DNA from: a virus | Taxonomy: Duplodnaviria > Heunggongvirae > Uroviricota > Caudoviricetes | Direction: 5' to 3' (one strand) | Length of the DNA stretch: 41,003 nucleotides | IMG/VR virus record: IMGVR_UViG_3300045988_002471 | Span: 1-41,003 of that record | Shown: positions 1 to 41,003 of the stretch, one piece after another | Position numbering within the stretch: position 1 is the stretch's first letter | Layout: the number at the start of each line of letters is the position of its first letter | Notes under the pieces: model-generated | Told to the model about the DNA's origin: nothing | Databases searched by the model: none | Seen by the model: only the letters and a program-made list of their open reading frames with translations | Translations under genes and position numbers: made by a program

Positions 1-55
1 ATGCGCCGCGCGTACAAAGACGGTTAATTCTGTACTGGCGGAAGAACTTGAAGAC
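1..55. repeat. 55-bp direct duplication of window end (identical to 40949..41003); circular closure / terminal redundancy
   Basis: Bases 1..55 are identical to 40949..41003 by direct reading; an ORF reads through the junction in frame. Confidence 0.9.
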
Positions 56-436
56 GACTTTGTGCTGGAACTGACGACGGAGCAACTCGTAGTTGAGTAT
101 GAGAAGTTGCCGCTGTTACGCCAGCACATCGACAAGGTTGAGAAAGCGATGTCCGCCGCATTGCATTCCGGTAAGAAAGTGCCAGGGTACAAACTGGTAG
201 AAGGTCGCCCGGGTAATCGTGCGTGGAAAGATGCCGATGCGATTGAAGTGTCACACGGCGACATTCTCAAAAAAGAGGTATTGATGTCCCCTACGGAGGC
301 AGCAAAAGTTCTTTCTGCGGATGAGATGGCAGCGCTTGAGCCGTTTATTACCCGTAAGCCAGGTGCACCATGTGTCGCAACGGCAGACGACAAACGTCCT
401 GAGTGGAATCAGGTTAGTGAAGAAGATTTGGAATAA
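1..436 (+). CDS. C-terminal part of the Cas4-like exonuclease that starts at 40101 (partial in this window)
   Basis: Frame continues from 41003 through the duplicated 55 bp into track ORF 62..436; stop at 434..436. Confidence 0.6.
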   Translation, partial: CAARTKTVNSVLAEELEDDFVLELTTEQLVVEYEKLPLLRQHIDKVEKAMSAALHSGKKVPGYKLVEGRPGNRAWKDADAIEVSHGDILKKEVLMSPTEAAKVLSADEMAALEPFITRKPGAPCVATADDKRPEWNQVSEEDLE

Positions 437-441
437 AGTGT

Positions 442-470
442 TGACACCCGAATAGTTAGCTATTATAGTT
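442..470 (+). promoter_or_regulatory. Sigma70-like promoter TTGACA-N17-TATAGT with embedded operator GAATAGTTAGCTATTA (451..466)
   Basis: -35 at 442..447, -10 at 465..470; near-identical to promoter/operator at 39210..39238. Confidence 0.6.
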
Positions 471-522
471 CTAATCACTGGCCGGGCAGTTCCCGGAGTA
501 AACTGAAAAGCGAGAAATCACG

Positions 523-1149
523 ATGGGTATTAAACTGAATCTGCGTAAAGTAAACACTGCATGGGTTAACGTATTCGAACGCGAAAAAGACCGTGAAAAC
601 GATGATGGCTCAATCACTAAAGGCCAGTACAGCGCGACTATCATCCTGCCGTCTGACCACGCACAAATCGACGCGCTCTACGACACCGTTTACGCTGTGG
701 TTGAAGAAGCGTTGGGCGCAGCTGCCGCTGAGAAGTGGATGAAGTCCAACTATGGCGAAGGTAAGCACATGGATAAATGTGCGATTAAAGACATTACCGA
801 GCGCGACAATCCGTTTGAAGACTTCCCGGAAGGCTTCTACTTCAAGGCGAAGGCACAGAAACAGCCACTGATTGTAACCTCTAAAAAAGGCGAGACTCAG
901 GTAGAACAGGACTTCAATGTAGACGGCGAACAGATTGAAGGTGAACAGGTTTACAGCGGCTGCGTCGCTAACGTAAGCGTTGAAATCTGGTTCAGCCAGA
1001 AATATAAAGTTCTCGGGGTTAACCTGCTGGCGATTAAATACGTAGGCGAAGGTAAAGCGTTCGGTGGTTCTAAAGTCGCTGCAAGCGTCGATGACCTTGA
1101 AGACGATGAAGAGGATGAAGCACCGCGCCGCGAACGTCGTCGCCGTTAA
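523..1149 (+). CDS. Phage single-strand DNA-binding protein-like (DUF2815-like), acidic C-terminal tail
   Basis: 208-aa ORF next to the DUF2800-like exonuclease; MGIKL start and DDLEDDEEDE tail; family assignment from memory. Confidence 0.5.
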   Translation: MGIKLNLRKVNTAWVNVFEREKDRENDDGSITKGQYSATIILPSDHAQIDALYDTVYAVVEEALGAAAAEKWMKSNYGEGKHMDKCAIKDITERDNPFEDFPEGFYFKAKAQKQPLIVTSKKGETQVEQDFNVDGEQIEGEQVYSGCVANVSVEIWFSQKYKVLGVNLLAIKYVGEGKAFGGSKVAASVDDLEDDEEDEAPRRERRRR

Positions 1150-1168
1150 TATCTGAATCAATTTAACT

Positions 1169-1192
1169 AAGGCCCTTCATTGGGCCTTTTTA
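1169..1192 (+). terminator. Rho-independent terminator hairpin (AAGGCCC-ttcatt-GGGCCTT + T-run)
   Basis: GC stem followed by TTTTTA directly after the SSB-like gene. Confidence 0.6.
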
Positions 1193-1203
1193 CCGGAGTC
1201 AGA

Positions 1204-1677
1204 ATGGAACATATAAAAGATTTTCTAAGCTACGACCGAGAAACCGGGGTATTCACGTGGATACAGCCTACTTACCGTCGAGGGCGACCGGGAGACATCG
1301 CGGGGTGCATCAATAGTAGTGGATACTGGCGAATTCCGTACATGGGTCGATATTACATGGCGCACAGGCTGGCGTGGTTTTTCGAGTATGGTGAATGGCC
1401 CGAAGGTCCTCTTGATCATATAAACCGTGACAGGTTAGACAATAGGATTTCTAACCTAAGGAAAGCAACAACCGCCGATAATGTGCGAAACGCTAAAAAT
1501 AAGGGAGCTAGAACAGGAGTAAAGGGAGTAGTTAAAAACGGCAACCGATTTTACGGGCGTGTGCATTTTAACTACAAAAGTTATAACGCCGGTAGCTACG
1601 GAACTCTTGAAGAAGCAGAAAGCGCTGTAAAGAAATTAAGAGAAAAACTGCACAAGGAATTTTATTGCCATGACTAG
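1204..1677 (+). CDS. HNH homing endonuclease with C-terminal AP2 domain
   Basis: DHINRDRLDNRISNL HNH motif and GVKGV...GRVHFNYKSYNAGSYGTLEEA AP2-like region; start moved to ATG 1204 after RBS GGAG because the track start lies in the terminator. Confidence 0.75.
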   Translation: MEHIKDFLSYDRETGVFTWIQPTYRRGRPGDIAGCINSSGYWRIPYMGRYYMAHRLAWFFEYGEWPEGPLDHINRDRLDNRISNLRKATTADNVRNAKNKGARTGVKGVVKNGNRFYGRVHFNYKSYNAGSYGTLEEAESAVKKLREKLHKEFYCHD

Positions 1678-3847
1678 TTTATTATACCTGGATACCGAGA
1701 CGTTCTCTGGAGCGGACTTAAAGAAAGTCGGGTCGTATGCGTACGCGGAGCACCCGACGACAGAGGTTATAATTTGCACATATGCCGTTGATGATGGTCC
1801 TGTAGAAGTATGGGATTGCACTTCCGAAACAGTAATGCCAATAAGCCTCCGTGTTGCGCTCCGTAATGTTATGCGCGGACGTATGAAAATCGTGGGCCAT
1901 AACTTTTTAATGTTCGACCGTCTCATCATGAAGCACTGCTGGGGTTTTGATATTCCCGTAAGCAACACCATTGATACGATGATTTGGGCGTTTCGTCACG
2001 CGCTGCCGGGTTCACTCGACGCATTGTGCGAAGTGCTTGGCGTGTCTGCAGACAACGCGAAAGACAAACGAGGCAAAGCGCTTATTCAGCGTTTCTCTAA
2101 ACCGACGCCGAAGAACTACAAAATTCGCCGCTACACTGCTGAAACGCACCCGGATGAGTGGGCGCTGTTCATCAAGTACGCCGTTAGCGACATCACCGCG
2201 ATGCGTGAGGTCTTCCATAAGTTGCCGCGTTGGGGTAACTCAGAGTTTGAAGACCGTGTACTGGAACTGGACCAGTTAATTAACGACCGCGGGTTTAAGG
2301 TCGACGTTGCGCTGGCGGAAGCCGCAATTGAAGCTGTGGAGAAACACAAGGCACAGTTACAGGAAGAAGCCCAACGTAAATACGGCGGCTCGCTTACAGG
2401 TAAGGACTTCCTGCCGATTCTGCGTGAACTGGCGCCTGCGCATCGCATCCACAACGCGCAGAAGTCTACGCTTAACGACCTGCTTGCTGACGATGATTTA
2501 CCGGACGACGCCCGCACGATTATAGAAATGCGCCTCGGGGCGGCATCCACTGCGTCAACGAAATATAACCCGCTGCTGTTAGGCCGCTCGTCTGACGACC
2601 GCCGTCGCGGTTGCATCCAGTATGGTGGAGCTAAACGTACGTTACGATTTGCTGGTAAAGGCTTCCAGCCGCAGAACCTGGCGCGTGGGTACTATCACGA
2701 TGATGAACTGGATAAAGGTATTTCAGCATTACTTAAGGGCCGAGCACATCGCCGTTTTGATGTAGCCAAGCTAACGGCATCTACGGTTCGCAGCTGCATT
2801 ATCCCGGAAGCCGGACATAAGTTTGTCGTCGCCGACTACTCGAACGTTGAAGGCCGCGGGCTTGCGTGGCTGGCGGGGGAAGAAACCGCGCTAGATACGT
2901 TCCGTGCCGGACTGGATATTTACTGCGTAACCGCGGGTAAGATGTTCGGTATGGAGCCGGATTACATTAAGAAAGAACGTAAAGATTTGCGCCAGATTGG
3001 TAAGGCCTGCGAACTTGGGCTTGGCTATGCGGGCGGTGTCGGCGCATTCGTACAGTTCGCCAAGAACCTTGGCCTTGACCTGGTTGATATGGCAAAAACA
3101 ATGGATGGGACTTTCCCCGACCACATCTGGGCCGCTACCTCACGTGGATATGAGTGGGCGCGTATTCAGGAAGCCAAGCGACCACCACGTCCAGGTGAAA
3201 AGGATGACCGACCATCATATATTCTTGATAAGAAAGTGTGGCGTACCTGTGACGCTATCAAGCGTATGTGGCGTGAGTCACACCCGGAAACAGTAGCTTT
3301 CTGGCGGGATATTGAAGACGCAGCTATGGCAGCTATCCGCAATCCGGGCAAAGAGTTCACCGCAGGGCCGCGGGGAGTTAAGTTTTCGCGCAACGTAGAA
3401 ACGGACAACAACGGCAACAAAGTCGCCGGTTGGTGGTTGCGGATGACGTTGCCGTCGGGCCGCGTTATGTCTTATCCGGGTGTTGGGCTAAGCGTGTCGA
3501 AAGAGACAGACGAAGACGGGAAGGTGTCTACCAACGTGCGCATCAAGTACCAGGGCGAAAACCAGTTAACCCGTCAGTGGGGCTTCCAGTACACCTACTC
3601 TGGTAAACTGGTGGAAAACTGCACTCAGGCGCTGTGCCGTGATTTGTTGGCTAATGCACTGCTGAACGTCGAAGCAAACGGCTACCCGATTGTGCTTCAT
3701 GTTCACGATGAGATTATCTGCGAGACACCAGATTTACCAGAATACAATGTCGCAGAACTGGAACGATTGATGTGCGAATTACCAGAGTGGGCCGAGGGGT
3801 TCCCTCTTGTAGCAGAAGGCGCGGAGATGAAGCGTTATGCCAAGTAA
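1670..3847 (+). CDS. DNA polymerase, family A (Pol I-like) with 3'-5' exonuclease domain
   Basis: 725 aa; N-terminal LYLDTETF Exo I motif; C-terminal polymerase region with HVHDEI; start overlaps HNH stop. Confidence 0.85.
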   Translation: MTSLLYLDTETFSGADLKKVGSYAYAEHPTTEVIICTYAVDDGPVEVWDCTSETVMPISLRVALRNVMRGRMKIVGHNFLMFDRLIMKHCWGFDIPVSNTIDTMIWAFRHALPGSLDALCEVLGVSADNAKDKRGKALIQRFSKPTPKNYKIRRYTAETHPDEWALFIKYAVSDITAMREVFHKLPRWGNSEFEDRVLELDQLINDRGFKVDVALAEAAIEAVEKHKAQLQEEAQRKYGGSLTGKDFLPILRELAPAHRIHNAQKSTLNDLLADDDLPDDARTIIEMRLGAASTASTKYNPLLLGRSSDDRRRGCIQYGGAKRTLRFAGKGFQPQNLARGYYHDDELDKGISALLKGRAHRRFDVAKLTASTVRSCIIPEAGHKFVVADYSNVEGRGLAWLAGEETALDTFRAGLDIYCVTAGKMFGMEPDYIKKERKDLRQIGKACELGLGYAGGVGAFVQFAKNLGLDLVDMAKTMDGTFPDHIWAATSRGYEWARIQEAKRPPRPGEKDDRPSYILDKKVWRTCDAIKRMWRESHPETVAFWRDIEDAAMAAIRNPGKEFTAGPRGVKFSRNVETDNNGNKVAGWWLRMTLPSGRVMSYPGVGLSVSKETDEDGKVSTNVRIKYQGENQLTRQWGFQYTYSGKLVENCTQALCRDLLANALLNVEANGYPIVLHVHDEIICETPDLPEYNVAELERLMCELPEWAEGFPLVAEGAEMKRYAK

Positions 3848-3968
3848 ACTGATTATCGCGGTACTGGCGGGATTTGCTGCCGGTGTCTACTGTCACGAGG
3901 GTCAATACGGCATGATGGTTGCTATATTGGGTATGTTCATCGCAATTTATCTGTGGGTGCTGGAATGA
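3837..3968 (+). CDS. Small hydrophobic protein (43 aa), putative membrane peptide
   Basis: Own translation MPSKLIIAVLAGFAAGVYCHEGQYGMMVAILGMFIAIYLWVLE; below the ORF-track size cutoff. Confidence 0.3.
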   Translation: MPSKLIIAVLAGFAAGVYCHEGQYGMMVAILGMFIAIYLWVLE

Positions 3969-4063
3969 AAATCTACTGGTTTTATGAAGAAGACTGTCGA
4001 ATCTGTCCGCGCTGCGGTATTGAACATACGAAACGTGAGGGGTGTATAGATGAGTACGCCTGA
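3965..4063 (+). CDS. Small CxxC...CxxC zinc-ribbon-like peptide (32 aa)
   Basis: Own translation MKIYWFYEEDCRICPRCGIEHTKREGCIDEYA; ATGA overlap with upstream stop; overlaps VRR-NUC start. Confidence 0.25.
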   Translation: MKIYWFYEEDCRICPRCGIEHTKREGCIDEYA

Positions 4064-4355
4064 GGGGCGCATCCAGAAATACGCAAAAGAGCGATTCGAG
4101 GCCCTCGGTGGCCTCGTTCGAAAGCTGTCTTATGAGGGGCGCTCAGGCGCCCCCGACCTGCTGGTAATTCTTCCCGGCGGCATCGTCTGGTTCGTCGAGG
4201 TTAAGAAAGACGAAAACACGAAGCCAGACCCGCACCAGATACGTGAGCACGAGCGGATGCGTAAACGCGGTGCAAATGTTTTTGTAGTTGGTTCGCTCAA
4301 ACAGGTTGACGACCTAATAGCAAACTATTATAGTAGTCATACACCAACAATATAA
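4050..4355 (+). CDS. VRR-NUC domain nuclease (PD-(D/E)XK)
   Basis: 101 aa with GAPDLLVI...VWFVEVKK (D...E-V-K) core; RBS GAGGGG upstream. Confidence 0.7.
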   Translation: MSTPEGRIQKYAKERFEALGGLVRKLSYEGRSGAPDLLVILPGGIVWFVEVKKDENTKPDPHQIREHERMRKRGANVFVVGSLKQVDDLIANYYSSHTPTI

Positions 4356-4366
4356 GGAATTGAGAA

Positions 4367-4561
4367 ATGAAACACGAATACGACCGCAAACCAGCACGTG
4401 ACATCGTACCTGGCGACATGATTTTCAACGTTAAGACCCGTCGCCCTGTTGCCGTTGATACGGTGTTCGTCGAGTCGAACGGTAAACTGGTTATCGAAGA
4501 TGTAACGGGCAACGTTACCGCGTTCGGGCGTAAAGAGCTGGTACTCTACGTTAAGGATTGA
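4367..4561 (+). CDS. Hypothetical protein (64 aa)
   Basis: ORF with RBS AAGGA; between VRR-NUC and helicase. Confidence 0.45.
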   Translation: MKHEYDRKPARDIVPGDMIFNVKTRRPVAVDTVFVESNGKLVIEDVTGNVTAFGRKELVLYVKD

Positions 4562-4563
4562 GC

Positions 4564-5988
4564 ATGTCTAAATTTATCCGTCGAGAGTACCAGAAGCTCA
4601 TGACTTCGTTCATGTTGCAACACCCTCGCTGTAATATCTGGTGCGGCATGGGAGGGGGTAAAACCTCCTCTACTATGTGGGTGCTAAATCGACTGTTCCG
4701 TAATGGGCAACTTAATGACGACGACCGAGTGTTAATTCTGGCCCCTTTACGTGTTGCGTCCGGTACGTGGCCCGCAGAACAAGAGAAATGGAACTTCCCT
4801 TGTCTGCGTGTCGTCGATGCGACCGGTTCAGAGAAGCGCCGCATCGCGGCGCTGGAGTCAGATGCTAACGTGGTGTGCACAAACTACGAAGTTATCGAGT
4901 GGCTGATTGACTACTACGGCAAAGACGACTGGCCTTTTACGGTTATCGTTGCTGATGAGAGCACGAAGCTGAAATCTTTCCGTAGCCGTTCTGGAGGAAG
5001 CAAACGGGCTAAGGCGCTAAGCAAAGTGGCGTTCGGAAAGGTTAAGCGTTTCATTAACCTGACAGGCACACCGTCGCCGAACGGCCTCAAGGACTTGTGG
5101 GGGCAGAACTGGTTTATCGACGCTGGCGAGCGCCTTGGTTCTTCGTACACGGCATTCACCGACCGCTGGTTTAACTCAGTACAGAAAGGCAAGTCGGCGA
5201 TGGCGCGGGAGTACCACGCACGCCCGGGCGCGGATAATGAAATTCACCAGAAGATGAAAGACATAAGCCTCACTATTGACGCCGCTGAGTGGTTCGGGTG
5301 TGAAGCGCCGATTATTGTTCCGGTTGAAATCGACCTGCCGAAGAAAGCACGTCAGGCGTACATCGATATGGAGGAGAAGTTATTCGCGGAACTTGAGAGC
5401 GGGGAAGTGGAAGCTGCTAACGCTGCTGCGAAGACGTCGAAGTGCTTGCAAATTGCATCCGGTGCCGTATATGTATCGGGGCCAGACGGCGAAGCAACCA
5501 AAGAATGGGAGAAAGTGCACGACACGAAACTGGACGCGCTTGAGTCGATTGTGGAGGAGTTACAGGGTGCGCCGCTGCTTGTGGCCTATCAGTTCAAGCA
5601 CGAACTGGAGCGTATCCTTAAGCGATTCCCACAAGCACAGGCGTTTGCCAAAGGAGCGAAGGGTAATAAGCAGATGGAAGCGTGGAATCGTGGAGAAATC
5701 GAAATCTTATGCGTACATCCTGCGTCAGCGGGCCACGGCATATCGCTACAAGACGGCGGCCATCATATGGCGTTTTTCAGTCAGGGATGGAACCTCGAAC
5801 ACTATTTGCAGGTTATCGAGCGTATAGGTCCAACACGGCAAAAGCAATCTGGGTACAATCGCACCGTTTTTATCTACAAGATTATCGCTAAAGATACGTT
5901 GGATGAAGTAGTTGCGGCTCGTACCGACGAGAAAAAACAAGTACAAGACATACTACTAGAGTATATGAAGCGCAGAGGTAAAAAATGA
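4564..5988 (+). CDS. SNF2/DEAD-like superfamily 2 DNA helicase
   Basis: GMGGGKT Walker A-like, VIVADESTKLK DExx box, LTGTPSPN motif; start set to ATG 4564 after RBS AAGGA. Confidence 0.8.
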   Translation: MSKFIRREYQKLMTSFMLQHPRCNIWCGMGGGKTSSTMWVLNRLFRNGQLNDDDRVLILAPLRVASGTWPAEQEKWNFPCLRVVDATGSEKRRIAALESDANVVCTNYEVIEWLIDYYGKDDWPFTVIVADESTKLKSFRSRSGGSKRAKALSKVAFGKVKRFINLTGTPSPNGLKDLWGQNWFIDAGERLGSSYTAFTDRWFNSVQKGKSAMAREYHARPGADNEIHQKMKDISLTIDAAEWFGCEAPIIVPVEIDLPKKARQAYIDMEEKLFAELESGEVEAANAAAKTSKCLQIASGAVYVSGPDGEATKEWEKVHDTKLDALESIVEELQGAPLLVAYQFKHELERILKRFPQAQAFAKGAKGNKQMEAWNRGEIEILCVHPASAGHGISLQDGGHHMAFFSQGWNLEHYLQVIERIGPTRQKQSGYNRTVFIYKIIAKDTLDEVVAARTDEKKQVQDILLEYMKRRGKK

Positions 5989-6482
5989 CCTATTGGAATG
6001 AGCTTTTTAATTACGACCCTAATACCGGGGTACTATCATGGAAAAAGTGGCGTAGGGGTGCAAAAAGAAGTTTAGTAGCGGGCACAAAGGAGCGTGACGG
6101 GTATGTGCGTGTGAAACATAAAAACAAGCATATCCCCGTTCACAGAATAATTTGGGATATGTGCAACCCTAATGATGTTCTGACTCCCGGATTCGAGATA
6201 GACCATATAAATCACATAAGGGATGACAATAGAATATTAAACTTGAGAAAAGTAGTTAAGATTGATAACAACCGCAACACGACAAGAAACAAGGCTAATA
6301 CTTCTGGGGTTGTAGGTGTACATTTTAACCGTTCGAGAGGTAAATGGGTCGCCGTTATCTACGACAATCGTAAGCTCGTTTTCTTGGGGCACTTCTCTGA
6401 TTTCAAAGACGCTGTTGCTGTCAGGAAAGCAGCGGAAATAAAATACAATTACCACGAAAACCACGGGTCAGAAAAACCATGA
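5985..6482 (+). CDS. HNH homing endonuclease with AP2 domain (paralog of 1204..1677)
   Basis: IDHINHIRDDNRILNL HNH motif plus SGVVGVHFNRSRGKWVAVI AP2-like region. Confidence 0.75.
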   Translation: MTYWNELFNYDPNTGVLSWKKWRRGAKRSLVAGTKERDGYVRVKHKNKHIPVHRIIWDMCNPNDVLTPGFEIDHINHIRDDNRILNLRKVVKIDNNRNTTRNKANTSGVVGVHFNRSRGKWVAVIYDNRKLVFLGHFSDFKDAVAVRKAAEIKYNYHENHGSEKP

Positions 6483-6616
6483 ACATCATAGCCCCGATTC
6501 CGGCATTGCAAAAACGTATCAAGGAACTCGAAGAAGAGGTTCTACGACTACGGCAGCAAAGAGACGCCGCTAATGCACAACTGGCGTTCATACTGGAGAA
6601 GTTATCTGAAGGGTAG
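6479..6616 (+). CDS. Small coiled-coil protein (45 aa)
   Basis: Own translation MNIIAPIPALQKRIKELEEEVLRLRQQRDAANAQLAFILEKLSEG; ATGA coupling to HNH stop. Confidence 0.3.
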   Translation: MNIIAPIPALQKRIKELEEEVLRLRQQRDAANAQLAFILEKLSEG

Positions 6617-6620
6617 AGAA

Positions 6621-6648
6621 AAGGCCCCGTTTGGGGCCTTAGTTTTAT
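6621..6648 (+). terminator. Rho-independent terminator (AAGGCCCC-gttt-GGGGCCTT + T-run) ending the plus-strand early operon; convergent with tailspike 3' end
   Basis: Perfect 8-bp GC stem then AGTTTTATTT. Confidence 0.7.
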
Positions 6649-9599
6649 TTATCTTCTAGTGCTGCCAGCCTCTTCTCGAACTCGCGCATCTTCTTACGCT
6701 GATAGGCAATCTCTATGAAGAACATCTGGTCCGCCCTAACCCCCCATCTGCCGCCGGGAGGGGATACTTGTACAGTCTGGCCCTCTTCATCAATATCATA
6801 CGCAGCTTCAATTGGGTCGTAGCACAAGAAAGCATATTTACAATCGGTAGAATCTTTCTCCATAAGCCCATGGTTGACCAAGATGTCTCGCACATCTTGG
6901 GCTATCACACCGAAGTGTATCCTTGCAGTGTCACCCTTGATTGCTAGGCTTTCAAGCCACTTAAAAGATATTACATGTATATCTTCCCATGCGGTAAGGA
7001 GTTGTCCCTCAATTTCCTCTTTATTCGTCTTAAGTGTACCATCAGACGTGTTTATCGTACCGGTGGTCGCGTACACCGTAGTCCACCTGTTACCTGCCGA
7101 ACCTAAAGGCACTTGCGAGTCTAAGTAAGGAAGGAAATTGTTGTATGAGTAGAAGCCTCCTGACGCATACATAATAGCCCTGTTAGGCGTTGCATGGTTT
7201 GCCCCGTACAGTTGCAGCAACGCACCATCGGAACTGGATGCGCCATCACCACCGCTAACTATCAGTCTTTGAACCGATGGGGTTTTAGTGGGGACTGTTT
7301 TTGAAATCAGCCCGTAATCACCATCAAACCGTGCGCGCACGGCAGACTGTTGTGTACCATCGTATTCCAGCCCCGTTACATGCAGGGAGTACACGCTTAC
7401 ATCATTGTCAAACGTTAAAGGTGCTTCTACATGGCGTACACCATCTACCCCCATGGCGACAGGTATTGTACGGTTAGGAGTTGCTCCGTATTTGAAATCA
7501 CGTGATACGTACGGGTGGTCTTCAATCTTTATCCGGTAGCTATATAAGTCAGCCGGATGCCCATCATGTTTGTACCATAACTTCGCACTGTTATCCCCTA
7601 TGCTCCAGGGAGAGAAGAAGTCTTCCCCACCAAAGATATAGTACAACCAGCCATCTTTAACACAGACCGAGCCGACGCCGACAGCAGAGTTAACGATATG
7701 ACCCTGGTATATTTGGTCGGTAATATTAAACCACTGAACATCATCTAAAGATGAAGGCCAGGACGACACATTGACTTTGCACATAAAGGTCCGTGGATAC
7801 GAACCTTCATAGCGGCTGTCCGGCTCGCCTCCTTCCCACTCGCCAAAGGCACGCTCTGTACCAAAGATGTAGAGATAGTCACCTACTTTAGCGAACGGAA
7901 GATTGGAGTGATGTACATTGTTCGGAAATCGCAAGTAGCTCCAGTTTTGCCCAGAATCGGTGCTCATCGCCAGTGTAGAGCCAGGGGAAGTAGGTAATGT
8001 GCCGCGTGTGGTAAGGTAGAGCACCCCACCATAACTTTTCACGCACGGCTCAGAAGCGTTATCAGCGTATGCCTGAGCGACAGTGCGACGAACGAATACG
8101 CCTGGATTGTCATACACGTTACTAAAATACAAGACGCCAAGACGACGAGGGGACACATCGCCGTTGTGGTAGCCGACAGCGATAGTGTAGTTAACATCAT
8201 CTATAACCGCAAAACTATGTGTCTCCGTGACACACAAATCAGCGTTAGTGGAGTATGCTACCCCAGGCAATTCGGTAATTTCCCACGGGCTGTCCCAGAA
8301 TCGCGTTGCGAAGTTCCAGGTAACACCCGCATTGTTTATGGTGGAACTCGCCGGGGTTGAGAGCGTAACAGTGAACGTATTTCGGTTAATTATAGACGAA
8401 ACCGTCATATTACCCGATACGCCAGTTGCCGATGTATTAGAGAAGTTAACCGCATCTCCTGCTTTTAGACCATGATTTTCTATAACAATGGTAGCAGTAG
8501 TGGAGCCAGAACTAATAGTTATTCCGCCGGTTGGGTGTCTAAAATACGGCATTGGGCGTGACCAAAGTTCTGCCTTCTTCATCCGCATATTAGATAAGTA
8601 GCGGGTTTCTATAACTGCATATAATCGGTTGCCGCACGTACCCATGCTCATGCAGTGGTAGTTAACTCTGTCCGAGGAAACACTAGCATTATAGTCAGCA
8701 TGGATCGGGGTCAACCACTCAGGCATTGACCAAGTCTGCCCGTCGTCACCAGAGCGAACCCAAGCTACATGTAAGTTTTGAACGCCATGTCGTTCGCCTG
8801 CCATAAACGGAGCGTAAATAACATTGTCGTAGACGAAAGTTTTATCCTGCGTCCATGCGTTGTAGAACGGGGTATCCGTCACCTTAGTTAGTGAGCCGTT
8901 AAAGAAGCCATCAGCTACATAAGTAAGCGGTTGCCCAGCTACGCGCTCGTAAACGAATGCAGCATTCTTAAATTTACTAATGTCAGGTAATTGGGAAACT
9001 TTATAAGTCAAACCCCTGCCGTCTATAATCCAATTGTTGGGGGAAGCTGCTAATACATTAAAAATAGATTGAGTATCATCAGTTACGCCGTCGCCCACGG
9101 CGCCCCATGCGCGCAGGTCGTATTCGTCCTTCCATCGCGCCACATGTAAATCTGGGTACAGAATTGCACCGTTTACATCAGATATTTGATGCCGCAGTAT
9201 GACCGACCCGACGGGCTGCCATGCCCCATCTGCCACGCCACCGGTGGACTGCGGAGAGGATGACGCTGGGATAATTTTTGGCAGAGCACCCAACCAATAG
9301 TACCAGTCCCCGTCACCGCCAGAGGACGACGGCCACAAAACTGCGGTGTTTCGGTCGTTAGCGGATAGTGTACCGCCTGACGTGAAATCAAAATCTGCCA
9401 GTTTAAAACCTGCGTCACGCAACACAGCCGGCAGTGTCTTCTGTGTCTGCCCTGTAACTGCGTTGGTCGCGTAATCGATATCAGAGCCACCAGCAACGCC
9501 GCCGGATTTACCAGTGATAACCTCGGCTTCGAAAATCTGGTGTTTCGTGGCGGTCTGTAAATCCGCCAGGCTTAAAACGTCACCGCATCCGCTTGACAT
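6645..9599 (-). CDS. Tailspike, sialidase-like (Asp-box/BNR) with C-terminal intramolecular chaperone (peptidase S74-like) domain; possible endosialidase
   Basis: 984 aa; Asp-boxes SGDDGQTW and STDSGQNW; GAVGDGVTDDT motif; C-terminal ...HFGVIAQDVRDIL...AALEDK autoproteolytic chaperone signature. Confidence 0.8.
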   Translation of the reverse strand: MSSGCGDVLSLADLQTATKHQIFEAEVITGKSGGVAGGSDIDYATNAVTGQTQKTLPAVLRDAGFKLADFDFTSGGTLSANDRNTAVLWPSSSGGDGDWYYWLGALPKIIPASSSPQSTGGVADGAWQPVGSVILRHQISDVNGAILYPDLHVARWKDEYDLRAWGAVGDGVTDDTQSIFNVLAASPNNWIIDGRGLTYKVSQLPDISKFKNAAFVYERVAGQPLTYVADGFFNGSLTKVTDTPFYNAWTQDKTFVYDNVIYAPFMAGERHGVQNLHVAWVRSGDDGQTWSMPEWLTPIHADYNASVSSDRVNYHCMSMGTCGNRLYAVIETRYLSNMRMKKAELWSRPMPYFRHPTGGITISSGSTTATIVIENHGLKAGDAVNFSNTSATGVSGNMTVSSIINRNTFTVTLSTPASSTINNAGVTWNFATRFWDSPWEITELPGVAYSTNADLCVTETHSFAVIDDVNYTIAVGYHNGDVSPRRLGVLYFSNVYDNPGVFVRRTVAQAYADNASEPCVKSYGGVLYLTTRGTLPTSPGSTLAMSTDSGQNWSYLRFPNNVHHSNLPFAKVGDYLYIFGTERAFGEWEGGEPDSRYEGSYPRTFMCKVNVSSWPSSLDDVQWFNITDQIYQGHIVNSAVGVGSVCVKDGWLYYIFGGEDFFSPWSIGDNSAKLWYKHDGHPADLYSYRIKIEDHPYVSRDFKYGATPNRTIPVAMGVDGVRHVEAPLTFDNDVSVYSLHVTGLEYDGTQQSAVRARFDGDYGLISKTVPTKTPSVQRLIVSGGDGASSSDGALLQLYGANHATPNRAIMYASGGFYSYNNFLPYLDSQVPLGSAGNRWTTVYATTGTINTSDGTLKTNKEEIEGQLLTAWEDIHVISFKWLESLAIKGDTARIHFGVIAQDVRDILVNHGLMEKDSTDCKYAFLCYDPIEAAYDIDEEGQTVQVSPPGGRWGVRADQMFFIEIAYQRKKMREFEKRLAALEDK

Positions 9600-9611
9600 A
9601 TAGAGTCCTCT

Positions 9612-12167
9612 TTAATTAAAACCATCGCTGAATCCGTCGGAGAAACCGCTGCCGTATGGCGCGACGCCGTCGTATTTATAGAAACCTTCATCATAGTTGT
9701 AGCCAGTAATCTTGACCGTGCGGTCGTCGCCCGGGTCGATTGAAGAAACAACTATCTTCTGTGCATTATGCCTTGCTTCGTTGCCGAATGAAAACTCAGT
9801 TTTTAGTGCGCTATTCCCTGTGTAGATTGCTTCCTCCGGCGCCGATAGCATAATCACCTCGCGGTCGTGGCTTCCTTGAATAACGGAGATACTCTGCACT
9901 GAGCCGTCGCGCTTCTTAAGAATGATGGAGTGGTCATCGCCCGCGGTAAACGTAACAGGCTGCGACAGCGTCAGCGTAAGCCCATTAACGGCAACAACAT
10001 AGCCGTCTTGTGGCGCAATACGCGAGCCTTTAACCACGCTGATTACGCCGCCGGGAGTAGCGAGCGCACCTTCTTCAGTAGCTTCGAACTCTACGACAAC
10101 TTTACTTAACGCATTGCGCTGATATCGACGCCACGCAAGCCAGTACGCCTGCTGGTAGTTGCGCACGCCCTTCGATTCGTATTCCTCAGTGTTTGCGCCG
10201 AGTTCTTCCGGGATATAAATAGTTTCCCGTACGTTAGTATCTGGGTCGATGTACGAGAACGAAAGGCTATCGTAGGTAGTCGAATCGTTGAACGTGCGGG
10301 TCCATTTCTCTGTACCGGTAGTTTTGCTGCGGTGGGTGAACACCATTTCAGGCCCCGCAACCGGACGGTCGAATCGCAACATAATATCCGCACCTTTACG
10401 GTACGCAGTACAGAAAACGGCTTCCGCTATGGTCTGAACAATGTCCTGCATCGTGGTGTCGTAGTCGTCGAACGTGTAGCAGAATTGTCCGGCTAATTCG
10501 CTGCCAAAATAGGACTCAATTTCTTCCTGCACAGCGAGTAACTTATCCATATTTGCCGTTGTCAGTTCCAGATTACCCACCGCCGGGTCTCGAGCCAGTC
10601 TGATTAGAGATTGCACGGCCTGAGTATTTGGGGTCATTACAGTATCGAACGTCCCATTGCCGAGGTATTTGTAGCACATCTCGGTCGCAATCATGCGCAG
10701 TTCCGGGTTGTCTATACTCGCCGCCCGCGGGGTCTGTTTACGGGCGCAATGTACGGTAGTTCGGTTGCCGTAGTGCGGTGTGGGGTCCAGAGACTGACCG
10801 TACAGGTTGATGAAGGTTATCTCGTCACTTACCGTGCCGTTGTAGTCTTTATCGAAATTCGTTATACGGCGCATGCGGGCGCGGAAACGCGATGCGGTTG
10901 GCAACTGCCCATAAATGGACGTGCCGACGTAATCCGTGCTATTACCAGTAATCGTAGCCTGTACCGTGTAAATATCGCTCAACGGGTTGCGTTGAGAATC
11001 AATCATCTGGTACTGGAGTTCTACGGTTACGCTGGTGCGGTTATAGCCGCCGTCGTATTTGTAGAGGCCGTTCTGCCCGGCAACGTTAGCAAGTACCCGG
11101 TCAACCTCTCCGCGCACCATGTAATACCAGTCCGTAAGAGATACGTCATAGGTGTTGCTTGGGCCTATAAACGTATCCGAACGCTCTGTAAGTGCGTAAG
11201 TCTCCCCGTTATTAAGGTTACCCCAGTTACCTATATCCCCGACGTACAACCGAACCTCAAAGTCGTCGACGTATAAAACTTCAAACGAGCCGTTTAGGTT
11301 AGTGACGTCCTTAACGTCGAAATTGCTCAACACTGCGACATCACCAACACTAAGAAACTCAGAAAAAGCAGAGTCACCCGACGGGTCATATAGGTAGCCG
11401 GTGGTCGAAATACGTTTGGCGGTTCCACCGGAGCTTGGGTTAGCTCCAATGTCGTTTGGCGCTTTCAGTACAATACCGTCAACGTCGTCGTTAGAGTACG
11501 TCACATAGAGTTTCTGGTCGATGACGTCGCCGATTTGTAGTTGCGGCGATGTGGTGTTGTTCGGTGACGTATACGGCGCGTATACGGCAACAGAGGAACC
11601 TGTGATGTCGCTTATCAGGGTGTCACCTTCCGTGACGCCATCCGCCTCAATATGCAGATGTCCGCGCCCGGCGTCGTAGTACGAATACTCCAGCAAAGCA
11701 CCAGTGGAGTTGAACGCCTTATACGTCTGCATCATGTCGTTAGGGATTGTCTGCACAGTCCCGCAGATGTCATAAGAGCGCTCGTAAGGGCGCGGCTTGT
11801 TTGAGCGGTCGGTAAGGCTGTTATTTGGCGATGTTGTCTGGTTATTAGTCGCCGTGTAGTTGGCGTTTGCAGACATGTTCAGGCCGAGCAACTTAGCGAT
11901 TGGCTTAAGGATAAAACCAAACACCTTACTAACGGCACCAAGCGCCCCGCTACCAGCGCCCTCAATAATGTGGTATACCGCGTCTTCATCTTTAAGCGCG
12001 TCGAAGTCGTCGGTGACATCAGTATCGTCACCAATCTCACCGAGGTAGACGCGCACCGGCACACCGTCCGGGATACGGTTAACGACAAACTCCATCGGCA
12101 TCCCGACGTGTTTTGTACGGTCGAAAGCGCCATCAGCGTTTCGCGTGTAGTGCAGGATTATCGCCAA
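9612..12167 (-). CDS. Large distal tail protein (tail tip / host-specificity J-like)
   Basis: 851 aa, between minor tail genes and tailspike. Confidence 0.5.
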   Translation of the reverse strand: MAIILHYTRNADGAFDRTKHVGMPMEFVVNRIPDGVPVRVYLGEIGDDTDVTDDFDALKDEDAVYHIIEGAGSGALGAVSKVFGFILKPIAKLLGLNMSANANYTATNNQTTSPNNSLTDRSNKPRPYERSYDICGTVQTIPNDMMQTYKAFNSTGALLEYSYYDAGRGHLHIEADGVTEGDTLISDITGSSVAVYAPYTSPNNTTSPQLQIGDVIDQKLYVTYSNDDVDGIVLKAPNDIGANPSSGGTAKRISTTGYLYDPSGDSAFSEFLSVGDVAVLSNFDVKDVTNLNGSFEVLYVDDFEVRLYVGDIGNWGNLNNGETYALTERSDTFIGPSNTYDVSLTDWYYMVRGEVDRVLANVAGQNGLYKYDGGYNRTSVTVELQYQMIDSQRNPLSDIYTVQATITGNSTDYVGTSIYGQLPTASRFRARMRRITNFDKDYNGTVSDEITFINLYGQSLDPTPHYGNRTTVHCARKQTPRAASIDNPELRMIATEMCYKYLGNGTFDTVMTPNTQAVQSLIRLARDPAVGNLELTTANMDKLLAVQEEIESYFGSELAGQFCYTFDDYDTTMQDIVQTIAEAVFCTAYRKGADIMLRFDRPVAGPEMVFTHRSKTTGTEKWTRTFNDSTTYDSLSFSYIDPDTNVRETIYIPEELGANTEEYESKGVRNYQQAYWLAWRRYQRNALSKVVVEFEATEEGALATPGGVISVVKGSRIAPQDGYVVAVNGLTLTLSQPVTFTAGDDHSIILKKRDGSVQSISVIQGSHDREVIMLSAPEEAIYTGNSALKTEFSFGNEARHNAQKIVVSSIDPGDDRTVKITGYNYDEGFYKYDGVAPYGSGFSDGFSDGFN

Positions 12168-12523
12168 AATTCAATCTCCGTGTACGTGTCTCTGAGGTCC
12201 GCCAGCCTGTCAAGCCGTACCTGGCGGGATGCAAGCTCGCAATGGCTGACCATCCCGTCGAAGTAAACTCCCGCATGCCACACGATACGACCCCCGCGGC
12301 GATAACCCATAAGCACCGCGCAGAAGTTTTCAGGCTTATCAATTTTTGTAAGCCCCTTCGTGTTGCGATGTCCTTCGTCGAACGCTTCATTAATTGCCGT
12401 TGGGCTTGTGACGTCGAACGCCGGGGTTTCTAACCCGGCATCCGCGCGGACAATGCGCACGTGATGCCAGCAATTGCGTTTGCGAAAGTCGTAAGGTATG
12501 CCCGTGTAGTCGTTAATATTCAT
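12158..12523 (-). CDS. Minor tail / tail assembly protein (possible Cys-His-His NlpC/P60-like motif)
   Basis: 121 aa; position in tail module; ATGA coupling. Confidence 0.4.
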   Translation of the reverse strand: MNINDYTGIPYDFRKRNCWHHVRIVRADAGLETPAFDVTSPTAINEAFDEGHRNTKGLTKIDKPENFCAVLMGYRRGGRIVWHAGVYFDGMVSHCELASRQVRLDRLADLRDTYTEIEFWR

Positions 12524-13035
12524 GTCGTCAACAGGCCGCGCAATAACGGTATCTCTTTAGGTGTCATCAGTATACCAGTGCTTCGTTGGTTCAGCATAGG
12601 TGTACCAACATCCGCGGAGAACTCACCCTTCTCCTGGTTGATGGCCTGCAACTCGTACACGACGGGGCCGTCAGCCGGGTAAGACAGGTCGGTGCTGACG
12701 TAACGGCGAAATACGAACTTCGGCAACTCAGTATTGCTCATAGGGATTTTATCCATCTCATCATCAAGTTGATCGAGAATATCCGGTAAAGTAAACGTAG
12801 TCGTCTGGTCCATATCGCTATTATTAGCAGCCCCTGACGCTTCCATCGGGGTGGGTTCGAACGTGACTGTTTCACCTGTCTCTAGTGTTGCCGTAAGTTC
12901 CTGTAACCCGCGCACAAGGTAATACGTCTTCGACAGCAACGGGTGGCTTATTTGCAGAGTGATATAGTCCATCTCACCGTCGGGATTTGAGGCCAGCTTA
13001 CGGCGATAGGCGGCTTCTACTGATTCCTGACTCAT
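12520..13035 (-). CDS. Minor tail protein
   Basis: Track ORF; start set to ATG 13035 (ATGA overlap with upstream stop). Confidence 0.45.
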   Translation of the reverse strand: MSQESVEAAYRRKLASNPDGEMDYITLQISHPLLSKTYYLVRGLQELTATLETGETVTFEPTPMEASGAANNSDMDQTTTFTLPDILDQLDDEMDKIPMSNTELPKFVFRRYVSTDLSYPADGPVVYELQAINQEKGEFSADVGTPMLNQRSTGILMTPKEIPLLRGLLTT

Positions 13036-13532
13036 TGCATAGGGTCCCAAATTCGTGGAAACGTTGATTGTGCGGTTCCGTAGGCTTTAAGGAAACACCC
13101 CAGCCCATCACCATAGCAGCCGTACAAATCGGGCAGATTGTTAATCAGGCACTGGTTCTCAAGGTCCTGGAACGGTGATTTCTCGGCGGTTGCCGTGAAG
13201 GTGATTGTCCAGTTAATCCCGTCTTCGGTGGACTCGGCGATAGTGGACGTAATGGTTACCTGATAATCTTCGATGCCCATGCCGAAGTCGTGCGCCATCC
13301 AGAAACTTGACGCACCACCGTCTACTTTTTCGAGGAACGACAGAAACGCCTGCCGTCCCAGTGCCGATGTAATCAGGGTTACGCTAACAGGGAACACGTC
13401 GTAATACGTGTCACGGCCCTGACGCACCCCGCCACCGGCTAAATCTACACTCCAGACGTTGTTACGTCTGGTCATTGAGTAGCCTTTCGATACAATTGGC
13501 TTAAGGCTACGTGGGAAATATAAGTCGCTCAT
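13032..13532 (-). CDS. Minor tail protein (distal tail, downstream of tape measure)
   Basis: 166 aa; start overlaps tape-measure stop. Confidence 0.45.
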   Translation of the reverse strand: MSDLYFPRSLKPIVSKGYSMTRRNNVWSVDLAGGGVRQGRDTYYDVFPVSVTLITSALGRQAFLSFLEKVDGGASSFWMAHDFGMGIEDYQVTITSTIAESTEDGINWTITFTATAEKSPFQDLENQCLINNLPDLYGCYGDGLGCFLKAYGTAQSTFPRIWDPMQ

Positions 13533-15805
13533 TATTTAAACCCCGGCGCATTTCTTGTGGCTTTGCGGGCCTTGCTAATCTTACTGTTGCTGTTCTGCAA
13601 AGATGCAGCAACTTGCTCTTCTATGATGATACGCAGACGGCCTTCATCATCTTGCTCAGTAGATACGTTGCCAATTTGAGAACTCGTGTTGTTTACGATA
13701 GTAACATTAGACGGGCCGGAAGAAGACCCGTTTTGCCCCATAATTTCTTTCATCTGCTGCGCGGTGCGAACACGCGATGCACCCGCGGGCATGATAACTT
13801 CTGGTTTACCGCGTTCAGCGATAGTAGAAGCCTGCCCGGCGGATAACTGCCCACCCTGTTCACGCGCAGACCTGATAGCGGAAACCTGCGCCATACCCGC
13901 CCCAACGGCAGCGGCGGCCGCTACAGGCGCTAAGAACGGGCCGACTACAGGGATAGCCGCCGTTGACTTATACGCCTCAATAGCCGCGGTGTACGTGGCG
14001 ATGGTGGCCTGTACGATAGCGAATGCCTTGTACGCACCAGAAGCCTCCCCCAACGCAGACCCGATGTTTGAGGCCATGTTACCAAAGGCGGTTGCCGTTG
14101 CGTCGGCGCGCTTCGTAGCATACTGCTCGTTGATGGCGTTAAGCGCGGCCTGGTACTGTTTCTCATTAATAAGCCCCTGCTCACGGTACTTATCCGCTAC
14201 CGCCAGTTTCTGCTGTTCCTGGATGTCGAGAAGCTCAAGCTCAGTAGCGTTCTGACCCATAATCTGAGCCATGAAGTCGTCACCTTTCTGCTGCTTTTCC
14301 TGGGCTTCTTTCTGGCGTTTATCCAGTTCATCTTGCCGTTTTTGCCCGGCTTCGAGGACGATAGCTGTTTTAGCCTGTTCGTATTCTTTCAGCGACAGCG
14401 CGCCCTGGCTGTAGAACTCTTTTGCCTTAGCCAGTTTCTGCTGTTCCTGCGCGTCGATAGCCTTTAACTCATCGTTGTTCTGGCGAGCCAAAGTGTCGAG
14501 GTAATCCTGCGCCTGATTCCGCAATTGTTCTGCTTTCTTGGCGGCGGCTTTTGCTGCTTTATCGTCGGTGTTTCCTGCCCCGCCAGTTCCGCCCTTTTTA
14601 TTAACAAGACTGGCTAAGTCAATTTCTTGCTTCTTGCGCTCGTCGTACTGCTTGCGCTGTTCCTCAATTTCTTTCTTACGCTGCTTAGACCTGTTGGTAA
14701 TGGCCTGTGATTCTGCCTCAGCGCGTTTTATGCTAGCGGCGTACGCGGCGTCGGCCTCTGCGGTCAGGTTTTTAAATGTTAGCGCCGCCGTTTTGCTCGG
14801 GTCAAACACGTCGGCAAGGGTCTGCCCTAACGCTACAGCGTAATCGTCGATGCGCTGGAACCACGCAATAACCTCGTGAAATGTCTGCTGGATGTCCGGC
14901 AACCACTCACGGATGGCATCCGGTATAGTCCCCAGCGAGTCAGACATATCAACGGATTTGTCATCGGTATCGAATGCCAGGTCATTCAAGGCGTCGGAAA
15001 TAAACTTGAATGACTCATTGAACAGCGCCACCCAATCCTGGAGCGTGGCGGCTATCTCATTAGACGCGATGGCGTCGGTAAGCGCCGTGATAGCGTCTTC
15101 CGCTGTGGCCGCTTGCTCACCTACGGCGCCGCCAAAACCAGACCGCGCCACCGCAAGAACAAGACCGTCGAAGGAGTCGGCGAGGCTCGATAACTGGCCG
15201 TCTAGCGTCTTAGAGCGCGTCTCCATCGCCCCGGCAAAATCGGTGTTGCCGATATTCAGGAGGTATTTCTGAATCTCTTCGGAGTTCTTCTTAACCGTGG
15301 TCGTTACGCCGCGGAACGTGAACGAAACTGTATCTGCCTGTTGCGACGACTTGATGCCGAACTCTTTTAAGCGCTCAAATTCAAATGTACTGGCGTCGGC
15401 AACTGCCTCAATCATCTGATTAAGGTCTTTACCCATAGCCGCCGCGGTGTTGCCGTAGGAGATTAATGCCTCTTTGCTGGGGTTCAGACCGAGCGCAACG
15501 AGCTTGGTAAACCCCTCTACCGCCTGATTGAGACCGTACGGGGTCTCTTTTGCGAACTGTTGCAGGACGCTGAAAGCCTTAGCCGCGTTCTCGGCGCTCC
15601 CGGTCATCGTGATGAGGCTGGAGTTCAGCTTATCGAAGTTTCGCTGGGAATCCACCAGCGCGCTGAACACCTGCTTAGCGGTTTCCAGACTGACAACGGC
15701 GGCGGCGGCGGCCCCCGCCGCCTTGGTAAGCCCGTTCAGTTGTGATGTGGTTTTATCGACGCCGGTCGATGATACTCGTACTATCAAGCTAGCGGTATCA
15801 GCCAT
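13532..15805 (-). CDS. Tail tape measure protein
   Basis: About 757 aa, Ala/Gln-rich coiled-coil composition; follows chaperone pair; start set to ATG 15805 after RBS GAAGG (track start is TTG). Confidence 0.8.
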   Translation of the reverse strand: MADTASLIVRVSSTGVDKTTSQLNGLTKAAGAAAAAVVSLETAKQVFSALVDSQRNFDKLNSSLITMTGSAENAAKAFSVLQQFAKETPYGLNQAVEGFTKLVALGLNPSKEALISYGNTAAAMGKDLNQMIEAVADASTFEFERLKEFGIKSSQQADTVSFTFRGVTTTVKKNSEEIQKYLLNIGNTDFAGAMETRSKTLDGQLSSLADSFDGLVLAVARSGFGGAVGEQAATAEDAITALTDAIASNEIAATLQDWVALFNESFKFISDALNDLAFDTDDKSVDMSDSLGTIPDAIREWLPDIQQTFHEVIAWFQRIDDYAVALGQTLADVFDPSKTAALTFKNLTAEADAAYAASIKRAEAESQAITNRSKQRKKEIEEQRKQYDERKKQEIDLASLVNKKGGTGGAGNTDDKAAKAAAKKAEQLRNQAQDYLDTLARQNNDELKAIDAQEQQKLAKAKEFYSQGALSLKEYEQAKTAIVLEAGQKRQDELDKRQKEAQEKQQKGDDFMAQIMGQNATELELLDIQEQQKLAVADKYREQGLINEKQYQAALNAINEQYATKRADATATAFGNMASNIGSALGEASGAYKAFAIVQATIATYTAAIEAYKSTAAIPVVGPFLAPVAAAAAVGAGMAQVSAIRSAREQGGQLSAGQASTIAERGKPEVIMPAGASRVRTAQQMKEIMGQNGSSSGPSNVTIVNNTSSQIGNVSTEQDDEGRLRIIIEEQVAASLQNSNSKISKARKATRNAPGFK

Positions 15806-16130
15806 GATTTCTACCTTCAAAGATTGCTTCTAAGCCCATGATAATGTCTATCTCGAACAGGCTAAGCTGTTTTTGCGTAACATCGAGATAGGCTTTCAGG
15901 TCTTGCCACGTAACAGATTCTCTTGCAAACAATACTACAGCGTCCTCGCGCACGTGTCGCGTAAACTTAATGTCGCAATACGTCTCAAAGGTGGATATAA
16001 AAAGGGGCGGGCATTCTGGCCCGCCCCGTCGCGCTGCACGTTTTTTCTTATCGATTACACCCATCGCGATAAGCGCCTGTTCGTGTCCGTCGGCGATAGA
16101 ATCAAACTCTCTGATTTTATGCTTATCCAC
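15798..16130 (-). CDS. Tail assembly chaperone T-like frame, probably expressed as a G-T fusion by -1 frameshift
   Basis: Frame is open from 16181 with no ATG; -1 relative to the upstream gene; GGAAAAG at 16166..16172. Confidence 0.45.
   Translation of the reverse strand: MDKHKIREFDSIADGHEQALIAMGVIDKKKRAARRGGPECPPLFISTFETYCDIKFTRHVREDAVVLFARESVTWQDLKAYLDVTQKQLSLFEIDIIMGLEAIFEGRNHG
16004..16035 (-). terminator. Intragenic terminator-like hairpin (GGGGCGGGC-N6-GCCCGCCCC then TTTTTATAT on minus strand) inside the T-like frame
   Basis: Perfect 9-bp GC stem at 16004..16027 with a U-run on the coding strand. Confidence 0.45.
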
Positions 16131-16162
16131 AAACTCGTAGGTGGCGAACCTGTACAGCGCGT

Positions 16163-16579
16163 CTACTTTTCCTGTAATACTTTACGCTCGGCGTTATGGA
16201 ACGCCGCCACCTGTGTGCCTAATGCCTTGAACTGGTCCAGCAATTTGTTAAATGCTTCTTTAGAGAAAGGCTCATCAAAGCTCCAGCCGTTTACGACTTC
16301 TGCCGCGAGTTGCCGGTTGAGGTCTTCCGCCAGTTCGTTAATAGCCAGGTTATATTCAGTATAGTCGCCGGATTCTTTGGCGGCTTTTTCCAGTTCTTCG
16401 AAACGCGCCAACCCGCGACGGTACGCAATAATGAAAGCACGCCCCGCTTTAACGGCGACATCCGCATCGGGACTTACAACGTTAAGCCATTCACCGGAGT
16501 CTTCGCCGTTTGGCAGGAGAATCGGCATCTTCTTGCCCGCCAGTGCTTTCTCTTCGAAATAAAAATCAGAAAGTTTCAT
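16163..16579 (-). CDS. Tail assembly chaperone (lambda G-like)
   Basis: 138 aa, acidic; directly upstream of T-like frame and tape measure. Confidence 0.55.
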   Translation of the reverse strand: MKLSDFYFEEKALAGKKMPILLPNGEDSGEWLNVVSPDADVAVKAGRAFIIAYRRGLARFEELEKAAKESGDYTEYNLAINELAEDLNRQLAAEVVNGWSFDEPFSKEAFNKLLDQFKALGTQVAAFHNAERKVLQEK

Positions 16580-16687
16580 TCTTTAATCCTTTGGTTAAGA
16601 GGTTACAGGTTAACGATAAATGCGCCAGACGGGAACCACCCGCTTTTCGTGTGCGACACTAGGCGCAAACTTATTCTATCACATTAC

Positions 16688-16716
16688 TTGCACACCCCAA
16701 TATAATAGGGTACTAT
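16688..16716 (+). promoter_or_regulatory. Promoter TTGCAC-N17-TACTAT with operator-like palindrome (16703..16720) driving the plus-strand island
   Basis: -35 at 16688..16693, -10 at 16711..16716; the ~38-bp block recurs at 34662..34700 and 35663..35700. Confidence 0.55.
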
Positions 16717-16746
16717 TCACTTACACCAACAATGAAGGGGTTTAAA

Positions 16747-16938
16747 ATGTCCAGTTTACCAGTTTCCTTAATTCTGTTTGCACTGCTCGCTTATTTCGCG
16801 CCTTTCCTGGTTGCGTACTTCCGTAACCATAAAGCGAAGTTAGCGATATTCATGGCTAATCTGTTTCTTGGTTGGGTTCTGCTGCCGTGGGTATTTATTT
16901 TAATCTGGGCTTGCAACTCGAATGTCAAAGAGAAGTGA
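16747..16938 (+). CDS. Small two-TM membrane protein, superinfection-immunity (Imm)-like
   Basis: MSSLPVSLILFALLAYFAPFLVAYF...NLFLGWVLLPWVFILIWACN; start at ATG 16747 after RBS AAGGGG; Imm assignment is from memory of the family motif. Confidence 0.45.
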   Translation: MSSLPVSLILFALLAYFAPFLVAYFRNHKAKLAIFMANLFLGWVLLPWVFILIWACNSNVKEK

Positions 16939-16976
16939 GCTAGTATAGGACAAATCCTAAACACGAGGAAATAGGC

Positions 16977-18107
16977 ATGGCCCAGAAGAAAATAACCGAC
17001 GAACAGTTACAGGAAGAATTGAACGCTGGGATGAAGAATATCGACATTGCTCGTAAATACGGCATCTCAGACCGCGTAATTCGTATCCGTAAAGCGAAGC
17101 TGGCTAAGAAAGGCGTAGGTCACGGGCGCGACGTTAGTCACCTTGTGCCGGACGGCTACAAGATTAAAGGAACGTCGTCACTGGTGGACGAGTTCGGCAA
17201 CACTAAGTTGCAATGGGTTAAAACCGACACTGACGCCGAACGTCAGGTTGAGTTGATGAAGGCCGTAATCGAGGGCATGAAGTCGGAGATTACCCCCGTT
17301 GCTCCTGTTAAAGCCGTTCGCGCCAAACGAGACGACAAGCTACTCAACCTTTACACTGTGTCTGATTTCCATCTCGGTATGCTGGCCTGGGCTGACGAGA
17401 GCGGCGACGACTGGGACATGAAGATTGCGGAAGACCTGTTCTCCCGCTGGTTCGACGCAGCGTTCCAGAAAGCACCGGATGCAGGAACAGGAGTTATTAA
17501 TCTGCTGGGCGACCTTGCGCATTTTGATAGTCTGGACGCCGTTACACCTGCCAGTGGTCATGTTCTTGACGCTGACACCCGCTATCAGAAACTTGTACGC
17601 TACATGATTCGTATGGTCCGCCGTGTCATTGATATGGCTCTCGTTAAACATAAAAATGTTCGCTTGCTTATCGTGCAAGGTAACCACGACGAAAGCGGAA
17701 TGATTTGGTTGGCTGAGATGTTCAGTACGCTATACGACAACGAGCCGCGTGTGTTCGTCGATACGTCGCCGGATGTTTACAAGATGGTGCAACACGGCAA
17801 AACTACGCTGTTCTTTCACCACGGCCATAAAGCACGATTCGATGCTATCGAACCAGTTATGATCGCCAAGTTCCGCAAAGCGTTCGGCGAGAGTGTTTAC
17901 AGCTACGCCCATATAGGACACCTGCACCATCAGAAGATTGTAGAAAGCCGTAACATGATTGTTGAACAACACCGCACCCTGGCGGCTAAAGACGCCTACG
18001 CCTCGCGCGGCGGATGGATGTCGGGCCGCAGTGCAAACGTAATTACTTATAGTGCCGAATATGGCGAGGTCGCACGTTTAACTATTTCACCGGAGATGCT
18101 TGGATGA
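16977..18107 (+). CDS. Calcineurin-like metallophosphoesterase with N-terminal HTH-like domain
   Basis: Phosphoesterase motifs DFHLG, GDLAHFD, GNHDE, HHGH, GHLHH; N-terminal about 60 aa resemble a small HTH. Confidence 0.7.
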   Translation: MAQKKITDEQLQEELNAGMKNIDIARKYGISDRVIRIRKAKLAKKGVGHGRDVSHLVPDGYKIKGTSSLVDEFGNTKLQWVKTDTDAERQVELMKAVIEGMKSEITPVAPVKAVRAKRDDKLLNLYTVSDFHLGMLAWADESGDDWDMKIAEDLFSRWFDAAFQKAPDAGTGVINLLGDLAHFDSLDAVTPASGHVLDADTRYQKLVRYMIRMVRRVIDMALVKHKNVRLLIVQGNHDESGMIWLAEMFSTLYDNEPRVFVDTSPDVYKMVQHGKTTLFFHHGHKARFDAIEPVMIAKFRKAFGESVYSYAHIGHLHHQKIVESRNMIVEQHRTLAAKDAYASRGGWMSGRSANVITYSAEYGEVARLTISPEMLG

Positions 18108-18589
18108 AAGATATTGTGATTTTCGATTTAGACGGGACATTGGCAGATGGTACTCATCGTTTACACCTGCTGCCGAAAGATAACTACGGCGAAACCTGGG
18201 CGTGGAAACCATTTAACATGGCGTGCAAAGACGATGCACCCATTAAAGATAACATCGAACTGTGTAACGCCATTAATCGTCGCTATGCCGTTATTATCTT
18301 AACAGGCCGTAGTGATGACGCGGAAAAAGAAACCAGAATGTGGTTGCAGCGCCACCGCGTCGAATTTTATCAGTTAATCATGCGCAGCAAACACGACAAC
18401 AGAAAAGACATCGTAATTAAAGAAGAGGTGTTGCGTGCTATTGGGCCGGAGAGAATCTTGTGTGCATTCGACGACTCTCCAGCGGTAATAAAGCATTTCC
18501 GCGAACTCGGCATAACCACTCACGCAGTTACTGAATACGACTGTAACGGGAACTCTACACACTTAAAACCACATGGGAGTGATAAATAA
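18104..18589 (+). CDS. HAD-family phosphatase, T4 polynucleotide kinase 3'-phosphatase-domain-like
   Basis: VIFDLDGTLA (DxDGT), IILTGRS, K, AFDDSP motifs; resemblance to T4 Pnk phosphatase domain recalled from memory. Confidence 0.65.
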   Translation: MKDIVIFDLDGTLADGTHRLHLLPKDNYGETWAWKPFNMACKDDAPIKDNIELCNAINRRYAVIILTGRSDDAEKETRMWLQRHRVEFYQLIMRSKHDNRKDIVIKEEVLRAIGPERILCAFDDSPAVIKHFRELGITTHAVTEYDCNGNSTHLKPHGSDK

Positions 18590-19143
18590 TGGCTAAGGTA
18601 ATTATTCTTAATGGTCCTGCGGGCTGCGGGAAAGACACACTTGCTAGGGCGCTGGTAGAAATGGGCTTTGCGAAGGGTGTCGCCAGTTTCAAGAATCCGA
18701 TGTTCAATATTGCTATGGCTGCGTTAGGCCAGGATGCTTACCGCGAGTTTCTCGACGGCTACGACGACCGGGCGCGGAAAGAAAAGCCAGAGGGTTTCCT
18801 TAACGGGTTGTCTCGGCGTCAGTTCATGATTGCCATTTCCGAGCAATTCATTAAACCGGTATTCGGTGATGATTATTTCGGCAAGTATCTTGCCGGAAAC
18901 TTGCCCGACGGCAACGAAGTTTTTGTAGTGTCCGACGGTGGATTCGCCAGCGAAGTAGCCCCTATCGTTGCCGCGGGGCATGATGTGAGAATCGTCCGCT
19001 TGCACAGAGACGGCCATACGTTTGAAGGGGACAGCCGCGGTTACCTGTACGATATTGATGGTGTAAAAGATTACGACACCTACATCATACCGGGTGACGT
19101 TAAATCGAACGTTATAGACATTGCTTTAAAATTAGGTTTGTAA
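18589..19143 (+). CDS. P-loop kinase (dNMP-kinase-like or polynucleotide-kinase-like)
   Basis: Walker A GPAGCGKDT; about 184 aa; start overlaps upstream stop. Confidence 0.6.
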   Translation: MAKVIILNGPAGCGKDTLARALVEMGFAKGVASFKNPMFNIAMAALGQDAYREFLDGYDDRARKEKPEGFLNGLSRRQFMIAISEQFIKPVFGDDYFGKYLAGNLPDGNEVFVVSDGGFASEVAPIVAAGHDVRIVRLHRDGHTFEGDSRGYLYDIDGVKDYDTYIIPGDVKSNVIDIALKLGL

Positions 19144-19180
19144 GAAAAAAAAAAAGGCCCCGAAAGGGGCCTTAGTTTTA
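19144..19180. terminator. Bidirectional rho-independent terminator (A-run, AAGGCCCC-gaaa-GGGGCCTT, T-run)
   Basis: Perfect stem flanked by A12 and T-run between convergent genes. Confidence 0.75.
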
Positions 19181-20350
19181 TGCGTAGGTGATACGTTGAA
19201 TTACGATAGACGACTGGTACTGATTGCCGGTAGCCTGGCCTTCAATGGACTGAGTGATTGACTCAGGCCCACCAATCTCAGGTGTAACCGCCGTAAGCTC
19301 TGCACGTTTCAAACTGAAAGACATAGCCCCGTTTACCCCTGCCAGAATAGAGTTAATCTCTACCTGCTGCTCGTTGATAAACTTCTGAATCATCGCCATG
19401 TCGTACAGCTTGCCAGAGATAGAGAATGTGTTAGCTGCGCGTCCACGTTCGACGAACGCCACGCTACTGTTACCGAGTTCGAACTGCGCGGAAGCTCCGT
19501 TGTCGTTGGTGATGGTGAGAGTATCGCAACGCAACGGCGTGGAGCCATCGAACACCGACACATCTACCGACGAGAACGGCTCATCGGTGAACGTAACCTG
19601 AGAGAAATCAGAGCCAGACGGCGACGCGGTAAGAATCTCCTGACTCAGGCCGATGAACGGGAAGCTGCCGGTGACCATGGCGTTAACCGCCTGCTCTACG
19701 GTAAAGCCAGAGATTTCCACACCTTTGGTCAGCATGTACGCGTCCGGGGTACCACACTGGCCCTTGAACCACGTCAGGATGGAGAACGTCTTACACGCGT
19801 TACCGGTTTCCAGCTTGTCGCCAGTTTTTGCGTCAGTGGTTACTGTCTCTGCTGTCAGCGTGTGCTGAATACCTGCGCCCGTAACTACCAGAGCGGAAAC
19901 CGCGGTCACGATAAACGGTTTTGCGTTGTCGCCGGTTAAGTCGGTGAACGCAATCAGGTCGCCAACTTCAACGCCGTCGGTAATAAAGCTGCCATCGGCA
20001 CGGGTGAACGTCTTGCCTGCGGGTGCAACGGTAATCGATAACCCTGACAGAGAAACCCCGGACTGCCACGTAGAGCCTAAAGCGCCCGCCAGCCAGTCGT
20101 CCTGGCTTTTCGAGCTAAGCTCAATTGCGTACTCCCCGCTAACCTGTTTGTTGCCGGTGCGGATGGAGGTAGTTTCACGGCTGCCGTCCAGTTCGTTGGA
20201 TGTCAGTGTGTCGCGGGTAATGGCAGGAACGCCACCCGTGTTACGCAACGGCGACCATACCGGGTTAGTCGGTGTTACACCCGGGGTCGCTTCCGCCACA
20301 TAGAATTGCGCCGTATTCGCGCCCTTAAAAGGAGTTGTAGCCATATTCAC
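19178..20350 (-). CDS. Major tail protein (putative)
   Basis: 390 aa; directly downstream of tail-completion genes; ATGA coupling. Confidence 0.55.
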   Translation of the reverse strand: MNMATTPFKGANTAQFYVAEATPGVTPTNPVWSPLRNTGGVPAITRDTLTSNELDGSRETTSIRTGNKQVSGEYAIELSSKSQDDWLAGALGSTWQSGVSLSGLSITVAPAGKTFTRADGSFITDGVEVGDLIAFTDLTGDNAKPFIVTAVSALVVTGAGIQHTLTAETVTTDAKTGDKLETGNACKTFSILTWFKGQCGTPDAYMLTKGVEISGFTVEQAVNAMVTGSFPFIGLSQEILTASPSGSDFSQVTFTDEPFSSVDVSVFDGSTPLRCDTLTITNDNGASAQFELGNSSVAFVERGRAANTFSISGKLYDMAMIQKFINEQQVEINSILAGVNGAMSFSLKRAELTAVTPEIGGPESITQSIEGQATGNQYQSSIVIQRITYA

Positions 20351-20760
20351 AGCCTCTTGGTGAATGCAATAAAGTTAATTGACAATGGTCGTTTGGCCCA
20401 TCCGTTTTCTACAATCAGCGGCCCCAGGCTAACCGATTGAACCTCGGCGCAGATGTCGTTACGTGAAAATGACTTACCTGCTTTAAACGCCGTGTTAAGT
20501 AAGTCTGCCATTTTATTGATCGGCGCGCTACCTTTCACCGATGCGTAGTTAATGTTGACCTGATAGATGCCCGCGCGTTGTTCCGTGAAGAACAAATCTG
20601 CTTGCTCCGTATCCGCCAGCAACATGTAACTTGCCAGATACGGCGTATCGGTTGACGTCGGCGCGTCGATGTTTTCAAGCGCGACCTTAATGCCGTTGGT
20701 GGTTCCGAAGGCTACCAGCGGCACATCGAACGCTTTCGTTAAGTCCTCAAAGTAGCCCAT
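20347..20760 (-). CDS. Tail terminator / tail completion protein (putative)
   Basis: 137 aa; position just upstream of the major tail gene. Confidence 0.45.
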   Translation of the reverse strand: MGYFEDLTKAFDVPLVAFGTTNGIKVALENIDAPTSTDTPYLASYMLLADTEQADLFFTEQRAGIYQVNINYASVKGSAPINKMADLLNTAFKAGKSFSRNDICAEVQSVSLGPLIVENGWAKRPLSINFIAFTKRL

Positions 20761-21155
20761 TATTTCACCTTGTTGGCTTCTTCGTTAATGAGTTGCTGGA
20801 AACGCGATATATTAGTTCTTACCATACCTTGTGGTGCCTGTCGCGACCAGCCATACTCCAGCCGTTGTGCATACGGCAGATTATTTGTCAGCGTGAACTC
20901 GCGCCAGTCTGTAGCTTTAAGCACGAAACTTGTAGCGTTTCCGGTTGCCGTGTTTCCTGATTTATCCGTAGCGTCTGTAATTCCGGAAGCGGGAGTGCCG
21001 CCAGACGCCATCCAGTTCATACGAAAGCGACCTGTATCTACCGGACTTGCCTTTATGATAGCGGAAAACAGTTTGATAGACACCTGACGCATCACCTTCT
21101 CGGGGTTCTTCTTCGCCTTTTCCACGAACTTAGAGACATCAAGCGCGAAACTCAT
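20760..21155 (-). CDS. Head-tail joining protein, HK97 gp10-like (putative)
   Basis: 131 aa with PVDTGRFRMNW motif recalled for this family. Confidence 0.45.
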   Translation of the reverse strand: MSFALDVSKFVEKAKKNPEKVMRQVSIKLFSAIIKASPVDTGRFRMNWMASGGTPASGITDATDKSGNTATGNATSFVLKATDWREFTLTNNLPYAQRLEYGWSRQAPQGMVRTNISRFQQLINEEANKVK

Positions 21156-21511
21156 TTTCTCACCTGAATAAAATACGCCACGACATCATCGTTAACCATC
21201 TTCTTCTCGATAGCTACGACAGACCATTGCTCGCCGCCGAATTGTACCTTGTCTTCCATTTTTGGCACGACACTGCAATCCGCTTTAACAACCATGTCGC
21301 CAGCCTGAATCGTCGTACCATTAACCAGTCCCACGTTAACCGGAACCGGAACGGCCTTCAACGGCAGCACTTCATCGTCAGGCCATACGTACTCACCGAG
21401 AACTTCATCCCACACTTTCGATCCAGCACGAACCAGAGATACCGTGCTCCCGAATTTGGTTAGCAGTCGTGTACCAACGCCTTGCATACGTTTACTGAAA
21501 GCAGTGCTCAT
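21152..21511 (-). CDS. Head-tail adaptor/connector protein (putative)
   Basis: Start set to MSTAFSK (ATG 21511, ATGA overlap with upstream stop). Confidence 0.45.
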   Translation of the reverse strand: MSTAFSKRMQGVGTRLLTKFGSTVSLVRAGSKVWDEVLGEYVWPDDEVLPLKAVPVPVNVGLVNGTTIQAGDMVVKADCSVVPKMEDKVQFGGEQWSVVAIEKKMVNDDVVAYFIQVRK

Positions 21512-22125
21512 CTGGCGGCCTCCAGTCTCGAAATAACCAGTAGCGCGGACGGTGCTGTGCCCCATGCGGTTACGGTAGCGACTTGTGGGTACACGCCGCC
21601 GAAGTTAGTTCCGGCGCTATCCCGCATAATCTGTATAGCCAGCGTCTGACCGGCAGCAGGGTTAACAACTACACGCGATTCGATCGGGATTGTTACGTCG
21701 GCGCTTACCAGTTTAGTTGCTGCGGGAGAACCGTACTGAGCACCATTAAGAAGAATGCGCGATAACAGGATTGACGTTCCGCTAGCGCCCGTGCGCCCGG
21801 CCTGTAACTTGATGCGAACGGCATAGTTTACGGGGGTGTTGAACGTAACCAGCCCCGCAGCATTAATCATTACCGGGTCGGATGCGCTACCCTGAGCAGA
21901 GCCGAAAGTTAACTGCAACGCCGTGTCTACTGCGGTAGGCGCTTGAGCTACAGTAACCGCAGCACGGAGAACTTCAACTTCTTTAACGCCTGGAGTGGCG
22001 TAAATAGGAGAGTCCGCCATCTGTGTCATTACTTCGCGTAACTTCGCGGGGGTGATAAGCCCGGTGGTGTTGTCGGGAAGATTCGCACCGATAAGGGTGA
22101 ACATCTCTGTTTTAGTTTTCACCAT
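21508..22125 (-). CDS. Virion structural protein (hypothetical, 205 aa)
   Basis: Track ORF within the structural block. Confidence 0.45.
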   Translation of the reverse strand: MVKTKTEMFTLIGANLPDNTTGLITPAKLREVMTQMADSPIYATPGVKEVEVLRAAVTVAQAPTAVDTALQLTFGSAQGSASDPVMINAAGLVTFNTPVNYAVRIKLQAGRTGASGTSILLSRILLNGAQYGSPAATKLVSADVTIPIESRVVVNPAAGQTLAIQIMRDSAGTNFGGVYPQVATVTAWGTAPSALLVISRLEAAR

Positions 22126-22127
22126 TT

Positions 22128-22640
22128 TTAACCCCGGTACACGTTAAACGAGAAGCCATTGTTAAGACCGCCGCACAGTAACGGGCGTAATGCGTCGTCA
22201 GCAGCGGTAATCGCGGTTGTAGCTCCACTGCTGCCGTTGTTGAAGTAGGTTACAGTCACCGCACCCTCGACACGCTCAGTCTGCACGGAACGACCGTCTG
22301 AGTTGGCCCGCACCTCAGTACCCGCACCATATGTAGCGGCAGCGATTACCTGCGCAAGAATCACCTGCTTCGGAATGGTATTGTTAGCTACCGAGAAGCC
22401 ATTCAACGTTACCCCAGTGCGGGGGTACGCCAGCGACTGTTCAGCGGATACACGGCTACCGCACATCTGAGGTTCTGCAAGCCCAACATAAGTAGCACCG
22501 TTGCGCAGGGCCACCTCTGCGGCGGTATCGTCTGCTGGTAACCCAAGACCGTAATTAGCCGCTAACGCGCGGGCGTCGGCCAGACTAACGTAACTGTCGG
22601 CATCAGGTACTATCGACCCATCTTCCACGATTAGCGGCAT
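22128..22640 (-). CDS. Virion structural protein (hypothetical, 170 aa)
   Basis: Track ORF within the structural block. Confidence 0.45.
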   Translation of the reverse strand: MPLIVEDGSIVPDADSYVSLADARALAANYGLGLPADDTAAEVALRNGATYVGLAEPQMCGSRVSAEQSLAYPRTGVTLNGFSVANNTIPKQVILAQVIAAATYGAGTEVRANSDGRSVQTERVEGAVTVTYFNNGSSGATTAITAADDALRPLLCGGLNNGFSFNVYRG

Positions 22641-22643
22641 AAA

Positions 22644-22811
22644 TTATTCCTCTGATTTAGCCCGACGCTGGCGGCGCGGTGTCTCTTCTTTAGCCGATTC
22701 TACCACGGTGCCTTCTGGTGCGAAACGAGCATCTACCACACGGAACCCCTGGCGGTTATACTCGCGCTTCTGCTCGATGGTAATCGGCATTGGTACATAT
22801 TTAATTTCCAC
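22644..22811 (-). CDS. Small basic protein (55 aa, GTG start)
   Basis: Own translation VEIKYVPMPITIEQKREYNRQGFRVVDARF...; RBS AGGAG 9 nt upstream. Confidence 0.3.
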   Translation of the reverse strand: MEIKYVPMPITIEQKREYNRQGFRVVDARFAPEGTVVESAKEETPRRQRRAKSEE

Positions 22812-22828
22812 TTTAATTTCTCCTAGTA

Positions 22829-22858
22829 AAAAGGGGCCGTAGCCCCTTTGTTTTTACC
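22829..22858 (-). terminator. Terminator-like hairpin after the capsid gene (AGGGGC-tacg-GCCCCT + T-run on minus strand)
   Basis: GC stem plus TTTTTAC just 3' of the capsid stop. Confidence 0.5.
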
Positions 22859-22868
22859 ACTAACTGTA

Positions 22869-23837
22869 TCACTTGTCCGCGTCGGCGATTGCCAGAGTAC
22901 CGAGGGTGTGTTTGTTCTCGGCAACAGCTTTGCCCCAGTTGGCCTCGGTGAACAGTTCTTCGTCCAGCGGAGATTTACCGCCGTTGGTGACATCCCAGCT
23001 ATAGCCTTTCAGTTTCAGGCCGAAGCTGTAATCCGCCTGCCAGGTGGTCTGGATGCGGGTGTTACCGTTGCTGGTATCAATGTTGCTGATAATATCAGAA
23101 GCATTATCAACGATGATGCCGTTGGCAACTACGGACAGGACCTTAGTCTTGTTCGGAGTACCGGCCTCGTACAGCGCAGGAATGTCAGAGATTACGTAAC
23201 GCTTGCCGAGAACATCGACAACCATAACGTTACCAGCAACGAACAGCTGGTTTGCGTTAGTCAGCGCTTTATCTACCAGCGTGTGGTAAGCAGCACCGGT
23301 CATGATGTCGGTAATCAGCAGCTGAGACTGGTCGCCGAATTTAGCGTGGCTGTTGTTCAGCACGTTCAGGGACAGACCCACGGTTGTAGATACATCGTTA
23401 ACCAGCGCGGCCTGACCAGATACCGCCGCAACAGCTGCACCAACAGCGGTGTTGAGCTGGTCTGCTAACAGTGCATCGGAGAAGCCTTCGGAAATAGCAC
23501 GAATCGCGCTTGCTGGGTCTTCGTTAAGCCAGGTCATTTGCGCAGGCTCGAACAGTACCGGTCCGAAGCCGCCAGCGACTTTAACGCCCACATGCTCGCC
23601 CTGAGTCAGCGCGGTAGCTGCCTGAGACTCGATAGTGGCGTAACGGTCAACGCGGCGTTTAGCGGAGGCAATCTGGTTAAAGAAAGACTCACGGGAGAAG
23701 TCACCGCGCCATGAAGCGGTAGACAGTACAATTGCGCCGCCGGAGGCTGCGTTAAACTGGTCAGTTTTCTGACCAAGCAGTTCGATAGTGGTACCGACGA
23801 TATCGTCGTTATAAACCTTCATATCTGACAGAGACAT
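22869..23837 (-). CDS. Major capsid protein
   Basis: 322 aa; follows scaffold; terminator downstream. Confidence 0.75.
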   Translation of the reverse strand: MSLSDMKVYNDDIVGTTIELLGQKTDQFNAASGGAIVLSTASWRGDFSRESFFNQIASAKRRVDRYATIESQAATALTQGEHVGVKVAGGFGPVLFEPAQMTWLNEDPASAIRAISEGFSDALLADQLNTAVGAAVAAVSGQAALVNDVSTTVGLSLNVLNNSHAKFGDQSQLLITDIMTGAAYHTLVDKALTNANQLFVAGNVMVVDVLGKRYVISDIPALYEAGTPNKTKVLSVVANGIIVDNASDIISNIDTSNGNTRIQTTWQADYSFGLKLKGYSWDVTNGGKSPLDEELFTEANWGKAVAENKHTLGTLAIADADK

Positions 23838-23843
23838 ATTCTG

Positions 23844-24470
23844 TTATCCTCGTTTGCCGTATTTGGCGTTAAGTTTTTGCTGAATTACGTCAGTACCACC
23901 GGCCCCGCCAGTAGAATTTTTGTTACCGGAAGCCCCGCCGCCGGTTGCTGCATCTGCTTTAATCAGATGCGAAAATGCTTTGTGCTCACGCAGATACTTT
24001 TTAAATTGCTCTGCGTCGGTGGTGATGACATTACCGTCTGCACCAGTGAACTTGGTAACAACGTCATCGCCGTCGAACTCGGTCTTGACCATCATAGCGA
24101 TGATATCCGCTGCGCTCTCATCAATCAACATGCCAGACAACTGGCTGATAACTGATTTACGTTCCGCGCCGAGGATACGCTCAGCCATTTTGCTAATCTT
24201 ACCGTCTTTCTCGGCGAGTACTGGCTCATACTGACTGCGCAACGTTTTCTCGAATGCCTCAAGTTCGCCGTTCTGTTTTGCGCGTTCCTGTTCGGCTTTC
24301 AGCTTCGCATCTGCGGCTTCTTTAGCGGCAGCGGCAGCAGCTTTCTTTTCAGACAAGAGTTTCTCGTTGTTAGCTTTAAGACCTGATACCAGCGCGTCAA
24401 CTTCTTCTTTGGTAAACGTGGTCTTAGTCTCTTGTTGTTCGATAGTTTCGTCTTTCACTTCTTCGCTCAT
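23844..24470 (-). CDS. Scaffolding protein
   Basis: Acidic, Ala/Lys/Glu-rich coiled-coil upstream of capsid; start set to MSEEVK (ATG 24470) after RBS. Confidence 0.55.
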   Translation of the reverse strand: MSEEVKDETIEQQETKTTFTKEEVDALVSGLKANNEKLLSEKKAAAAAAKEAADAKLKAEQERAKQNGELEAFEKTLRSQYEPVLAEKDGKISKMAERILGAERKSVISQLSGMLIDESAADIIAMMVKTEFDGDDVVTKFTGADGNVITTDAEQFKKYLREHKAFSHLIKADAATGGGASGNKNSTGGAGGTDVIQQKLNAKYGKRG

Positions 24471-24549
24471 CAGTATGTCCCCTGGACGTTGGAATCCGGG
24501 CCTCCCGGATTTACATGTCAAGAATAAATTATTCCAACATACAAGGCAA

Positions 24550-24813
24550 CTATTCCAGAATATTCCTCACATAATCCTGCAACATGAACACTTTCAGTCT
24601 CAACTGCCGTACACATTCGGCGTTCTGAACGTCGATAGCTAAATCCTCGTCAGAGTCGCTACTTGGCGCCGCCAGTTTGCACGGCGGCTGCATCATCGTC
24701 GTATCCGGGGATGGAATTGGCGTTTGCGACGGCGCGGGACTTGAGCAGGACGCGAGCATCATCGAAAGTGCACACGCTGCGACCCGGCGTTTTAATGTAC
24801 TTAACGACTTCAC
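24550..24813 (-). CDS. o-spanin (Rz1-like outer-membrane lipoprotein), overlapped with i-spanin
   Basis: Lipobox-like MMLASC then Pro-rich periplasmic region; starts inside i-spanin in a different frame. Confidence 0.55.
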   Translation of the reverse strand: MKSLSTLKRRVAACALSMMLASCSSPAPSQTPIPSPDTTMMQPPCKLAAPSSDSDEDLAIDVQNAECVRQLRLKVFMLQDYVRNILE

Positions 24814-25045
24814 GGGTGATTACCTCTGATTTCGTCTTGCCTTCGTTATCAGCGGCGGCGGCCTTTGATTCATCCTGCTGCTGCCGTTGTGTTTTCTTCG
24901 CTAACTCAGCCTGTGCTTCCTGCTGTTGCTGCGAAACGAGATTCGCCCGGCCTTCGTTCCAGCCGCTGTGATACTGGTAGATGCCGTGGGCATAAGTCAG
25001 GATGATAAAACATGCCCCCGCTACGACAGTTGCTTTAAGATTCAT
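24659..25045 (-). CDS. i-spanin (Rz-like)
   Basis: N-terminal TM helix ATVVAGACFIILTYAHGIY then Gln/Ala-rich coiled coil. Confidence 0.6.
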   Translation of the reverse strand: MNLKATVVAGACFIILTYAHGIYQYHSGWNEGRANLVSQQQQEAQAELAKKTQRQQQDESKAAAADNEGKTKSEVITREVVKYIKTPGRSVCTFDDARVLLKSRAVANANSIPGYDDDAAAVQTGGAK

Positions 25046-25071
25046 GTTTCCCCTTTCTCGATAAGTAAAGC

Positions 25072-25096
25072 CCCGCCTTAAAGCGGGGCGCTAGTC
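25072..25096 (-). terminator. Terminator-like hairpin (GCCCCGC-N6-GCGGGGC + U-rich tail) in the leader just upstream of the spanin RBS
   Basis: 7-bp GC stem then TTTACTTAT on the minus strand. Confidence 0.45.
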
Positions 25097-25168
25097 CTTA
25101 TCATTTAAACATAGAAACGGCGTAATCTCAGTAAACCAGTTACTTTTTACACAAGCAATAGAGTATGG

Positions 25169-25263
25169 CCCTTCCGAACGCGTCAGCGTAACTACACTCA
25201 GGACTTACGTCCCGCTCCGTTACCTGCCCGCGCCGCGGTCGCTTGTTCATACTTCACAAGCTC
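25169..25263 (-). ncRNA. Candidate structured leader RNA / cis-regulatory element, copy A
   Basis: Conserved blocks shared with 35876..35971; two hairpins at matching positions with different sequences; dedicated upstream promoter. Confidence 0.4.
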
Positions 25264-25269
25264 AGGTGG

Positions 25270-25298
25270 AGCTTAGCACATTTTCAGTGAAAAGTCAA
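25270..25298 (-). promoter_or_regulatory. Promoter TTGACT-N14-TGc-TAAGCT (extended -10) for element copy A
   Basis: -35 at 25298..25293, -10 at 25275..25270; same promoter at 35978..36006. Confidence 0.45.
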
Positions 25299-25361
25299 CT
25301 ATTCGAATAGTTTATTCCAACATTTACAATTATGTGGAATAACTGGAATAATCACAGGCGC

Positions 25362-25385
25362 TAAAAAGCCCCTTTCGGGGCTTAA
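25362..25385 (-). terminator. Rho-independent terminator after the Ig-like gene
   Basis: AAGCCCC-tttc-GGGGCTT with T-run on the minus strand. Confidence 0.6.
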
Positions 25386-25387
25386 GT

Positions 25388-25849
25388 TTATTCTGGCTTC
25401 GTAGCCTTCGCAGCTTTACTCACCGCCTCAACTCCAGTGGCATCAGTAACTTTAACGAAGTATTCACCCACCGCGTTAACCGTCAGAGACAAAGCCTCTT
25501 CCGGGGCGTTTACCACTTCCTTGCCGTCTTTGTACCAGGTCAGAGTATACGGCGCTTTACCTGCCTTAACTTCGACGGTGATGGTGGCGCTACCGTCGAC
25601 CAGCTCGGTGTCTTTCGGTTGCACCGAGAAATACACGTCACCTGCATCCGCCAGATACGGAATCTCGTAAAGCATACCCGCCGCGGGCAACGCAATGCCC
25701 GTTTTATCTGCAAACGGCATATCGTCTACAGGGGTACCCAGTACACTTTCATCATCAATAAACACCACGTTCTCACCAGAGCCAGACACGCGGGCGTACT
25801 GGACTACGCGACGTGACGGTACATCAGTTACTTTGAAAAAGCCCATCAT
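25388..25849 (-). CDS. Ig-like domain structural protein (possible head decoration)
   Basis: C-terminal TITVEVKAGKAPYTLTWYKDGKEV...EYFVKVTDATG; start overlaps upstream stop. Confidence 0.5.
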   Translation of the reverse strand: MMGFFKVTDVPSRRVVQYARVSGSGENVVFIDDESVLGTPVDDMPFADKTGIALPAAGMLYEIPYLADAGDVYFSVQPKDTELVDGSATITVEVKAGKAPYTLTWYKDGKEVVNAPEEALSLTVNAVGEYFVKVTDATGVEAVSKAAKATKPE

Positions 25850-26892
25850 TAATCCCCTTTCAGATAATCAGCAACACGTTTATCGAGTTCCGCCATCTGC
25901 TTAAGCGTGAGCGGATTCCCGAAACCATCTACAGATATTACGCGAAACTCTTCCGGAGATATACCGCTGTTACGGAAAATCTTACCGCGAACAGGGCCGA
26001 GGGCCTGTTCCTGGAACCACGCCGGTTGTTGCTTCAGGAACTCGTAGTAAGTGGTGTCTGCGCTTACCTGAGTACCACCATCTGCGCCTTTAGCCGCTCG
26101 TTTTGCGCCCTTATCGAGGAAGTCGAACTCCGAGCTAATTACCGGCGCAGTGGTACTTCGGCAATTCGGATGCGCCGGCGGCATCGGCCCCTTACCGATT
26201 TCCCACGTCATCCCGTCCCGGGCCCTGCAAATCGTACTGGTACGGCTGTCAAGCGTTGACACCCACTCATATTTCTCGATGATGTCGTCGTTCTGGCGGT
26301 ACGTCTCGTTACGGGCTTCGTTGGATACGTGAGACAGCGCAGTGCGGGTTACCGTCGCGGCGTTACGCTCAGAGATGTCCGCCAGCCCACCAGCGCCAAC
26401 AACATTCTTAACAATCTGCCGTGTTGTCTGACCTTGTACAAAGCCCATCTTAACGCCGGTTACAAGACGTGCTACTTCCGTTTCACCCCAACCTGACATC
26501 AGTTTAGTGAAATCAACGGGCTTGTCGCTTAACGATAATGGCTGAAACTCAGCAGCGGCCCATACCTGTTCCGCGGTAGGTGTAACAAATTCTGCGTTAA
26601 CGTTGGCAGTCAGCGTTTTTACGTTCCACTCAGCCTCATACGCCGCCAGTTCCTTGAGGTCTTCTGTCAGCTTTGTTTGCCAGTCACCTGTAATCCCTGT
26701 CAGTGCTTCTTCAAGGTCGCGTAACAATTTATTCAGTCGCGCGGTGCTGCGACCGTCGTCGCCGAATAGCAACACCTGCCGTTTGATTTCGTCCCGCATC
26801 TCCTGAATGAACGGCGCAAGGTCTTTCACTTCGCCGGATGCGGTGCGTTGCAGCCATATCTGGTGGCTGATTAGGGATGTCAGTAAGCTCAT
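25849..26892 (-). CDS. Head morphogenesis protein (Mu F / SPP1 gp7-like, putative)
   Basis: 347 aa; located downstream of portal; RBS AGGAGG. Confidence 0.6.
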   Translation of the reverse strand: MSLLTSLISHQIWLQRTASGEVKDLAPFIQEMRDEIKRQVLLFGDDGRSTARLNKLLRDLEEALTGITGDWQTKLTEDLKELAAYEAEWNVKTLTANVNAEFVTPTAEQVWAAAEFQPLSLSDKPVDFTKLMSGWGETEVARLVTGVKMGFVQGQTTRQIVKNVVGAGGLADISERNAATVTRTALSHVSNEARNETYRQNDDIIEKYEWVSTLDSRTSTICRARDGMTWEIGKGPMPPAHPNCRSTTAPVISSEFDFLDKGAKRAAKGADGGTQVSADTTYYEFLKQQPAWFQEQALGPVRGKIFRNSGISPEEFRVISVDGFGNPLTLKQMAELDKRVADYLKGD

Positions 26893-26973
26893 ATACCCTC
26901 CTGTTTCGATATGACAATCATATCAGTCGGTAACGTATTGGCATAATCATACGCATTTAAGGTTAAAAAGAGC

Positions 26974-27007
26974 TTGATTAAATTCTACATTCAAATGTAG
27001 AATTTAA
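26974..27007 (+). promoter_or_regulatory. Promoter TTGATT-N18-TAGAAT overlapped by a 13-bp-arm inverted repeat (26978..27007)
   Basis: TTAAATTCTACAT-tcaa-ATGTAGAATTTAA spans the spacer and -10 upstream of the KilA-N gene. Confidence 0.55.
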
Positions 27008-27034
27008 ACGTACACTTAAACAGGAGAAATACGC

Positions 27035-27688
27035 ATGAAACTGCAAACATTAGAGTTCCCTTATGGAGAAATCACTTTTGACCGTGAAAACTTTATTAAC
27101 GTAAACGAGCTGGTTGACCAGATGAACCGTTGGCGTTTAGACAACGGCATGGGGACAAGAGAGCTTCGCCAGGTCATGGCAACGGATGGCTTCAAGATTT
27201 TCAAGGAGGAATGCGAAAAACAACTCGGAATCGAGAATGCCATAAGGGCGACGAAAGGCCGAAACGGTCGCACCTTTGCATGTCTCCATCTGGCAGTATA
27301 TATTGCTGAGCAATACAGCGCCTATTTCCATTTCCTCGTTATCGACCGCTTTATCACACAACGGCAGGTAGAACTACGAAACATTGGCGCGGTGAGCTTT
27401 GTCGAGCTTAACGCTGCCGTTAGTCGAATGATTGAGCGCACGGAGGGAAGAATTGGCCACAGTGGACACTTCATACAGGTGGCTAAAGCGGTAAAGGAAT
27501 CCGTAGATATCCGCGACGTAACGGGTTTCGATACATGGGACTCTCAGGATGCGAAGACCAATCAGTTGCGAAGTGACATCCAGAAAGCTCTGGTGACACT
27601 TCTTGACATGGAGGCCGTTAATACATGGGGTGAACTGAAAGAGGCGATACCCCGGGTTGTGCGTAAATGTGCGGCTAATATACGTTAA
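27035..27688 (+). CDS. KilA-N domain protein
   Basis: N-terminal ...INVNELVDQ...GRNGRTFACLHLAVYIAEQYSAYFHFLVIDRF matches KilA-N/APSES pattern from memory; only plus-strand gene inside the head module. Confidence 0.6.
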   Translation: MKLQTLEFPYGEITFDRENFINVNELVDQMNRWRLDNGMGTRELRQVMATDGFKIFKEECEKQLGIENAIRATKGRNGRTFACLHLAVYIAEQYSAYFHFLVIDRFITQRQVELRNIGAVSFVELNAAVSRMIERTEGRIGHSGHFIQVAKAVKESVDIRDVTGFDTWDSQDAKTNQLRSDIQKALVTLLDMEAVNTWGELKEAIPRVVRKCAANIR

Positions 27689-27692
27689 AGCT

Positions 27693-27720
27693 AAGGCCCC
27701 TAGCGGGGCCTTTCTATTTA
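27693..27720 (+). terminator. Rho-independent terminator (AAGGCCCC-tagc-GGGGCCTT + T-rich) between KilA-N gene and portal 3' end
   Basis: Perfect 8-bp stem then TCTATTTA. Confidence 0.6.
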
Positions 27721-29199
27721 CTCCTGCTGTTGCGCCGACTGCGGAATCTCGCCAGTTACCTGAGTAACAGCGCCTAACGGCACAGGTGCATCCTCAATAG
27801 CCGTTGTAATCTCCTCGTCAGTCCAGTCAGTTACCCCAGCCTTACGCAACGCGGCGTAGTAAGCAGTTGCCGGTAGTAAACCGGCATTAATGTCTGCCAT
27901 CCACTGCGCACGGTCCTGAGCGGTCATTGGTTGCAGGAAGAACTCCATGTTCAGTTTGAACTCAATTTCAGTGCTGTCGCTAATCCCAAGCATACCCGCG
28001 ACCCAGCGCAACGCATCGGTATACGCCATGCTTACGTTACGTGCGATTGTTGCCATAACGGACGTATCAGCGCCGCGTTGCAGACGCGCCGATTCAGCAG
28101 TGATTTGCTGCGTCGGGGTAATAAGCTGTGCACCAATCTGGATAGCCTGATTCTCTTTATCCAGCATGTTCTGTTTGGCGAGGTTGTTCTCTCCTGCCTG
28201 AACCAGAAACGCATTGCCGCCGTAACCGATGTTATGGCCTGAACGCGACCCCATGCGCACGCCGTGAGGGTTAGCTTCTTTCCACTGCGCCATGCTCATA
28301 TTCTCACCGGGGGCGATGAACAGAGTAGGCTGGCCTACGACGAAGCTGGACTCCTCATTGTCCGCGCTGTTGCGGAAGTGCCCGATATTAAGTTCAGCCA
28401 ACGGCAGCAAAGGTGCATCGTCAGGGGTTGGGTCGTTATTTCCCGCGCCGATGAACGTGAACGGAATCACCCCGACCGGAATATTACCGAGTTTCGGGAA
28501 TATTTCGATATAGCCACCTTCCATCAGTGCACCTTTCTGGTTAAAGCGGTACAGACGCTGGCGATACTGGCCTTCGAAAATATCAAGGACGCGGTATTGC
28601 TCGCCGTAGTTGGGGCTGAACTCATCCGCGCCATCGGTGTACTCGTATTCCTCACGCAATACAACCATAACCACACGATTAACAGACCCGACGCGCTGGA
28701 GACGCCAGTTGATGATGTTCTCTGCGGTGTAGAAAGCGATTGTTGGGTTTAGTAAACCCTCGTTTTGCTCTGCCATGGTAGCTACTTCTACCGCGGGGGC
28801 GTCAACCAGCAAACCACCGCGACCAACAGCATCAATCTCATACAGAGTATCCTGTGCGTGCTGCCACAGGCCAACGCCCGACCCGTCACAGTTAGTGGTC
28901 AGGTATTCCATCTGAGACGGAATAATCATCTCGGGGTCTTTGCGCATTACGCTGCCGACCATGCCTGAAAGCGTTCGCTTGGTGAAGTTGTAGCAAATTG
29001 CCCCCGCTTCGTATTCAGCCTGACGCTGGCGACCGTAAACCGGGTCCGGCTCGTTCTTACTGACGTCACGTAGATACGATGTCAGGTCGCCAGAAAGCGC
29101 ATGTCGCACCTTCTGCCACTTAGGGAAATACTCTTCGTACTGGCGGTGGCGGGTTTTAACGTTCTGCCCTTGCCCTGCGTTAATGTTTGCGGAAACCAT
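27718..29199 (-). CDS. Portal protein
   Basis: 493 aa directly downstream of terminase large subunit. Confidence 0.75.
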   Translation of the reverse strand: MVSANINAGQGQNVKTRHRQYEEYFPKWQKVRHALSGDLTSYLRDVSKNEPDPVYGRQRQAEYEAGAICYNFTKRTLSGMVGSVMRKDPEMIIPSQMEYLTTNCDGSGVGLWQHAQDTLYEIDAVGRGGLLVDAPAVEVATMAEQNEGLLNPTIAFYTAENIINWRLQRVGSVNRVVMVVLREEYEYTDGADEFSPNYGEQYRVLDIFEGQYRQRLYRFNQKGALMEGGYIEIFPKLGNIPVGVIPFTFIGAGNNDPTPDDAPLLPLAELNIGHFRNSADNEESSFVVGQPTLFIAPGENMSMAQWKEANPHGVRMGSRSGHNIGYGGNAFLVQAGENNLAKQNMLDKENQAIQIGAQLITPTQQITAESARLQRGADTSVMATIARNVSMAYTDALRWVAGMLGISDSTEIEFKLNMEFFLQPMTAQDRAQWMADINAGLLPATAYYAALRKAGVTDWTDEEITTAIEDAPVPLGAVTQVTGEIPQSAQQQE

Positions 29200-29210
29200 T
29201 TGTTGTCCTC

Positions 29211-30461
29211 TTAAAGTGCGAAAGTCACAGGGATGTTGATTACTGGTTTAACCACCGGCATCTCGTAAACTACAGGATAGCCGAGAGCATCCGCCATATG
29301 GTCAATGATGCCGTCTTTAGCTGGCTCTCCGTTATCGTCGTATGCCTGCTGCTCCAGCGTCTTCGCTATCTCAGGGCATAAGTGGTCGTTAATCCACAGT
29401 TTACCTTTTTCCAGTGCGGTATTCACGGCTAAAACACGGTCTTTAACCGGAGGGTTGGCGGATTTAGCGCGAACATCGAAACCTGCCTGCTGGAGTAACG
29501 CAATATCTGAGATTGACGCCGAGTTGGTCTTGCGGTTCTTGCCGCTGGCGTCCGGGTAAACGACTATGCGGTGGCCCTGCGACTTCCACTTCTCAGTAAT
29601 TACGCGCACGGTATCCGGTGTATCGAACAGGCCTTTCAGTTCTGCTACCGCGTGCCAGCCGTCTTTACGTTGCACATACACGGCGCTTGCGTTCTTCGTA
29701 ACGTTGAAGTCCTGCCCGATGTACAACGTGTCACCCGGTTGAATTACCTCTTTGCTGCGGTGCTTACGGCGGTCATATGCGTAATACACGCTGCCGGAGG
29801 TAAGGTTGACGAACTCACCATTCAGATACGCGTTAATCAACTGCGCCGGATAAGTCTCGGTCAGCGAACTAATGTAGTCAGGCGGCAGGAATCGCGCGTT
29901 CTCGTGTGTAGAAGCCTGCACCATCGAGTAACTCGGCGTCGGGTTCTCTTTGAACTTGGCGTAGACGAACTTGAACCCTTCCGGTGTCGTGGTGACAGAG
30001 ATGTGGTTAATTACACCAGGAATAACAAGACGCATACGGGCGACAATTTTGTTCCACGCCAGCTCAGCTTTCTCACGGCTCAATACATCAAGCTCATCCA
30101 CGACCGCAGCGGCGATTTTGAAGCCGACTATCGAGCCTGGGTTATCCATAGAACGGCAGATAACTGTACCGAGCACCGTCTTACCGCGAGTAACCACGAC
30201 TTCTTTGTCGCCAGATTTAACCAGCACATCGAGGCCGAGCAGGTTAGCGGCTTCCTCAAATGTCGGGTAGAAGATGTCACGGATAGCCGGGTATGTCGGG
30301 CCGAAGTAACCCAGGCGCGTACCTGGATGCTTGAGCATAAACGTAAGCAGGTCAAGGCAGCCAACAAATGTCTTGCCACTGCCGAAGCCGCCGACGTAGG
30401 CCTTGTATTTATTATCGCAATTCAGGAACAGCGCCTGAGGGGCGGATAGCTGAATACTCAT
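29211..30461 (-). CDS. Terminase large subunit
   Basis: Walker A GGFGSGKT near N-terminus; 416 aa; ATGA coupling to upstream small subunit. Confidence 0.85.
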   Translation of the reverse strand: MSIQLSAPQALFLNCDNKYKAYVGGFGSGKTFVGCLDLLTFMLKHPGTRLGYFGPTYPAIRDIFYPTFEEAANLLGLDVLVKSGDKEVVVTRGKTVLGTVICRSMDNPGSIVGFKIAAAVVDELDVLSREKAELAWNKIVARMRLVIPGVINHISVTTTPEGFKFVYAKFKENPTPSYSMVQASTHENARFLPPDYISSLTETYPAQLINAYLNGEFVNLTSGSVYYAYDRRKHRSKEVIQPGDTLYIGQDFNVTKNASAVYVQRKDGWHAVAELKGLFDTPDTVRVITEKWKSQGHRIVVYPDASGKNRKTNSASISDIALLQQAGFDVRAKSANPPVKDRVLAVNTALEKGKLWINDHLCPEIAKTLEQQAYDDNGEPAKDGIIDHMADALGYPVVYEMPVVKPVINIPVTFAL

Positions 30462-31003
30462 TCCTCTACCTCGCCCATGTTTGTGGTAACTATTTTGCCT
30501 ACGGGCTCCGCAACACTGAAAATAATCTCAGTCGGTGCCGTTTCTTCGGTGGATTCGACCGGTTTCTCTTTGCTAAGGCCTAGCTTCGCGGCAGCAAATG
30601 TAGCCGAGATGCCCGCGGCCCCGGTCTCGGTGAAGTATGCCTCTTCCAGTGCCTGTGCAGTTTCATAGGCTTCTGCAAATGCGGGAATCTCGCGCAGCCA
30701 CAGCTTAATAATCGGGATAGTGACGCCGATGTGCAGGGCGAAGCGGGCCAGTGATGGGGGTTTATCCTGAATCAGCGGGCGCTCTTCACCCTTGGACGTA
30801 GGCACAAGTTCCCATGACGTGCGGTCGAAGAACTCGATTAGCGCGTCGCAATAATCCGGGTCCCACAGCGCGGCGGAATTACGGGATGATTGATAAAGGC
30901 TCTGTTTACCGCGCGGTCGTTTACGTCGGCGGTTTGCGCTAACAGCTTCTTCATGTGCAGCTTGCACCACCTCTGGCGATGGCTGCTTGAGTTTCAGCTT
31001 CAT
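30458..31003 (-). CDS. Terminase small subunit (putative)
   Basis: Immediately upstream of and overlapping the large subunit; start set to ATG 31003 after RBS AAGGGGA. Confidence 0.5.
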   Translation of the reverse strand: MKLKLKQPSPEVVQAAHEEAVSANRRRKRPRGKQSLYQSSRNSAALWDPDYCDALIEFFDRTSWELVPTSKGEERPLIQDKPPSLARFALHIGVTIPIIKLWLREIPAFAEAYETAQALEEAYFTETGAAGISATFAAAKLGLSKEKPVESTEETAPTEIIFSVAEPVGKIVTTNMGEVEE

Positions 31004-31095
31004 ATAATCCCCTTGCATATGCGTCTGACCATCAGAGCGCACCAGACGCGCCCTACGCGTCTAAAGGGATTATATAAGGGGATTGGGCGGGATGT

Positions 31096-31121
31096 ACAGA
31101 AAAGCCCTCGGTAGAGGGCTT
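31096..31121 (-). terminator. Terminator-like hairpin (AAGCCCTC-ggta-GAGGGCTT) ending the small-ORF operon
   Basis: 8-bp stem plus T-rich tail on the minus strand. Confidence 0.45.
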
Positions 31122-31124
31122 GTA

Positions 31125-31226
31125 TCAGTTGTATAGGCCGTGGCGTGGTGCTCTTTTACCGTCGCCGCCGTAATGGTCGTTAGCTACGGGAATGGCCCAG
31201 GCGTTAGGGATGATTAGTAGTCTCAT
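31125..31226 (-). CDS. Tiny ORF (33 aa)
   Basis: Own translation; ATGA coupling to upstream ORF. Confidence 0.2.
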   Translation of the reverse strand: MRLLIIPNAWAIPVANDHYGGDGKRAPRHGLYN

Positions 31227-31381
31227 TTGAAGAAACCATCCTCGACAAGCTGACGGTATAGTTTAGCTGCGTAACGCTCTGCCTGGCCTTTGCGCCGAAA
31301 TATTTTCCCATTAACTGAATACTTATTTAACTCTGGCTCGTACCAAACTTGGTTGTCGATGAACTCCAGAATACTAATCAT
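31223..31381 (-). CDS. Small ORF (52 aa)
   Basis: Own translation MISILEFIDNQVWYEPELNKYSVNGKIF...; ATGA coupling. Confidence 0.3.
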   Translation of the reverse strand: MISILEFIDNQVWYEPELNKYSVNGKIFRRKGQAERYAAKLYRQLVEDGFFK

Positions 31382-31614
31382 TCCCCACTCTCCTCTTTAG
31401 CAATACGTTGCTCAGTTTTAGTGATACCCCGGCGCGTGAATAACACCGGGCTTGTCTTAACGTGCGTCATCAGACGGTTGTTATAAATTACATGGCGCTC
31501 GCAGTTAACGTCTTTGCTGTACTTGGCAATCGTCATTTCGTTGATGCCGGTTTGTCGGCATGTCTCAGCCATCGTGCCGTATTCTTTAATCAGGTTCGGA
31601 ATGCTGGTAATCAT
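31378..31614 (-). CDS. Small protein with possible HTH (78 aa)
   Basis: Track ORF trimmed to MITSIPNLIKEYGTMAETCRQTGINEMTIAKYSKD... (ATGA coupling). Confidence 0.4.
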   Translation of the reverse strand: MITSIPNLIKEYGTMAETCRQTGINEMTIAKYSKDVNCERHVIYNNRLMTHVKTSPVLFTRRGITKTEQRIAKEESGE

Positions 31615-31781
31615 CCTAAGAAATTCCTCGTTGTCCACATCGCATTCGGATATTTGTTATCGCGGTCCCGCACTACGGCAACCATGTTACCGCGTTGCAC
31701 CAGGCAAAAGTGCCGTTGTTGCTCGCCGTTGTAACGACGCCAGATTGCCTCTTCGATTGCTGCGTTAATGTCACTGAACAC
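31611..31781 (-). CDS. Small ORF (about 56 aa, GTG start)
   Basis: Track ORF has TTG start; GTG with RBS chosen instead. Confidence 0.3.
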   Translation of the reverse strand: MFSDINAAIEEAIWRRYNGEQQRHFCLVQRGNMVAVVRDRDNKYPNAMWTTRNFLG

Positions 31782-31866
31782 TGCCTCTACCCCACATAAA
31801 CCCAATCAACACGCCGATGAAATAACCGGCCGCCACAAGACCGATAACCACTTCAAGGCTCATACA

Positions 31867-32058
31867 TTACCCCACTATCTCATCACCGAGCCACGCCGTT
31901 TCTCGTATATCGTCGACCACACAAGCGGCGTGCTCACGGCTAATTGCAAAAATGTAGAAGCTGAACTTCTTCCCGTCGGCGTCGATGTGGTTAACCGAGT
32001 ATGGTTTCCACAGGACGCCATCGATAACTACGGGTTCAGGCGCTTTCATACCCATCAC
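31867..32058 (-). CDS. Small hypothetical protein (63 aa)
   Basis: Track ORF in the coupled small-ORF operon. Confidence 0.4.
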   Translation of the reverse strand: MMGMKAPEPVVIDGVLWKPYSVNHIDADGKKFSFYIFAISREHAACVVDDIRETAWLGDEIVG

Positions 32059-32233
32059 CCCGGGATTTGTTCAGGTTGAAGCGGTTAATCAGTTCACGGC
32101 GTGTCTCATAAAGCGACTCCACCATTTGCTCGGCTACCGCGATTTTAGTATTCAGGACGCGCATCACGTGGCTGATGTCTACGCCGCCGTTAACGGCCTC
32201 TACCATCATCTTTTCGTATTCACGGTCGGTCAT
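32036..32233 (-). CDS. Small hypothetical protein (65 aa)
   Basis: Start set to MTDREYEK (ATGA coupling, RBS GGGGAGAG). Confidence 0.4.
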   Translation of the reverse strand: MTDREYEKMMVEAVNGGVDISHVMRVLNTKIAVAEQMVESLYETRRELINRFNLNKSRGDGYESA

Positions 32234-32385
32234 TTTTTCTCTCCCCACATGCGATTGAGATACTTGTTCTTGTCCGGCCCCGGGAAACTGTTACGTTTCA
32301 TCAGTTCCTCGCGTGACGGGAACGGGACGTGACTGACTTTACGGCCTACTCGTAACGGCTGGCTTACTGGGCCTTGTTCGCTCAT
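32230..32385 (-). CDS. Small ORF (51 aa)
   Basis: Own translation MSEQGPVSQPLRVGRKVSHVPFPSREELMKRNSFPGPDKNKYLNRMWGEKK; RBS AGGAGA. Confidence 0.35.
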   Translation of the reverse strand: MSEQGPVSQPLRVGRKVSHVPFPSREELMKRNSFPGPDKNKYLNRMWGEKK

Positions 32386-32531
32386 TTCTTCTCTCCTGCA
32401 TAAGCTGCTTTAAGTGTCTGCATCGCGGCGAACCAGAACGCGTCCGCTGGAATGCTGTTGCTCAGGTTACTAATGGCGATGCGCGCCATCAGTTGTGCGT
32501 CTTTGAATGCTTCGGTATCTGTGATTTTCAT
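32382..32531 (-). CDS. Small ORF (49 aa)
   Basis: Own translation MKITDTEAFKDAQLMARIAISNLSNSIPADAFWFAAMQTLKAAYAGEKK; ATGA coupling both ends. Confidence 0.35.
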   Translation of the reverse strand: MKITDTEAFKDAQLMARIAISNLSNSIPADAFWFAAMQTLKAAYAGEKK

Positions 32532-32719
32532 TTATCATCTCCGTAAAAAGCTGCCACTTGCCCAACAATAATCATAAAATCATCCAGGCTCACATTAACA
32601 TTAGCTAATTCGTCACTATCTCCGTCGGTGCAAGTTATAAGTAATGAACCATCCCTGCACTTCTCTATCTCCAGGAAATCGCCCCAGTTATCGGTATGCT
32701 TAATCTTAGTAATTTTCAT
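32528..32719 (-). CDS. Small acidic hypothetical protein (63 aa), first gene of the operon
   Basis: Track ORF about 30 nt downstream of promoter 32753..32781. Confidence 0.45.
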   Translation of the reverse strand: MKITKIKHTDNWGDFLEIEKCRDGSLLITCTDGDSDELANVNVSLDDFMIIVGQVAAFYGDDK

Positions 32720-32752
32720 CTTCTCTACTCCGTTCTCGTTGTCGATGGAGTA

Positions 32753-32781
32753 AATATAATAGGGTCGATGGTAATAGTCAA
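32753..32781 (-). promoter_or_regulatory. Sigma70-like promoter TTGACT-N17-TATATT for the small-ORF operon
   Basis: -35 at 32781..32776, -10 at 32758..32753 on the minus strand. Confidence 0.55.
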
Positions 32782-32802
32782 CTAGTCATTACAGAAAATA
32801 GA

Positions 32803-32836
32803 TAAAAAAAATCCCGGCTGGGTCAGGGCCGGGATA
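32803..32836 (-). terminator. Rho-independent terminator after the endolysin gene
   Basis: ATCCCGGC...GCCGGGAT stem then T8 on the minus strand. Confidence 0.7.
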
Positions 32837-32899
32837 AAACTGGAGAGCAGAGGGATGGAGCAGGAGGTGATTTAAGTATCGTCGGATTAGTCTCAGGTG

Positions 32900-33403
32900 T
32901 CAACCTTTCACCGCGCGCCCAATAGCCTCAGCCTCTTGCCACGGTTTACCGTCGAACAGCGCCAGACGCCCGGCTGTACGGCGACGCAGGCCAAGTAGTG
33001 GTTTGCCGTTCTGGTTGATGAACAGCGCCAGCTTAGCCCGCAGTGTTGCAGTATCACCAGAACGCAGTGCCTTGCCTGTGCCCGTAGTAGACGCAATCAC
33101 GCCAGCACCTGCGTTATACACCAGGTCACACACCGCATCGAACTGTGCCTGTGTAAGCGAATGGTGTGCTGCTGCGTCAACCGCAGCTACAGCCTTAGCC
33201 ATATCGCGATTCAGTAACAGTAAGCCCTGTCCTGGTGTGATGGTCTTACCTGGTGTTACGTCCGGCCCGTAGTGACCATAACCAATAGTCAGGTACTTCT
33301 CGTTCGGCGTAGCGCGATATGCAGTACCGCGGAACCCCTCGAACGCGGCGGTAAAATGCAATCCATTATCTGAAATATTTCGAGACACGCTTATGTCCTC
33401 CAT
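32900..33403 (-). CDS. Endolysin, lysozyme-like (GH24-type)
   Basis: FTAAFEGFRGTAY...TIGYGH lysozyme signature; start set to MEDISV (ATG 33403). Confidence 0.7.
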   Translation of the reverse strand: MEDISVSRNISDNGLHFTAAFEGFRGTAYRATPNEKYLTIGYGHYGPDVTPGKTITPGQGLLLLNRDMAKAVAAVDAAAHHSLTQAQFDAVCDLVYNAGAGVIASTTGTGKALRSGDTATLRAKLALFINQNGKPLLGLRRRTAGRLALFDGKPWQEAEAIGRAVKG

Positions 33404-33638
33404 ACGACAGCCACGCCTGGCGAATCTGACGCAGTGCAACTAAAGTGATTAATGTCTCAGGCAGCGTAGGCGACATGCTGCCCTGTAACAGGTGAATACA
33501 TCCGGCGGCGCAGACAATAGCGGTCAGGATATAGAGCACCCGGCCAAATAATCCGTCGTCCACGCTGGGATGATATACATTAAACAGCGATGCGCCACCG
33601 ATTGCCAGCATACCGCCGAACCAGAATAGCTCATTCAT
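33366..33638 (-). CDS. Small two-TM membrane protein (holin/antiholin-like)
   Basis: Two hydrophobic segments; start set to MNELFWFGG; overlaps endolysin start. Confidence 0.4.
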   Translation of the reverse strand: MNELFWFGGMLAIGGASLFNVYHPSVDDGLFGRVLYILTAIVCAAGCIHLLQGSMSPTLPETLITLVALRQIRQAWLSYGGHKRVSKYFR

Positions 33639-33939
33639 CAGGGCCTCCTCGACGTGCAATGTATTCTCCGGCGACGATACCGGAGAGGCGGGAATAGAGG
33701 GGCATCCAGAGAATAGCAATGATGAACCCAAGGCCCGCTATTTCGCGTTCACCTGTGATACCGAACCATTGTGCTGCGAGAGGCGCACCAAATACGGCGC
33801 AGGTGAAGCCAGTTGCAATAAAGCAGAAGCCGTCAATAGGGCCAGAAATAACGGACTTATGTTGCCTTAGTCCGATTACCCCACCAGCTAGTGCGGCGGC
33901 GAGAAGCCACCCCGTCACTGTTTCAGTAAATTTATCCAA
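33631..33939 (-). CDS. Holin (three predicted TM segments), TTG start
   Basis: 102 aa, hydrophobic segments, charged C-terminus; RBS GGAGGA 6 nt before TTG. Confidence 0.55.
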   Translation of the reverse strand: MDKFTETVTGWLLAAALAGGVIGLRQHKSVISGPIDGFCFIATGFTCAVFGAPLAAQWFGITGEREIAGLGFIIAILWMPLYSRLSGIVAGEYIARRGGPDE

Positions 33940-34014
33940 GATGAATCCTCCAGGTGCGTATTAAGTATGCAGTAACTGGAGGATACCACGGGTAGGAATT
34001 ATCCTAATAACGGT

Positions 34015-34308
34015 TTATTTATGTCTCCAGATGTATTGGCGTCTCTGCGGTTTCGTCGGAATATCATCGTATCCCAACGATTTCCAGTAATTAAATAGCC
34101 GATTAGCGATTGCTGCGCGTTCCTGTGTTTTAAACTCACCGAGATTCACAGCCTTCCCGTTCTGGAATCCACAGGCGCGTACCGCTTTGCGTCTGGCCTG
34201 AATCTCGGGGTACAGTGCATTACGGCGGCGCTTGTGTATACGCGTATTCGCTCTCGGCGACAGCGGCGCAAGGCCGCTTCGTTTCAGGATGTCAGTTGCT
34301 AACGACAT
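34015..34308 (-). CDS. Hypothetical basic protein (97 aa)
   Basis: Track ORF coupled to upstream gene. Confidence 0.4.
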   Translation of the reverse strand: MSLATDILKRSGLAPLSPRANTRIHKRRRNALYPEIQARRKAVRACGFQNGKAVNLGEFKTQERAAIANRLFNYWKSLGYDDIPTKPQRRQYIWRHK

Positions 34309-34637
34309 TATTTCTCCTGTTTACCAAGTCGCTTAGGTGAGCAGATAGCGCGTACCTCCGAACCGTACGCACCTTTGCGGATAAGTTTGTATGCCTCCAC
34401 GTCACCAGTAGCCTCGGCCAATGCCAGATGCAACTCCTTAACTTGCCCTGTCAGGTGCGATATGTGCTCAGATTTCTTAATGTTGTCTTCCCGCAACTCC
34501 TTAATCTGCGCCGACGCATCACGTAACTGATTCTTAAGTGACTGCACCTCATGCGCCAGGTCTTCGCTCCGGCTGTTATTTACCTGCTGCCGTAGCTGGT
34601 CGATCAGGTACTCGAATATTTCGTTTTTGTTACTCAT
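34308..34637 (-). CDS. Hypothetical coiled-coil protein (about 109 aa)
   Basis: Start set to MSNKNEIF after RBS GAGGGGA. Confidence 0.4.
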   Translation of the reverse strand: MSNKNEIFEYLIDQLRQQVNNSRSEDLAHEVQSLKNQLRDASAQIKELREDNIKKSEHISHLTGQVKELHLALAEATGDVEAYKLIRKGAYGSEVRAICSPKRLGKQEK

Positions 34638-34661
34638 CTCTGTCTCCCCTCTCATTTGTGT

Positions 34662-34700
34662 AAATGAATAGTAGCCTATTCTATCTTAGTGTGCAAGTAA
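34662..34700 (-). promoter_or_regulatory. Promoter TTGCAC-N17-TACTAT with palindromic operator GAATAGTAGCCTATTC (34666..34681)
   Basis: Perfect 6-bp half-site inverted repeat overlapping the -10. Confidence 0.55.
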
Positions 34701-34703
34701 ATT

Positions 34704-34877
34704 TTATTGGTGTGTTATAGAGTCGATGAACGCCAGTAACTCCCTTTCCGCTTCTGCTTCTCTTTCTTCAAGCGACCAGGTAGCGGATTCCTCTGTTGCC
34801 GTTGCTAAATCGGTTTTTACGTCAATCATCGTGTCGATTAACGTGATTAGTCGTTCAGCCTGTTCTTTAGTAATCAT
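34704..34877 (-). CDS. Small acidic ORF (57 aa)
   Basis: Own translation MITKEQAERLITLIDTMIDVKTDLATATEESATWSLEEREAEAERELLAFIDSITHQ. Confidence 0.3.
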   Translation of the reverse strand: MITKEQAERLITLIDTMIDVKTDLATATEESATWSLEEREAEAERELLAFIDSITHQ

Positions 34878-35001
34878 TGTTGCATCTCCTGCAATAGTCG
34901 CTTCGATTGTTGCGTTTGATGAAAGTGTCGCCTTTTGACGACACTAAGTTAAAGTTGTACGCTGCTGTGTAGCAGCGTAAGTCATTAAGCCAAATAGTAA
35001 G

Positions 35002-35163
35002 CTATTGACCTGTTACACCACCTGTTACACCGGCACGATATTGCACACCAGCTTTCCACGCCCGCCACGCAAGACGCGTCTTAACGTTCAGGTACTCTTT
35101 CTTCGAACCCTTGTTAACTGGCAGACCCTCGACGACGGCCCACCGCTCAAATGCTTCTCTCAT
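35002..35163 (-). CDS. Small ORF (53 aa)
   Basis: Own translation MREAFERWAVVEGLPVNKGSKKEYLNVKTRLAWRAWKAGVQYRAGVTGGVTGQ; RBS GGAGGA. Confidence 0.3.
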   Translation of the reverse strand: MREAFERWAVVEGLPVNKGSKKEYLNVKTRLAWRAWKAGVQYRAGVTGGVTGQ

Positions 35164-35166
35164 AAC

Positions 35167-35367
35167 TTAGTCCTCCAGAACTTCGCATTCACTTGCATAC
35201 ACAACTACATACCCCGCGTCACGTTCAATAATGAACATAGCGGAACCGGCGTGTGTAACCTCAAACTCATCTCCTACTGCAACGCCCCAGTAACTAAGCG
35301 GCAAATCGTCACCATCGCGCGGGTCCACATAATCAATATCAGTTATACGAATTCTTATTAACGGCAA
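35167..35367 (-). CDS. Small acidic hypothetical protein (66 aa)
   Basis: Track ORF in minus-strand early operon. Confidence 0.4.
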   Translation of the reverse strand: MPLIRIRITDIDYVDPRDGDDLPLSYWGVAVGDEFEVTHAGSAMFIIERDAGYVVVYASECEVLED

Positions 35368-35415
35368 CCTCCATCAGAGTCGTCGGCACTGGCGCCATGA
35401 TTCGGCGCCGTGGGT

Positions 35416-35634
35416 TTATTTAAAGTAGATAGCGAATTTCTTGTAACCCGCGGGCTCATTACGAAGCCCCTTACCGATAGCGAAACGTTGTACGTTGTTA
35501 AAATCGTTTCCATCCATACCGTCGGTGCCGAACGTAAAGAAGTTGCGTTTGTTCCCGATAATTACGCGCTCTGAAATATCGATGCCGTAAACTTGTTTGA
35601 TTGCGGAAACTACGCTTGCGGTCGCTTTGTTCAT
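35416..35634 (-). CDS. Hypothetical protein (72 aa)
   Basis: Track ORF just downstream of promoter 35663..35700. Confidence 0.45.
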   Translation of the reverse strand: MNKATASVVSAIKQVYGIDISERVIIGNKRNFFTFGTDGMDGNDFNNVQRFAIGKGLRNEPAGYKKFAIYFK

Positions 35635-35662
35635 TTCTAAATTCCTTATGTCTCGTTTCGAT

Positions 35663-35700
35663 AAGTGAATAGTAACCTATTATGTTGGGGTGTGCAAGAT
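35663..35700 (-). promoter_or_regulatory. Promoter TTGCAC-N18-TACTAT with operator GAATAGTAACCTATTA (35667..35682)
   Basis: About 38-bp block nearly identical to the reverse complement of 16688..16725. Confidence 0.55.
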
Positions 35701-35875
35701 AATAGTTACGTTGCCGTTGTGATTCTTTCGTTTCTTAAAAGAGTACGCAACGCAGTGGGTGGGCGTTAGCCCACCCCAGCGGAGTGAAGTACTCTCTACC
35801 TTGCTCACGGCAACTATAGAAACTTTTAATTATCAGTGACTTGGATATTTAGGCGGGATTAACAATAGACTTTGA

Positions 35876-35971
35876 CCCTTCCGAAAGCGTCAGCGGAACT
35901 ACACTCAAGTGCCTAATGGCACGCGTTGCGTTCCCTGCCGCTCCGCGGTCGCTTGCGATATCTCACAAGCT
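35876..35971 (-). ncRNA. Candidate structured leader RNA / cis-regulatory element, copy B
   Basis: Shares conserved blocks with 25169..25263; hairpin GTGCC-atta-GGCAC at 35909..35922 replaces GGAC-ttac-GTCC of copy A. Confidence 0.4.
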
Positions 35972-35977
35972 CAGTGA

Positions 35978-36006
35978 AGCTTAGCATATTTTCAAGTAAA
36001 AGTCAA
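35978..36006 (-). promoter_or_regulatory. Promoter TTGACT-N14-TGc-TAAGCT for element copy B
   Basis: -35 at 36006..36001, -10 at 35983..35978; conserved with copy A. Confidence 0.45.
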
Positions 36007-36053
36007 TACCAGTAGCATCTTTTGTATTTTAGTAACTTTGCGTGGTGTTTTGG

Positions 36054-36082
36054 TTGCTTTTACAAAGTTACCGCCTTATACT
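36054..36082 (+). promoter_or_regulatory. Sigma70-like promoter TTGCTT-N17-TATACT for the plus-strand early operon
   Basis: Motifs about 30 nt upstream of the AlpA-like gene RBS. Confidence 0.45.
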
Positions 36083-36111
36083 TCGATACATATTACACAG
36101 GAGAGCGCGAG

Positions 36112-36282
36112 ATGACTATCAATGAAGTTGCAGAATTAATCGGCGTCACCCGCCAGACGATCAATAACTGGATTAAGAGTGGAAAGTTTCCTGATTGCAG
36201 CGTTAAAGTAATGGGGCGCCGTTTACCAGGAACATTTGACCGTAATAAAGTTGAAGCGTGGATTAAGGAGAACGTGAAATGA
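36112..36282 (+). CDS. AlpA-family HTH DNA-binding protein (Xis/AlpA-like)
   Basis: MTINEVAELIGVTRQTINNWIKSGKFPD...; start set to ATG 36112 after RBS CAGGAGAG. Confidence 0.6.
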   Translation: MTINEVAELIGVTRQTINNWIKSGKFPDCSVKVMGRRLPGTFDRNKVEAWIKENVK

Positions 36283-36569
36283 AAGGTGTAATTTTCCACG
36301 ATAAAGAAAATGACAGTGCTTATATGGTCTATTTAGTGCAAGGTGAGTATGCGTTGTGTTTTAACGTTTCCTGTAAACTGGACTCATATTTGCCGTTTTG
36401 CGTTACAGAAGAATTGCAGTTGATTAGTCTAAGAAGACTCAGCACAATGTCGGCTTCCATCGATGTCTCCGACCACCTATCCTACGTTTATCAGTATTTC
36501 GGGGATGAGATTGTCGCAGATTATTACCGTAAGTACGCGCATTTGATGGAATGTCTGGCTAATAGATAA
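36279..36569 (+). CDS. Hypothetical protein (96 aa)
   Basis: ATGA coupling to AlpA-like gene. Confidence 0.4.
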   Translation: MKGVIFHDKENDSAYMVYLVQGEYALCFNVSCKLDSYLPFCVTEELQLISLRRLSTMSASIDVSDHLSYVYQYFGDEIVADYYRKYAHLMECLANR

Positions 36570-36626
36570 AAGAAGGCCCCAGCGTTAGAGCGCCGAGGCC
36601 AAATTACTTGCTGAAGGAAATACAAC

Positions 36627-38912
36627 ATGTCCGATGTAATTTTATCCTACTCGTGGTCACGCCGCAACGCGCGGGCGGGAAAAAAGGATATAAATGTCAG
36701 AACCGCACACACGGCAACACTGGACGACCTGAAAGAGTTAATCCAGCCGCTCGATGCCGTTCGCGACGGGATTAACCCTAAGACCGCGCCCGGTTATATC
36801 ACCGCCGCGTGCGACTCAACGCACAGCACCGTAAAAGACCCGGAAACTGGAGACTTTAAGCAAGCGCGTAAAGGTTTTTTCTACCGCTGCGATGCGTCTG
36901 TAAGCAAATCGTCGCTGGCCTATCTGGATTTCGACAGCACAACACCGGAAGAGTATCAGGAAGCGGTGCGCCTGGTTAAGCGCAGCCGCTGGGCCATGTG
37001 CCTCTATACCACGGCATCACATACTGATGAGTCACCGCGCTTTCGCGTCGTAATGCCACTGGCCCGTCCGGTGGAGGGTGGTGACATCATCCGTGTTCGT
37101 CATGGGTTGCTGGAGCACTTCTTCAAAGGCATGGGTGCGGACCGCAGCGGGTTCACTCTGTCGCAGCCGATGTACCTGCCGCCGGTTGGCTCTACCGTTA
37201 TCTGGTCGCGCCGTAACGACCTGATTGACCCGGACGAATTACTGGAAGGCGTACCGGATTACGAGGTGAGCAGCGCCTCGGATTACCAGATACCGGAAGA
37301 ACTGCGCACTGCGTTTACTGATGCGTTCGAGGCACTGGCGTTTGAGTACGGTGGCGTCATGACGCCTCGTGGCCTTAAAATGCCCGCTACGCCAGAACAC
37401 GCGGAGAACTACAGCGACCCGACGCCGCGCCCGGACGACTTCCTGCTGTGTTTCCCGCGCGAGGGATATGAAGCGCCTAACGTAACAATGATTCACGACA
37501 CCGACATTACGGCGACCGAAGGCATGTCACCGAAAGAGGTGTGGAAGTACGCGTGCGATGCGACCGGGCTGCCGTTCAGTGAAGTCGCAGAGGCCATCGG
37601 TTGGGGGGCGCGTGAATCTGTCTCATGCAGCCTCGACGACCTGGAAGACGACGAGGACTCAGAGGAGGACGAGTTACCAGAACCGGTAAAGGCTGATTTC
37701 GTCGTTGAGGGGTACATGCCGTCGGATTGTATCTGGGATATTGTCGGGGAATCCGGCACGTACAAATCATTCTATACGCTGGGGATGATGTACCTGAGCG
37801 CCGCCGGGTACCGGTTTGCGGGGGCTGACACCCAACGTTGCCACCATTTCTATATTGACGGCGAGGGTGGTGCAGCTACACGAACACGTATTGATGCACT
37901 CGCGGCTAAATATGGCGAGGAAGGTAAAGATTATGTACATGTCATCGATATGGGCGAAATACTCGCTACGCATGGTGATAAAAAAATTCCAGCTCTAATC
38001 CGCAGGATGCGCGAAACCGCAGGGGATGAACCTATTGGCATGGTTGCCTTCGACACCCTTAACCAGACGCTGGCCCTGACGATTGATAAGTTCGACGAGA
38101 ATAGTTCATCAACAGCAATCGGCATGGGTAAAGTTATCGCCATTCTGAAAGAAGTACGCGATGCAACTAAAGCCGCAGTAGGCGTTGTCCACCATACGCC
38201 GAAGGGTGGAAAGAAAGCACGCGGCAGTGGGGCGCTGTATGCGGGTGTTGACGTGGAACTGACAATCGAACGTGCAACCGACCGTCAGATAAACGTATAT
38301 CACTCGAAATTCAAGCACGGGCCTCAGCAGAAGACGGTTGGCATGGTGCTGGAGTCGGTACAGTTCCGTGAAGCGCCGCCGCCTAAAGAATACCGAGCGG
38401 TTGAGTTCCTGGGTAGCACAGAGGAATACGGCACAATCGTAAACCTGGACCTGCCTGAACCACACAAGGCGCTTGTGTTGATGCCGTGGGGTTTCGAGCC
38501 GTTCAAAACTGACGAGGAGAAAGAGCGGGAAGAAGGGTTGACGAAAGAAGGTAAAGAAAATGTACGTAAAACCGTAGAGAACGCCGTCAACAGTTCGGAG
38601 GCCACGATACTCGCGGCGTTTGAACTGGCGGAAGGAACCTACAACGGCAACGAGGGCATCACGGTATCCGCAGCGAATAAGCTCGCGCAGTCTGACCCCA
38701 ACGCAAAGGCGTTTAACTCCAAAGAAGCCATAGAACGCGGGAAGATTAAGAAAATGGTTGAGGCTGGGTATCTTGTTCCGGGTACTGACGAAAACAATCA
38801 GATAATCACAGGCCGTTACAGGCTGAATACCCGGATAACGGATAACAAGATTCCGAAGACACTATACGAACCGAATGAAATGCTGGTGGTGACCGAGGAT
38901 GATTTGGAATAA
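36627..38912 (+). CDS. Replication protein: primase-like N-terminal region fused to RecA-like ATPase/helicase
   Basis: 761 aa; Walker A GESGTYKS and Walker B-like VAFDTLN in the C-terminal half; N-terminal primase assignment is inferred. Confidence 0.6.
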   Translation: MSDVILSYSWSRRNARAGKKDINVRTAHTATLDDLKELIQPLDAVRDGINPKTAPGYITAACDSTHSTVKDPETGDFKQARKGFFYRCDASVSKSSLAYLDFDSTTPEEYQEAVRLVKRSRWAMCLYTTASHTDESPRFRVVMPLARPVEGGDIIRVRHGLLEHFFKGMGADRSGFTLSQPMYLPPVGSTVIWSRRNDLIDPDELLEGVPDYEVSSASDYQIPEELRTAFTDAFEALAFEYGGVMTPRGLKMPATPEHAENYSDPTPRPDDFLLCFPREGYEAPNVTMIHDTDITATEGMSPKEVWKYACDATGLPFSEVAEAIGWGARESVSCSLDDLEDDEDSEEDELPEPVKADFVVEGYMPSDCIWDIVGESGTYKSFYTLGMMYLSAAGYRFAGADTQRCHHFYIDGEGGAATRTRIDALAAKYGEEGKDYVHVIDMGEILATHGDKKIPALIRRMRETAGDEPIGMVAFDTLNQTLALTIDKFDENSSSTAIGMGKVIAILKEVRDATKAAVGVVHHTPKGGKKARGSGALYAGVDVELTIERATDRQINVYHSKFKHGPQQKTVGMVLESVQFREAPPPKEYRAVEFLGSTEEYGTIVNLDLPEPHKALVLMPWGFEPFKTDEEKEREEGLTKEGKENVRKTVENAVNSSEATILAAFELAEGTYNGNEGITVSAANKLAQSDPNAKAFNSKEAIERGKIKKMVEAGYLVPGTDENNQIITGRYRLNTRITDNKIPKTLYEPNEMLVVTEDDLE

Positions 38913-38920
38913 GTAAAAAG

Positions 38921-38940
38921 AAAGGGGCATTAAGCCCCTT
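38921..38940 (-). terminator. Terminator-like hairpin (GGGGC-attaa-GCCCC) with T-rich tail on the minus strand, overlapping the repressor stop
   Basis: Short GC stem followed by TTTCTTTTTAC on the minus strand. Confidence 0.4.
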
Positions 38941-39145
38941 CACCGAACGCCAGCCACTTGGCGTCTACTTGTAGCACTTCCGCCAGCTTGAACAGCGTCG
39001 CCGGCCGGACGTCCTGAGTTACCCCGAGCGCAAGCTGGTTAATCGCGCCCTGGGAAACGCCAGCCAGGACCGCCAGACGGCGCTGGGAGATGCCGAGTTC
39101 TTTACGGCGTTGTTCTACGCGGATACCTAGTTCAGATGGTTGCAT
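38930..39145 (-). CDS. XRE-family HTH transcriptional regulator (Cro/CI-like)
   Basis: LGISQRRLAVLAGVSQGAINQLALG helix-turn-helix; 71 aa; divergent from operator-bearing promoter. Confidence 0.8.
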   Translation of the reverse strand: MQPSELGIRVEQRRKELGISQRRLAVLAGVSQGAINQLALGVTQDVRPATLFKLAEVLQVDAKWLAFGEGA

Positions 39146-39172
39146 GTCAATTATTCCTTAGTCAGTTGATAT

Positions 39173-39190
39173 GTGAATAGTACCATATTA
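39173..39190. promoter_or_regulatory. Operator-like site GTGAATAGTACCATATTA upstream of the repressor gene
   Basis: GAATAG half-site shared with five other sites. Confidence 0.45.
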
Positions 39191-39209
39191 ATTATTTTAG
39201 AAAAGCCCA

Positions 39210-39238
39210 TTGACACGTGAATAGTTCGCTATTATAGT
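39210..39238 (+). promoter_or_regulatory. Promoter TTGACA-N17-TATAGT with embedded operator GAATAGTTCGCTATTA (39219..39234)
   Basis: Consensus -35 and near-consensus -10; operator occupies the spacer. Confidence 0.65.
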
Positions 39239-39269
39239 TAACCCATACCAAACGAGAGGAGAGAAACAA

Positions 39270-39788
39270 ATGTTAGAACAATTCTTAAAATTACTGGAAC
39301 GTTTCGTAGTTGCACATGAACTGATTGCTGCGAACAGTGCACGCCGTACTGAACTGCCGAAGGCTATCACGGCGCCATATGGTAAAGACGTCGACAGTGG
39401 TGTAGCAGAAACTGCAACAATCACGCCTACTGTTGTGAAAGAAGAAACAAAAGAAATCCCGGTTGAAGGTGAAGACGTAGTTGACACCAAACCGGCGGAG
39501 GAAGAGAAGCCAAAACGCAAGCCGCGTAAAGCTAAAGTAGAGGAACCTGCGCCAGAACCGGAAGAAGATAAAGAAGAAGTCGATTACCAGTCTCTTCGTG
39601 ACCAGATTCAGGCTATCGACGATGCAATTAACGAAGGTCCTAGCGATGCCGCTTGCGATGATTCTGATGAACTGCTGGAAGAGTTCACGGGTAAGAAAAT
39701 GAAGATTGCTGCGATTAAAGACGAAGACCTGGCTGAGTATCTGGAGCGCCTGACGGCAATCAAGAACAAGTATTTCGAAGAAGAATAA
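39270..39788 (+). CDS. Highly acidic protein (172 aa), first gene of the operator-controlled plus operon
   Basis: Roughly 50 Asp/Glu versus about 25 Lys/Arg by eye; low-complexity Glu/Pro/Lys-rich centre. Confidence 0.5.
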   Translation: MLEQFLKLLERFVVAHELIAANSARRTELPKAITAPYGKDVDSGVAETATITPTVVKEETKEIPVEGEDVVDTKPAEEEKPKRKPRKAKVEEPAPEPEEDKEEVDYQSLRDQIQAIDDAINEGPSDAACDDSDELLEEFTGKKMKIAAIKDEDLAEYLERLTAIKNKYFEEE

Positions 39789-39794
39789 CTATCC

Positions 39795-39815
39795 CGCGGC
39801 CTTCGGGCCGCTTTA
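39795..39815 (+). terminator. Terminator-like hairpin GCGGCC-ttcg-GGCCGC + TTTAAC
   Basis: 6-bp GC stem with tetraloop after the acidic-protein gene. Confidence 0.45.
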
Positions 39816-39831
39816 ACTGAGGGTCGGAATT

Positions 39832-40104
39832 ATGATTTACCAACTCTACCGCGCCGTAGACAGGCGGGACAACACAGAGGCGCTATGGCTGTTGCGCGCG
39901 CCGTCCGGTGCGCACCAGATGGAAGAGATGGCGTACTTAGGCAAAGTGCCGCGACCTAAAGACATAGGCCGTCACGTGTCGCAGATTAAGCGCACGACTT
40001 TCGCCAAACCTGACTTTTATGTCTTCGAGTCGATGTATGGGTGGGCTATGCACTGCCAGCACCAGACCAGGCATTTAATCGACCAGTGGGAGAACAGGGT
40101 ATGA
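39832..40104 (+). CDS. Hypothetical protein (90 aa)
   Basis: Track ORF; stop overlaps exonuclease start. Confidence 0.45.
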   Translation: MIYQLYRAVDRRDNTEALWLLRAPSGAHQMEEMAYLGKVPRPKDIGRHVSQIKRTTFAKPDFYVFESMYGWAMHCQHQTRHLIDQWENRV

Positions 40105-41003
40105 TTCTTAAAGAACGCGGTGGAAATAACGATGTTCACGCATTACTGTCGCCGTCTGGGGCTAAAAAGTGGCTAAGCTGTGCCGCATCACTGGCCTGTG
40201 AGAAAGATATTCCTAACTCGTCCGGCAAAGCTGCCGTATTAGGTACAGCAATGCACACCATAGCAGAGATGCATCTTAACCAGTACATCAAAGGCACTGC
40301 GCTGCCGTTAGAGCGCGAAGTCGGGGCTTACGTGCTGGATGAAGGTAAAGGCCAGATTAAGGCTCTAATCAGCCCGATGAAAGGCGCGGTACTTATTACG
40401 GCGGACATGATTGAACAGGTGCGCAAGTACACCGACTACTGCAAAGCGATTATAGACGTAGCTACTTACGCTAAGCTGGAAATGCGCGTCAATCTTACAC
40501 AGATTCTACACCCCGGGTACAAAGTACCCGTTGAAGGTGAAGAAGGCGAGGAAGATGATTTAGAGACGTTCGGAACGGCTGACCTTGTTGCCGTTCAGGA
40601 ACTGGCTAACACCGACGAGTACATGCTCATTATTGGCGACCTTAAAACGGGTCGGCATCGTGTCGAAGCGAAAGAAAACAAGCAGCTTATGCTTTACGCT
40701 CTCGGTGTTTATCGCAGACTCAAGAGACGTTATAACATCACCGTTGTCCGTCTGGTTATCTTCCAGCCGTACGCGGGCGGTGCGTCGGAGTGGGACATCT
40801 CGGTTGAGGGACTTGAACTGTTCGCTAAGTTCGCACAGAAACGGGCGCTGTTGGCCCTTGATGCCTATTTCCGTGGTAAGAAGAACCTGAAAGCGTCGGA
40901 CTTCAAGCCATCAGCCGATGGTTGCCAGTGGTGCCGGTTCTCTGAACAATGCGCCGCGCGTACAAAGACGGTTAATTCTGTACTGGCGGAAGAACTTGAA
41001 GAC
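40101..41003 (+). CDS. PD-(D/E)XK exonuclease, Cas4-like / DUF2800-like, N-terminal part (continues as 1..436 across the junction)
   Basis: Own translation from ATG 40101 (ATGA overlap with upstream stop): GTADLV...IGDLKTG nuclease motifs, QLMLYALG (QxxxY) motif, N-terminal C..C and C-terminal CQWCRFSEQC cysteine cluster; no stop before window end. Confidence 0.7.
   Translation, partial: MILKERGGNNDVHALLSPSGAKKWLSCAASLACEKDIPNSSGKAAVLGTAMHTIAEMHLNQYIKGTALPLEREVGAYVLDEGKGQIKALISPMKGAVLITADMIEQVRKYTDYCKAIIDVATYAKLEMRVNLTQILHPGYKVPVEGEEGEEDDLETFGTADLVAVQELANTDEYMLIIGDLKTGRHRVEAKENKQLMLYALGVYRRLKRRYNITVVRLVIFQPYAGGASEWDISVEGLELFAKFAQKRALLALDAYFRGKKNLKASDFKPSADGCQWCRFSEQCAARTKTVNSVLAEELED
40949..41003. 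repeat. Second copy of the 55-bp junction duplication
   Basis: Identical to 1..55. Confidence 0.9.

Follow-up and report, generated by a model that had tools for sequence, protein, structure and literature searches.

Two free-standing HNH-AP2 genes beside the DNA polymerase and helicase genes of a Kagunavirus genome: likely homing endonucleases at optional insertion sites

Gene order and the two HNH-AP2 genes

The window analyzed here, the whole 41,003-nucleotide stretch of IMG/VR record IMGVR_UViG_3300045988_002471, is a Kagunavirus genome (K1-type E. coli phage; Guernseyvirinae) from a metagenome assembly. In a nucleotide search, its first 7 kb matched phages K1H, K1G, UTI-CM001, and L AB-2017 at 92 to 95% identity, with approximately 80% of the 7-kb query covered by matches that were split over several pieces. 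The ENA metagenome scaffold WENC17-2_SAMN06111991 scaffold_330 was identical to the window at all compared places, and a Logan contig from SRR5091484 was 100% identical to it across 8.5 kb. Two genes of the HNH-AP2 type, termed HNH-1 and HNH-2, are located in the following order of features (coordinates are those of the window):

Window start: DUF2800/PD-(D/E)XK nuclease gene, 3′ end only
523 to 1149, + strand: gene for a Gp2.5/Enc34-like ssDNA-binding protein (SSB) (Pfam Enc34_ssDNA-bd, 1e-15)
1169 to 1192, + strand: hairpin and T-run resembling an intrinsic terminator (fold, conservation, fBC-Eco01 annotation)
1194 to 1677, + strand: HNH-1 insert, including the ribosome-binding site GGAG at 1195 to 1198 (junction alignments, blastn breaks)
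1204 to 1677, + strand: HNH-1 coding sequence, 157 aa, with an I-HmuI-like HNH (HNN) domain and a C-terminal AP2 fold
1670 to 1677, + strand: 8-nt overlap of the HNH-1 stop and the polymerase start (sequence)
1670 to 3847, + strand: family A DNA polymerase gene, 725 aa (Pfam DNA_pol_A plus an exonuclease domain)
1678 to 1923, + strand: polymerase 5′ tract linked to HNH-1, the type II allele (allele comparison)
Between the polymerase gene and VRR-NUC: small ORFs
4050 to 4355: VRR-NUC
4564 to 5988, + strand: SNF2-type DNA helicase gene (Pfam SNF2-rel_dom)
About 5690/5850 to 5984, + strand: helicase 3′ tract linked to HNH-2 (allele comparison)
5985 to 6482, + strand: HNH-2 coding sequence, 165 aa (Pfam HNH_3, 1e-8; PHROG 99, 2e-58)
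6479 to 6616, + strand: conserved 45-aa ORF, the 3′ neighbor of the HNH-2 slot (PHROG 5915, 1e-27)
Beyond the 45-aa ORF: convergent endosialidase tailspike gene

The product of the SSB gene is annotated in relatives as an ssDNA binding and annealing protein. Within 441 to 469, 5′ of this gene, there is a near-consensus sigma-70 promoter (TTGACA, 17 nt, TATAGT). At the other end of the region, a strong GC-rich hairpin (6621 to 6640) that resembles a two-way terminator is located between the convergent 45-aa ORF and tailspike gene.

The hairpin downstream of the SSB gene has the form AAGGCCC-TTCATT-GGGCCTT (1169 to 1188) and is followed by T’s up to 1191; its folding energy is −13 kcal/mol (z = −2.1). 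The 44 nt that contain it are present in >120 related phage records, with 100% identity among the matches listed, and a terminator is annotated at the equivalent place in the fBC-Eco01 record. A simple terminator scan did not list the hairpin at 1169 to 1192, probably because two of the T’s were consumed by full extension of the stem; the hairpin was retained as a terminator despite the scan because of its fold energy, its conservation, and the independent annotation. In junction alignments, empty genomes have the terminator, then TAAGGGTC(A/G)AAAATA, and then the polymerase ATG. Since the terminator is present in insert-free phages too, it is a backbone feature that lies outside the insert.

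HNH-1 starts at ATG 1204, behind GGAG at 1195 to 1198, and not at TTG 1180. Its stop codon is TAG 1675 to 1677, and the polymerase ATG at 1670 is located inside its reading frame. The sequence of the overlap, ATGACTAG, is kept in all HNH-1 phages and suggests translational coupling of the polymerase gene to HNH-1, while an AAGGA motif 11 nt 5′ of the polymerase ATG may permit independent initiation of the polymerase. The initial annotation, which had placed a terminator hairpin ahead of HNH-1 and had the gene overlap the polymerase start by 8 nt, was right on both positions; the hairpin does not, however, belong to the insertion, as it precedes the polymerase gene in insert-free phages.

The HNH-1 protein is 100% identical to AQN31995.1, which is annotated as an HNH endonuclease in phage P AB-2017, and its orthologues are already in GenBank as HNH endonucleases. 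The gene has been listed as specific to P AB-2017 relative to phages G and L AB-2017 (PMC5582158), and the best identity outside Kagunavirus is at most 45%. HNH-1 matches Pfam HNH_3 (2e-15; 56.5 bits against a cut-off of 24.8), and both HNH-1 and HNH-2 match PHROG 99 at approximately 1e-58. The structure predicted for HNH-1, with high confidence, comprises an I-HmuI-like HNH domain and, C-terminal to it, the AP2 fold that characterizes the HNH-AP2 class. Residues D71, H72, and N93 align with the catalytic residues D74, H75, and N96 of I-HmuI; the match to I-HmuI in a PDB sequence search was marginal (E = 0.46). D71, H72, N80, N93, and N96 are invariant in a family alignment of 50 sequences, and the catalytic residues of the beta-beta-alpha-metal type (the Asp-His general base pair and the metal-binding Asn) are intact in HNH-1.

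HNH-2 has the same DHIN...DNR...NLR...N pattern and matches Pfam HNH_3 (1e-8; 35.1 bits against a cut-off of 24.8), with a weak AP2 match of 18.7 to 21.5 bits that falls under the 33.3-bit cut-off. HNH-2 is an exact ORF-sized insert that shares one ATGA with each neighbor: its start codon overlaps the stop of the helicase gene, and its stop codon overlaps the start of the 45-aa ORF. The two HNH proteins share 34% identity over 154 aa (E = 3e-18), and a tblastn search of the whole window with both found no third copy or remnant. The nearest cultured relatives of HNH-2 are Salmonella Jerseyvirus proteins at 57 to 58% identity, one of which, in SenTO17, occupies the same slot. Given the 34% identity and a nearest cultured relative of HNH-2 in the same slot of a Jerseyvirus, the sequences indicate that HNH-1 and HNH-2 are independent acquisitions of distant members of one family and not the result of an in-genome duplication. 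The gene at 5985 to 6482 lies directly after the helicase gene and belongs to the family to which it was first assigned, but the term “paralog” used for it does not hold. HNH-2 is an undescribed allele that is seen solely in metagenomes.

An intron-encoded HNH gene of the I-HmuI or I-TslI type was also considered and was rejected on two grounds: no Rfam family, group I introns included, matched in the window, and the polymerase frame runs without interruption from 1670, with HNH-1 5′ of it. A tRNA scan of the window was likewise empty. HNH-1 and HNH-2 are free-standing ORFs with boundaries at gene junctions.

Optional occupancy of the two junctions and the linked tracts

Both genes had been proposed to be insertions of the mobile type, and comparison with relatives, some with empty sites and some with other cargo at these fixed junctions, supports that proposal. 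The genes are sporadic, not universal: HNH-1 is present in 6 of approximately 130 cultured relatives (P AB-2017, fBC-Eco01, KMB36, TPH05A, MC04, and EM1), and the body of HNH-2 was found at the DNA level in 0 of 562 cultured records. The remaining cultured records align with the HNH-1 region just through the terminator and then diverge, with the exception of a few weak matches to unrelated HNH genes. Among 32 IMG/VR contigs with an SSB/polymerase junction, 2 were occupied versus 30 empty, and the occupancy of HNH-1 is approximately 5 to 6%. The left edge of the HNH-1 insert is directly after TTTTTAC, at position 1193, and blastn alignments break at 1193 and 1697. Junction alignments with K1H, L AB-2017, TH07, and type II empty sites place the insert where empty sites have a 17- to 18-nt spacer and the first polymerase codons, both of which it replaces. 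Phage Bas75 has a 51-aa ORF as cargo before its polymerase gene (L012:1686-1841).

Over its first ∼255 nt, the polymerase gene of the window is 95 to 100% identical to that of the six HNH-1 phages, versus 35 to 78% to that of insert-free phages. From about polymerase nt 260, the window is 100% identical to K1H for approximately 900 nt. Positions that distinguish K1H from P AB-2017 were taken as informative sites; the window is P AB-2017-like at 91/95 of them between 1143 and 1921 and K1H-like at 76/76 between 1924 and 2848. A sharp recombination breakpoint is therefore present at 1921 to 1924, and the polymerase gene of the window is a chimera with a type II 5′ end that is K1H-like from 1924. 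A second small mosaic segment is found within the K1H-like part of the gene, where 10 consecutive informative sites at 2860 to 2950 are P AB-2017-like.

Across 278 cultured records, the 5′ allele of the polymerase gene occurs solely in the six HNH-1 phages, no record lies between 92% and 77% nucleotide identity to it, and at the protein level the gap extends from 93% down to 69%. Linkage of this allele to HNH-1 without exception was overturned by three Kagunavirus contigs (IMG/VR 3300045988_039442, _014834, and _013393) in which the SSB/polymerase junction is empty and the polymerase is of a related type II. Their polymerase begins MPNLLYLDTETFS... and is 88 to 90% identical to the HNH-1-linked tract, and past nt 255 it represents a distinct lineage. 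The presence of a type II 5′ end in empty-site contigs means that the tract is a piece of a natural second polymerase lineage and is not unique to the cassette. These three contigs might represent the ancestral home of HNH-1 or, alternatively, genomes that have lost it. One common type II/type I junction, at about polymerase nt 255, is found in all HNH-1 phages, and thus the chimera of the two types probably formed once.

An identical HNH-1 protein was detected in at least 21 metagenome contigs, each time in the SSB/polymerase slot. Around HNH-1, metagenome contigs share an island of 96 to 100% nucleotide identity (approximately 1147 to 1910), with flanks that are mostly 82 to 93% identical. 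Further along the gene, the polymerases of KMB36 (L007:1963-5058) and metagenome contig L019 are 1031 aa long owing to an in-frame insertion of ∼300 aa at window position ∼3010; the insertion had no Pfam match and could be an unrecognized intein or another in-frame mobile insert.

At the second site, relatives align with the window to 5988 and then again from 6479. In L AB-2017 the site is empty: a single ATGA holds both the helicase stop and the start of the 45-aa ORF, which directly follows the helicase gene. At least 23 metagenome contigs encode an identical HNH-2 protein, each time in the slot that separates the helicase gene from the 45-aa ORF, and the tailspikes of these contigs differ (endosialidase, GDSL-lipase, BNR-sialidase, and others). 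Two allele types exist for the final ∼120 nt of the helicase gene, and the 8 best matches to its last 139 nt all come from phages in which the helicase gene is directly followed by an HNH gene or a remnant of one. Metagenome contigs L020 and L022 are ∼100% identical to the window at about 5690 to 6540, while other parts of their helicase genes are 87 to 92% identical. The divergent tract linked to HNH-2 is thus the last ∼130 to 300 nt of the helicase gene.

The same slot holds other cargo in other phages: a 61-aa ORF in K1H (L009:6788-6973), a Toprim-domain protein in TH07 (L011:6162-6677), and a different HNH-AP2 gene in ORH_001. In fBC-Eco01, the conserved 45-aa ORF is missing and the helicase gene is followed by a 41-aa ORF (L006:7857-7982) that consists of the first 23 codons of the ORH_001-type HNH-AP2 gene and then unrelated sequence; this ORF is a decayed homing endonuclease gene in the HNH-2 slot. 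Both slots, before the polymerase gene and after the helicase gene, are general insertion hot spots, and the interval from the polymerase gene to the helicase gene is a patchwork of optional genes. Many relatives have a gene for a C5 cytosine or other DNA methyltransferase just 5′ of the helicase gene (as seen against L009, L008, and L022), and in EM1, KMB36, and MC04, additional HNH genes follow the polymerase gene or precede the VRR-NUC gene. None of those methyltransferase or extra HNH genes is present at 3968 to 4563 of the window. The helicase of TPH05A (vB_VIPECOTPH05A; L005:5551-8016) is 821 aa long instead of 474 and has an in-frame insertion at the Walker A region (window ∼4652 to 4668); because the insertion matches Hom_end_hint and LAGLIDADG_3, it was identified as an intein with its own homing endonuclease. 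Intein-containing helicases are also annotated in several Jerseyvirus records, and the helicase of the window has no intein.

Intronless homing and the alternatives

HNH-1 and HNH-2 are, in our assessment, likely to be free-standing HNH(HNN)-AP2 homing endonuclease genes that spread among coinfecting Kagunaviruses by intronless homing, and they may still be mobile. A divergent tract linked to each insert is expected if the cut sites lie in insert-free alleles. The tracts are asymmetric, to the right of HNH-1 and mainly to the left of HNH-2, which suggests that, in insert-free relatives, HNH-1 targets the 5′ end of the polymerase gene and HNH-2 the 3′ end of the helicase gene; this agrees with the initial annotation, which had suggested cut sites in these genes. 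The tract at 1678 to 1923 probably holds sequence that differs from the HNH-1 target. A GCC-box-like motif, CGCCGCC, is present at about polymerase nt 195 to 205 in insert-free alleles and absent from the HNH-linked allele (four sequences); it was considered as a possible AP2 binding site and was not relied upon, given the four sequences and the derivation of the specificity from plant AP2 proteins.

The proposed course of events is as follows. HNH-1 would be made at a low level from read-through of the SSB terminator, and HNH-2 would be translated through its ATGA coupling to the helicase gene. In a mixed infection, the AP2 domain would bind a site in the insert-free allele of the adjacent essential gene, which for HNH-1 would be the initial ∼250 bp of type I, the common polymerase allele, and for HNH-2 the final ∼130 to 300 bp of the helicase gene, and the I-HmuI-like HNH domain would nick or cut at the bound site. 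The break would then be resected and repaired off the insert-bearing genome, a process that would copy the nuclease gene and, along with it, the variant tract next to it; this tract is presumed to be resistant to cleavage. In the simplest history, HNH-1 would at first have been located upstream of a type II polymerase gene and would have entered type I genomes along with the initial ∼255 nt of that gene. A later transfer would have placed the whole cassette (P AB-2017-like, 1194 to ∼1923) in a K1H-like genome and so given rise to the window; the crossover coincides exactly with the edge of heterology. Some observations weigh against this scenario. The chimera probably has a single origin and therefore speaks less strongly for repeated independent homing than tracts of different lengths would. 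In addition, a type II lineage exists without HNH-1, and mosaics of this kind could also arise through ordinary homologous recombination among lineages.

Both genes are under purifying selection that is as strong as that on the SSB, polymerase, and helicase genes. The dN/dS of HNH-1 is 0.01 to 0.07 at dS values of up to 0.56 and that of HNH-2 is 0 to 0.02, values as low as those of the three replication genes in the same genome pairs; HNH-2 shows 23 to 26 synonymous and 0 to 2 nonsynonymous changes between genomes, and relative to three of the contigs its 23 to 26 substitutions are all synonymous. For pairs outside the recent ∼100% block, the dS of HNH-2 is 0.27 to 0.31 versus 0.61 to 0.73 for the helicase gene, and this value, less than half of that of the helicase gene, fits a more recent spread of HNH-2 across backbones. 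HNH-1 and the SSB gene have similar dS values in the same genome pairs, and much of the history of HNH-1 is therefore vertical.

Selection of the strength seen on essential genes could also mean that the nucleases benefit the phage. They might be kept as weapons of interference competition rather than as purely selfish genes, with HNH-1 locked in by the dependence of polymerase translation, an explanation that we regard as rather unlikely. Cutting the polymerase or helicase gene of coinfecting relatives would exclude those markers and favor the alleles of the carrier, and the loss of HNH-1 would be costly because the polymerase is translationally coupled to it. The low dN/dS values agree with such a role, as do the polymerase start codon within the HNH-1 frame, the disappearance of the native polymerase ribosome-binding spacer, and the presence of identical proteins across many different backbones; domestication and neofunctionalization of such genes are discussed by Barth et al. 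(PMC10448857). If true, this explanation would account for purifying selection of essential-gene strength despite low prevalence. That prevalence is itself low for a clearly beneficial trait, however, and the AAGGA motif may release the polymerase from its dependence on HNH-1. The mechanism, cutting of the empty allele, is the same as in homing, and the sequence data do not separate the two.

We consider it very unlikely that the genes are passengers of ordinary mosaic recombination, that is, once mobile and now inactive nucleases or non-cleaving DNA-binding proteins, with the linked tracts merely reflecting recombination of two polymerase and two helicase lineages. The occurrence of the type II polymerase lineage without HNH-1, the single type II/type I junction common to all HNH-1 phages, and the non-nuclease cargo in the same slots (the Bas75 51-aa ORF, the TH07 Toprim protein, and the K1H 61-aa ORF) would all be compatible with passengers. 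Against this reading stand the intact and invariant D-H...N catalytic residues, the very strong purifying selection along the full length of both genes, the low dS of HNH-2 relative to its host helicase gene, and the islands of near identity centered on the nuclease genes. A role as accessory packaging or replication proteins, like HK97 gp74, which assists the terminase, is hardly credible and was rejected on distribution and genomic context: the HNH proteins of fBC-Eco01 have been said to possibly “promote the packaging process” (PMC9825357), but ∼95% of close relatives are without the genes, which lie in the replication module and do not adjoin the terminase gene, their HNH_3 plus AP2 type is unlike the HNH type found beside terminase genes, and the terminases of these phages group with those of headful packagers (PMC5582158).

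Relation to known systems

If HNH-1 and HNH-2 are homing endonuclease genes, they represent a known kind of mobile element and leave the understanding of homing endonuclease function unchanged. For annotation, both genes are best described as free-standing HNH-AP2 homing endonuclease genes, and the polymerase gene is to be described as a chimera. The locus would offer a natural system for intronless homing outside T4, with two different nucleases in one small genome and with sequenced relatives in the empty, occupied, alternative-cargo, and remnant states. Cultured partners on the same K1 host are available with HNH-1 (P AB-2017) and without it (G and L AB-2017). In phage therapy, K1 cocktails that mix such relatives would be expected to swap segments of replication genes at both sites.

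The T4 endonucleases SegF and SegG bring about intronless homing with a cut in the neighboring gene, and flanking markers are copied along. The arrangement at the present locus resembles that of SegF, SegG, and MobE in that the nuclease gene is intergenic, the neighboring gene of the endonuclease-free phage is thought to be cut, and flanking markers are co-copied. The Seg proteins are GIY-YIG enzymes, whereas HNH-1 and HNH-2 combine HNH_3 with AP2, and the activity of the T4 enzymes is experimental, whereas that of HNH-1 and HNH-2 is predicted. MobE, which mobilizes itself together with flanking DNA (PMC2790892), belongs to a class in which HNH_3 is paired with a zinc finger and not with AP2 (PMC10448857).

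The structural counterpart of the HNH-1 nuclease domain, I-HmuI (PDB 1U3E), is encoded in a group I intron of the SPO1 DNA polymerase gene, unlike HNH-1, in whose window no intron was detected. I-HmuI nicks one strand. Its C-terminal DNA-binding region differs from that of HNH-1, where the C-terminal domain is an AP2 domain.

The closest counterparts are the HNH-AP2 genes of other phages, an established class of homing endonuclease genes located at recombination boundaries beside essential phage genes (PMC10448857). Those of the Xanthomonas oryzae phages Xp10, OP1, and Xop411 and the AP2-associated HNH genes of ICP1-like phages have the same plan, with an N-terminal HNN nuclease and a C-terminal AP2 domain. 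The conserved boxes of phage HNN-AP2 proteins, HRLAW, WP, DH, DNR, and NLR (PMC2248197), are all matched here. Phage HNH-AP2 genes are free-standing beside essential genes, often that of the DNA polymerase, as in the window (PMC10448857), and intact, truncated, and remnant copies are found among the relatives analyzed here. The sequences themselves differ from those of known HNH-AP2 genes (≤45% identity for HNH-1, outside Kagunavirus, and ≤58% for HNH-2). In the literature, we found no mapped cut site for known HNH-AP2 relatives and no results of cleavage or coinfection for HNH-1, HNH-2, or their close relatives. What sets the present genes apart from their known HNH-AP2 relatives is that their linked flanking tracts have been resolved, together with one breakpoint that is defined to within a few bases.

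Follow-up and report, generated by a model that had tools for sequence, protein, structure and literature searches.

A probable HNH-AP2 homing endonuclease gene in the variable post-helicase slot of a Kagunavirus phage

What kind of gene sits directly behind the helicase gene of this phage, and how did it come to be there? The window, that is, the entire stretch of 41,003 nucleotides analyzed here (IMGVR_UViG_3300045988_002471), is the genome of a Kagunavirus (Guernseyvirinae), a K1G/K1H-like coliphage. It encodes two HNH-AP2 proteins, HNH-1 and HNH-2 (Table 1), and a profile scan of all six frames detected no third copy in the window. The earlier note on this DNA had placed the second of these genes next to the helicase gene and had described it as coupled both to the helicase stop codon and to a downstream 45-aa ORF. 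The open reading frame was recovered as described, on the plus strand and encoding 165 aa, and both couplings were found, in each case as an ATGA overlap. Judging from the sequence comparisons described below, HNH-2 is most likely a free-standing homing endonuclease gene of the HNH(HNN)-AP2 type, intact and expressed, that occupies a variable slot behind the helicase gene.

Table 1. Coordinates of the features discussed in the text, counted from the first nucleotide of the window
Feature	Coordinates	Strand	Remarks
HNH-1	1204..1677	+	the other HNH-AP2 homing endonuclease gene (putative), between the ssDNA-binding protein and DNA polymerase genes
DNA polymerase gene, 5' end	1670..1920	+	strongly diverged from HNH-1-less relatives; flank signature for HNH-1
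SNF2-family DNA helicase gene	4558..5988	+	476 aa; host gene of HNH-2; stop overlaps the HNH-2 start
Second, partly linked block in the helicase gene	~5730-5745	+	from sequence comparison
AT-rich helicase 3' tail	5829..5984	+	co-segregates with HNH-2; presumed co-conversion tract and presumed cleavage-resistant allele
HNH-2	5985..6482	+	free-standing HNH(HNN-type)-AP2 homing endonuclease gene (probable), 165 aa, ATG start
Upstream junction, ATGA	5985..5988	+	helicase TGA overlaps HNH-2 ATG
Downstream junction, ATGA	6479..6482	+	HNH-2 TGA overlaps orf45 ATG
orf45	6479..6616	+	coiled-coil, 45 aa; conserved 3' neighbour of the slot; PHROG 5915
Terminator-like hairpin followed by a T-run	6621..6640	+	between orf45 and the convergent tailspike gene

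The neighbours of HNH-2 are readily recognized. The helicase matches Pfam SNF2-rel_dom (E=2.5e-12) and Helicase_C as well as PHROG 62 (E=4e-167), and orf45, which is found in all close relatives, belongs to a function-unassigned family (PHROG 5915, E=1e-27). The operon that includes HNH-2 appears to end at the terminator-like hairpin, beyond which lies a convergent gene for a 984-aa endosialidase-type tailspike. A promoter scan of positions 4300-6900 yielded nothing above the shuffled expectation (4 sites vs 3.3 expected). A GAGGT sequence is located 8 nt 5' of the HNH-2 ATG, within the 3' end of the helicase gene; expression of HNH-2 would then proceed without a promoter of its own, through translational coupling to the helicase (ATGA overlap and GAGGT Shine-Dalgarno sequence) and to orf45.

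The domain assignment in the earlier note hinged on matches to HNH and AP2 profiles in an HMM search, and such matches were obtained. HNH-2 scores 35.1 bits against Pfam HNH_3 (PF13392), well above the cut-off of 24.8 bits (E=1e-8, residues 52-97), and matches PHROG 99, "HNH endonuclease", with E=2.4e-58. The match to Pfam AP2 (PF00847) is sub-threshold (18.7 bits vs 33.3, E=2e-3, residues 107-138), and several homologues of HNH-2 have a precomputed PF00847 match. A search of PDB sequences with HNH-2 alone, as a single sequence, returned only noise (E>=0.06), so that a profile is needed; the family profile built from 44 homologues matches I-HmuI (PDB 1U3E) with E=1.8e-8 over residues 30-102 and, over residues ~92-155, two plant AP2 domains, those of WRI1 (E=1.7e-6) and TEM1 (E=2.7e-4).

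The predicted structure leads to the same division of the protein. The AlphaFold2 model of HNH-2 (pLDDT 91.8, pTM 0.74) consists of N-terminal hairpins, a beta-beta-alpha unit (residues 70-97) and a three-strand-plus-helix domain (residues 112-153). The central unit has the beta-beta-alpha-metal fold, with strands 70-74 and 87-91 followed by helix 92-97, and the C-terminal part has the strands of an AP2 domain (112-115, 120-127 and 130-137) and its helix (140-153). In Foldseek searches, in which the E-values are modest (2.4e-3 and weaker) and the probabilities range from 0.99 to 1.00, the best PDB fold match of the model is I-HmuI (probability 0.99, E=2.4e-3), and the model superposes on the AP2 domain of TEM1 with an rmsd of 1.3 A over 46 columns and on that of ERF1 with an rmsd of 1.4 A over 50 columns (TM 0.65 on the target). 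The nuclease core thus extends over approximately residues 40-100 and the AP2-like domain over approximately residues 107-155, the former exceeding the Pfam cut-off and the latter backed by the family profile and the fold.

The residues expected of an active nuclease are in place. Across the 44 aligned homologues, R54, D73, H74, I75, N82, L87, N95 and N98 are invariant, and N86 is kept in at least 90%. The D-H...N...N catalytic pattern of I-HmuI-like (His-Me finger) HNH enzymes, in which an Asp precedes the general-base His and the Asn residues relate to metal and structure, is present (D73, H74, N82 and N95/N98), and the motifs read HR..W, DH, DNR, NLR and N..N, with no cysteine dyads; this is the pattern of the "HNN-AP2" type of Xanthomonas phages (PMC2248197).

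HNH-1 has the same architecture at a considerable sequence distance, as the earlier note had stated. It matches HNH_3 (E=2.3e-15) and PHROG 99 (E=7e-59) and shares 34% identity with HNH-2 across 154 residues (E=4e-18). Its AP2 domain is seen by the structural model, not by Pfam: there is no Pfam AP2 match at E<=0.1, and the C-terminal domain of the model (pLDDT 92.3) superposes on the TEM1 AP2 domain with an rmsd of 1.1 A over 46 columns. The earlier note left two origins for this pair, separate acquisition or an old duplication. In a neighbor-joining tree of 44 family members, HNH-2 is the sister of the post-helicase HNH of Salmonella phage vB_SenTO17 (56-57% identity), and HNH-1 and the HNH of the fEg-Eco19 type sit on branches apart from it; HNH-1 and HNH-2 are mutually among the most distant relatives in this tree (ranks 43 of 43 and 33 of 43). 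The two genes also assort independently in the relatives: phage P AB-2017 encodes HNH-1 at 100% amino acid identity, yet its post-helicase slot is empty, and K1G and K1H lack both genes. The tree and the independent assortment favour separate acquisition of HNH-2, which is the better-supported of the two origins, and leave the duplication with less support.

The gene next to HNH-1 carries a mark of its own. The HNH-1 flank was compared with K1H and P AB-2017 by alignment, together with a comparison of the N-terminal protein sequences. Compared with K1H, which lacks HNH-1, the polymerase gene is strongly diverged over its first ~250 nt (1670-1920) and identical from ~1921 onwards.

The site occupied by HNH-2 proved to be highly variable. 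Our survey of this slot covered GenBank relatives (L001-L004), metagenome contigs (L005-L013) and 60 IMG/VR loci found via the helicase. Among ~60 close relatives, the slot is empty in 13 and contains one of several small ORFs in 23, a 171-aa protein that consists of Toprim_2 only in 10, HNH-2 in 11-12 and the second HNH-AP2 lineage (the fEg-Eco19 type, 48% identical) in 3-4. The Toprim-only protein is annotated as "DNA primase" and has an intact E...DxD motif. Thus, HNH-2 shows a presence/absence polymorphism at one precise site in relatives that are otherwise colinear, and most close relatives, including K1G, K1H and K1ind, lack it. In the Salmonella phage vB_SenTO17, an HNH that is 57% identical occupies the same post-helicase position. 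The junctions are identical in every case. In relatives with an empty site, which reads ...AAATGAACATCAT, the helicase TGA overlaps the ATG of orf45; occupied sites hold the gene exactly between both ATGA overlaps, and AAATGA is the insertion point for all the alternative cargos.

Carriage of HNH-2 is linked to a distinct 3' end of the helicase gene; neither this linkage nor the polymorphism of the slot figures in the earlier note. The last ~155 nt of this gene are 88-100% identical among HNH-2 carriers; in the same segment, the window is 64-75% identical to genomes with an empty slot, a Toprim protein or a small ORF, and 72-83% identical to carriers of the fEg-type HNH. The helicase body, by comparison, is ~87-94% identical to that of the window in the empty, Toprim and HNH classes, and 62-93% identical in the small-ORF class, which includes one or more outliers. 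The divergence starts sharply at ~5829, and composition changes with it: the GC content is 40.6% in the carrier tail and 41.6% in the HNH-2 gene, compared to 54% in the helicase body and 52% in the HNH-less tail. Linkage to an AT-rich helicase tail is seen for the fEg-type HNH as well. One locus, L017, has an empty slot yet carries the AT-rich tail that accompanies the fEg-type HNH, and may represent either a loss event or a resistant allele. The Toprim cargo provides a control because it resides in the same slot without any special helicase tail (84.8% identity between Toprim and empty genomes vs 83.6-84.9% within classes). On the other side, the orf45 flank shows little differentiation, so that any co-conversion would be one-sided.

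The Salmonella phage lineage that contains the sister of HNH-2 was considered as the source of the AT-rich tail and was ruled out, given that the tail is only 59% identical to that of vB_SenTO17. Linkage to a diverged flank could also come from one ancestral import by ordinary recombination, with vertical descent and background recombination thereafter. The sharp boundary at ~5829 is compatible with homing as well as with a single import of this kind.

The distribution of HNH-2 points to recent movement. Matches to the helicase-to-tailspike region were found in 455 phage records, the best of which are K1-specific E. coli phages with ~90-93% identity, always aligned in two pieces that skip HNH-2. 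Among 50,697 deposited phage records, there is no protein more than 58% identical to HNH-2, and a blastn search in distant mode against cultured phages detected no DNA relative beyond patches of 40-130 nt; because the DNA matches are limited to such short patches, the donor phage cannot be named. In a large protein collection, HNH-2 has a single 99% cluster, all of it from assemblies of public sequencing runs. At least 23 metagenome contigs encode a protein identical to HNH-2, and the gene order helicase, HNH, orf45 is the same on every one. The carriers have at least 6 different tailspike types, vary in the presence of a methylase and possess diverged backbones. Between the window and the contigs L008 and L010, a tract of ~810 nt (from ~5716 to ~6528) contains 2 mismatches in backbones that are 86-90% identical and helicase bodies that differ from that of the window by a dS of 0.5-0.8; the region of highest identity between such diverged backbones is centred on HNH-2. 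Across carriers, the mean dS rises from 0.18 in HNH-2 through 0.28 in the helicase tail to 0.69 in the helicase body. These comparisons indicate that HNH-2 spread recently across diverged backbones.

A nuclease need not have driven this spread if ordinary homologous or illegitimate recombination at a phage module boundary had brought in HNH-2 and the AT-rich tail jointly, in one event, and the block had since moved by general recombination and descent only; the role of the protein might then be in DNA processing or competition. Unrelated cargos of many kinds occur in the slot, all with the same ATGA junctions, which makes it a general recombination hotspot, and Kagunavirus genomes are mosaic, with differing tailspikes and methylases on similar backbones. 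Nevertheless, we consider this explanation unlikely. The diverged helicase tail is linked only to HNH cargos, in two lineages, and not to the Toprim or small-ORF cargos, the same flank signature occurs independently at HNH-1 beside the polymerase gene, and the peak of identity between diverged backbones falls on HNH-2 itself.

The substitutions in HNH-2 are those of a gene under selection. Eight DNA alleles encode only two protein variants, and 30 of the 34 segregating sites are third codon positions. The contigs L005-L013 were retrieved by exact or near-exact identity to the HNH-2 protein, so that their zero counts of nonsynonymous changes arise partly by construction; the zero counts of L006-L013 were accordingly set aside, and dN/dS was taken from loci found via the helicase (L016 and L027). 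In these, dN/dS of HNH-2 is 0.03-0.09, indicative of purifying selection and close to the values for the helicase (0.03-0.04), and HNH-2 is therefore functional rather than decaying. A locally fixed, non-functional remnant is what the classical life cycle of homing genes predicts, with degeneration following fixation, and degenerate HNH-AP2 copies are found in Xanthomonas phages (PMC2248197). For HNH-2, such a state is scarcely credible, considering that the protein is full length and keeps every invariant residue of the family, that both domains are modelled with high confidence, and that the changes among the eight alleles are almost all synonymous (dN/dS <0.1). A decaying pseudogene was rejected on the dN/dS values.

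The same strong purifying selection could instead reflect a benefit to the phage, as opposed to selfish homing, if HNH-2 had been domesticated, with the AP2 domain mainly binding specific DNA sequences (in the manner of a repressor or an anti-defence factor) or the HNH domain recruited to a phage function such as packaging. The dN/dS of HNH-2 is indeed as low as that of the helicase, and AP2-domain phage proteins can be transcriptional silencers, the CasPRs, which combine CapR and AP2 and contain no HNH (bioRxiv 10.64898/2026.02.23.707548). Still, domestication appears very improbable. Given that most close relatives lack HNH-2, the lytic cycle can proceed without it; the nuclease residues do not vary across the family, unlike the situation in CasPRs; and HNH-2 is not located beside the terminase, where packaging HNH proteins sit. 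Purifying selection, moreover, is also expected of a homing gene that still encounters empty sites, such as those in 13 of the ~60 relatives. A terminase-associated packaging HNH of the kind found in cos phages was considered separately and dismissed: HNH-2 is part of the replication module, with a helicase gene and a small ORF as neighbours, and is missing from most relatives.

A more speculative possibility, which we regard as quite unlikely, is that two HNH-AP2 lineages and the Toprim-only protein contest the post-helicase slot as unrelated, interchanging nuclease-type cargos, with HNH-2 being a selected weapon that excludes the markers of co-infecting Kagunavirus phages and the Toprim-only protein being an undescribed mobile or competitive nuclease and not a "primase". 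The helicase-like dN/dS of HNH-2 would be explained if it were such a marker-excluding weapon.

Homing appears to account best for the locus. We infer cleavage by HNH-2, the location of its target and endonuclease-driven transfer from the comparisons above. The target is probably located at the 3' end of the helicase gene in its HNH-less form. Upon co-infection with a relative that lacks HNH-2, the AP2 domain and the N-terminal beta-hairpins would bind this predicted target, within or close to the GC-rich 3' terminus of that allele, and the zinc-free, I-HmuI-like HNH site would then nick or cut the DNA there. Repair templated by the HNH-carrying genome would copy the gene along with the helicase tail on its 5' side (~150-300 nt) and a few tens of nucleotides downstream of HNH-2. 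The AT-rich tail of the carriers would escape recognition by HNH-2 and, for that reason, carriers would be immune to their own nuclease.

In itself, HNH-2 is an ordinary, known phage element; what sets it apart is the unusually clear trace of its movement. The sharp boundary, the compositional signature and the control provided by another cargo in the same slot make the locus a clean natural example of what appears to be nuclease-linked gene conversion, and the same features should make the target site easy to find experimentally. Furthermore, this allele has no relative above 58% identity in the deposited phages and yet is frequent among Kagunavirus genomes assembled from metagenomes. The K1 phages of this genus are therapy candidates, and homing genes that alter portions of essential replication genes when phages co-infect a cell are relevant to the design of cocktails and to genome stability.

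Both the HNH-AP2 family and such behaviour are already known (PMC10448857, PMC2248197). The HNH(HNN)-AP2 homing endonuclease family (Magnani et al. 2004, as cited in PMC10448857) occurs in phages, cyanobacteria and protists; described members include the "HNN-AP2" genes of the Xanthomonas phages Xp10, OP1 and Xop411 (PMC2248197) and the "IPA-HNH" genes of ICP1 (PMC10448857). HNH-2 shares with these the order of an N-terminal HNH and a C-terminal AP2 domain, the same motif boxes without cysteine dyads, and the free-standing placement between phage genes, such genes being found at boundaries of genetic exchange. It differs in residing in Guernseyvirinae/Kagunavirus, at another site, and its closest protein from a cultured phage is 58% identical; whereas the ICP1 genes are divergent, HNH-2 is recognized directly by Pfam HNH_3. 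I-HmuI (PDB 1U3E), the solved structure that best matches the nuclease half by profile and by fold, is an intron-encoded HNH nicking homing endonuclease of Bacillus phage SPO1. Both proteins have a zinc-free beta-beta-alpha-metal site after beta-hairpins, in HNH-2 according to the model. Unlike the free-standing HNH-2, however, I-HmuI comes from a group I intron that interrupts a DNA polymerase gene, and at its C-terminus it binds DNA through helical/HTH modules, where HNH-2 has AP2.

Further close counterparts are the post-helicase HNHs of other Guernseyvirinae, namely, those of the Salmonella phages vB_SenTO17 and St162 ("HNH homing endonuclease") and gp54 of Escherichia phage fEg-Eco19. They agree with HNH-2 in position (helicase, HNH, small ORF and convergent tailspike) and in architecture. 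Protein identity to HNH-2 is 57% for SenTO17 and 48% for fEg-Eco19, with DNA similarity confined to short patches, and owing to this low identity, HNH-2 is considered a distinct allele or lineage, so far represented only by metagenome assemblies. Literature on the post-helicase site in Guernseyvirinae yielded only generic mentions of "HNH endonuclease".

The free-standing homing endonucleases of T-even phages, namely, SegG near gene 32, SegE, and MobE near nrdB, act by intronless homing. The Seg enzymes belong to the GIY-YIG family and MobE is an HNH enzyme without AP2, and for this group homing and co-conversion were shown experimentally. These nuclease families thus differ from that of HNH-2, but the arrangement is the same: a gene between conserved genes, with the presumed target in the adjacent essential gene of relatives without the nuclease. 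In the T-even phages, flanking markers are co-converted and the allele of the carrier is diverged, which is also the picture that the comparative data suggest for HNH-2 and the tail of its helicase gene.

The flank signature of HNH-1, the HNH-AP2 gene between the ssDNA-binding protein and DNA polymerase genes, is the same as that of HNH-2, the HNH-AP2 homing endonuclease gene that directly follows the helicase gene. In K1H, which lacks HNH-1, the polymerase gene is strongly diverged from that of the window over the first ~250 nt and identical to it from ~1921 onward, and in P AB-2017, an HNH-1 carrier, this gene matches the window over the whole stretch. Furthermore, the polymerase gene of some relatives appears to contain an insertion, an intein or a fused mobile ORF, as suggested by products that are 200-325 aa longer than the 725 aa of the window (1050 aa in phage fEg-Eco19, as DNA polymerase I; 1031 and 927 aa in contigs L007 and L013, respectively).

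The post-helicase slot, the variable position between the helicase stop and orf45, is empty in L017, yet the helicase tail of this locus is the AT-rich allele elsewhere linked to the fEg-Eco19-type HNH, with 94% identity to the tail of fEg-Eco19. The endonuclease gene may have been lost precisely from this locus, or this may be a resistant allele that does not carry the gene.

Coordinates of features discussed in the text
Feature	Position	Strand	Remarks
Helicase tail/empty slot, L017	L017:3866-3995		IMGVR_UViG_3300045988_019110
Diverged 5' end of DNA polymerase gene	window 1670-1920		adjoins HNH-1 (1204-1677)
36-aa ORF	window 3953-4063	+	CxxCxxC...C; between polymerase and VRR-NUC genes
orf45	window 6479-6616	+	conserved 45-aa coiled-coil ORF; PHROG 5915
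Toprim-only gene, JSSK01 (Escherichia phage)	L002:2923-3438		Toprim_2 domain

In 10 of the ~60 relatives (L002, L026, L031, L035-L037, L039, L054, L055 and L064), the slot is occupied by a 171-aa protein, absent from the window, that consists of a Toprim_2 domain alone, with a Pfam E-value of 9.7e-5 and a complete E...DND motif. It is assigned to PHROG 849 “DNA primase”, but is too short for a full primase. In these relatives, the Toprim cargo is not associated with any special helicase tail.

Among the small ORFs, the 36-aa one is a possible mini zinc ribbon; the label of its JSSK01 homologue, “3-hydroxyanthranilate 3,4-dioxygenase”, is implausible. Several GenBank records label orf45 homologues “exonuclease” or “exonuclease subunit SbcD”, for which we found no support in the present analysis. 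In some relatives, the orf45 homologue is extended at its N terminus to a total length of 56-67 aa.

Downstream of orf45 (locus positions ~4660-7600), the metagenome contigs L005-L013, which encode identical HNH-2 proteins, carry at least six tailspike types: endosialidase, GDSL-lipase-like, BNR_2, Phage_spike_2, Peptidase_S74-only and Tail_spike_N-only. Therefore, host-range modules are exchanged on one common replication backbone.

What the first reader, a model, noticed from the sequence alone, without database searches (positions are those of the whole stretch)
6645..9599. Tailspike with sialidase-type Asp-boxes and a C-terminal self-cleaving chaperone domain
The 984-aa protein carries two Asp-box motifs (SGDDGQTW, STDSGQNW) typical of sialidase beta-propellers, and ends with a region (…HFGVIAQDVRDIL…RLAALEDK) resembling the intramolecular chaperone of endosialidases and T5 L-shaped fibre. 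This predicts a capsule-degrading depolymerase, possibly specific for polysialic acid (K1-type) capsule. Substrate is inferred.
Basis: partly seen in the sequence, partly recalled or inferred. Interest (0 to 1): 0.55.

Follow-up and report, generated by a model that had tools for sequence, protein, structure and literature searches.

The report
Known K1-capsule endosialidase tailspike (63D/K1G type)

Summary
There are two Asp-boxes, at residues 283-290 and 546-553, where 0.015 per protein are expected by chance. The C-terminal self-cleaving chaperone domain spans residues 852-984.

The protein is a phage endosialidase. Pfam matches the endosialidase N-extension, beta-propeller (E 1.5e-224), inserted beta-barrel and stalk domains, plus Peptidase_S74. 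The crystal structures of the phi92 enzyme (E=0, 79% identity over residues 166-851) and of K1F endoNF (E 1e-230) align end to end. All catalytic residues are conserved (H271, R485, E517, R532, R583), and so is the autocleavage set (D827, R838, T851|S852, K857).

The protein is 98.6% identical to the phage K1G tailspike, 97.5% to the cloned 63D endo-N-acetylneuraminidase and 97.0% to the K1H enzyme. The K1H enzyme has been purified as a processed 93 kDa trimer that degrades K1 capsule. The predicted mature mass here is 92.8 kDa.

The window is a Kagunavirus (K1G-like siphovirus) genome.

The parts
6645..9599 (-). Complete endosialidase tailspike precursor gene (984 aa, 108.0 kDa, including the stop codon at 6645-6647)
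   Evidence: ORF listing. It is 98.6% identical to the K1G tailspike and 97.5% to the 63D endo-N-acetylneuraminidase.
9607..9610 (-). Shine-Dalgarno GAGG, 7 nt upstream of the ATG; the upstream tail gene stops at 9612-9614
   Evidence: Sequence read. The 63D record annotates an RBS in the same place.
9105..9599 (-). N-terminal virion-attachment module (residues 1-165), including Tail_spike_N (97-131)
   Evidence: Pfam PF18668, E 2e-14. Residues 1-138 are about 70% identical to the N-termini of Salmonella Jerseyvirus tailspikes (one record annotates its spike as an endorhamnosidase). The module is 58-66% identical to other Kagunavirus spikes. PDB matches to tailspike N-terminal regions: 9vvr, 4oj5, 9lna.
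8901..9104 (-). Endosialidase N-terminal extension (residues 166-233)
   Evidence: Pfam PF12218, E 8.1e-38. Aligned to 4hiz and 1v0e from their first residues.
7521..8900 (-). Catalytic six-bladed beta-propeller (residues 234-693) with catalytic residues H271, R485, E517, R532, R583
   Evidence: Pfam PF12217, E 1.5e-224. Residue mapping to K1F H350/R549/E581/R596/R647. The role of these residues is taken from PMC12632334.
8301..8549 (-). Beta-barrel domain inserted in the propeller (residues 351-433)
   Evidence: Pfam PF12195, E 1.1e-40.
8730..8753 (-). Asp-box 1, SGDDGQTW (residues 283-290)
   Evidence: Identical in K1F and phi92.
7941..7964 (-). Asp-box 2, STDSGQNW (residues 546-553)
   Evidence: Aligned with SRDIGQTW of K1F and SADLGENW of phi92.
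7047..7520 (-). Stalk / tailspike domain (residues 694-851), which ends the mature protein at T851 and contains D827 and R838 of the cleavage site
   Evidence: Pfam PF12219, E 9.9e-75. The 4hiz chain ends at the aligned ...TGTINT. D827/R838 correspond to K1F D886/R897.
7044..7049 (-). Predicted autocleavage site T851|S852 (with K857 at nt 7029-7031)
   Evidence: Aligned with K1F T910|S911/K916 and phi92 T756|S757/K762. The phi92 record annotates mature peptide 2-756 and the CTD from 757. The Thr|Ser-Lys mechanism is taken from PMC4690869.
6648..7046 (-). C-terminal intramolecular chaperone domain (residues 852-984, 15.3 kDa), released after trimer folding
   Evidence: Pfam PF13884, E 8e-13. 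3gw6 E 3.5e-57, 3gud 1.5e-11, 4uw8 9.4e-7.
6621..6640 (.). GC-rich hairpin (AAGGCCCC-AAAC-GGGGCCTT) 4 nt after the stop codon, followed by UUUUCUCU on the minus strand. It is a probable terminator shared by the convergent tailspike and HNH genes.
   Evidence: Terminator scan. Fold of -15.5 kcal/mol, z = -3.6. Sequence.

Best explanation
The gene encodes the tailspike of a K1G-like siphovirus (genus Kagunavirus). The protein is an endo-N-acetylneuraminidase (endosialidase, CAZy GH58) that binds and cuts the alpha-2,8-linked polysialic acid K1 capsule of E. coli, so that the phage can reach the outer membrane. It is made as a 108 kDa precursor. Residues 1-165 anchor it to the tail tip. Residues 166-693 form the N-extension and a six-bladed beta-propeller active site with an inserted beta-barrel. 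Residues 694-851 form the intertwined trimeric stalk. Residues 852-984 are an intramolecular chaperone that drives trimer folding and then cuts itself off between T851 and S852 (Ser-Lys mechanism, helped by R838 of a neighbouring chain), leaving a 92.8 kDa mature subunit. Shown here: the domain architecture, conservation of residues, and near-identity to characterised enzymes. Inferred by orthology: the activity, the trimeric state and the processing of this particular allele.
For: Four endosialidase-specific Pfam domains plus Peptidase_S74 match in the canonical order, all far above their gathering scores. PDB matches: phi92 endoN 4hiz E=0 over residues 166-851; K1F endoNF 1v0e/3gvl about 1e-230; K1F chaperone domain 3gw6 3.5e-57. 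Identities: 98.6% to K1G, 97.5% to 63D, 97.0% to K1H and 97.3% to JSSK01, all exactly 984 aa with no indels. In the catalytic and stalk region, identity is 79.3% to phi92 and 53.5% to K1F. The catalytic residues H271, R485, E517, R532 and R583 and the second-shell residues Q251, D252, H461, S462, K521 and N637 are all conserved. The cleavage residues D827, R838, T851, S852 and K857 are also conserved. Of the codons that differ from K1G, 48 are synonymous and 14 are non-synonymous, which indicates purifying selection. The predicted mature mass of 92.8 kDa matches the 93 kDa 'after proteolysis' reported for recombinant K1H enzyme. That enzyme was mostly trimeric and degraded K1 capsule in vitro (PMC5696595). 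The genome context is a Kagunavirus tail module: about 93% nt identity to K1G, fTaEco and UTI89UKE1, with the gene directly downstream of a GpJ-like tail protein. The hosts of the closest phages are O18:K1:H7, UTI89 and other K1 strains.
Against: There is nothing substantive against it. This exact allele has not been assayed. It carries 8 residues not seen in nine orthologues: K18T, A39S, Q137H, S309, S415T, V776, S831P and D939E. S831P lies between D827 and R838 near the cleavage site, but that position is A in K1F, so it is naturally variable. An older report called the 63D enzyme a tetramer (Machida 2000, as cited in PMC5380687), which conflicts with the trimer seen for K1H and in the crystal structures.
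Confidence: 0.97

Rival explanations
1. The fold and mechanism are the same, but the linkage specificity is broader or shifted. Because the catalytic region is much closer to phi92 endoN (79%) than to K1F endoNF (53%), the enzyme may also depolymerise the K92 capsule (alternating alpha-2,8/alpha-2,9), as reported for phi92 gp143. It may also differ in how well it tolerates O-acetylated K1.
For: Catalytic and stalk region identity is 79.3% to phi92 against 53.5% to K1F. The phi92 enzyme is annotated and described as acting on both polymers (PMC13450770). The K1F stalk-site residue Q853 is L in both this protein and phi92.
Against: All close relatives were isolated on and described as K1-dependent. 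No K92 data for 63D/K1G-type enzymes were found in the papers searched. This would add to the main explanation rather than replace it.
Confidence: 0.15
2. The protein is a catalytically dead tailspike that still binds polysialic acid, acting as an adhesin only.
For: Single substitutions in endosialidases can separate binding from cleavage (title of Jakobsson 2007, as cited in PMC5380687). This allele has 8 private substitutions.
Against: None of the private substitutions touches a catalytic or second-shell residue, and all eleven checked are conserved. Changes relative to K1G are mostly synonymous (48 against 14).
Confidence: 0.02
3. The protein is a non-sialidase depolymerase (for example a pectate-lyase-type beta-helix spike) in which the Asp-box-like strings occur by chance.
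For: A sub-threshold Pfam hit to Pect-lyase_RHGA_epim over 20 residues (E 0.28, 11.4 bits against a cut-off of 27).
Against: The endosialidase propeller domain scores 745 bits. The alignment to solved endosialidases is end to end, and the Asp-boxes align with theirs. The chance expectation is 0.015 motifs per protein.
Confidence: 0.005

Closest known systems
Endo-N-acetylneuraminidase of coliphage 63D (GenBank AB015437 / BAA32990; Machida et al. 2000) and the 'tailspike 63D sialidase' of phages K1G and K1H (Bull et al. 2010)
   Same: Length is the same (984 aa) with no indels. Identity is 97.5% to 63D, 98.6% to K1G and 97.0% to K1H. All domains are the same, and the position in a Kagunavirus tail module is the same.
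   Different: There are 14-30 amino-acid substitutions, 8 of them private to this allele. The gene downstream differs: an HNH homing endonuclease here and a 61-aa ORF28 in K1G.
Phage phi92 endosialidase gp143 (PDB 4HIZ)
   Same: The catalytic, barrel and stalk region is 79% identical and the chaperone domain 72%. The cleavage site is identical (T|S..K), and the mature and CTD peptides are annotated in the phi92 record.
   Different: The N-terminal attachment module differs: phi92 is a myovirus, and only 67 residues align at 36%. There is a 4-residue insertion here (ADYNASVSSDRV against PDYTADKV). phi92 is reported to be bifunctional on K1 and K92 polymers, which has not been tested for this type.
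Phage K1F endosialidase endoNF (PDB 1V0E, 3GVL; chaperone domain 3GW6)
   Same: The architecture is the same from the N-extension to the chaperone. All catalytic and autocleavage residues are conserved and both Asp-boxes align.
   Different: Identity is only 53.5% in the catalytic and stalk region and 49.6% in the CTD. K1F has a T7-gp17-like N-terminus for a podovirus tail. The K1F chaperone domain has longer inserts, and stalk-site residue Q853 is L794 here.
Intramolecular chaperone autocleavage domains of the T5 L-shaped fibre pb1 (4UW8) and the GA-1 neck appendage (3GUD); Pfam Peptidase_S74
   Same: The domain is homologous. The conserved scissile Ser, the Lys five residues later, and the upstream Arg and Asp are present, with the same spacing as T5 D1239/R1250/S1264/K1269.
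   Different: These domains are attached to unrelated receptor-binding domains, and similarity is only distant (E 1e-6 to 1e-11).

Membership tests
Phage endosialidase (endo-N-acetylneuraminidase, GH58) | Six-bladed beta-propeller catalytic domain of the endosialidase type (Pfam PF12217), preceded by the N-terminal extension (PF12218) | tested here: met
   PF12217 scores 745 bits over the full profile 1-367, and PF12218 scores 128 bits. Aligned to 4hiz and 1v0e across the whole crystallised chains.
Phage endosialidase (endo-N-acetylneuraminidase, GH58) | Beta-barrel (lectin-like) domain inserted in the propeller | tested here: met
   PF12195, 137.9 bits, residues 351-433.
Phage endosialidase (endo-N-acetylneuraminidase, GH58) | Catalytic residues equivalent to endoNF H350, R549, E581, R596 and R647 | tested here: met
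   H271, R485, E517, R532 and R583 are all identical in the alignment. Their roles are taken from PMC12632334.
Phage endosialidase (endo-N-acetylneuraminidase, GH58) | Two Asp-box motifs (S-x-D-x-G-x-x-W) in the propeller | tested here: met
   Residues 283-290 and 546-553, aligned with those of K1F and phi92. Chance expectation is 0.015.
Phage endosialidase (endo-N-acetylneuraminidase, GH58) | Trimeric stalk / tailspike domain (PF12219) | tested here: met
   PF12219, 250 bits, profile 1-160 of 160. The trimeric state itself is inferred from 4hiz (3 chains) and from K1H size-exclusion data.
Phage endosialidase (endo-N-acetylneuraminidase, GH58) | Endo-cleavage of alpha-2,8-polysialic acid | not testable with these tools
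   Shown experimentally for the 97.0%-identical K1H enzyme (PMC5696595) and reported for 63D (Machida 2000, cited). Not assayed for this allele.
Intramolecular chaperone autocleavage domain (Peptidase_S74 / CIMCD) | C-terminal domain homologous to the endoNF CTD | tested here: met
   PF13884 E 8e-13. 3gw6 E 3.5e-57 over residues 756-984.
Intramolecular chaperone autocleavage domain (Peptidase_S74 / CIMCD) | Scissile Ser with Lys at +5, plus the upstream Arg (-14) and Asp (-25) used in the proposed mechanism | tested here: met
   S852, K857, R838 and D827 align with K1F S911, K916, R897 and D886. The spacing is the same as T5 S1264/K1269/R1250/D1239 (PMC4690869).
Intramolecular chaperone autocleavage domain (Peptidase_S74 / CIMCD) | Actual proteolytic release of the CTD | not testable with these tools
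   The predicted mature mass is 92.8 kDa. Recombinant K1H enzyme ran at 93 kDa 'after proteolysis'.
Kagunavirus (Guernseyvirinae) tailspike | N-terminal module shared with other Guernseyvirinae tailspikes, and a position downstream of the GpJ-like tail protein | tested here: met
   Residues 1-138 are about 70% identical to Jerseyvirus spikes and 58-66% to other Kagunavirus spikes. Synteny with K1G. The upstream 851-aa protein has weak GpJ / Phage-tail_3 hits.

The most novel reading that the evidence does not exclude
The most novel reading the evidence leaves open concerns specificity and processing. The catalytic region of the 63D/K1G-type enzyme is far closer to the bifunctional phi92 enzyme (79%) than to K1F (53%), so it may also degrade the K92 (alternating alpha-2,8/alpha-2,9) capsule. 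Alternatively, this allele's private substitutions (for example S831P beside the autocleavage residues, and V776 in the stalk next to R778, the counterpart of the K1F stalk-site residue R837) may change processing or processivity. Either would be a modest refinement of a known enzyme, not a new kind of system.
Probability: 0.12. Interest if true: 0.25.

Novelty: already known. Interest (0 to 1): 0.08.

Why it matters
For basic biology it matters little. The enzyme family, its structure, its inverting GH58 chemistry, its self-cleaving chaperone and its role in K1 phage host range were worked out between 2000 and 2015. This exact subtype (63D/K1G/K1H/JSSK01) has been cloned, purified and used therapeutically in mice. 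The practical value is annotation. The gene marks the window as a K1-capsule-dependent Kagunavirus, predicts its host range (E. coli K1: neonatal meningitis, UTI and APEC strains), and provides one more natural allele of a depolymerase that is of interest for phage therapy and polysialic-acid detection.

Tried and rejected
1. Chance occurrence of the Asp-boxes is rejected. Shuffling gives 0.015 motifs per protein and both motifs align with the endoNF and endoN92 motifs.

2. A pectate-lyase-type spike is rejected. The only hit is an 11-bit, 20-residue sub-threshold match.

3. I did not run AlphaFold or fold search.

4. The annotated phage collection already gave 20 records at 95% identity or above.

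5. I looked for RNA features that might complicate the reading. There are no tRNAs and no Rfam families at gathering score anywhere in the window.

6. The promoter and terminator scan around the gene gave counts no higher than shuffles. Only the hairpin at 6621-6640 is individually convincing.

7. The hits at about 49% identity over 99% of the length (Pipis, MirsaeidiM_Esher2/7) might have been a second siphoviral endosialidase lineage. The one I fetched, Pipis, carries a 1064-aa CDS of K1F length. The group is probably K1F-like; I did not check it further.

8. The primary papers (Machida 2000, Bull 2010, Stummeyer 2005, Schulz 2010, Schwarzer 2015) were not among the papers returned by my searches. 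Their content is cited only through papers that I could read.
Full report
**Observation**

The window has an uninterrupted ATG-to-TAA ORF of 984 codons at 6645-9599 on the minus strand.
- A GAGG Shine-Dalgarno lies 7 nt upstream of the ATG, and the stop codon of the preceding 851-aa tail gene is only 12 nt before the start.
- SGDDGQTW occupies residues 283-290 and STDSGQNW residues 546-553. HFGVIAQDVRDIL starts at residue 895 and RLAALEDK ends the protein.
- In 20,000 shuffles of the protein, the Asp-box pattern S.D.G..W occurred 0.015 times per sequence.
- Both motifs sit exactly where the Asp-boxes of the K1F and phi92 endosialidases sit in the alignments.

**What the protein is**

Pfam gives a complete, collinear endosialidase architecture:

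| Domain | Residues | Score |
|---|---|---|
| Tail_spike_N | 97-131 | E 2e-14 |
| End_N_terminal | 167-233 | 128 bits |
| End_beta_propel | 234-693 | 745 bits, E 1.5e-224, full profile |
| End_beta_barrel (inserted in the propeller) | 351-433 | 138 bits |
| End_tail_spike | 694-851 | 250 bits |
| Peptidase_S74 'chaperone of endosialidase' | 852-912 | E 8e-13 |

Matches to solved structures:
- Residues 166-851 match the phi92 endosialidase 4HIZ with E=0.
- The same region matches K1F endoNF (1V0E, 3GVL and others) with E about 1e-230, in both cases across the whole crystallised chain.
- Residues 756-984 match the K1F stalk-plus-chaperone construct 3GW6 (3.5e-57).
- The chaperone part also matches the GA-1 neck appendage (3GUD, 1.5e-11) and the T5 L-shaped fibre (4UW8, 9.4e-7).

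It is excluded at the level of 79% sequence identity to a crystal structure, so I did not run a structure prediction.

**Residue-level checks**

I aligned the protein with the 63D, K1G, phi92 and K1F enzymes taken from their GenBank records.
- The endoNF residues named as catalytic or substrate-binding in a deep mutational scan of K1F are H350, R549, E581, R596 and R647 (PMC12632334). They correspond here to H271, R485, E517, R532 and R583, all identical.
- The second-shell residues Q330, D331, H527, S528, K585 and N699 are also identical.
- The autocleavage site is conserved. T851|S852 aligns with K1F T910|S911 and phi92 T756|S757.
- The phi92 record annotates the mature peptide and the released C-terminal domain at exactly that boundary, and the 4HIZ chain ends at the aligned ...TGTINT.
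- K857 (Ser+5), R838 (Ser-14) and D827 (Ser-25) align with K1F K916, R897 and D886.
- These residues have the same spacing as the T5 pb1 residues K1269, R1250 and D1239. The T5 structure paper assigns those residues to the proposed mechanism, in which Lys activates the scissile Ser and the Arg comes from a neighbouring chain, so that cleavage requires a correctly folded trimer (PMC4690869).

**Identity to characterised enzymes**

tblastn against 50,697 phage records found 20 records at 95-99% identity. All nine full-length orthologues I fetched have exactly 984 residues.

| Orthologue | Identity |
|---|---|
| K1G | 98.6% |
| UTI89UKE1 | 98.5% |
| phage L AB-2017 | 97.9% |
| fTaEco03 | 97.8% |
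| ULINTec2 | 97.6% |
| 63D (AB015437, 'endo-N-acetylneuraminidase') | 97.5% |
| JSSK01 | 97.3% |
| K1H | 97.0% |
| VIPECOTH07 | 96.1% |

- Of the codons differing from K1G, 48 are synonymous and 14 are non-synonymous.
- Eighty-one columns vary among the ten proteins. Variation is lowest in the N-extension (1.5%) and the propeller (5.0%), and highest in the chaperone domain (15.8%).
- Eight residues are private to this allele: T18, S39, H137, S309, T415, V776, P831 and E939. None is a functional residue. P831 lies between D827 and R838, but the position is Ala in K1F, so it is naturally variable.

**Experimental knowledge about these orthologues**
- Recombinant K1H depolymerase ran at 93 kDa 'after proteolysis', was mostly trimeric by size exclusion, and degraded purified K1 capsule in vitro with specific activity similar to the K1E and K1F enzymes. 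It also rescued mice (PMC5696595).
- The predicted mass here is 108.0 kDa for the precursor, 92.8 kDa for residues 1-851 and 15.3 kDa for the released domain, which agrees with the K1H result.
- The JSSK01 protein has the same four Pfam domains. It was expressed recombinantly, antibodies were raised against it, and gold-labelled electron microscopy was used to locate it on the particle (PMC11641727).
- Reviews list the 63D enzyme among the best-studied K1 endosialidases. They note that it was originally called a tetramer (PMC5380687), which is at odds with the trimer data.

**Genome context**

The first 25 kb of the window is about 93% identical over 84-95% of its length to K1G, K1H, fTaEco01/03, fKuEco01 and UTI89UKE1, which are Kagunavirus, Guernseyvirinae. 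The remaining 16 kb matches ULINTec2 and relatives at about 93% over about 80%. The gene order of tape measure, small tail proteins, 851-aa tail protein and tailspike is that of K1G. The upstream protein has weak GpJ-type hits. The window is thus a K1-dependent Kagunavirus genome, probably complete at 41 kb.

**Modularity**

Residues 1-138 are about 70% identical to the N-termini of Salmonella Jerseyvirus tailspikes, whose distal parts did not match this protein; one record annotates its spike as an endorhamnosidase. The module is 58-66% identical to other Kagunavirus spikes. The endosialidase part is shared with myovirus phi92 and the K1F-type podoviruses. This is the familiar exchange of a receptor-destroying module on a lineage-specific anchor, already described for K1 phages.

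**Mechanism**

Shown here: the architecture, the residues and the orthology. Inferred: the steps that follow.
1. The precursor trimerises under the guidance of the C-terminal domain.
2. Once the triple-beta-helical stalk is formed, R838 of a neighbouring chain and K857 position and activate S852, and the T851-S852 bond is cut.
3. The 15 kDa domain leaves.
4. The mature trimer, anchored to the tail tip by residues 1-165, binds polysialic acid and cleaves internal alpha-2,8 linkages in the propeller active site.
5. This cleavage tunnels the phage through the K1 capsule.

**Verdict**

The object is an already known, experimentally characterised enzyme type, so its interest is low. The only open points are minor: whether 63D-type enzymes share phi92's activity on K92 polymer, and whether any of the eight private substitutions matters.

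Noticed in passing
window 5985-6482 (+): A 165-aa HNH_3 + AP2-like homing endonuclease ORF (Pfam E 1e-8 and 2e-3) overlaps the stop of the SNF2-type helicase gene by 4 nt. It occupies the slot where K1G has a 61-aa hypothetical ORF28. Its DNA has no megablast match in the phage collection; homology to relatives resumes at its stop codon, about 6479. The best protein match is only 58% (HNH homing endonucleases of Salmonella Jerseyvirus phages). It looks like a cassette replacement by a mobile endonuclease next to the tailspike gene.
   Followed up: partly
window 6621-6640: A GC-rich hairpin (-15.5 kcal/mol, z = -3.6) lies between the convergent HNH and tailspike genes, with T-rich tracts on both strands. 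It is a probable bidirectional terminator. The region is conserved at about 95% in K1G-like phages.
   Followed up: partly
window 1-41003: The whole window behaves as a complete Kagunavirus genome of about 41 kb. Its nearest relatives are only about 93% identical over 80-95% coverage, so it may be a distinct species by the usual 95% criterion. There are no tRNA genes and no Rfam family hits.
   Followed up: partly
window 9612-12167 (-): The 851-aa tail protein upstream of the tailspike has only weak GpJ FNIII-A and Phage-tail_3 hits. It ends in a short repeat, ...GSGFSDGFSDGFN. Its stop is 12 nt from the tailspike ATG, which suggests co-transcription.
   Followed up: no
window 7107-7109 (residue P831) and seven other codons: Eight residues are private to this allele among ten orthologues: T18, S39, H137, S309, T415, V776, P831 and E939. 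S831P sits in the stalk between the autocleavage residues D827 and R838. V776 is two residues from R778, the counterpart of the K1F stalk-site residue R837.
   Followed up: partly
literature: The 63D endosialidase is cited as a homotetramer (Machida 2000). The 97%-identical K1H enzyme is mostly trimeric by size exclusion, and the homologous crystal structures are trimers. The tetramer report is probably outdated.
   Followed up: no
window 9105-9599 (residues 6-165) vs L004 (K1F gp17 residues 85-244): The region upstream of the crystallised endoNF fragment in K1F is 39% identical to this protein's N-terminal module. The homology between siphoviral and podoviral endosialidases therefore extends beyond the catalytic cassette into the Tail_spike_N-type domain.
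   Followed up: no

Follow-up and report, generated by a model that had tools for sequence, protein, structure and literature searches.

Tail assembly uses many copies of the chaperone G per copy of GT and per tape measure, and in lambda this ratio is ascribed to translation alone. A G-type chaperone is needed in excess over GT, as in lambda, and its role also requires G to stand above the tape measure (PMC5009743). The locus described here shares the lambda G/GT layout, in which a -1 frame, T, overlaps and follows G immediately ahead of the tape measure gene, with a lysine-codon slip near the stop of G; a scan of the lambda G-T region itself revealed no terminator-like hairpin beyond chance. 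It also resembles phage T1 (NC_005833), a siphovirus of E. coli in which a rho-independent terminator, itself a prediction, is annotated at 19508-19527 between the chaperone ORFs and the tape measure gene, that is, after a G-type chaperone; T1 also has terminators after the major head and major tail genes. In Listeria phage CKA15, termination sites were mapped after the tail-tube and chaperone genes (PMC12282133), and similar elements were predicted after the major tail gene in Cluster O mycobacteriophages (PMC4351075).

The window analysed here is the whole stretch of 41,003 nucleotides of viral DNA. The region around the hairpin that concerns us shares 93-98% identity with K1G-type Kagunavirus phages of E. 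coli (Guernseyvirinae) and, judged by its sequence, the window is a K1G-type Kagunavirus. Its structural genes are encoded on the minus strand from about 31000 to 6645, and the tail module contains the following features.

16163-16579, minus strand: gene for the tail assembly chaperone G, 138 aa (Pfam PF08748, PHROG 15027), annotated in K1G
16165-16163, minus strand: stop codon UAG of G
15798-16181, minus strand: open -1 frame, the T extension of GT (Pfam PF23812, Phage_TAC_18, E 1e-18; PHROG 15027 positions 137-259)
16163-16169, minus strand: shift site A_AAG followed by the stop UAG, AAAGUAR being nearly invariant across 66 related loci
13532-15805, minus strand: gene for the tape measure protein, ATG at 15805, the next gene past the hairpin

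The A_AAG of the shift site is a lysine codon adjoining the stop codon of G, and the -1 frame T opens only 5 codons ahead of that stop. At its other end, the T-frame stop UGA at 15800-15798 overlaps the start of the tape measure gene (AUGGCUGA). PHROG 15027 covers both the G part and the T part, and the G/GT homologues of RefSeq K1G are annotated as a joined CDS, i.e. as a frameshift product. The locus thus displays each feature of a G/GT frameshift cassette, namely a chaperone ORF, an overlapping -1 ORF and a slippery site, placed between the tail-tube and tape measure genes. All distal tail genes, down to 6645, follow the tape measure gene on the same strand.

Intrinsic terminators consist of a stem of about 5-14 bp, rich in G+C and closed by a short loop, and a U-rich tract directly 3' of it on the transcribed strand. 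Both features were found within the T frame of the window.

16004-16027, minus strand: terminator-type stem-loop GGGGCGGGC CAGAAU GCCCGCCCC, with 9 G-C pairs and a 6-nt loop
15995-16003, minus strand: U-tract UUUUUAUAU directly 3' of the stem, read in the T frame as CUU UUU AUA (L-F-I)

The arms of the stem lie at 16027-16019 (GGGGCGGGC) and 16012-16004 (GCCCGCCCC), on either side of the loop at 16018-16013. An initial annotation had described a perfect 9-bp GC hairpin with a U-run inside a T-like frame, about 200 nt before the tape measure start, and this was borne out: the inverted repeat is present, all nine pairs are G-C, UUUUUAUAU follows, and the hairpin lies in the -1 (T) frame 199 nt ahead of the tape measure ATG at 15805. 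The interval given at that time, 16004-16035, holds the stem-loop, but it includes 8 nt upstream of the stem and misses the U-run; with both corrected, the element spans 15995-16027. The hairpin is located 135 nt past the G stop UAG and about 200 nt ahead of the T stop, and it therefore lies after a stop codon in frame 0, yet inside the -1 frame that a minority of ribosomes reads. In the T frame, the stem-loop encodes the residues R-G-G-P-E-C-P-P, which the start of the U-tract extends to R-G-G-P-E-C-P-P-L-F.

The hairpin alone has a folding energy of -21 to -22.5 kcal/mol. When hairpins were counted that had a stem of 9 bp or more with 7 or more G-C pairs, a 3-8 nt loop and no fewer than 5 T among the 8 nt that follow, the window yielded one; 100 shuffles preserving dinucleotides gave 0.02 on average and never more than 1. 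It is the sole strong terminator-type hairpin of the window outside intergenic DNA, and it took second place among nine on a rough terminator 'd' score (after d'Aubenton Carafa et al. 1990) that serves only to rank hairpins within this window. An Rfam search of 15600-16800 matched the hairpin to no family, the single match being the leader element described below.

Several other roles for the hairpin were considered and rejected. As a terminator for the plus strand it would be poorly built, since 13 nt separate the stem from the T-run on that side, the upstream A-run lacks conservation, and the G-U pairs found in relatives become mismatches. As a stimulator of the G/GT frameshift it is 135 nt away from the shift site. 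It could also be imagined to stimulate frameshifting at the A-run AAGAAAAAAC, situated 13 nt upstream of the hairpin; this run was seen in no lineage outside the K1G clade, and after a -1 shift at the run about 20 codons are read before a stop. Hairpin-stimulated transcriptional slippage, of the type outlined in Penno et al. 2015, was set aside because the run is only U5, and one added U leads to a stop after 7 codons and one lost U to a stop after about 22.

Loci coding for relatives of G and the T domain were collected from IMG/VR and from GenBank phages, giving 66 aligned sequences that fall into 28 lineages at 95% identity. Among the 14 distinct hairpin-bearing sequences, 84% of cells were paired in the stem, compared with 38-65% in slid controls in which the partner was moved by 1-3 columns. 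Five of the nine stem pairs had changed on both sides (G-C to A-U; C-G to G-C or U-A), and the covariation score was reached by none of 500 shuffles. As this set was chosen for the hairpin and its members are related, the covariation constitutes support rather than proof; the unselected alignment of 66 sequences pointed in the same direction.

The protein sequence explains one part of the stem. The T protein carries a conserved motif, G-P-E-C-P, the codons of which (GGG CCN GAR UGC CCN) force the top four pairs, GGGC/GCCC. Beyond these, the stem is extended to 6-9 pairs by sequences that differ between lineages.

K1G clade: GGGGC...GCCCC
Lineage L061: AGAG...CUCU
Lineage L052: AAAG...CUUU
Klebsiella VLCpiS11a group: AAG...CUU
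Lineage L082: GGAG...CUCU, plus a different loop

The extensions fall in the least conserved stretch of the T protein, and pairing is kept through amino-acid replacement in the flanking codons (R-G...P-L, E-E...S-L, E-K...F-I and L-K...L-I). In the K1G clade, where the T protein is identical, the stem shows synonymous C-to-U changes that leave G-U pairs, and one phage of the clade carries a double change restoring a U-A pair; every synonymous stem change in this clade is pair-preserving. On the other strand these G-U pairs would read as C-A mismatches, which places the selection on the sense RNA. The hairpin is thus a structure selected at the level of the sense RNA. In the position of the U-tract, two K1G-type phages have UUUUCAUAU, with UUUUC in place of UUUUU.

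The length of the stem was also found to track the T-run that follows it. Lineages with at least six contiguous pairs (6-9) have 5-6 T in the next 8 nt, with the exception of L072, which has 4, and those with only the four motif-forced pairs (Jerseyvirus, Golestan-type and L074) have 0-1 T, L073 being the exception. The pairs GGGC/GCCC are present in every lineage that retains G-P-E-C-P, Jerseyvirus SE2 and Golestan-type Kagunavirus among them, and these two have neither a further stem nor a T-run; TTTTT is present in some stemless lineages. The conserved residues G-P-E-C-P and [LI]-F thus account for the top four pairs and for part of the T-run. Jerseyvirus, Golestan-type Kagunavirus and Cornellvirus-like relatives share the gene order and lack the element as a whole. 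The hairpin is weaker in several other lineages, and outside the K1G clade the rough terminator score is marginal or weak. In a neighbour-joining tree built without the hairpin columns, hairpin-bearing lineages were located on both deep branches, which implies an old element with several losses, or else repeated gain. The supplement on phage fBC-Eco01 lists 23 terminators, of which none is between G and the tape measure gene; this fits our data, as fBC-Eco01 falls in the group of Golestan, in whose T region the hairpin is missing.

The G/T region is mosaic within the genus Kagunavirus, in which Golestan-type (L064-L071 and L105) and K1G-type (the window and L037-L050) versions occur. The K1G-type T with the hairpin was present in only 43 of the 117 phage records that matched the 1-kb region, and the Golestan-type T clusters with Jerseyvirus in the tree.

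A second RNA structure, the long-range helix P1, was detected at the shift site.

16152-16161, minus strand: 5' arm of P1, CGCGCUGUAC, starting 4 nt after the shift site A_AAG_UAG
16030-16039, minus strand: 3' arm of P1, GUGCAGCGCG, ending 2 nt before the terminator hairpin

P1 has 10 bp and encloses about 112 nt. It is present in both the minimum-energy and the centroid folds of a 181-nt segment (z = -3.9), was found at the same place in many lineages by duplex search, and was predicted de novo by RNAalifold. Covariation was seen at three of its pairs (C-G to U-A at 7:6; U-A to A-U at 5:4; and U-A, U-G or C-G at the third pair). The synonymous positions of GCG CUG are almost fixed among the 66 sequences, and the one variable base, the first of the Leu codon (C/U), changes together with its pairing partner. 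P1 is fully kept in Jerseyvirus and in Golestan-type phages, whose hairpin has only 4 bp, and it is therefore an element separate from the terminator. The hairpin lies 1-4 nt 3' of the 3' arm of P1 in all lineages but one (up to 9 nt). Frameshift stimulators are recognised as a structure a few nucleotides 3' of a slippery site, with a conserved product in the shifted frame; P1 has this arrangement and the terminator hairpin does not. On this modelled fold, P1 is probably the -1 frameshift stimulator of G/GT.

A strong bidirectional terminator, with eleven consecutive T on the minus strand, lies at 19154-19173 after the tail-tube gene, and a block of plus-strand genes (16732-19143) is situated between it and G. 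With the upstream structural transcript stopped at 19154-19173 and the plus-strand block intervening, the G operon needs a promoter of its own, and candidate promoter elements were found within the 150 nt upstream of G, together with a structured leader.

16673-16700, minus strand: candidate sigma-70-like promoter, TTGGGG-N16-(TGa)TAGAAT, read from the sequence and missed by a consensus scan
16702-16719, minus strand: repeated phage motif TGAATAGTACCCTATTAT, with 6 copies in the window against 0.05 expected
16605-16669, minus strand: structured 5' leader of the G message, int-alpA-like (Rfam RF02996)

In alignments with relatives, the position of the -10 element of this promoter candidate is conserved. 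Downstream, a promoter scan from 16003 to 6645, from the hairpin to the last tail gene, gave none that stands out above chance.

The repeated motif TGAATAGTACCCTATTAT is listed as a 'phage promoter' by PHIRE in a related phage (PMC9825357 Table S2). Besides the copy at 16702-16719 on the minus strand, the motif (TGAATAGTAnCCTATTAT) occurs on the plus strand at 449, 34665, 35666, 39174 and 39218, always upstream of gene blocks, and contains the inverted repeat AATAG...CTATT. The paper on the related phage presents it as a promoter for a phage RNA polymerase (PMC9825357); no evidence of a phage RNA polymerase was seen here, and the motif is more likely a regulator site or a class of host-polymerase promoter.

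The leader scored 31.8 bits against the Rfam int-alpA family, below the gathering threshold of 35.8, with an E-value of 5.5e-5 in a 301-nt search. It folds as an outer helix, GCGCC/GGCGC, around two small hairpins, and begins a few nucleotides from the predicted transcription start. The leader recurs upstream of G, with compensating changes, in many Guernseyvirinae, including distant relatives, SE2 and Cornellvirus-like phages; the Klebsiella VLCpiS11a group lacks it, and its presence is uncorrelated with that of the terminator.

Near-identical intergenic terminator hairpins mark the boundaries of gene blocks at 6621-6640, 19154-19173, 22830-22849, 27693-27712 and 31102-31121, the one at 22830-22849 immediately following the capsid gene. 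Sequences of this family are AAGGCCCC-N4-GGGGCCUU, AAAGGGGC-N4-GCCCCUUU and AAGCCCUC-N4-GAGGGCUU, and several of the hairpins, among them those that follow the capsid, tail-tube and tailspike genes, look bidirectional. Two further inverted repeats were recorded in the window. The longest, a perfect 13-bp A+T-rich palindrome, TTAAATTCTACAT-TCAA-ATGTAGAATTTAA, at 26978-27007 in the divergent intergenic region 26892 / 27035, may be an operator or an origin-like site. The other, an 8-bp all-G-C repeat, GGCGGCGG...CCGCCGCC, at 15701-15722 within the tape measure gene, encodes an Ala/Gly run, has no T-run and is probably a by-product of coding.

Taken at the level of sequence, the hairpin and its U-tract are probably a leaky intrinsic (Rho-independent) terminator that gives rise to a short, G-only transcript. 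That the stem covaries, that its G-U pairs fix the sense RNA as the level of selection, and that its length varies together with the T-run are observations made here, as is its context in the operon; the hairpin moreover resembles the phage's own intergenic terminators. From these we infer termination itself, as the initial annotation had proposed, together with its leakiness and its effect on stoichiometry. According to this proposal, the tail operon would start at its own promoter just upstream of G, and most ribosomes would halt at the G stop, leaving the next 135 nt mostly untranslated. For the 0-frame ribosomes that make G, the hairpin would be an ordinary post-stop terminator. The G-C hairpin would form behind the RNA polymerase as it reaches the U-tract, and a short transcript, about 670 nt long for a start near 16666, would be released with G alone encoded in full length. 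Polymerases that read through would continue into the rest of T, the tape measure gene and the distal tail genes. Since the distal tail genes are all downstream and the stretch from 16003 to 6645 shows no promoter that stands out, a strong terminator at this site must leak or be overridden. With a short transcript and read-through combined, the G message is expected to exceed the tape measure message, and such an excess would fit a chaperone needed in many copies per tape measure. The suggestion that the hairpin attenuates the distal tail genes relative to 'the chaperones' was supported by the comparative data in its first part, but only G would be favoured, and not GT, because the T part lies mostly downstream of the hairpin. 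The unusual location may have a simple cause: the T stop overlaps the tape measure start and leaves no intergenic space, so that any terminator between G and the tape measure gene must sit inside T. It would there have been placed in the most variable segment of T, on the G-P-E-C-P codons that already provide GGGC/GCCC.

Covariation points to a structure and not to its function, and the hairpin could have been selected for another role in the RNA, such as protection of the 3' end of a processed G message from exonucleases, stacking on the outer end of P1 to tune the -1 frameshift, or slowing of ribosomes in T. Its consistent distance from the 3' arm of P1 (1-4 nt, up to 9 nt in one lineage) is in keeping with such a role, as is the retention of the stem in several lineages despite a poor terminator score. 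We nevertheless consider a role of this kind unlikely, as the association between long stems and T-runs would be left unexplained, the hairpin is 135 nt from the shift site, and P1 is intact in Jerseyvirus and Golestan-type phages with their 4-bp hairpin, so that the frameshift signal is independent of it. A selected role is itself denied if the hairpin merely results from coding for G-P-E-C-P-x-[LI]-F in a G+C-rich linker. GGGC/GCCC does stay wherever G-P-E-C-P is kept, even with no lower stem or T-run, as in Jerseyvirus, some of the U-run comes from the Phe codon UUU, and a few lineages without a stem still have TTTTT. However, the lower 3-5 pairs have been kept by covariation at the price of amino-acid replacements on both sides, in an otherwise unconserved segment, the synonymous changes in the K1G clade all preserve pairs, and the chance expectation is about 0.02 per window, which together make an origin as a mere by-product very improbable.

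The overlap of two reading frames also allows a terminator gated by ribosomes, one that terminates only if the trailing ribosome has stopped at G, whereas a ribosome shifted into T would cover the 5' arm and cause read-through, tying transcription of the tape measure gene to the synthesis of GT. The position of the hairpin, past the stop codon in frame 0 and within the ORF in frame -1, would suit such a mechanism. In E. coli, the efficiency of a terminator moved by one added base from a post-stop position into a translated frame fell to 40%, and in vitro termination in the translated frame was abolished (PMC4824070). The 3' arm of P1, however, lies 113 nt downstream, so P1 would not yet have formed when a ribosome follows close behind the polymerase, and shifting by the leading ribosome should therefore be rare. 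Nor was an alternative, antiterminator pairing seen: the hairpin stands alone in the 181-nt fold with the upstream sequence locked in P1, and neither this fold nor the RNAalifold prediction contained the competing helix that characterises leader-peptide attenuators. Gating by ribosomes, attractive as the idea is, thus appears very improbable, and we attach just as little probability to its extension, in which a frameshift-gated attenuator and P1 would form one RNA device, reaching from the shift site to the foot of the terminator, that sets the G : GT : tape measure ratio at both the transcriptional and the translational level.

We therefore return to the leaky terminator as the preferred reading. 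If a conserved terminator does separate the G stop from the rest of the operon, it would add a transcriptional layer to the control of the G ratio, and it would illustrate how a regulatory RNA signal can be written in a frame that few ribosomes read. For annotation, it would explain the 'intragenic' site flagged by terminator predictors in K1G-type therapeutic phages. Helix P1 and the structured leader provide testable handles on the tuning of this widespread frameshift, and public RNA-seq of the K1G-type phage vB_Eco_K1B4 is available (PRJCA028359 / PRJNA939978; genome OQ696342), although the publication on this phage lists no expression or coverage values by gene. Its spacing matches that of the window, with G at 28905-29321 and the tape measure gene at 29679-31952, so that the hairpin is expected at about 29457-29480 and the end of the U-run at about 29489.

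When set against the known systems, the locus differs from lambda in that its slip site A_AAG adjoins the stop codon and is followed 4 nt downstream by a covarying long-range helix. The leaky terminators after capsid and tail-tube genes, represented in the window at 22830-22849 and 19154-19173, have the same anatomy and presumably the same logic as the T-frame hairpin; they are, however, intergenic, whereas the T-frame hairpin overlaps a frame used by a minority of ribosomes. The E. coli test constructs of Li et al. 2016 demonstrated that terminator efficiency depends on ribosomes translating across the site (PMC4824070), a situation that the two frames create here; those constructs were engineered and used one frame, and a natural, frameshift-dependent case is not described there (PMC4824070). 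The Kagunavirus paper mentions only 'a few' predicted terminators within genes (PMC9825357), and in our literature searches no earlier account of a terminator placed within a chaperone frameshift frame came up. The closest arrangement is that of T1, in which the hairpin is placed in a 40-nt intergenic gap right after the stop of the T-like ORF, with both G and GT upstream of it. In the present phage there is no such gap, the hairpin is inside T, and only G is predicted to be complete on the short transcript. Thus, while the layout, a terminator between the chaperone ORFs and the tape measure gene, is known from T1, its placement inside the frameshift frame is new.

Follow-up and report, generated by a model that had tools for sequence, protein, structure and literature searches.

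The window, by which we mean the whole stretch of 41,003 nucleotides that was analysed, comes from a Kagunavirus (subfamily Guernseyvirinae); a 1-kb query taken round the site discussed below matched 117 phage records and was 98.1% identical to Escherichia phage K1G. The gene for a tail assembly chaperone (G), a second segment in another frame (T), the tape measure gene, the heptamer and the other features of the site all lie on the minus strand (Table 1). The product of G matches the Pfam family PF08748 Phage_TAC_4 (26.3 bits, cut-off 21.1) and positions 1-138 of phrog_15027 (E 1.6e-70), a family of fused G and T proteins with 259 positions, and the T open reading frame matches PF23812 Phage_TAC_18 (Phage tail assembly chaperone; 67.6 bits) and positions 139-259 of the same phrog_15027. 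Both Pfam matches exceed the curated cut-offs, and a further PHROG match was to phrog_313, "tail assembly chaperone."

Table 1. Coordinates of the features at the G/T locus in the window.
Feature	Position	Strand	Basis and remarks
Tail tube gene	20350..19178	minus	Pfam PF18906
Match to Rfam int-alpA RNA	16669..16605	minus	26 nt upstream of the start of G; 31.8 bits, gathering score 35.8
Gene G, tail assembly chaperone, 138 aa, 15.5 kDa	16163..16579	minus	ORF list and translation; ATG 16579, stop TAG 16165..16163
-1-frame stop TAA, 5' bound of the shift window	16182..16184	minus	sequence
Heptamer G_GAA_AAG	16166..16172	minus	sequence; 0 frame of G reads CAG GAA AAG TAG
0-frame stop TAG, directly 3' of the slip codon, candidate "shifty stop"	16163..16165	minus	sequence
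T segment, -1 frame, 122 codons	15798..16166	minus	GTA (16166..16164) to stop TGA 15800..15798
Predicted fusion GT, 260 aa, 29.6 kDa	join(16579..16166, 16166..15798)	minus	translation
Hexamer GCGCTG, T codons 3-4, 5 nt past the slip codon, synonymous positions conserved	16155..16160	minus	22-lineage codon comparison
GTG, first canonical -1-frame start, T codon 13; candidate internal start, judged unused	16128..16130	minus	sequence
Terminator-like hairpin inside T, about 135 nt past the shift site	15995..16027	minus	predicted from sequence
Tape measure gene	13532..15805	minus	Pfam PF20155 TMP_3

The tape-measure ATG (15805..15803) overlaps the stop of T (ATGGCTGA), an overlap that is common to all relatives, and the -1 open reading frame, which has 121-122 codons in every lineage, always ends on this ATG. 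G and the -1 frame thus adjoin the tape-measure gene on its upstream side, as the G/GT type of tail chaperone requires. The order from the tail tube gene to G is kept, and the two are not adjacent, being parted by a terminator and four genes on the opposite strand (16732..19143, a 2.4-kb cassette). The original prediction had placed a G/G-T arrangement upstream of the tape measure, joined by a -1 shift at GGAAAAG; gene order, protein families and the relation of the frames all support the arrangement.

At the site the minus strand reads ...CGT AAA GTA TTA CAG GAA AAG TAG ACG CGC TGT..., so that the sense codons of G end with AAG, and TAG abuts it. The -1 frame continues after its own TAA as AGT ATT ACA GGA AAA GTA GAC GCG CTG ..., for 127 codons from 16181 to the TGA at 15800..15798, and the overlap with G that is open to a -1 shift measures 19 nt (16181..16163). 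The frames and coordinates of the original prediction are correct, and the sequence confirms that the downstream frame is -1 relative to G and that it runs from 16181 to 15798 without a start codon at its upstream end: its first ATG, GTG or TTG is the GTG at 16130, and before that the near-cognate ATT and CTG are the only candidate starts. The distance of four codons that it gave between the heptamer and the upstream stop is wrong, since TAG follows AAG immediately; GGA is the fourth -1-frame codon after the -1-frame TAA.

The heptamer itself does not have the form X_XXY_YYZ, since its first three bases are G, G and A, and it therefore falls outside the canonical definition of a tandem-slippage heptamer. 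The A_AAG tetramer within it (16169..16166) is in phase, and the hosts belong to the Enterobacterales. Nor does the frequency of the motif single out the site. We found no enrichment of GGAAAAG in the window (3 copies against 4.84 +/- 2.19 expected), and by coordinate arithmetic the other two copies, at 14300..14294 in the tape-measure gene and at 21123..21117, share the G_GAA_AAG phase. An in-frame NNA_AAG occurs in 31 of the 11,555 codon pairs (0.27%) of the open reading frames in the window, which gives a probability of about 1.6% for at least one in the six-codon overlap, and G is the only one of the 43 open reading frames of at least 100 aa in the window to end on NNA AAG stop. The evidence is carried by the position of the site and by its conservation, not by how often the heptamer occurs.

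Relatives were collected in three sets: a search with G gave 31 IMG/VR loci, a search with a T profile gave 80, and 11 annotated phage records were added, amounting to about 120 in all, with G proteins down to 49% and T proteins down to 38% identity. A first combined set held 41 loci in 12 lineages (85% amino acid clusters), and a second search, which overlaps the first set, gave 78 loci in 22 lineages. One record, SS3e (NC_006940.2), was left out: tblastn covered G and T in one piece and G is called in fragments, which we took to reflect indel errors in an old record; its shift region is GGAAAAG TAG, the same as in the other Jerseyviruses.

In the first set G ends on NNA AAG stop at every locus (41/41) and in every lineage (12/12), with GAA AAG TAG at 27 loci, GCA AAG TAA at 7, GAA AAG TAA at 3, GCA AAG TAG at 2, and GGA AAG TAG and GCA AAG TGA at one each. 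The same ending was found at 77 of the 78 loci of the second set, where 21 of 22 lineages have the stop directly next to AAG; the exception (L088) reads AAG TTA TAG, in which one sense codon separates the stop from AAG, and retains A_AAG. Across all of the approximately 120 loci A_AAG is present and all three stop codons, TAG, TAA and TGA, are used. The penultimate codon, on the other hand, varies between GAA, GCA, TCA, GGA and AAA (residues E, A, S, G and K), GAA being the commonest (61/78 loci in the second set), and the first three bases of the heptamer vary accordingly between GGA, CGC, GGC, GTC, GGG and AAA. Textbook heptamers at the same place are confined to the Raoultella phage RP180 (G_GGA_AAG; L009/L058) and to the most distant relatives (A_AAA_AAG; L123 and L124), and other relatives carry C_GCA_AAG, G_GCA_AAG or G_TCA_AAG.

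This invariance is seen against a background in which synonymous sites are largely randomised, with a codon identity at identical residues between lineages of 0.45. AAG makes up 35% of the Lys codons in these genes, GCA 18% of the Ala codons and GAA 57% of the Glu codons, and the only other Lys column that is conserved in every lineage is split between AAA (8) and AAG (4). Because codons are otherwise randomised, AAG is a minority Lys codon and the penultimate residue changes, we read the conservation of A_AAG as acting on the nucleotides; codon usage in these genes would make an invariant A_AAG very improbable. Furthermore, in four relatives (L021, L023, L104 and L108) no more than 6-7 nt separate the -1-frame stop from the stop of G downstream of it, and with so narrow an overlap the frame change there must fall on C_GCA_AAG, that is, on (N)NA_AAG. 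Thus, the place and phase that had been proposed for the shift stand, while the sequence GGAAAAG does not stand as the signal: it is a non-canonical heptamer of which only A_AAG, together with the stop, forms the conserved unit. The functional core of the heptamer is probably the tetramer A_AAG, and these comparisons of sequence give good support to the reading of the locus as a G/GT -1 frameshift.

The breadth of the comparison also bears on the more trivial explanations. Slippage of the RNA polymerase on the run of A's would join the two frames without any ribosomal shift, and a sequencing error or a decayed gene would mimic them; beyond the four A's themselves nothing points in this direction, and we give these explanations a negligible probability. 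RNA polymerase slippage needs a run of roughly 8-9 nt, and the run here is only 4 nt long and shrinks to 3 nt in the relatives with GCAAAG. The same two-frame layout in about 120 independent genomes and contigs excludes error or decay.

A different question is whether T is translated from a start codon of its own. The open reading frame list of the window and the gene callers behind the database records let T begin internally, at the GTG at 16130 (110 aa) or at an ATG at T codon 35 (88 aa), and both the 110-aa and the 88-aa versions are found in database clusters; moreover, the PF23812 domain covers residues 38-122 of the translation from 16181, with its start downstream of the GTG and close to the ATG. 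Inspection of the sequence before the GTG at 16130 revealed no Shine-Dalgarno motif, and synonymous changes have removed this codon in the close relatives L002, L006, L008, L015 and L022. The first ATG, GTG or TTG of the other lineages is found at T codon 32, 35, 51, 58 (L043) or 109 (L032 and L033), and among the lineages as a whole it ranges from T codon 1 to 109, whereas the protein is conserved from the first codon, with V1, A3, L4, A8, F21, D22, I24 and H28 invariant, and the 12-34 residues upstream of the internal starts are strongly conserved as protein. We have rejected the internal starts as not conserved among the lineages and consider translation of T from one of them very improbable. 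The comparative data strongly favour translation of T from the shift site over an internal start.

A better candidate is the CTG at 16157..16155, from which T could be made separately by initiation, or by termination and reinitiation, with AGGA as a weak Shine-Dalgarno sequence. Five nucleotides separate it from the stop of G, its first base being the sixth, and the corresponding codon is TTG in Jerseyvirus and in Shashou. A CTG or TTG start is annotated in Bas74_0026, Shashou (with the ribosome binding site at AGGA), Ent2, TS33, SCS44 and SG102, and the T frames called separately in this way form a family of their own, phrog_4557 (118 positions), which starts at Leu4. T codon 4 is CTG or TTG in 22 of 22 lineages, even though these two codons make up 36% of the Leu codons in the same genes. 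However, what is conserved is the longer hexamer GCGCTG in which the codon sits, and the constraint thus reaches beyond a possible start: T codons 3-4 are GCG CTG in 19 of the 22 lineages, GCG TTG in one and GCC CTG in two, with GCG at 34% and CTG at 21% of usage. AGGA, at a distance of 12 nt from the CTG, is missing in the lineages with GCA_AAG and TCA_AAG, and a start at CTG gives no reason for the invariance of NNA_AAG and its adjoining stop beside a penultimate residue that changes. Initiation at CTG is very inefficient in E. coli. In the lambda paradigm the functional species is not a free T domain (PMC5009743). No conserved start codon or ribosome binding site of its own was found for T among the lineages compared, and we regard its separate synthesis as quite improbable, the universal CTG or TTG at T codon 4 leaving room for reinitiation at a low level. 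The conservation of GCGCTG may reflect an effect of the primary sequence 3' of the slip site or a link to the CTG/TTG start of the annotators.

If the two frames are joined by a ribosomal shift, the remaining question is how the ribosome would move. One hypothesis is that the two tRNAs slip simultaneously on the full G_GAA_AAG in the classical manner, as the original prediction implied, and that the stop is irrelevant. As judged from its anticodon UUC, tRNA-Glu could re-pair from GAA to GGA with a single central G.U pair, and re-pairing through G.U has been discussed for PRFect, where the "twofour" motif is one that we take to be of the GGAAAA type (PMC10274946). GAA is also the commonest codon at this position, RP180 has a perfect G_GGA_AAG, and L088 keeps A_AAG without an adjacent stop. 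Against this, at least six lineages with GCA_AAG or TCA_AAG keep the whole arrangement despite a P-site tRNA that cannot re-pair (CGC, GGC, GTC), and a stop abutting AAG in 21 of 22 lineages finds no explanation if the stop has no role. For the window phage in particular, tandem slippage with no part for the stop is possible and, in our view, somewhat unlikely.

Stimulatory elements were sought on both sides of the site. The 116 nt 3' of it fold no better than shuffled sequences (z = +0.74), the consensus structure of the aligned region past the site (RNAalifold, 15 lineages) consists of three trivial pairs at -0.7 kcal/mol, and an Rfam scan of 15600..16800 returned no element at the shift site. 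The 3' pseudoknot or stem-loop that serves as stimulator in the tested IS-derived A_AAG constructs is thus not present at the window site. AGGA was considered as a Shine-Dalgarno-like stimulator upstream of the site and was rejected, being inside the heptamer, too near, and missing in the GCA and TCA lineages.

We return to the conserved unit, A_AAG against a stop. Taken as a whole, we hold it to be highly probable that a few ribosomes slip by -1 on A_AAG at the end of G and thereby produce GT, most likely through movement of tRNA-Lys during a pause at the stop and without help from an RNA structure. A small fraction of the ribosomes translating G would step one base back on A_AAG (16169..16166) at the last sense codon and would then read GTA GAC GCG CTG ... 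and so on, for 122 further codons in the -1 frame, to yield the 260-aa, 29.6-kDa GT (...VLQEK-VDALYRF...) beside the 138-aa, 15.5-kDa G. The most likely mover is the single tRNA-Lys, with the anticodon mnm5s2UUU, which would change its pairing from AAG to AAA. Since tRNA-Glu can follow in the window phage, the event there may resemble tandem slippage; in the lineages with GCA_AAG or TCA_AAG the upstream tRNA cannot re-pair, and the conserved event would therefore be slippage of tRNA-Lys alone. The two routes give the identical protein. In a digest with Glu-C the predicted fusion would give a peptide, KVDALYRFATYE, that crosses the junction between G and T; trypsin cleaves at the junction Lys.

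The adjoining stop is probably the pause and hence a stimulator of -1 slippage at this site, with the peptidyl-tRNA-Lys slipping in the P site while the A site awaits a release factor, in a -1 version of the "shifty stop." The concept of the shifty stop is said to go back to Weiss et al. in 1987. That all three types of stop codon are used argues for a stop as such rather than for a particular sequence. The G-T system, slippage on A_AAG and wobble of tRNA-Lys have been reviewed together, with the shiftiness ascribed to weak pairing of AAG by mnm5s2U34 and the single tRNA-Lys(UUU) given as a property of this type of host (PMC5009743). In E. coli no other tetramer shifts nearly as readily as A_AA.G, for which 5.6% was measured in the presence of a pseudoknot; in reporter assays without a stimulator, tetramers as a group hardly exceeded the background, with 0.147% against 0.112% (PMC4066793). 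If the lambda paradigm applies, G and the G part of GT would coat the tape-measure protein, the T part would recruit the tail tube protein, and the low rate of frameshifting would set the ratio of G to GT.

Two further RNA features were observed at the locus. Inside T there is a terminator-like hairpin, GGGGCGGGC-CAGAAT-GCCCGCCCC followed by TTTTTATAT; its stem-loop (16027..16004) has nine G-C pairs and a 6-nt loop, and it is the best terminator-like match in the region from 13 to 21 kb. With a G+C-rich stem-loop and a U tract it has the predicted form of an intrinsic (rho-independent) terminator. Hairpins built on different outer stems occupy these codons in several other lineages, for example AGAGGGGC/GCCCCTCT, AAAGGGGC/GCCCCTTT, AATTAAAGGGGC/GCCCCTTAATT and GACGGGGC/GCCCCGTT, and L022 has a compensatory T-A pair; the covariation score, obtained by pair counting, was 0.275 compared with 0.124 +/- 0.024 in shuffles, was reached by 0 of 500 shuffles and lay above all slid controls. 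The hairpin is absent from the Jerseyvirus and Cornellvirus-like lineages. It could form because few ribosomes enter the T frame, and we speculate that it might act as a partial terminator or a 3' stabiliser that lowers the tape measure relative to G. The second feature is the match to the int-alpA RNA in front of G, which is found at the same position in relatives, two of which reach the gathering score and five others of which score 27.8-33.5 bits. A broader model would be that a minimal, structure-free "A_AAG + stop," possibly aided by GCGCUG, is the recoding signal of all Guernseyvirinae and that the stoichiometry of G, GT and tape measure is set jointly by the slip, the covarying terminator-like hairpin embedded in T and the int-alpA-like leader RNA; we put this forward as a doubtful proposal.

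At the level of annotation the G/GT frameshift at this locus is already known, and the biology itself is textbook; we count the finding as known because the fusion is annotated in the nearest relative. The RefSeq record of K1G has a two-piece joined CDS at this locus (ORF22A/22B, YP_009168805/YP_009168804), and an exact look-up of ...ALQEKVDALY..., with the junction LQEK|VDALY, retrieved ADA82267.1 / YP_009168804.1, while the alternative junction ...LQGKVD... was absent from the protein collection by the same kind of look-up. The collection contains the G protein of the window but not its own fusion sequence. The annotation of the Serratia phage Smarc3 speaks of a "pre-tape measure frameshift protein," and most other records give T as a separate "hypothetical protein" with a CTG, TTG or internal start. 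The genome announcement of Shashou reported "no canonical slippery sequence" (PMC6776780), and this phage carries GGAAAAG TAG too. A literature search found no experimental demonstration of the fusion protein in the Guernseyvirinae and no paper on frameshifting in Kagunavirus, and a sequence search of GT against the PDB gave a single weak and irrelevant match.

What our analysis adds is a refinement, namely that, as judged from the loci compared, the conserved signal in the subfamily is A_AAG abutting a stop and not a canonical heptamer. The refinement matters mainly for annotation, because T has been given improbable starts in a large group of E. coli and Salmonella phages that are candidates for therapy, and the rule of A_AAG against a stop would allow the GT fusion to be annotated simply across the Guernseyvirinae. 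Furthermore, the natural series of sites, with GAA, GCA, TCA, GGA or AAA before a fixed A_AAG and stop, could serve to gauge how much a stop codon by itself stimulates -1 slippage.

Several known systems resemble the site in part. The A_AAG and NNA_AAG sites of E. coli, such as G_CGA_AAG of IS1222 and the IS3 constructs, likewise involve a single tRNA-Lys that moves from AAG to AAA, with an efficiency that is modulated by the 5' codon; the tested A_AAG constructs, however, relied on a downstream pseudoknot (the IS3 pseudoknot), whereas the window site has no structure and a stop directly next to it (PMC4066793; PMC5009743). At "shifty stop" sites, such as CUU_UGA in prfB and the site in antizyme, the slip codon is also the last sense codon, the stop is in the A site, and slow termination allows re-pairing in the P site. 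The well-known shifty stops shift by +1. The shift at the window site would differ from them in being -1, and the contribution of the stop is one that we infer from conservation only. The A_AAA_AAG of dnaX in E. coli has the same A-site codon and the same tRNA, and exactly this heptamer is found in L123 and L124. In dnaX the shift is stimulated by a Shine-Dalgarno-like element upstream and a stem-loop downstream, and at sites of the window type neither is conserved.

The slip site of phage lambda is the canonical G_GGA_AAG and lies a few codons before the stop of G, unlike the G_GAA_AAG of the window, of which only A_AAG is conserved and which abuts the stop. The gene G of the window also differs from lambda in being parted from the tube gene by the opposite-strand cassette, and the window protein, which belongs to the Pfam Phage_TAC_4/TAC_18 type, is likened to gpG by gene layout and not by sequence. 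In other respects the gpG/gpGT -1 frameshift of lambda (Levin 1993; Xu, Hendrix and Duda 2004, 2013, 2014; summarised in PMC5009743) is similar: there are two overlapping open reading frames directly upstream of the tape measure, the second of which is in the -1 frame and has no separate start, tRNA-Lys reads the A_AAG at the end of the slip site, no RNA stimulator is known, and an abundant short chaperone is expected beside a rare fusion. Finally, ORF22A/22B of K1G occupies the same locus at 98% DNA identity and has the same junction, ...QEK|VDALY..., and its annotated fusion differs from the one predicted here at 2 of 260 residues.

The slip heptamer GGAAAAG, at which the tail assembly chaperone gene G may shift into the -1 frame segment T to yield the fusion GT, is not unique within the window. 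Two further copies in the same phase are located inside other ORFs, as judged by coordinate arithmetic, and this shows that the heptamer by itself is not diagnostic of a shift site.

Features in and around the chaperone region and further copies of the heptamer
Feature	Position (nt)	Strand	Remarks
int-alpA-like RNA (Rfam RF02996)	16605..16669	minus	full-length, sub-threshold Rfam match, 26 nt 5' of the G start codon
GCGCTG hexamer, T codons 3-4	16155..16160	minus	synonymous-position conservation
Four-gene cassette	16732..19173	plus (opposite to tail genes)	between the tail tube gene and G
Bidirectional terminator-like hairpin	19154..19173		cassette boundary
GGAAAAG copy in tape-measure gene	14294..14300	minus	phase G_GAA_AAG
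GGAAAAG copy in 20760..21155 ORF	21117..21123	minus	phase G_GAA_AAG
Terminator-like hairpin GGGGCGGGC-CAGAAT-GCCCGCCCC plus TTTTTATAT	16027..15995	minus	within the T coding segment

Immediately beyond the shift site, codons 3 and 4 of T (counted from GTA) read GCG CTG in 19 of the 22 lineages of related loci, GCC CTG in two and GCG TTG in one, for a codon usage in which GCG accounts for 34% of alanine codons and CTG for 21% of leucine codons. A search for a pairing partner of this hexamer found none. Further into T, some 135 nt downstream of the shift site, the codons for the peptide RGGPECPPLF form a terminator-like hairpin. Several other lineages of Guernseyvirinae carry a hairpin at these codons too, each followed by a T-rich tail and built on an outer stem that differs in sequence but covaries (covariation 0.275 versus 0.124 +/- 0.024 in shuffles); the Jerseyvirus and Cornellvirus-like lineages lack it. 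Such a structure could attenuate transcription of the tape-measure gene or stabilize the G mRNA.

The opposite-strand cassette that separates G from the tail tube gene encodes a superinfection-immunity homologue, a metallophosphoesterase ("DNA repair exonuclease"), a PNKP-type phosphatase and an AAA/ATP-binding protein. Together with the hairpin that bounds it, this arrangement implies that G, GT and the tape-measure gene must have a promoter of their own, predicted to lie within 16580..16740. The leader of this operon also contains the int-alpA-like RNA, which scored 31.8 bits (Rfam gathering score 35.8). At the equivalent position, the relatives SCS44 (L038; 36.6 bits) and KMB35 (L040; 35.8 bits) both reach the threshold, and five further relatives scored 27.8-33.5 bits.

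In phage Shashou (L035, MK931440; 14800..14816), the published annotation assigns the ribosome-binding site to the AGGA within the slip heptamer, with TTG as the start codon of the T ORF; the accompanying paper reports the absence of any canonical slippery sequence (PMC6776780). T ORF calls of this type are an annotation problem common to many Guernseyvirinae records. In Salmonella phage SS3e (L034, NC_006940.2), a single tblastn piece covers both G and T (590..1380), the annotated G gene is only a fragment (646..903) and the sequence about GGAAAAG TAG is intact, a pattern that probably reflects indel errors in an old sequence.

Natural variants of the site correspond to textbook slippery heptamers, namely G_GGA_AAG in Raoultella phage RP180 (L009/L058), where Gly replaces Glu137, and A_AAA_AAG in two IMG/VR contigs (L123 and L124) that are the most distant relatives. 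In each of these variants, AAG is still followed directly by a stop codon.

Follow-up and report, generated by a model that had tools for sequence, protein, structure and literature searches.

Why does a tailed phage carry a four-gene plus-strand operon (16747..19143) backwards within its minus-strand tail genes, and what might its products do together? The window, by which we mean the whole stretch of 41,003 nucleotides that was analysed, is a Kagunavirus (Guernseyvirinae) with 96.7% identity to annotated genomes carrying the same four genes. The initial annotation had described these as the only plus-strand genes in this part of the tail module, and our ORF listing agrees: from the tail assembly chaperone gene (16163..16579, minus strand, phrog_15027) to the tail tube gene (19178..20350, minus strand, phrog_290), the plus strand has no long ORFs other than 16732/16747..16938, 16977..18107, 18104..18589 and 18589..19143. 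The start codon of the third gene overlaps the stop codon of the second (ATGA, 18104-18107), and that of the fourth overlaps the stop codon of the third (TAATG, 18587-18591), which points to one translationally coupled unit. The four domain assignments first proposed (Imm-like protein, HTH-metallophosphoesterase or MPE, Pnk-type HAD phosphatase and P-loop kinase) were upheld by Pfam and PHROG profile matches.

The island is most likely an accessory operon, inserted between the tail tube and tail chaperone genes and transcribed independently of them. We believe, with some reserve, that it works as an early superinfection exclusion and DNA-precursor (dNMP) cassette. In such a cassette the MPE, a two-metal phosphodiesterase, would digest DNA to 5′-dNMPs, be it host DNA, whose degradation by the phage this presumes, or damaged and processed ends. 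The HAD phosphatase would strip blocking phosphomonoesters (3′-phosphates on DNA ends, 3′-dNMPs or pdNp), and the kinase would convert 5′-dNMPs to dNDPs, from which the host Ndk would provide dNTPs for the phage family-A DNA polymerase. The gene table of the 96.7%-identical relative lists this polymerase, a primase-helicase and nucleases of the phage's own, and no nucleotide-metabolism genes beyond the island; both observations count for dNMP salvage.

The island is preceded by a putative plus-strand promoter, TTGCAC-17-TACTAT (16688..16716), a weak match to the consensus (7/12) which a generic promoter scan left out, choosing the overlapping ATCACA-17-TATAAT at 16678..16706. A second copy of this 29-nt string, with 2 mismatches against a chance expectation of 0, lies on the minus strand (35669..35697) upstream of a block of small early genes. 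A third, looser copy on the same strand (34658..34701) keeps the −35 and the extended −10 with a different spacer. Furthermore, Jerseyvirus ST1 retains the two hexamers with their 17-nt spacing. The copy in front of the small early genes and the conservation in ST1 support the proposal that the promoter is of an early type: judged by sequence, it appears to duplicate the phage's early promoter, and the island would thus be expressed early. The initial annotation had also called it operator-bearing, and this part was not borne out, as no dyad symmetry was found when we looked for it at the island promoter; the sole hint of an operator is the near-identical spacer in two of the promoter copies. 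That the island and the early-gene block have a promoter in common counts for the salvage reading. In the sole RNA-seq study of a Kagunavirus, a superinfection immunity gene, presumably the island's Imm gene, was grouped with the DNA polymerase and the methylase and not with the capsid and tail genes, which counts in the same direction; that study is coarse, and its own scheme labels the Imm gene 'late'.

At the other end, a bidirectional intrinsic terminator (19154..19173, both strands), with the stem AAGGCCCC-GAAA-GGGGCCTT, is common to the island and the convergent tail tube gene. The stem was detected on both strands, with free energies of −17.4 and −16.4 kcal/mol and z-scores of −4.05 and −4.72, which bears out the two-way terminator proposed behind the island. 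The T-run counts 11 T on the minus strand and only 4 T on the plus strand.

The first gene (16747..16938, plus strand) encodes a small membrane protein of 63 aa belonging to the T4 Imm family, with matches to Pfam Imm_superinfect (PF14373, E 9.3e-13, 48.3 bits versus a cut-off of 27.9) and phrog_1039 (E 4.7e-23), and two hydrophobic, predicted transmembrane segments, roughly at residues 5-23 and 32-54. With an alternative start at 16732 the protein would have 68 aa; the ATG at 16747 is preceded by a GAAGGGG Shine-Dalgarno sequence and is the start annotated in fTaEco01. This first product would be a T4-Imm-type inner-membrane protein which most likely blocks superinfection.

The fourth gene (18589..19143, plus strand, 184 aa) most likely encodes a deoxynucleoside monophosphate kinase (DNK), by its close homology to an assayed enzyme. 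Indeed, the protein aligns at full length (residues 1-172) with R1DNK of phage Rao1 (51% identity, E 2e-62) and matches phrog_139 (E 3e-46). Its P-loop motif, GPAGCGKDT, is invariant in a 7-sequence family alignment, and K15 occupies the same position as the catalytic Lys of R1DNK. R61 and L138, both invariant in the family alignment, align with two of the four sites mutated in Rao1 escapers from Kongming (R61Q and L136P). The match to T5 Dnk (hhalign probability 94.8%, 67 aligned columns) extends past the P-loop; with T-even Pnk only 22 columns of the family align, all of them in the P-loop. R1DNK is a broad dNMP kinase, which converts dAMP, dGMP, dCMP and dTMP to dNDPs, and its deletion lowers dATP during infection. 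The Rao1 dnk deletion has no fitness cost in the laboratory; salvage is therefore dispensable in Rao1, and this counts against salvage as the role of the island. R1DNK also sets off the Kongming (KomABC) defence, whose dITP alarm signal is made with the help of phage dNMP kinases, so that a phage carrying the island kinase should be detectable by this system. Kagunavirus members are K1-specific therapy candidates, and a kinase of this Kongming-triggering type predicts a host-range liability.

The assignment of the kinase bears directly on the first interpretation of the island, in which kinase, 3′-phosphatase and phosphoesterase were together read as RNA end-healing enzymes: the kinase would phosphorylate 5′-OH ends of cut tRNA, the HAD phosphatase and the MPE would clear the 3′-phosphate or 2′,3′-cyclic phosphate, and a host ligase would seal the break. 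The kinase argues against it, being a R1DNK-like member of the dNMP kinase family that has only the P-loop in common with Pnk; residues 1-150 of T-even Pnk had no match in the window, where the Pnk tblastn search matched the HAD gene only. The homologs thus have a different established function, and the alternative already offered at the time, a dNMP kinase acting with a nucleotide-directed phosphatase, is the better supported by the 51% identity to R1DNK and the match to T5 Dnk. The absence of a ligase from the window, pointed out initially, was confirmed (tblastn with two phage DNA ligases returned nothing and the KxDGxR motif is absent) and extends to the gene table of the 96.7%-identical genome; no tRNA gene was found in the window either. 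Both absences weaken the end-healing interpretation further.

What speaks for end-healing is the third gene (18104..18589, plus strand), which encodes a stand-alone Pnk-type HAD phosphatase of 161 aa matching Pfam HAD_PNKP (E 9.6e-20) and phrog_415 (E 2e-66). Among PDB chains, a sequence search places it nearest to Pnkp1 (4xrp, E 3.7e-13) and T4 Pnk (5uj0/1ltq), and it aligns with the phosphatase domain of T-even Pnk (residues 157-296) with a hhalign probability of 97.8% (E 9e-13), so that the resemblance to the T4 Pnk 3′-phosphatase domain noted at first sight is well founded. All members of the family keep the motifs D8-x-D10-G-T, T67-G-R69, D98-x-R-K-D102 and D123-D124 unchanged; the counterpart of T4 Pnk R176 is ambiguous in the alignment. 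The same kinship counts against salvage, since the known role of polynucleotide 3′-phosphatases is end repair. GenBank annotators have repeatedly labelled the gene 'polynucleotide kinase', which also favours end-healing; we find the label misleading, along with whatever end-healing interpretation is derived from it, as the protein comprises just the phosphatase domain and the dNMP kinase is the product of the next gene. No assayed stand-alone Pnk-type HAD member was found in the literature and database searches made here.

A phage HAD phosphatase beside a kinase could alternatively serve counter-defence, the HAD enzyme and/or the kinase draining dNMP danger signals, or the MPE hydrolysing cyclic or oligonucleotide messengers. 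The signals concerned would be dAMP, converted to dITP (Kongming), and m6dAMP (Metis, PUA-Cal-HAD). The precedent is T5 Dmp, a HAD 5′-dNMP phosphatase proven to counter Kongming, and Dmps are found together with DNKs. Several defences sense mononucleotides from DNA breakdown, the HAD gene always stands upstream of the kinase gene, and the fold matches of the MPE include cyclic-nucleotide phosphodiesterases of the Rv0805 type. The HAD family also aligns weakly with T5 Dmp over the HAD core (hhalign probability 57.5%, E 1e-4), and BLASTP of the island protein against Dmp gives a similarly weak match (E 1e-4 over 48 aa). However, the HAD protein is far closer to the Pnk 3′-phosphatases than to Dmp. 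Moreover, Kongming strongly restricts Rao1, although this phage has an orthologous HAD protein (gp57, 49% identity), and T5 Dmp supplied in trans rescues the phage; the orthologous HAD protein is thus not an effective dAMP sink there. PADLOC gave no match for three island proteins and only weak P-loop-level matches for the kinase (E 0.017 or worse), and no anti-defence family match was found for the island proteins. We therefore regard a counter-defence role as unlikely. It is doubtful, too, that the MPE-HAD-DNK trio manages the mononucleotides released by DNA degradation so as to hold dNMP alarm signals below defence thresholds, and we place this idea rather low. If it were true, the Pnk-type HAD protein would represent a second class of phage nucleotide phosphatases that had so far gone unrecognised, always placed before a 'dangerous' kinase, and the HTH-MPE would be a nuclease or phosphodiesterase feeding or policing the mononucleotide pool.

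The second gene (16977..18107, plus strand) encodes the 376-aa HTH-MPE, in which an N-terminal LuxR/sigma-r4-type HTH and a beta-hairpin/helix linker precede a C-terminal two-metal phosphoesterase domain; the HTH suggests DNA binding. The five motifs DxH, GDxxH, GNHD, H and GHxH are complete, and all metal ligands (D130/H132, G178/D179/H182, N236/H237/D238, H282/H284, G314/H315/H317) are invariant across 61 diverse homologs. The motifs are of the nuclease type (GDxxHxD and GNHD, as in Mre11/SbcD/PolD-DP1), and in comparisons of the modelled fold the closest matches are nuclease-type MPEs, DNA-end nucleases. The protein scores under the Pfam Metallophos cut-off and has a remote match to phrog_284 'exonuclease'. 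The invariant ligands, the nuclease-type fold and the phrog_284 match count for salvage. The gene table of the 96.7%-identical relative contains no SbcC-like gene that could provide a Rad50/SbcC partner. HTH-MPE proteins occur in 2051 of 50,697 phage records and fall into 4637 clusters at 50% identity; no assayed member was found in our literature and database searches.

The MPE superfamily also includes the CthPnkp phosphoesterase, which again lends something to end-healing. In the definitions of the Shuman-lab literature, the marks of the λ-phosphatase/CthPnkp clade are GDxxDRG in motif II and GNHE in motif III. By these definitions a CthPnkp/λ-phosphatase-type enzyme was rejected, the island MPE having GDxxHxD and GNHD in place of both motifs. 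Together with the kinase assignment and the missing ligase and tRNA genes, this makes tRNA end-healing very improbable.

The nuclease-like features would equally suit DNA-end cleaning, in which the MPE exonuclease and the 3′-phosphatase would process blocked or damaged ends (for example 3′-phosphate nicks left by host nucleases) for polymerase and ligase, the kinase being merely a neighbour. DNA 3′-phosphates are substrates of the T4 Pnk phosphatase, and this, the DNA-end nucleases closest in fold and the DNA binding suggested by the HTH are all in keeping with such a role. So are the persistence of the MPE gene, which is present in 508 of 522 Drexlerviridae and stands at the end of their replication module, and its neighbours elsewhere, a DNA ligase gene directly following the trio in Erwinia phage S2 and one lying immediately upstream of the MPE homolog in Campylobacter phage F357. 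Nevertheless, the ligase adjacency in T7-like genomes may be no more than the usual class II arrangement of genes, the present phage has no ligase, and the strongest linkage is that of the HAD gene with the kinase gene, not with the MPE gene. Indeed, among 80 kinase-centred IMG/VR loci the HAD gene lies upstream on the same strand in 66, always in this order and often with overlapping codons, and the full trio is found in 24. We hold DNA-end cleaning to be an unlikely function of the trio.

The conservation of the island in related phages, whose examination had been suggested initially, extends from the four genes in Kagunavirus to the trio order in three other lineages: Rao1 (gp56-58, with 45%, 49% and 51% identity for MPE, HAD and kinase, respectively), Webervirus (Klebsiella) KLPPOU149 (gp07-09) and the Erwinia podovirus S2 (about 49-50% identity per protein). 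This synteny and the co-occurrence of HAD and kinase genes count for salvage. So does the fact that the study of 522 Drexlerviridae independently read its exonuclease-PNK-dNMP kinase cluster as 'enhancing nucleotide supply'. The linkage is not obligatory, which counts against it: Jerseyvirus keeps the Imm and MPE genes, with a gene remnant and an Ant-like gene replacing HAD and kinase, T1 has its MPE gene about 35 kb away from the HAD-kinase pair, and some phages have the kinase alone.

The different cargo behind the MPE gene in Kagunavirus and Jerseyvirus would also be expected of a moron hot-spot, where unrelated accessory genes have no common pathway and share only the promoter. Kagunavirus members are mosaic in their HAD and kinase alleles (81-99% identity), against 94-99% for the MPE, and coverage of the island reaches 80% or more in just 49 of 220 related records, which fits the same picture. 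Against it speak the translational coupling of the genes and the recurrence of the same gene order in a Guernseyvirinae siphovirus, in several members of the Drexlerviridae and in a podovirus of the Autographiviridae; we give this explanation little credence.

The discovery value of the island is small: dozens of Kagunavirus genomes, close relatives among them, already have the same four genes annotated, the exonuclease-PNK-dNMP kinase synteny is already described for Drexlerviridae, and the kinase family is already biochemically characterised. The strict gene order with the kinase does provide a testable hypothesis for the substrates of the HTH-MPE and the HAD phosphatase, both of which are very widespread.

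Compared with known systems, the first product resembles T4 Imm in its above-cut-off Imm_superinfect match, its small size and its two transmembrane segments; it is shorter, and its exclusion role is predicted from family membership. The kinase shares with phage DNKs the phrog_139 profile and the motifs GxxGxGKDT with K15, SFKxPM, DR..KE, DGGF and RLHR..F.GDSR, at 44-49% identity to family DNKs including those of Klebsiella phage VAC2 and phage KarlJaspers. Its 184 aa compare with 250 aa for T5 Dnk, and T4 gp1 is longer as well; the alignment with T5 Dnk is confined to the N-terminal 72 residues of the island kinase. The HAD protein aligns over the whole 3′-phosphatase domain of T4 Pnk (PseT) and Pnkp1, keeping DxDGT, (S/T)GR, D-x-R-K-D and DD, but lacks a fused Pnk-type kinase domain and a partner ligase; the island kinase is encoded downstream of it rather than N-terminally and belongs to another family. 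Like T5 Dmp it is a HAD phosphatase from a phage that also has a DNK, with a similar DLDGT..HR N-terminal motif and cap region, yet its ortholog leaves Rao1 unprotected from Kongming. Unlike Mre11, SbcD and PolD-DP1, the MPE as modelled appears to have no capping domain, the HTH and linker taking its place, and its family loops AVTPxSGHxLDxD and TLAAxDAYAxRxG are modelled at low confidence. Finally, the trio corresponds to the Drexlerviridae 'DNA repair exonuclease - PNK - dNMP kinase' cluster, with orthologs of 41-51% identity that agree in order and strand. That cluster stands last in the replication module, with the lysis genes directly after it, and is dispersed in T1, whereas the island is inverted within the tail module, begins with an Imm gene, has its own putative early-promoter copy and shares a bidirectional terminator with the tail tube gene.

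The four plus-strand genes of the island lie, as the initial annotation had them, between the tail chaperone and tail tube genes, and we are on balance inclined to read them as an independently, probably early-transcribed operon that would combine superinfection exclusion with a DNA-precursor cassette. They encode a small Imm-like protein (16747..16938, alternative start 16732), an HTH-metallophosphoesterase (MPE, 16977..18107), a HAD phosphatase (HAD, 18104..18589) and a kinase (18589..19143), and are flanked by the minus-strand genes for a tail assembly chaperone (16163..16579) and the tail tube (19178..20350). The window is an almost complete genome of a Kagunavirus (Guernseyvirinae; K1G, K1H, K1ind-type coliphages). 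Over 16600-19200 it shares 96.7% identity with Escherichia phage vB_EcoS_fTaEco01; this region matches 220 phage records, of which 49 span 80% of it or more. The MPE, HAD and kinase ORFs overlap through ATGA and TAATG junctions, with a Shine-Dalgarno sequence before each; GC skew changes sign across the island, and its GC content is slightly below that of the flanking tail genes. Since the equivalents of the tail tube and chaperone genes adjoin in T1, the island is inserted where two tail genes meet. The inserted island aside, the tail gene layout is that of a standard siphovirus, the tape measure gene (13532..15820) coming directly after the minus-strand chaperone pair (15798-16579), which undergoes programmed frameshifting according to a relative's annotation. 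The 41-codon ORF at 16620-16745 (TE1_020 in the fTaEco01 annotation), which covers the island promoter and a conserved hairpin, is probably not a real gene.

The island promoter, TTGCAC-17-TACTAT (16688..16716), matches the sigma-70 consensus poorly, and a generic promoter scan left it out in favour of the overlapping ATCACA-17-TATAAT. A second, minus-strand copy of the 29-nt string, differing at two positions, is present at 35669..35697, where chance would give none; it is directly upstream of a block of small early genes and runs divergently from an HTH gene. A third, at 34658..34701 (minus strand), retains the ACTTGCACAC and TACTATTCAyTTA parts, and the Jerseyvirus ST1 retains both hexamers and their spacing. 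The promoter had been described as early-type and operator-bearing: the first term is well supported by sequence, but the second is unproven, because an inverted repeat or dyad symmetry was sought in the promoter region and none was found. The copies can be written as a three-member family, ACTTGCACAC-N13-GGnTACTATTCAyTTA (16685-16724 on the plus strand, 35661-35700 and 34660-34699 on the minus strand), with a near-identical spacer, CCCAAyATAATAGG, in two of the three; this could be where a phage regulator binds.

At the other end, the proposed terminator, at 19154..19173, is confirmed on both strands, with greater strength for the tail-tube transcript, where an 11-T run follows the stem. The minus-strand tail operon needs its own promoter downstream of this bidirectional terminator. 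Between the tail-chaperone start and the island promoter, the CAGACGGGAACCACCCGCTTTTCG block (16626-16650) shows no difference between Kagunavirus and Jerseyvirus ST1 amid divergent surrounding sequence. On the plus strand it makes a short hairpin with a T-run behind it; it could serve as an insulator terminator or belong to the tail-operon leader. An Rfam search of the window gave no RNA family. Expression in the genus has been followed only in phage K1B4, by a coarse RNA-seq time course that groups a superinfection immunity gene, in our reading the counterpart of the island Imm gene, with the DNA polymerase and methylase genes and apart from the capsid and tail genes. This classing fits independent transcription of the island, whether early or later.

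The Imm-like protein (63 aa) has two hydrophobic segments and matches Pfam Imm_superinfect above cut-off, as well as phrog_1039. The kinase (184 aa) belongs to the dNMP kinase family phrog_139 and along its whole length shares 51% identity with R1DNK, the dNMP kinase of phage Rao1. R1DNK phosphorylates dAMP, dGMP, dCMP and dTMP in a reaction requiring K15, deletion of its gene lowers dATP during infection, and the enzyme triggers the Kongming (KomABC) defence (Zeng et al., bioRxiv 10.1101/2024.12.20.629578). K15 is found at the same position in the window kinase, and R61 and L138, both invariant columns of the family alignment, correspond to two of the four positions at which Rao1 mutants escape Kongming (R61Q, L136P). 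The likeness to Pnk is restricted to 22 aligned columns of the P-loop, whereas the match to T5 Dnk runs on through family-specific motifs. A single-sequence AF2 model of the kinase (pLDDT 46) was set aside.

The HAD protein (161 aa) is a stand-alone Pnk-type phosphatase (Pfam HAD_PNKP, E 1e-19) with conserved catalytic residues. By sequence, Pnkp1 (4xrp) and T4 Pnk are its nearest relatives of solved structure, and hhalign against T-even Pnk gave a probability of 97.8% over the phosphatase domain; its likeness to T5 Dmp, a 5'-deoxyribonucleotidase, is much weaker. T5 Dmp is a published anti-Kongming factor, and the Metis and PUA-Cal-HAD systems have been reported to sense m6dAMP from degraded host DNA, so that the island could act in counter-defence by controlling nucleotide alarm signals. 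However, Rao1, with an orthologous HAD of its own, remains subject to Kongming restriction except when T5 Dmp is given in trans, which weakens this reading to an unlikely one and led us to down-weight a Dmp-type function for the HAD itself. With Metis MisA/MisB, compared by class, the island MPE and HAD have in common only the calcineurin-like and HAD domain classes; the match of the HAD to Pfam HAD_2 has an E of 0.17. PADLOC gave no weighty defence-family match (none for three of the proteins, and weak, P-loop-level ones for the kinase), and NCBIfam no match above cut-off.

The MPE (376 aa) matches phrog_704 over its full length (E 2e-167), a family whose title, 'DNA repair exonuclease', is an untested name, and Pfam Metallophos below cut-off only. 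This very large and widespread family has members in 2051 of 50,697 phage records; among 1.84 billion proteins, clustering at 50% identity divides it into 4637 groups. Searches with the MPE query or a mixed alignment yielded nothing but proteins at 88-99% identity; distant members gave sufficient diversity for a 32-sequence alignment and an AF2 model (pLDDT 74.5, pTM 0.65) in which the MPE core is well predicted. Among 61 diverse members, the metal ligands D130, H132, G178, D179, N236, H237, H282, G314 and H317 are invariant and H182, D184, D238, H284 and H315 nearly so, giving the motifs DxH, GDxxHxD, GNHD, HxGH and GHxH, and the N-terminal HTH, detected by many HTH models, is a family feature. 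The protein thus looks like an active two-metal phosphodiesterase, nearest the nuclease branch. Against PDB sequences, the 61-sequence profile reached Mre11/SbcD and 'Nuclease MPE' only at a non-significant E of about 0.3; single-sequence and small-profile searches with the kinase and the MPE gave P-loop or HTH matches only, and a BFVD fold search found uncharacterised phage MPEs only. The lowest-confidence model segments (residues 137-145, 185-199 and 337-349) fall on highly conserved family-specific motifs, LAWxEExGxDW, AVTPxSGHxLDxD and TLAAxDAYAxRxG, and are probably substrate-binding loops with no counterpart in solved MPE structures.

The lambda-phosphatase/CthPnkp branch is characterized by GDxxDRG and GNHE motifs, and the window MPE is not of that branch. 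The RNA end-healing system favoured by the initial annotation, which had kept nucleotide metabolism as its alternative, is highly improbable, despite the Pnk-type HAD. Such a system would require a ligase as well as a kinase acting on 5'-OH polynucleotide ends, but close homology to an assayed enzyme marks the kinase as a dNMP kinase, and neither ligase nor tRNA genes were found in the window. In the DNA-precursor cassette that we favour, a nuclease-type phosphodiesterase would act first, the Pnk-type phosphatase would then remove 3'-phosphates, and the dNMP kinase would feed the host Ndk; we infer the MPE and HAD steps. The genes of the island have already been published, with their annotation and synteny, and the kinase family has already been characterised. 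One Kagunavirus genome paper leaves the island genes unmentioned, and literature searches on Guernseyvirinae with metallophosphoesterase and on T1 host-DNA-degradation genes found nothing.

In Jerseyvirus, Imm and MPE are kept at the same site, and an Ant-like protein and the remnant of a gene take the place of HAD and kinase. In Salmonella phage ST1 (5128-6143 of its locus), the 76-aa remnant resembles the C-terminal part of ATPase-like PHROGs (phrog_2452, phrog_17613) and the second gene is an Ant/Rha-like anti-repressor (phrog_63). The island site is therefore a variable cargo slot. Among IMG/VR Kagunavirus loci, identities of 94-99% for the MPE, 94-99% or 83-86% for two HAD allele classes, and 81%-97% for the kinase point to mosaic recombination within the island. 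In 80 kinase-centred IMG/VR loci, HAD lies upstream on the same strand in 66, the full MPE-HAD-kinase trio is present in 24 and the kinase stands alone in 14; the MPE is found alone beside lysis genes in other Drexlerviridae, Dhillonvirus, Vibrio phages and Rhizobium phages. That the island genes share no common pathway seems to us quite unlikely.

A DNA ligase gene directly follows the trio in Erwinia podovirus S2 (6362-7315 of its locus), and a ligase gene directly precedes an MPE homolog without HTH in Campylobacter phage F357 (3654-4976), a hint that DNA ends may be the target of the MPE in some lineages; for the island as a whole, DNA-end cleaning for replication or repair is an improbable role. 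Among 522 Drexlerviridae, a 2026 paper describes a persistent exonuclease-holin-endolysin-spanin module, with PNK and dNMP kinase most often right after the exonuclease, and interprets this pair as 'enhancing nucleotide supply'. T1 has all three genes, with the MPE far from a HAD-HNH-kinase group. The order MPE, HAD, kinase is common to three other lineages, Erwinia podovirus S2, Klebsiella Webervirus KLPPOU149 (gp07-09) and Rao1, in which gp56, gp57 and gp58 are 45%, 49% and 51% identical to the island proteins.

Follow-up and report, generated by a model that had tools for sequence, protein, structure and literature searches.

The imm-like coding sequence considered here lies at positions 16747..16938 on the plus strand (192 nt, encoding 63 aa plus a stop codon) of a viral DNA stretch of 41,003 nucleotides, which is called the window below. 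It is the first of four plus-strand genes (16747-19143) set among minus-strand tail genes. The second gene of this cassette encodes a metallophosphoesterase or 'DNA repair exonuclease' (16977..18107, +), and Pfam and PHROG searches assign the third to a polynucleotide kinase (PNK)-type HAD phosphatase (18104..18589, +) and the fourth to a P-loop deoxynucleoside monophosphate (dNMP) kinase-like protein (18589..19143, +). The cassette is closed by a hairpin resembling a bidirectional intrinsic terminator (19154..19173), and the preliminary description of this DNA was right to say that the small gene leads an island. The surrounding minus-strand genes encode the major tail protein (19178-20350), a tail assembly chaperone (16163..16579) and the tape measure protein (13532..15820), and an antisense ORF (16791..16964) overlaps imm itself.

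Two further features of this neighbourhood were recorded. The chaperone gene forms a minus-strand pair (15798-16579) with an overlapping downstream ORF (15798..16130), and in relatives this pair is annotated as the product of a programmed frameshift. Near-identical GC-rich hairpins of the form AAAAGGCCCC-N4-GGGGCCTTAGTTTTAT are present at 6619-6648, 19152-19181, 25363-25392 and 27686-27719, in each case where long ORFs switch strand; this hairpin family looks like a set of shared bidirectional terminators.

The window belongs to a Kagunavirus (Guernseyvirinae, K1G-like), the region being 96.9% identical to that of Escherichia phage vB_EcoS_fTaEco01 and 96.3% identical to that of phage K1G. Kagunavirus phages are virulent siphoviruses according to the BASEL paper (10.1101/2024.09.12.612763); what had been called a lytic-looking siphovirus can hence be named, from the identity of its relatives and from that work, as a virulent Kagunavirus. 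An exact 55-nt direct repeat is found at both ends of the window (1-55 and 40949-41003), most simply explained by overlapping ends, either because the assembly is circular or because the genome is terminally redundant.

Translation of the ORF gives a 63-aa product, MSSLPVSLILFALLAYFAPFLVAYFRNHKAKLAIFMANLFLGWVLLPWVFILIWACNSNVKEK. Its ATG at 16747 is preceded at a distance of 6 nt by a Shine-Dalgarno sequence, AAGGGG (16735-16740), read directly from the DNA; an alternative in-frame ATG at 16732 was rejected as the start, as it has no Shine-Dalgarno sequence and relatives annotate a 192-nt gene. The codons of imm differ from those of K1G at two positions and from those of fTaEco01 at three, all of these differences being synonymous, and 22 of the 43 codons that differ from Jerseyvirus SP-101 are synonymous as well. 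Judged by these substitutions, the imm reading frame is under purifying selection, and the protein is conserved across two genera.

A Kyte-Doolittle profile places two hydrophobic segments at residues ~3-25 and ~30-57, separated by a positively charged loop (R26/H28/K29/K31), and an AlphaFold2 model built from a shallow ten-sequence alignment has helices at 3-25 and 29-61 with a mean pLDDT of 75.9. The second segment carries the motif N38-L-F-L-G-W43...W48...W54. The small product with two hydrophobic segments and an NLFLGW...W motif that had been reported at 16747-16938 is thus present in every particular. A fold search with the AlphaFold2 model against BFVD returned nothing significant (best E = 2.6), a result that we do not use as evidence since it is expected for a two-helix membrane hairpin.

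The preliminary description had linked the motif to the Imm superinfection-immunity family and had proposed a Pfam search as a check. That search matches the protein to PF14373 (Imm_superinfect) with 48.6 bits and E = 7.5e-13 over profile positions 2-42 of 42, the domain occupying residues 16-56; the curated gathering score is 27.9 bits, and T4 Imm, taken from the T4 record as a positive control, scores 58.2 bits in the same Pfam library. The resemblance is therefore borne out. PHROG 1039 ("immunity to superinfection") also matches, with E = 1.4e-22, and a BLASTP comparison with T4 Imm gives 28% identity over 54 ungapped residues (E = 2e-10); NCBIfam holds no model that matches the protein. 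In a 157-sequence alignment of the family, all of the near-invariant residues are present in the window protein (Y16, F17, P19, A23, R26, H28, I34, N38, G42, W43, W48 and W54), the lone deviation being P47, where 139 of the 157 sequences have G. Taken together, these comparisons make membership of PF14373 a near certainty.

T4 Imm (NP_049660, 83 aa) is the founding member of PF14373 and carries the same domain over its full length. Both proteins come from virulent coliphages, and in both a hydrophobic helix at the N terminus precedes a Y-x-x-P...R...W...W...W core. One difference is in length: the window protein falls short of T4 Imm by 20 residues and does not have its hydrophilic C-terminal tail. 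Furthermore, the same alignment shows that T4 Imm is without the H, N and G residues of the family, which the window protein keeps as H28, N38 and G42, while at P47 it is the window protein that departs from the G found in T4 and in most of the family. On this residue pattern, the window protein is the canonical PF14373 member and T4 Imm the more divergent one. A PDB sequence search with T4 Imm as the query yielded no related solved structure.

The family to which both proteins belong is almost uncharacterised and very large: searched with a profile, 1.84 billion representative proteins gave 7,668 matching clusters at 50% identity (E <= 0.001). Its size was revealed only by this exhaustive profile search, a word-indexed homolog search having given just nine close clusters. 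Many of the homologs are parts of larger proteins, the longest having 332 aa.

Among phages, tblastn matches the 63-aa protein in 368 records, mostly those of Salmonella and Escherichia phages of ~40-45 kb; large phages account for a few records, including at least one member of the Straboviridae. Orthologs within the Guernseyvirinae, namely those of K1G (YP_009168803.1), fTaEco01 (QNO11883.1), Jerseyvirus SS3e (YP_308659.1) and SP-101 (YP_009617940.1), represent the same gene in the same orientation and position, between the tail assembly chaperone gene and the metallophosphoesterase gene. In Kagunavirus and Jerseyvirus alike, imm is divergent from the chaperone and tape measure genes and the metallophosphoesterase gene comes next, and imm is one of the genes conserved among the siphoviruses of the Guernseyvirinae. 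The proteins of K1G and fTaEco01 are 100% identical to that of the window and are labelled "immunity to superinfection" (in the RefSeq entry of K1G) and "superinfection immunity protein". Moreover, the gene is mentioned as a superinfection-immunity gene in work on K1-specific phages (PMC5582158) and on vB_Eco_K1B4 (PMC12645636). The superinfection-immunity annotation is correct, yet it is already known for the identical protein in GenBank/RefSeq relatives and hence is not a new call; as annotation it adds nothing to the label found in K1G, fTaEco01 and many other Guernseyvirinae records. Our literature searches turned up neither an exclusion experiment nor any other functional test on Imm homologs of the Guernseyvirinae.

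On the plus strand, imm is preceded by two sigma-70-like promoter candidates that overlap each other, and its transcription is predicted to start near 16713-16723. One, ATCACA-17-TATAAT (16678-16706), was returned by a promoter scan with 10 of 12 hexamer positions matching; the other, TTGCAC-17-TACTAT (16688-16716), was read by eye. Both putative promoters overlap a palindromic operator-like site, AATAG-GGTA-CTATT, or AATAGGGTACTATT (16704-16717), which overlaps the -10 and start-site region. The statement that imm follows an operator-controlled promoter accordingly holds as a sequence pattern, that is, promoter-like hexamers overlapping a palindrome.

The palindrome is not confined to imm. 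AATAG-N4-CTATT occurs in the window at seven perfect and four one-mismatch sites against 0.87 expected, and a count of 11 was reached in no shuffled sequence. Eight of the 14-nt sites are at promoter-like or intergenic positions (451, 4316, 16704, 34667, 34993, 35668, 39176 and 39220). Three near-consensus promoters, TTGACA/TTGACG-17-TATAGT (441, 4306 and 39210), each have one of these sites in their spacer. The TTGCAC...TACTATTCA layout of the imm promoter is seen again on the minus strand near 34700 and 35698, which gives three palindrome sites with the imm-type TTGCAC...AATAGGnTACTATTCA layout (16688 on the plus strand and the two on the minus strand); in promoters of this TTGCAC-17-TACTAT type the palindrome covers the -10. 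One further perfect site is that at 34993. A perfect AATAG-N4-CTATT also stands upstream of imm in two Jerseyvirus genomes.

A 71-aa XRE-type HTH protein is encoded at 38930..39145 on the minus strand (Pfam HTH_3, 48.2 bits). One related palindrome lies just upstream of its gene, and the sites at 39176-39189 and 39220-39233 flank the gene's own promoter region. The XRE protein is thus the obvious candidate for a repressor in this virulent phage, which would bind the AATAG-N4-CTATT sites.

On the early expression of imm that the preliminary description thought probable, the evidence is divided. The promoter class of imm is common to small early-region genes and to the XRE regulator gene. The only Kagunavirus transcriptome that we found, a crude data set for vB_Eco_K1B4, puts the imm ortholog in a 'late' class together with methyltransferase, cytosine methylase and DNA polymerase genes, although its expression classes are hard to interpret given a design with an MOI of 100 and sampling over a 120-min course (PMC12645636). 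The same study calls the imm ortholog 'involved in cell lysis', a phrase that seems to come from misreading the work on T4.

Work on T4 suggests how such a protein could act. T4 Imm co-purifies with the tape measure protein gp29 in a complex that has been resolved by cryo-EM, and its alanine mutants R33A and W50A weaken exclusion, R33 being in the core and W50 in a loop that faces the tape measure protein (bioRxiv 10.64898/2026.03.06.709160). The ungapped BLASTP offset of 7 and the family alignment agree in equating T4 R33 with R26 and T4 W50 with W43, so that both of these activity-relevant residues are kept in the window protein. In the tape measure protein of the window, a single hydrophobic segment resembling a TM helix spans residues ~619-650 of the longest ORF (nt ~13871-13966). 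Jerseyvirus has this segment in near-identical form, and it is part of a C-terminal region that is ~100% conserved across the tail types of Kagunavirus, a conservation that would parallel the invariant core of Imm.

Based on these observations, we propose the following course of events. Host RNA polymerase would probably transcribe imm from the sigma-70-like promoter that a phage operator overlaps, with imm at the head of a cassette that continues with the metallophosphoesterase, PNK-phosphatase and dNMP-kinase genes. The protein would insert in the inner membrane of the infected cell with, by homology to T4 Imm, its N terminus in the periplasm and its R-x-H-K-x-K loop in the cytoplasm, and from there may block the DNA of later phages of the same or a related kind from crossing that membrane. 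The most likely way is that it would bind the incoming tape measure protein, the hydrophobic segment of which could then not form a translocation channel. Since Kagunavirus phages are virulent and their receptors are glycans, which are hard to inactivate (10.1101/2024.09.12.612763), a block to entry at the inner membrane would be a sensible route of exclusion.

We consider it somewhat probable, by analogy with T4, that the Kagunavirus protein serves superinfection exclusion, and hold with a little less confidence that the tape measure protein would be its target. The window phage is a siphovirus with a tape measure protein unrelated in sequence to T4 gp29, and a direct comparison of the two found no detectable similarity (E = 1.1); the tape measure protein is hence put forward as the target purely by analogy. 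Three further points count against this view. The 'late' class of the vB_Eco_K1B4 ortholog fits an early exclusion role poorly, crude as that data set is; T4 Imm is the sole family member that we found to have been tested for exclusion, and is an atypical one; and the window protein is without the hydrophilic tail of 20 residues in which T4 Imm ends.

There is some room for a reading in which the protein is a true PF14373 member with a different job: acting on some part of the host inner membrane, for instance a transporter or a DNA-entry cofactor, protecting the cell against unrelated competitors, or performing a general function of the family. The breadth of the family (7,668 clusters, with many of the proteins longer) would suit such a reading, as would the lack of homology between the tape measure proteins of T4 and the window. 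T4 may also be unrepresentative, given that the window protein is closer than T4 Imm to the family consensus (R-x-H, N-L-F-L-G-W). In addition, a chromosomal homolog in Campylobacter, Cj0423, is part of the operon with the strongest induction on phage infection, a sign that roles in defence may go further than self-exclusion of the T4 type (PMC6024767). However, imm is fixed in position beside the tape measure module in a virulent phage subfamily, both residues important in T4 are conserved, and our analysis yields no pointer to a specific alternative target. We accordingly treat a different job as a tentative reading that is on the whole unlikely, albeit one to be taken seriously.

Much less can be said for a small membrane protein of lysis, be it a holin, an antiholin or a lysis-timing factor. 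The size of the protein and its two hydrophobic helices would fit, the best structural neighbours include a Pseudomonas phage holin at a non-significant E = 7, and the ortholog has been loosely called 'involved in cell lysis' and grouped as late (PMC12645636). Nevertheless, the phage has its own lysis genes elsewhere on the minus strand, namely two holin-like genes (33369-33939), an endolysin gene (32903-33388) and a spanin gene (24662-25045), and the Pfam and PHROG matches comprise PF14373 above its threshold and no holin family. With the lysis cassette (32903-33939) far from imm and no match to a holin family, the holin reading was rejected, and we regard any role in lysis as very improbable. 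A chance or mis-called ORF, its motif produced by hydrophobic composition, was likewise considered because the ORF is short, hydrophobic and of low complexity and is overlapped by an antisense ORF. Against this stand a good Shine-Dalgarno sequence, a Pfam match over the full domain, and conservation in two genera; the Pfam E-value and the synonymous-only differences to the close relatives rule it out for practical purposes, leaving it a negligible probability.

The window was also compared with fPoEco01, both being Kagunavirus. The two diverge along the chaperone gene up to 16562 (~55% identity), are 93-100% identical over a 172-nt control region (16563-16734), diverge again over a mosaic patch at 16735..16830 that contains the imm ribosome-binding site and codons 1-28, i.e. 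helix 1 (~45% identity between Kagunavirus isolates), and return to ~80-100% identity from ~16850 onward, across the remainder of imm and the sequence downstream. The divergence on the tail side forms a second patch (~14320-16562), comprising the chaperone and the N-terminal 500 aa of the tape measure protein. Imm exists in Kagunavirus as two N-terminal alleles, A (MSSLPV..., that of the window) and B (MTGITM...); allele B and the Jerseyvirus forms have an N-terminal helix other than that of the window Imm. The tail module also comes in two types, the second having a chaperone of ~56% identity to that of the window and a tape measure protein that differs in residues 1 to ~500, with residues 520-762, including the hydrophobic segment, ~100% identical between the types. 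Like these C-terminal 240 residues of the tape measure protein, the core of Imm is invariant between the Kagunavirus alleles.

The imm allele and the chaperone/tape-measure N-terminal type co-occur in 24 of 26 Kagunavirus loci: allele A is found with the window-type chaperone in 15 and allele B with the second type in nine. The two exceptions come from one metagenome, in which chimeric assembly is possible. As a check for clade structure, distances in the metallophosphoesterase gene were compared, and these do not separate the alleles. The pattern would fit a pairing of Imm helix 1 with the tail module, but we do not claim co-adaptation, since physical linkage over ~170 nt suffices as an explanation. 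A more specific reading, which we consider improbable though worth stating, is that Imm may be a two-part, allele-specific partner: its core (residues 28-63) would recognise the C-terminal, membrane-inserting part of the tape measure protein, and helix 1 would be matched to the chaperone and tape-measure N-terminal module. On this reading there would be a reason for the two divergent patches to remain associated although the conserved 172-nt control region lies between them. If true, it would extend the T4 Imm-tape measure mechanism to siphoviruses and offer a natural allelic series for exclusion specificity.

Small inner-membrane proteins that act after adsorption are also known from HK97 (gp15) and P22 (SieA). 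These prophage proteins block DNA entry and are functional analogues of the exclusion activity proposed here, but they are expressed from the prophages of temperate phages and not in lytic infection, and no tie to PF14373 was found for them; SieA is reported to be both required and enough for superinfection exclusion by the P22 SieA system (PMC10883804). Closer in lifestyle are Llp of T5 and Cor of T1, which, like imm of the window, are accessory exclusion genes in virulent E. coli siphoviruses; they differ in acting on outer-membrane receptors, in adjoining receptor-binding protein genes and in being unrelated in sequence (10.1101/2024.09.12.612763). As phages of the genus Kagunavirus are used and proposed for therapy and synthetic biology, an exclusion gene would bear on the design of cocktails, in which related phages that infect together may shut one another out. 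The binding of T4 Imm to its tape measure protein, reported in the 2026 preprint, opens a direct and cheap test of whether the family acts alike in siphoviruses.

A separate feature lies in the intergenic region, on the strand opposite to imm. On this minus strand, a structured RNA (16605-16669, core 16621-16667) resembles the Rfam family RF02996, int-alpA, over the full model (1-71). Its score in the window is 31.8 bits (E = 3.7e-5 to 1.1e-4), and those in two relatives are 33.8 and 31.6 bits, again over the full model; all three are below the gathering score of 35.8. The element is the most conserved part of the region between imm and the tail chaperone gene in Kagunavirus and Jerseyvirus, and its 19-nt core is present in 49 IMG/VR contigs, nearly all of 31-45 kb. 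The structure consists of two hairpins within an outer stem and, over 12 distinct variants, is 94% paired versus 36-53% in slid registers. Three of its pairs have compensatory changes, with U-G intermediates that are standard only on the minus strand. The structure is supported by this covariation. A putative extended -10, TG-A-TAGAAT, is found as the reverse complement of 16673-16681; it would set the start of transcription at the first base of the outer stem (~16666), making the element the 5' leader of the chaperone/tape measure operon.

In relatives, two annotations around imm are doubtful. A 41-aa ORF at 16620..16745 (+), hypothetical protein TE1_020 in fTaEco01, was rejected as a leader peptide or gene: the structured RNA and the promoter of imm fall within it, and Jerseyvirus indels in its span would break the frame. 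In fPoEco01, Imm is annotated as a 109-aa protein from a far-upstream start (locus L057 988..1317). Both annotations are probably wrong; for the Imm of fPoEco01, a 63-aa ORF that has an AGGAG site is a better fit than the 109-aa call.
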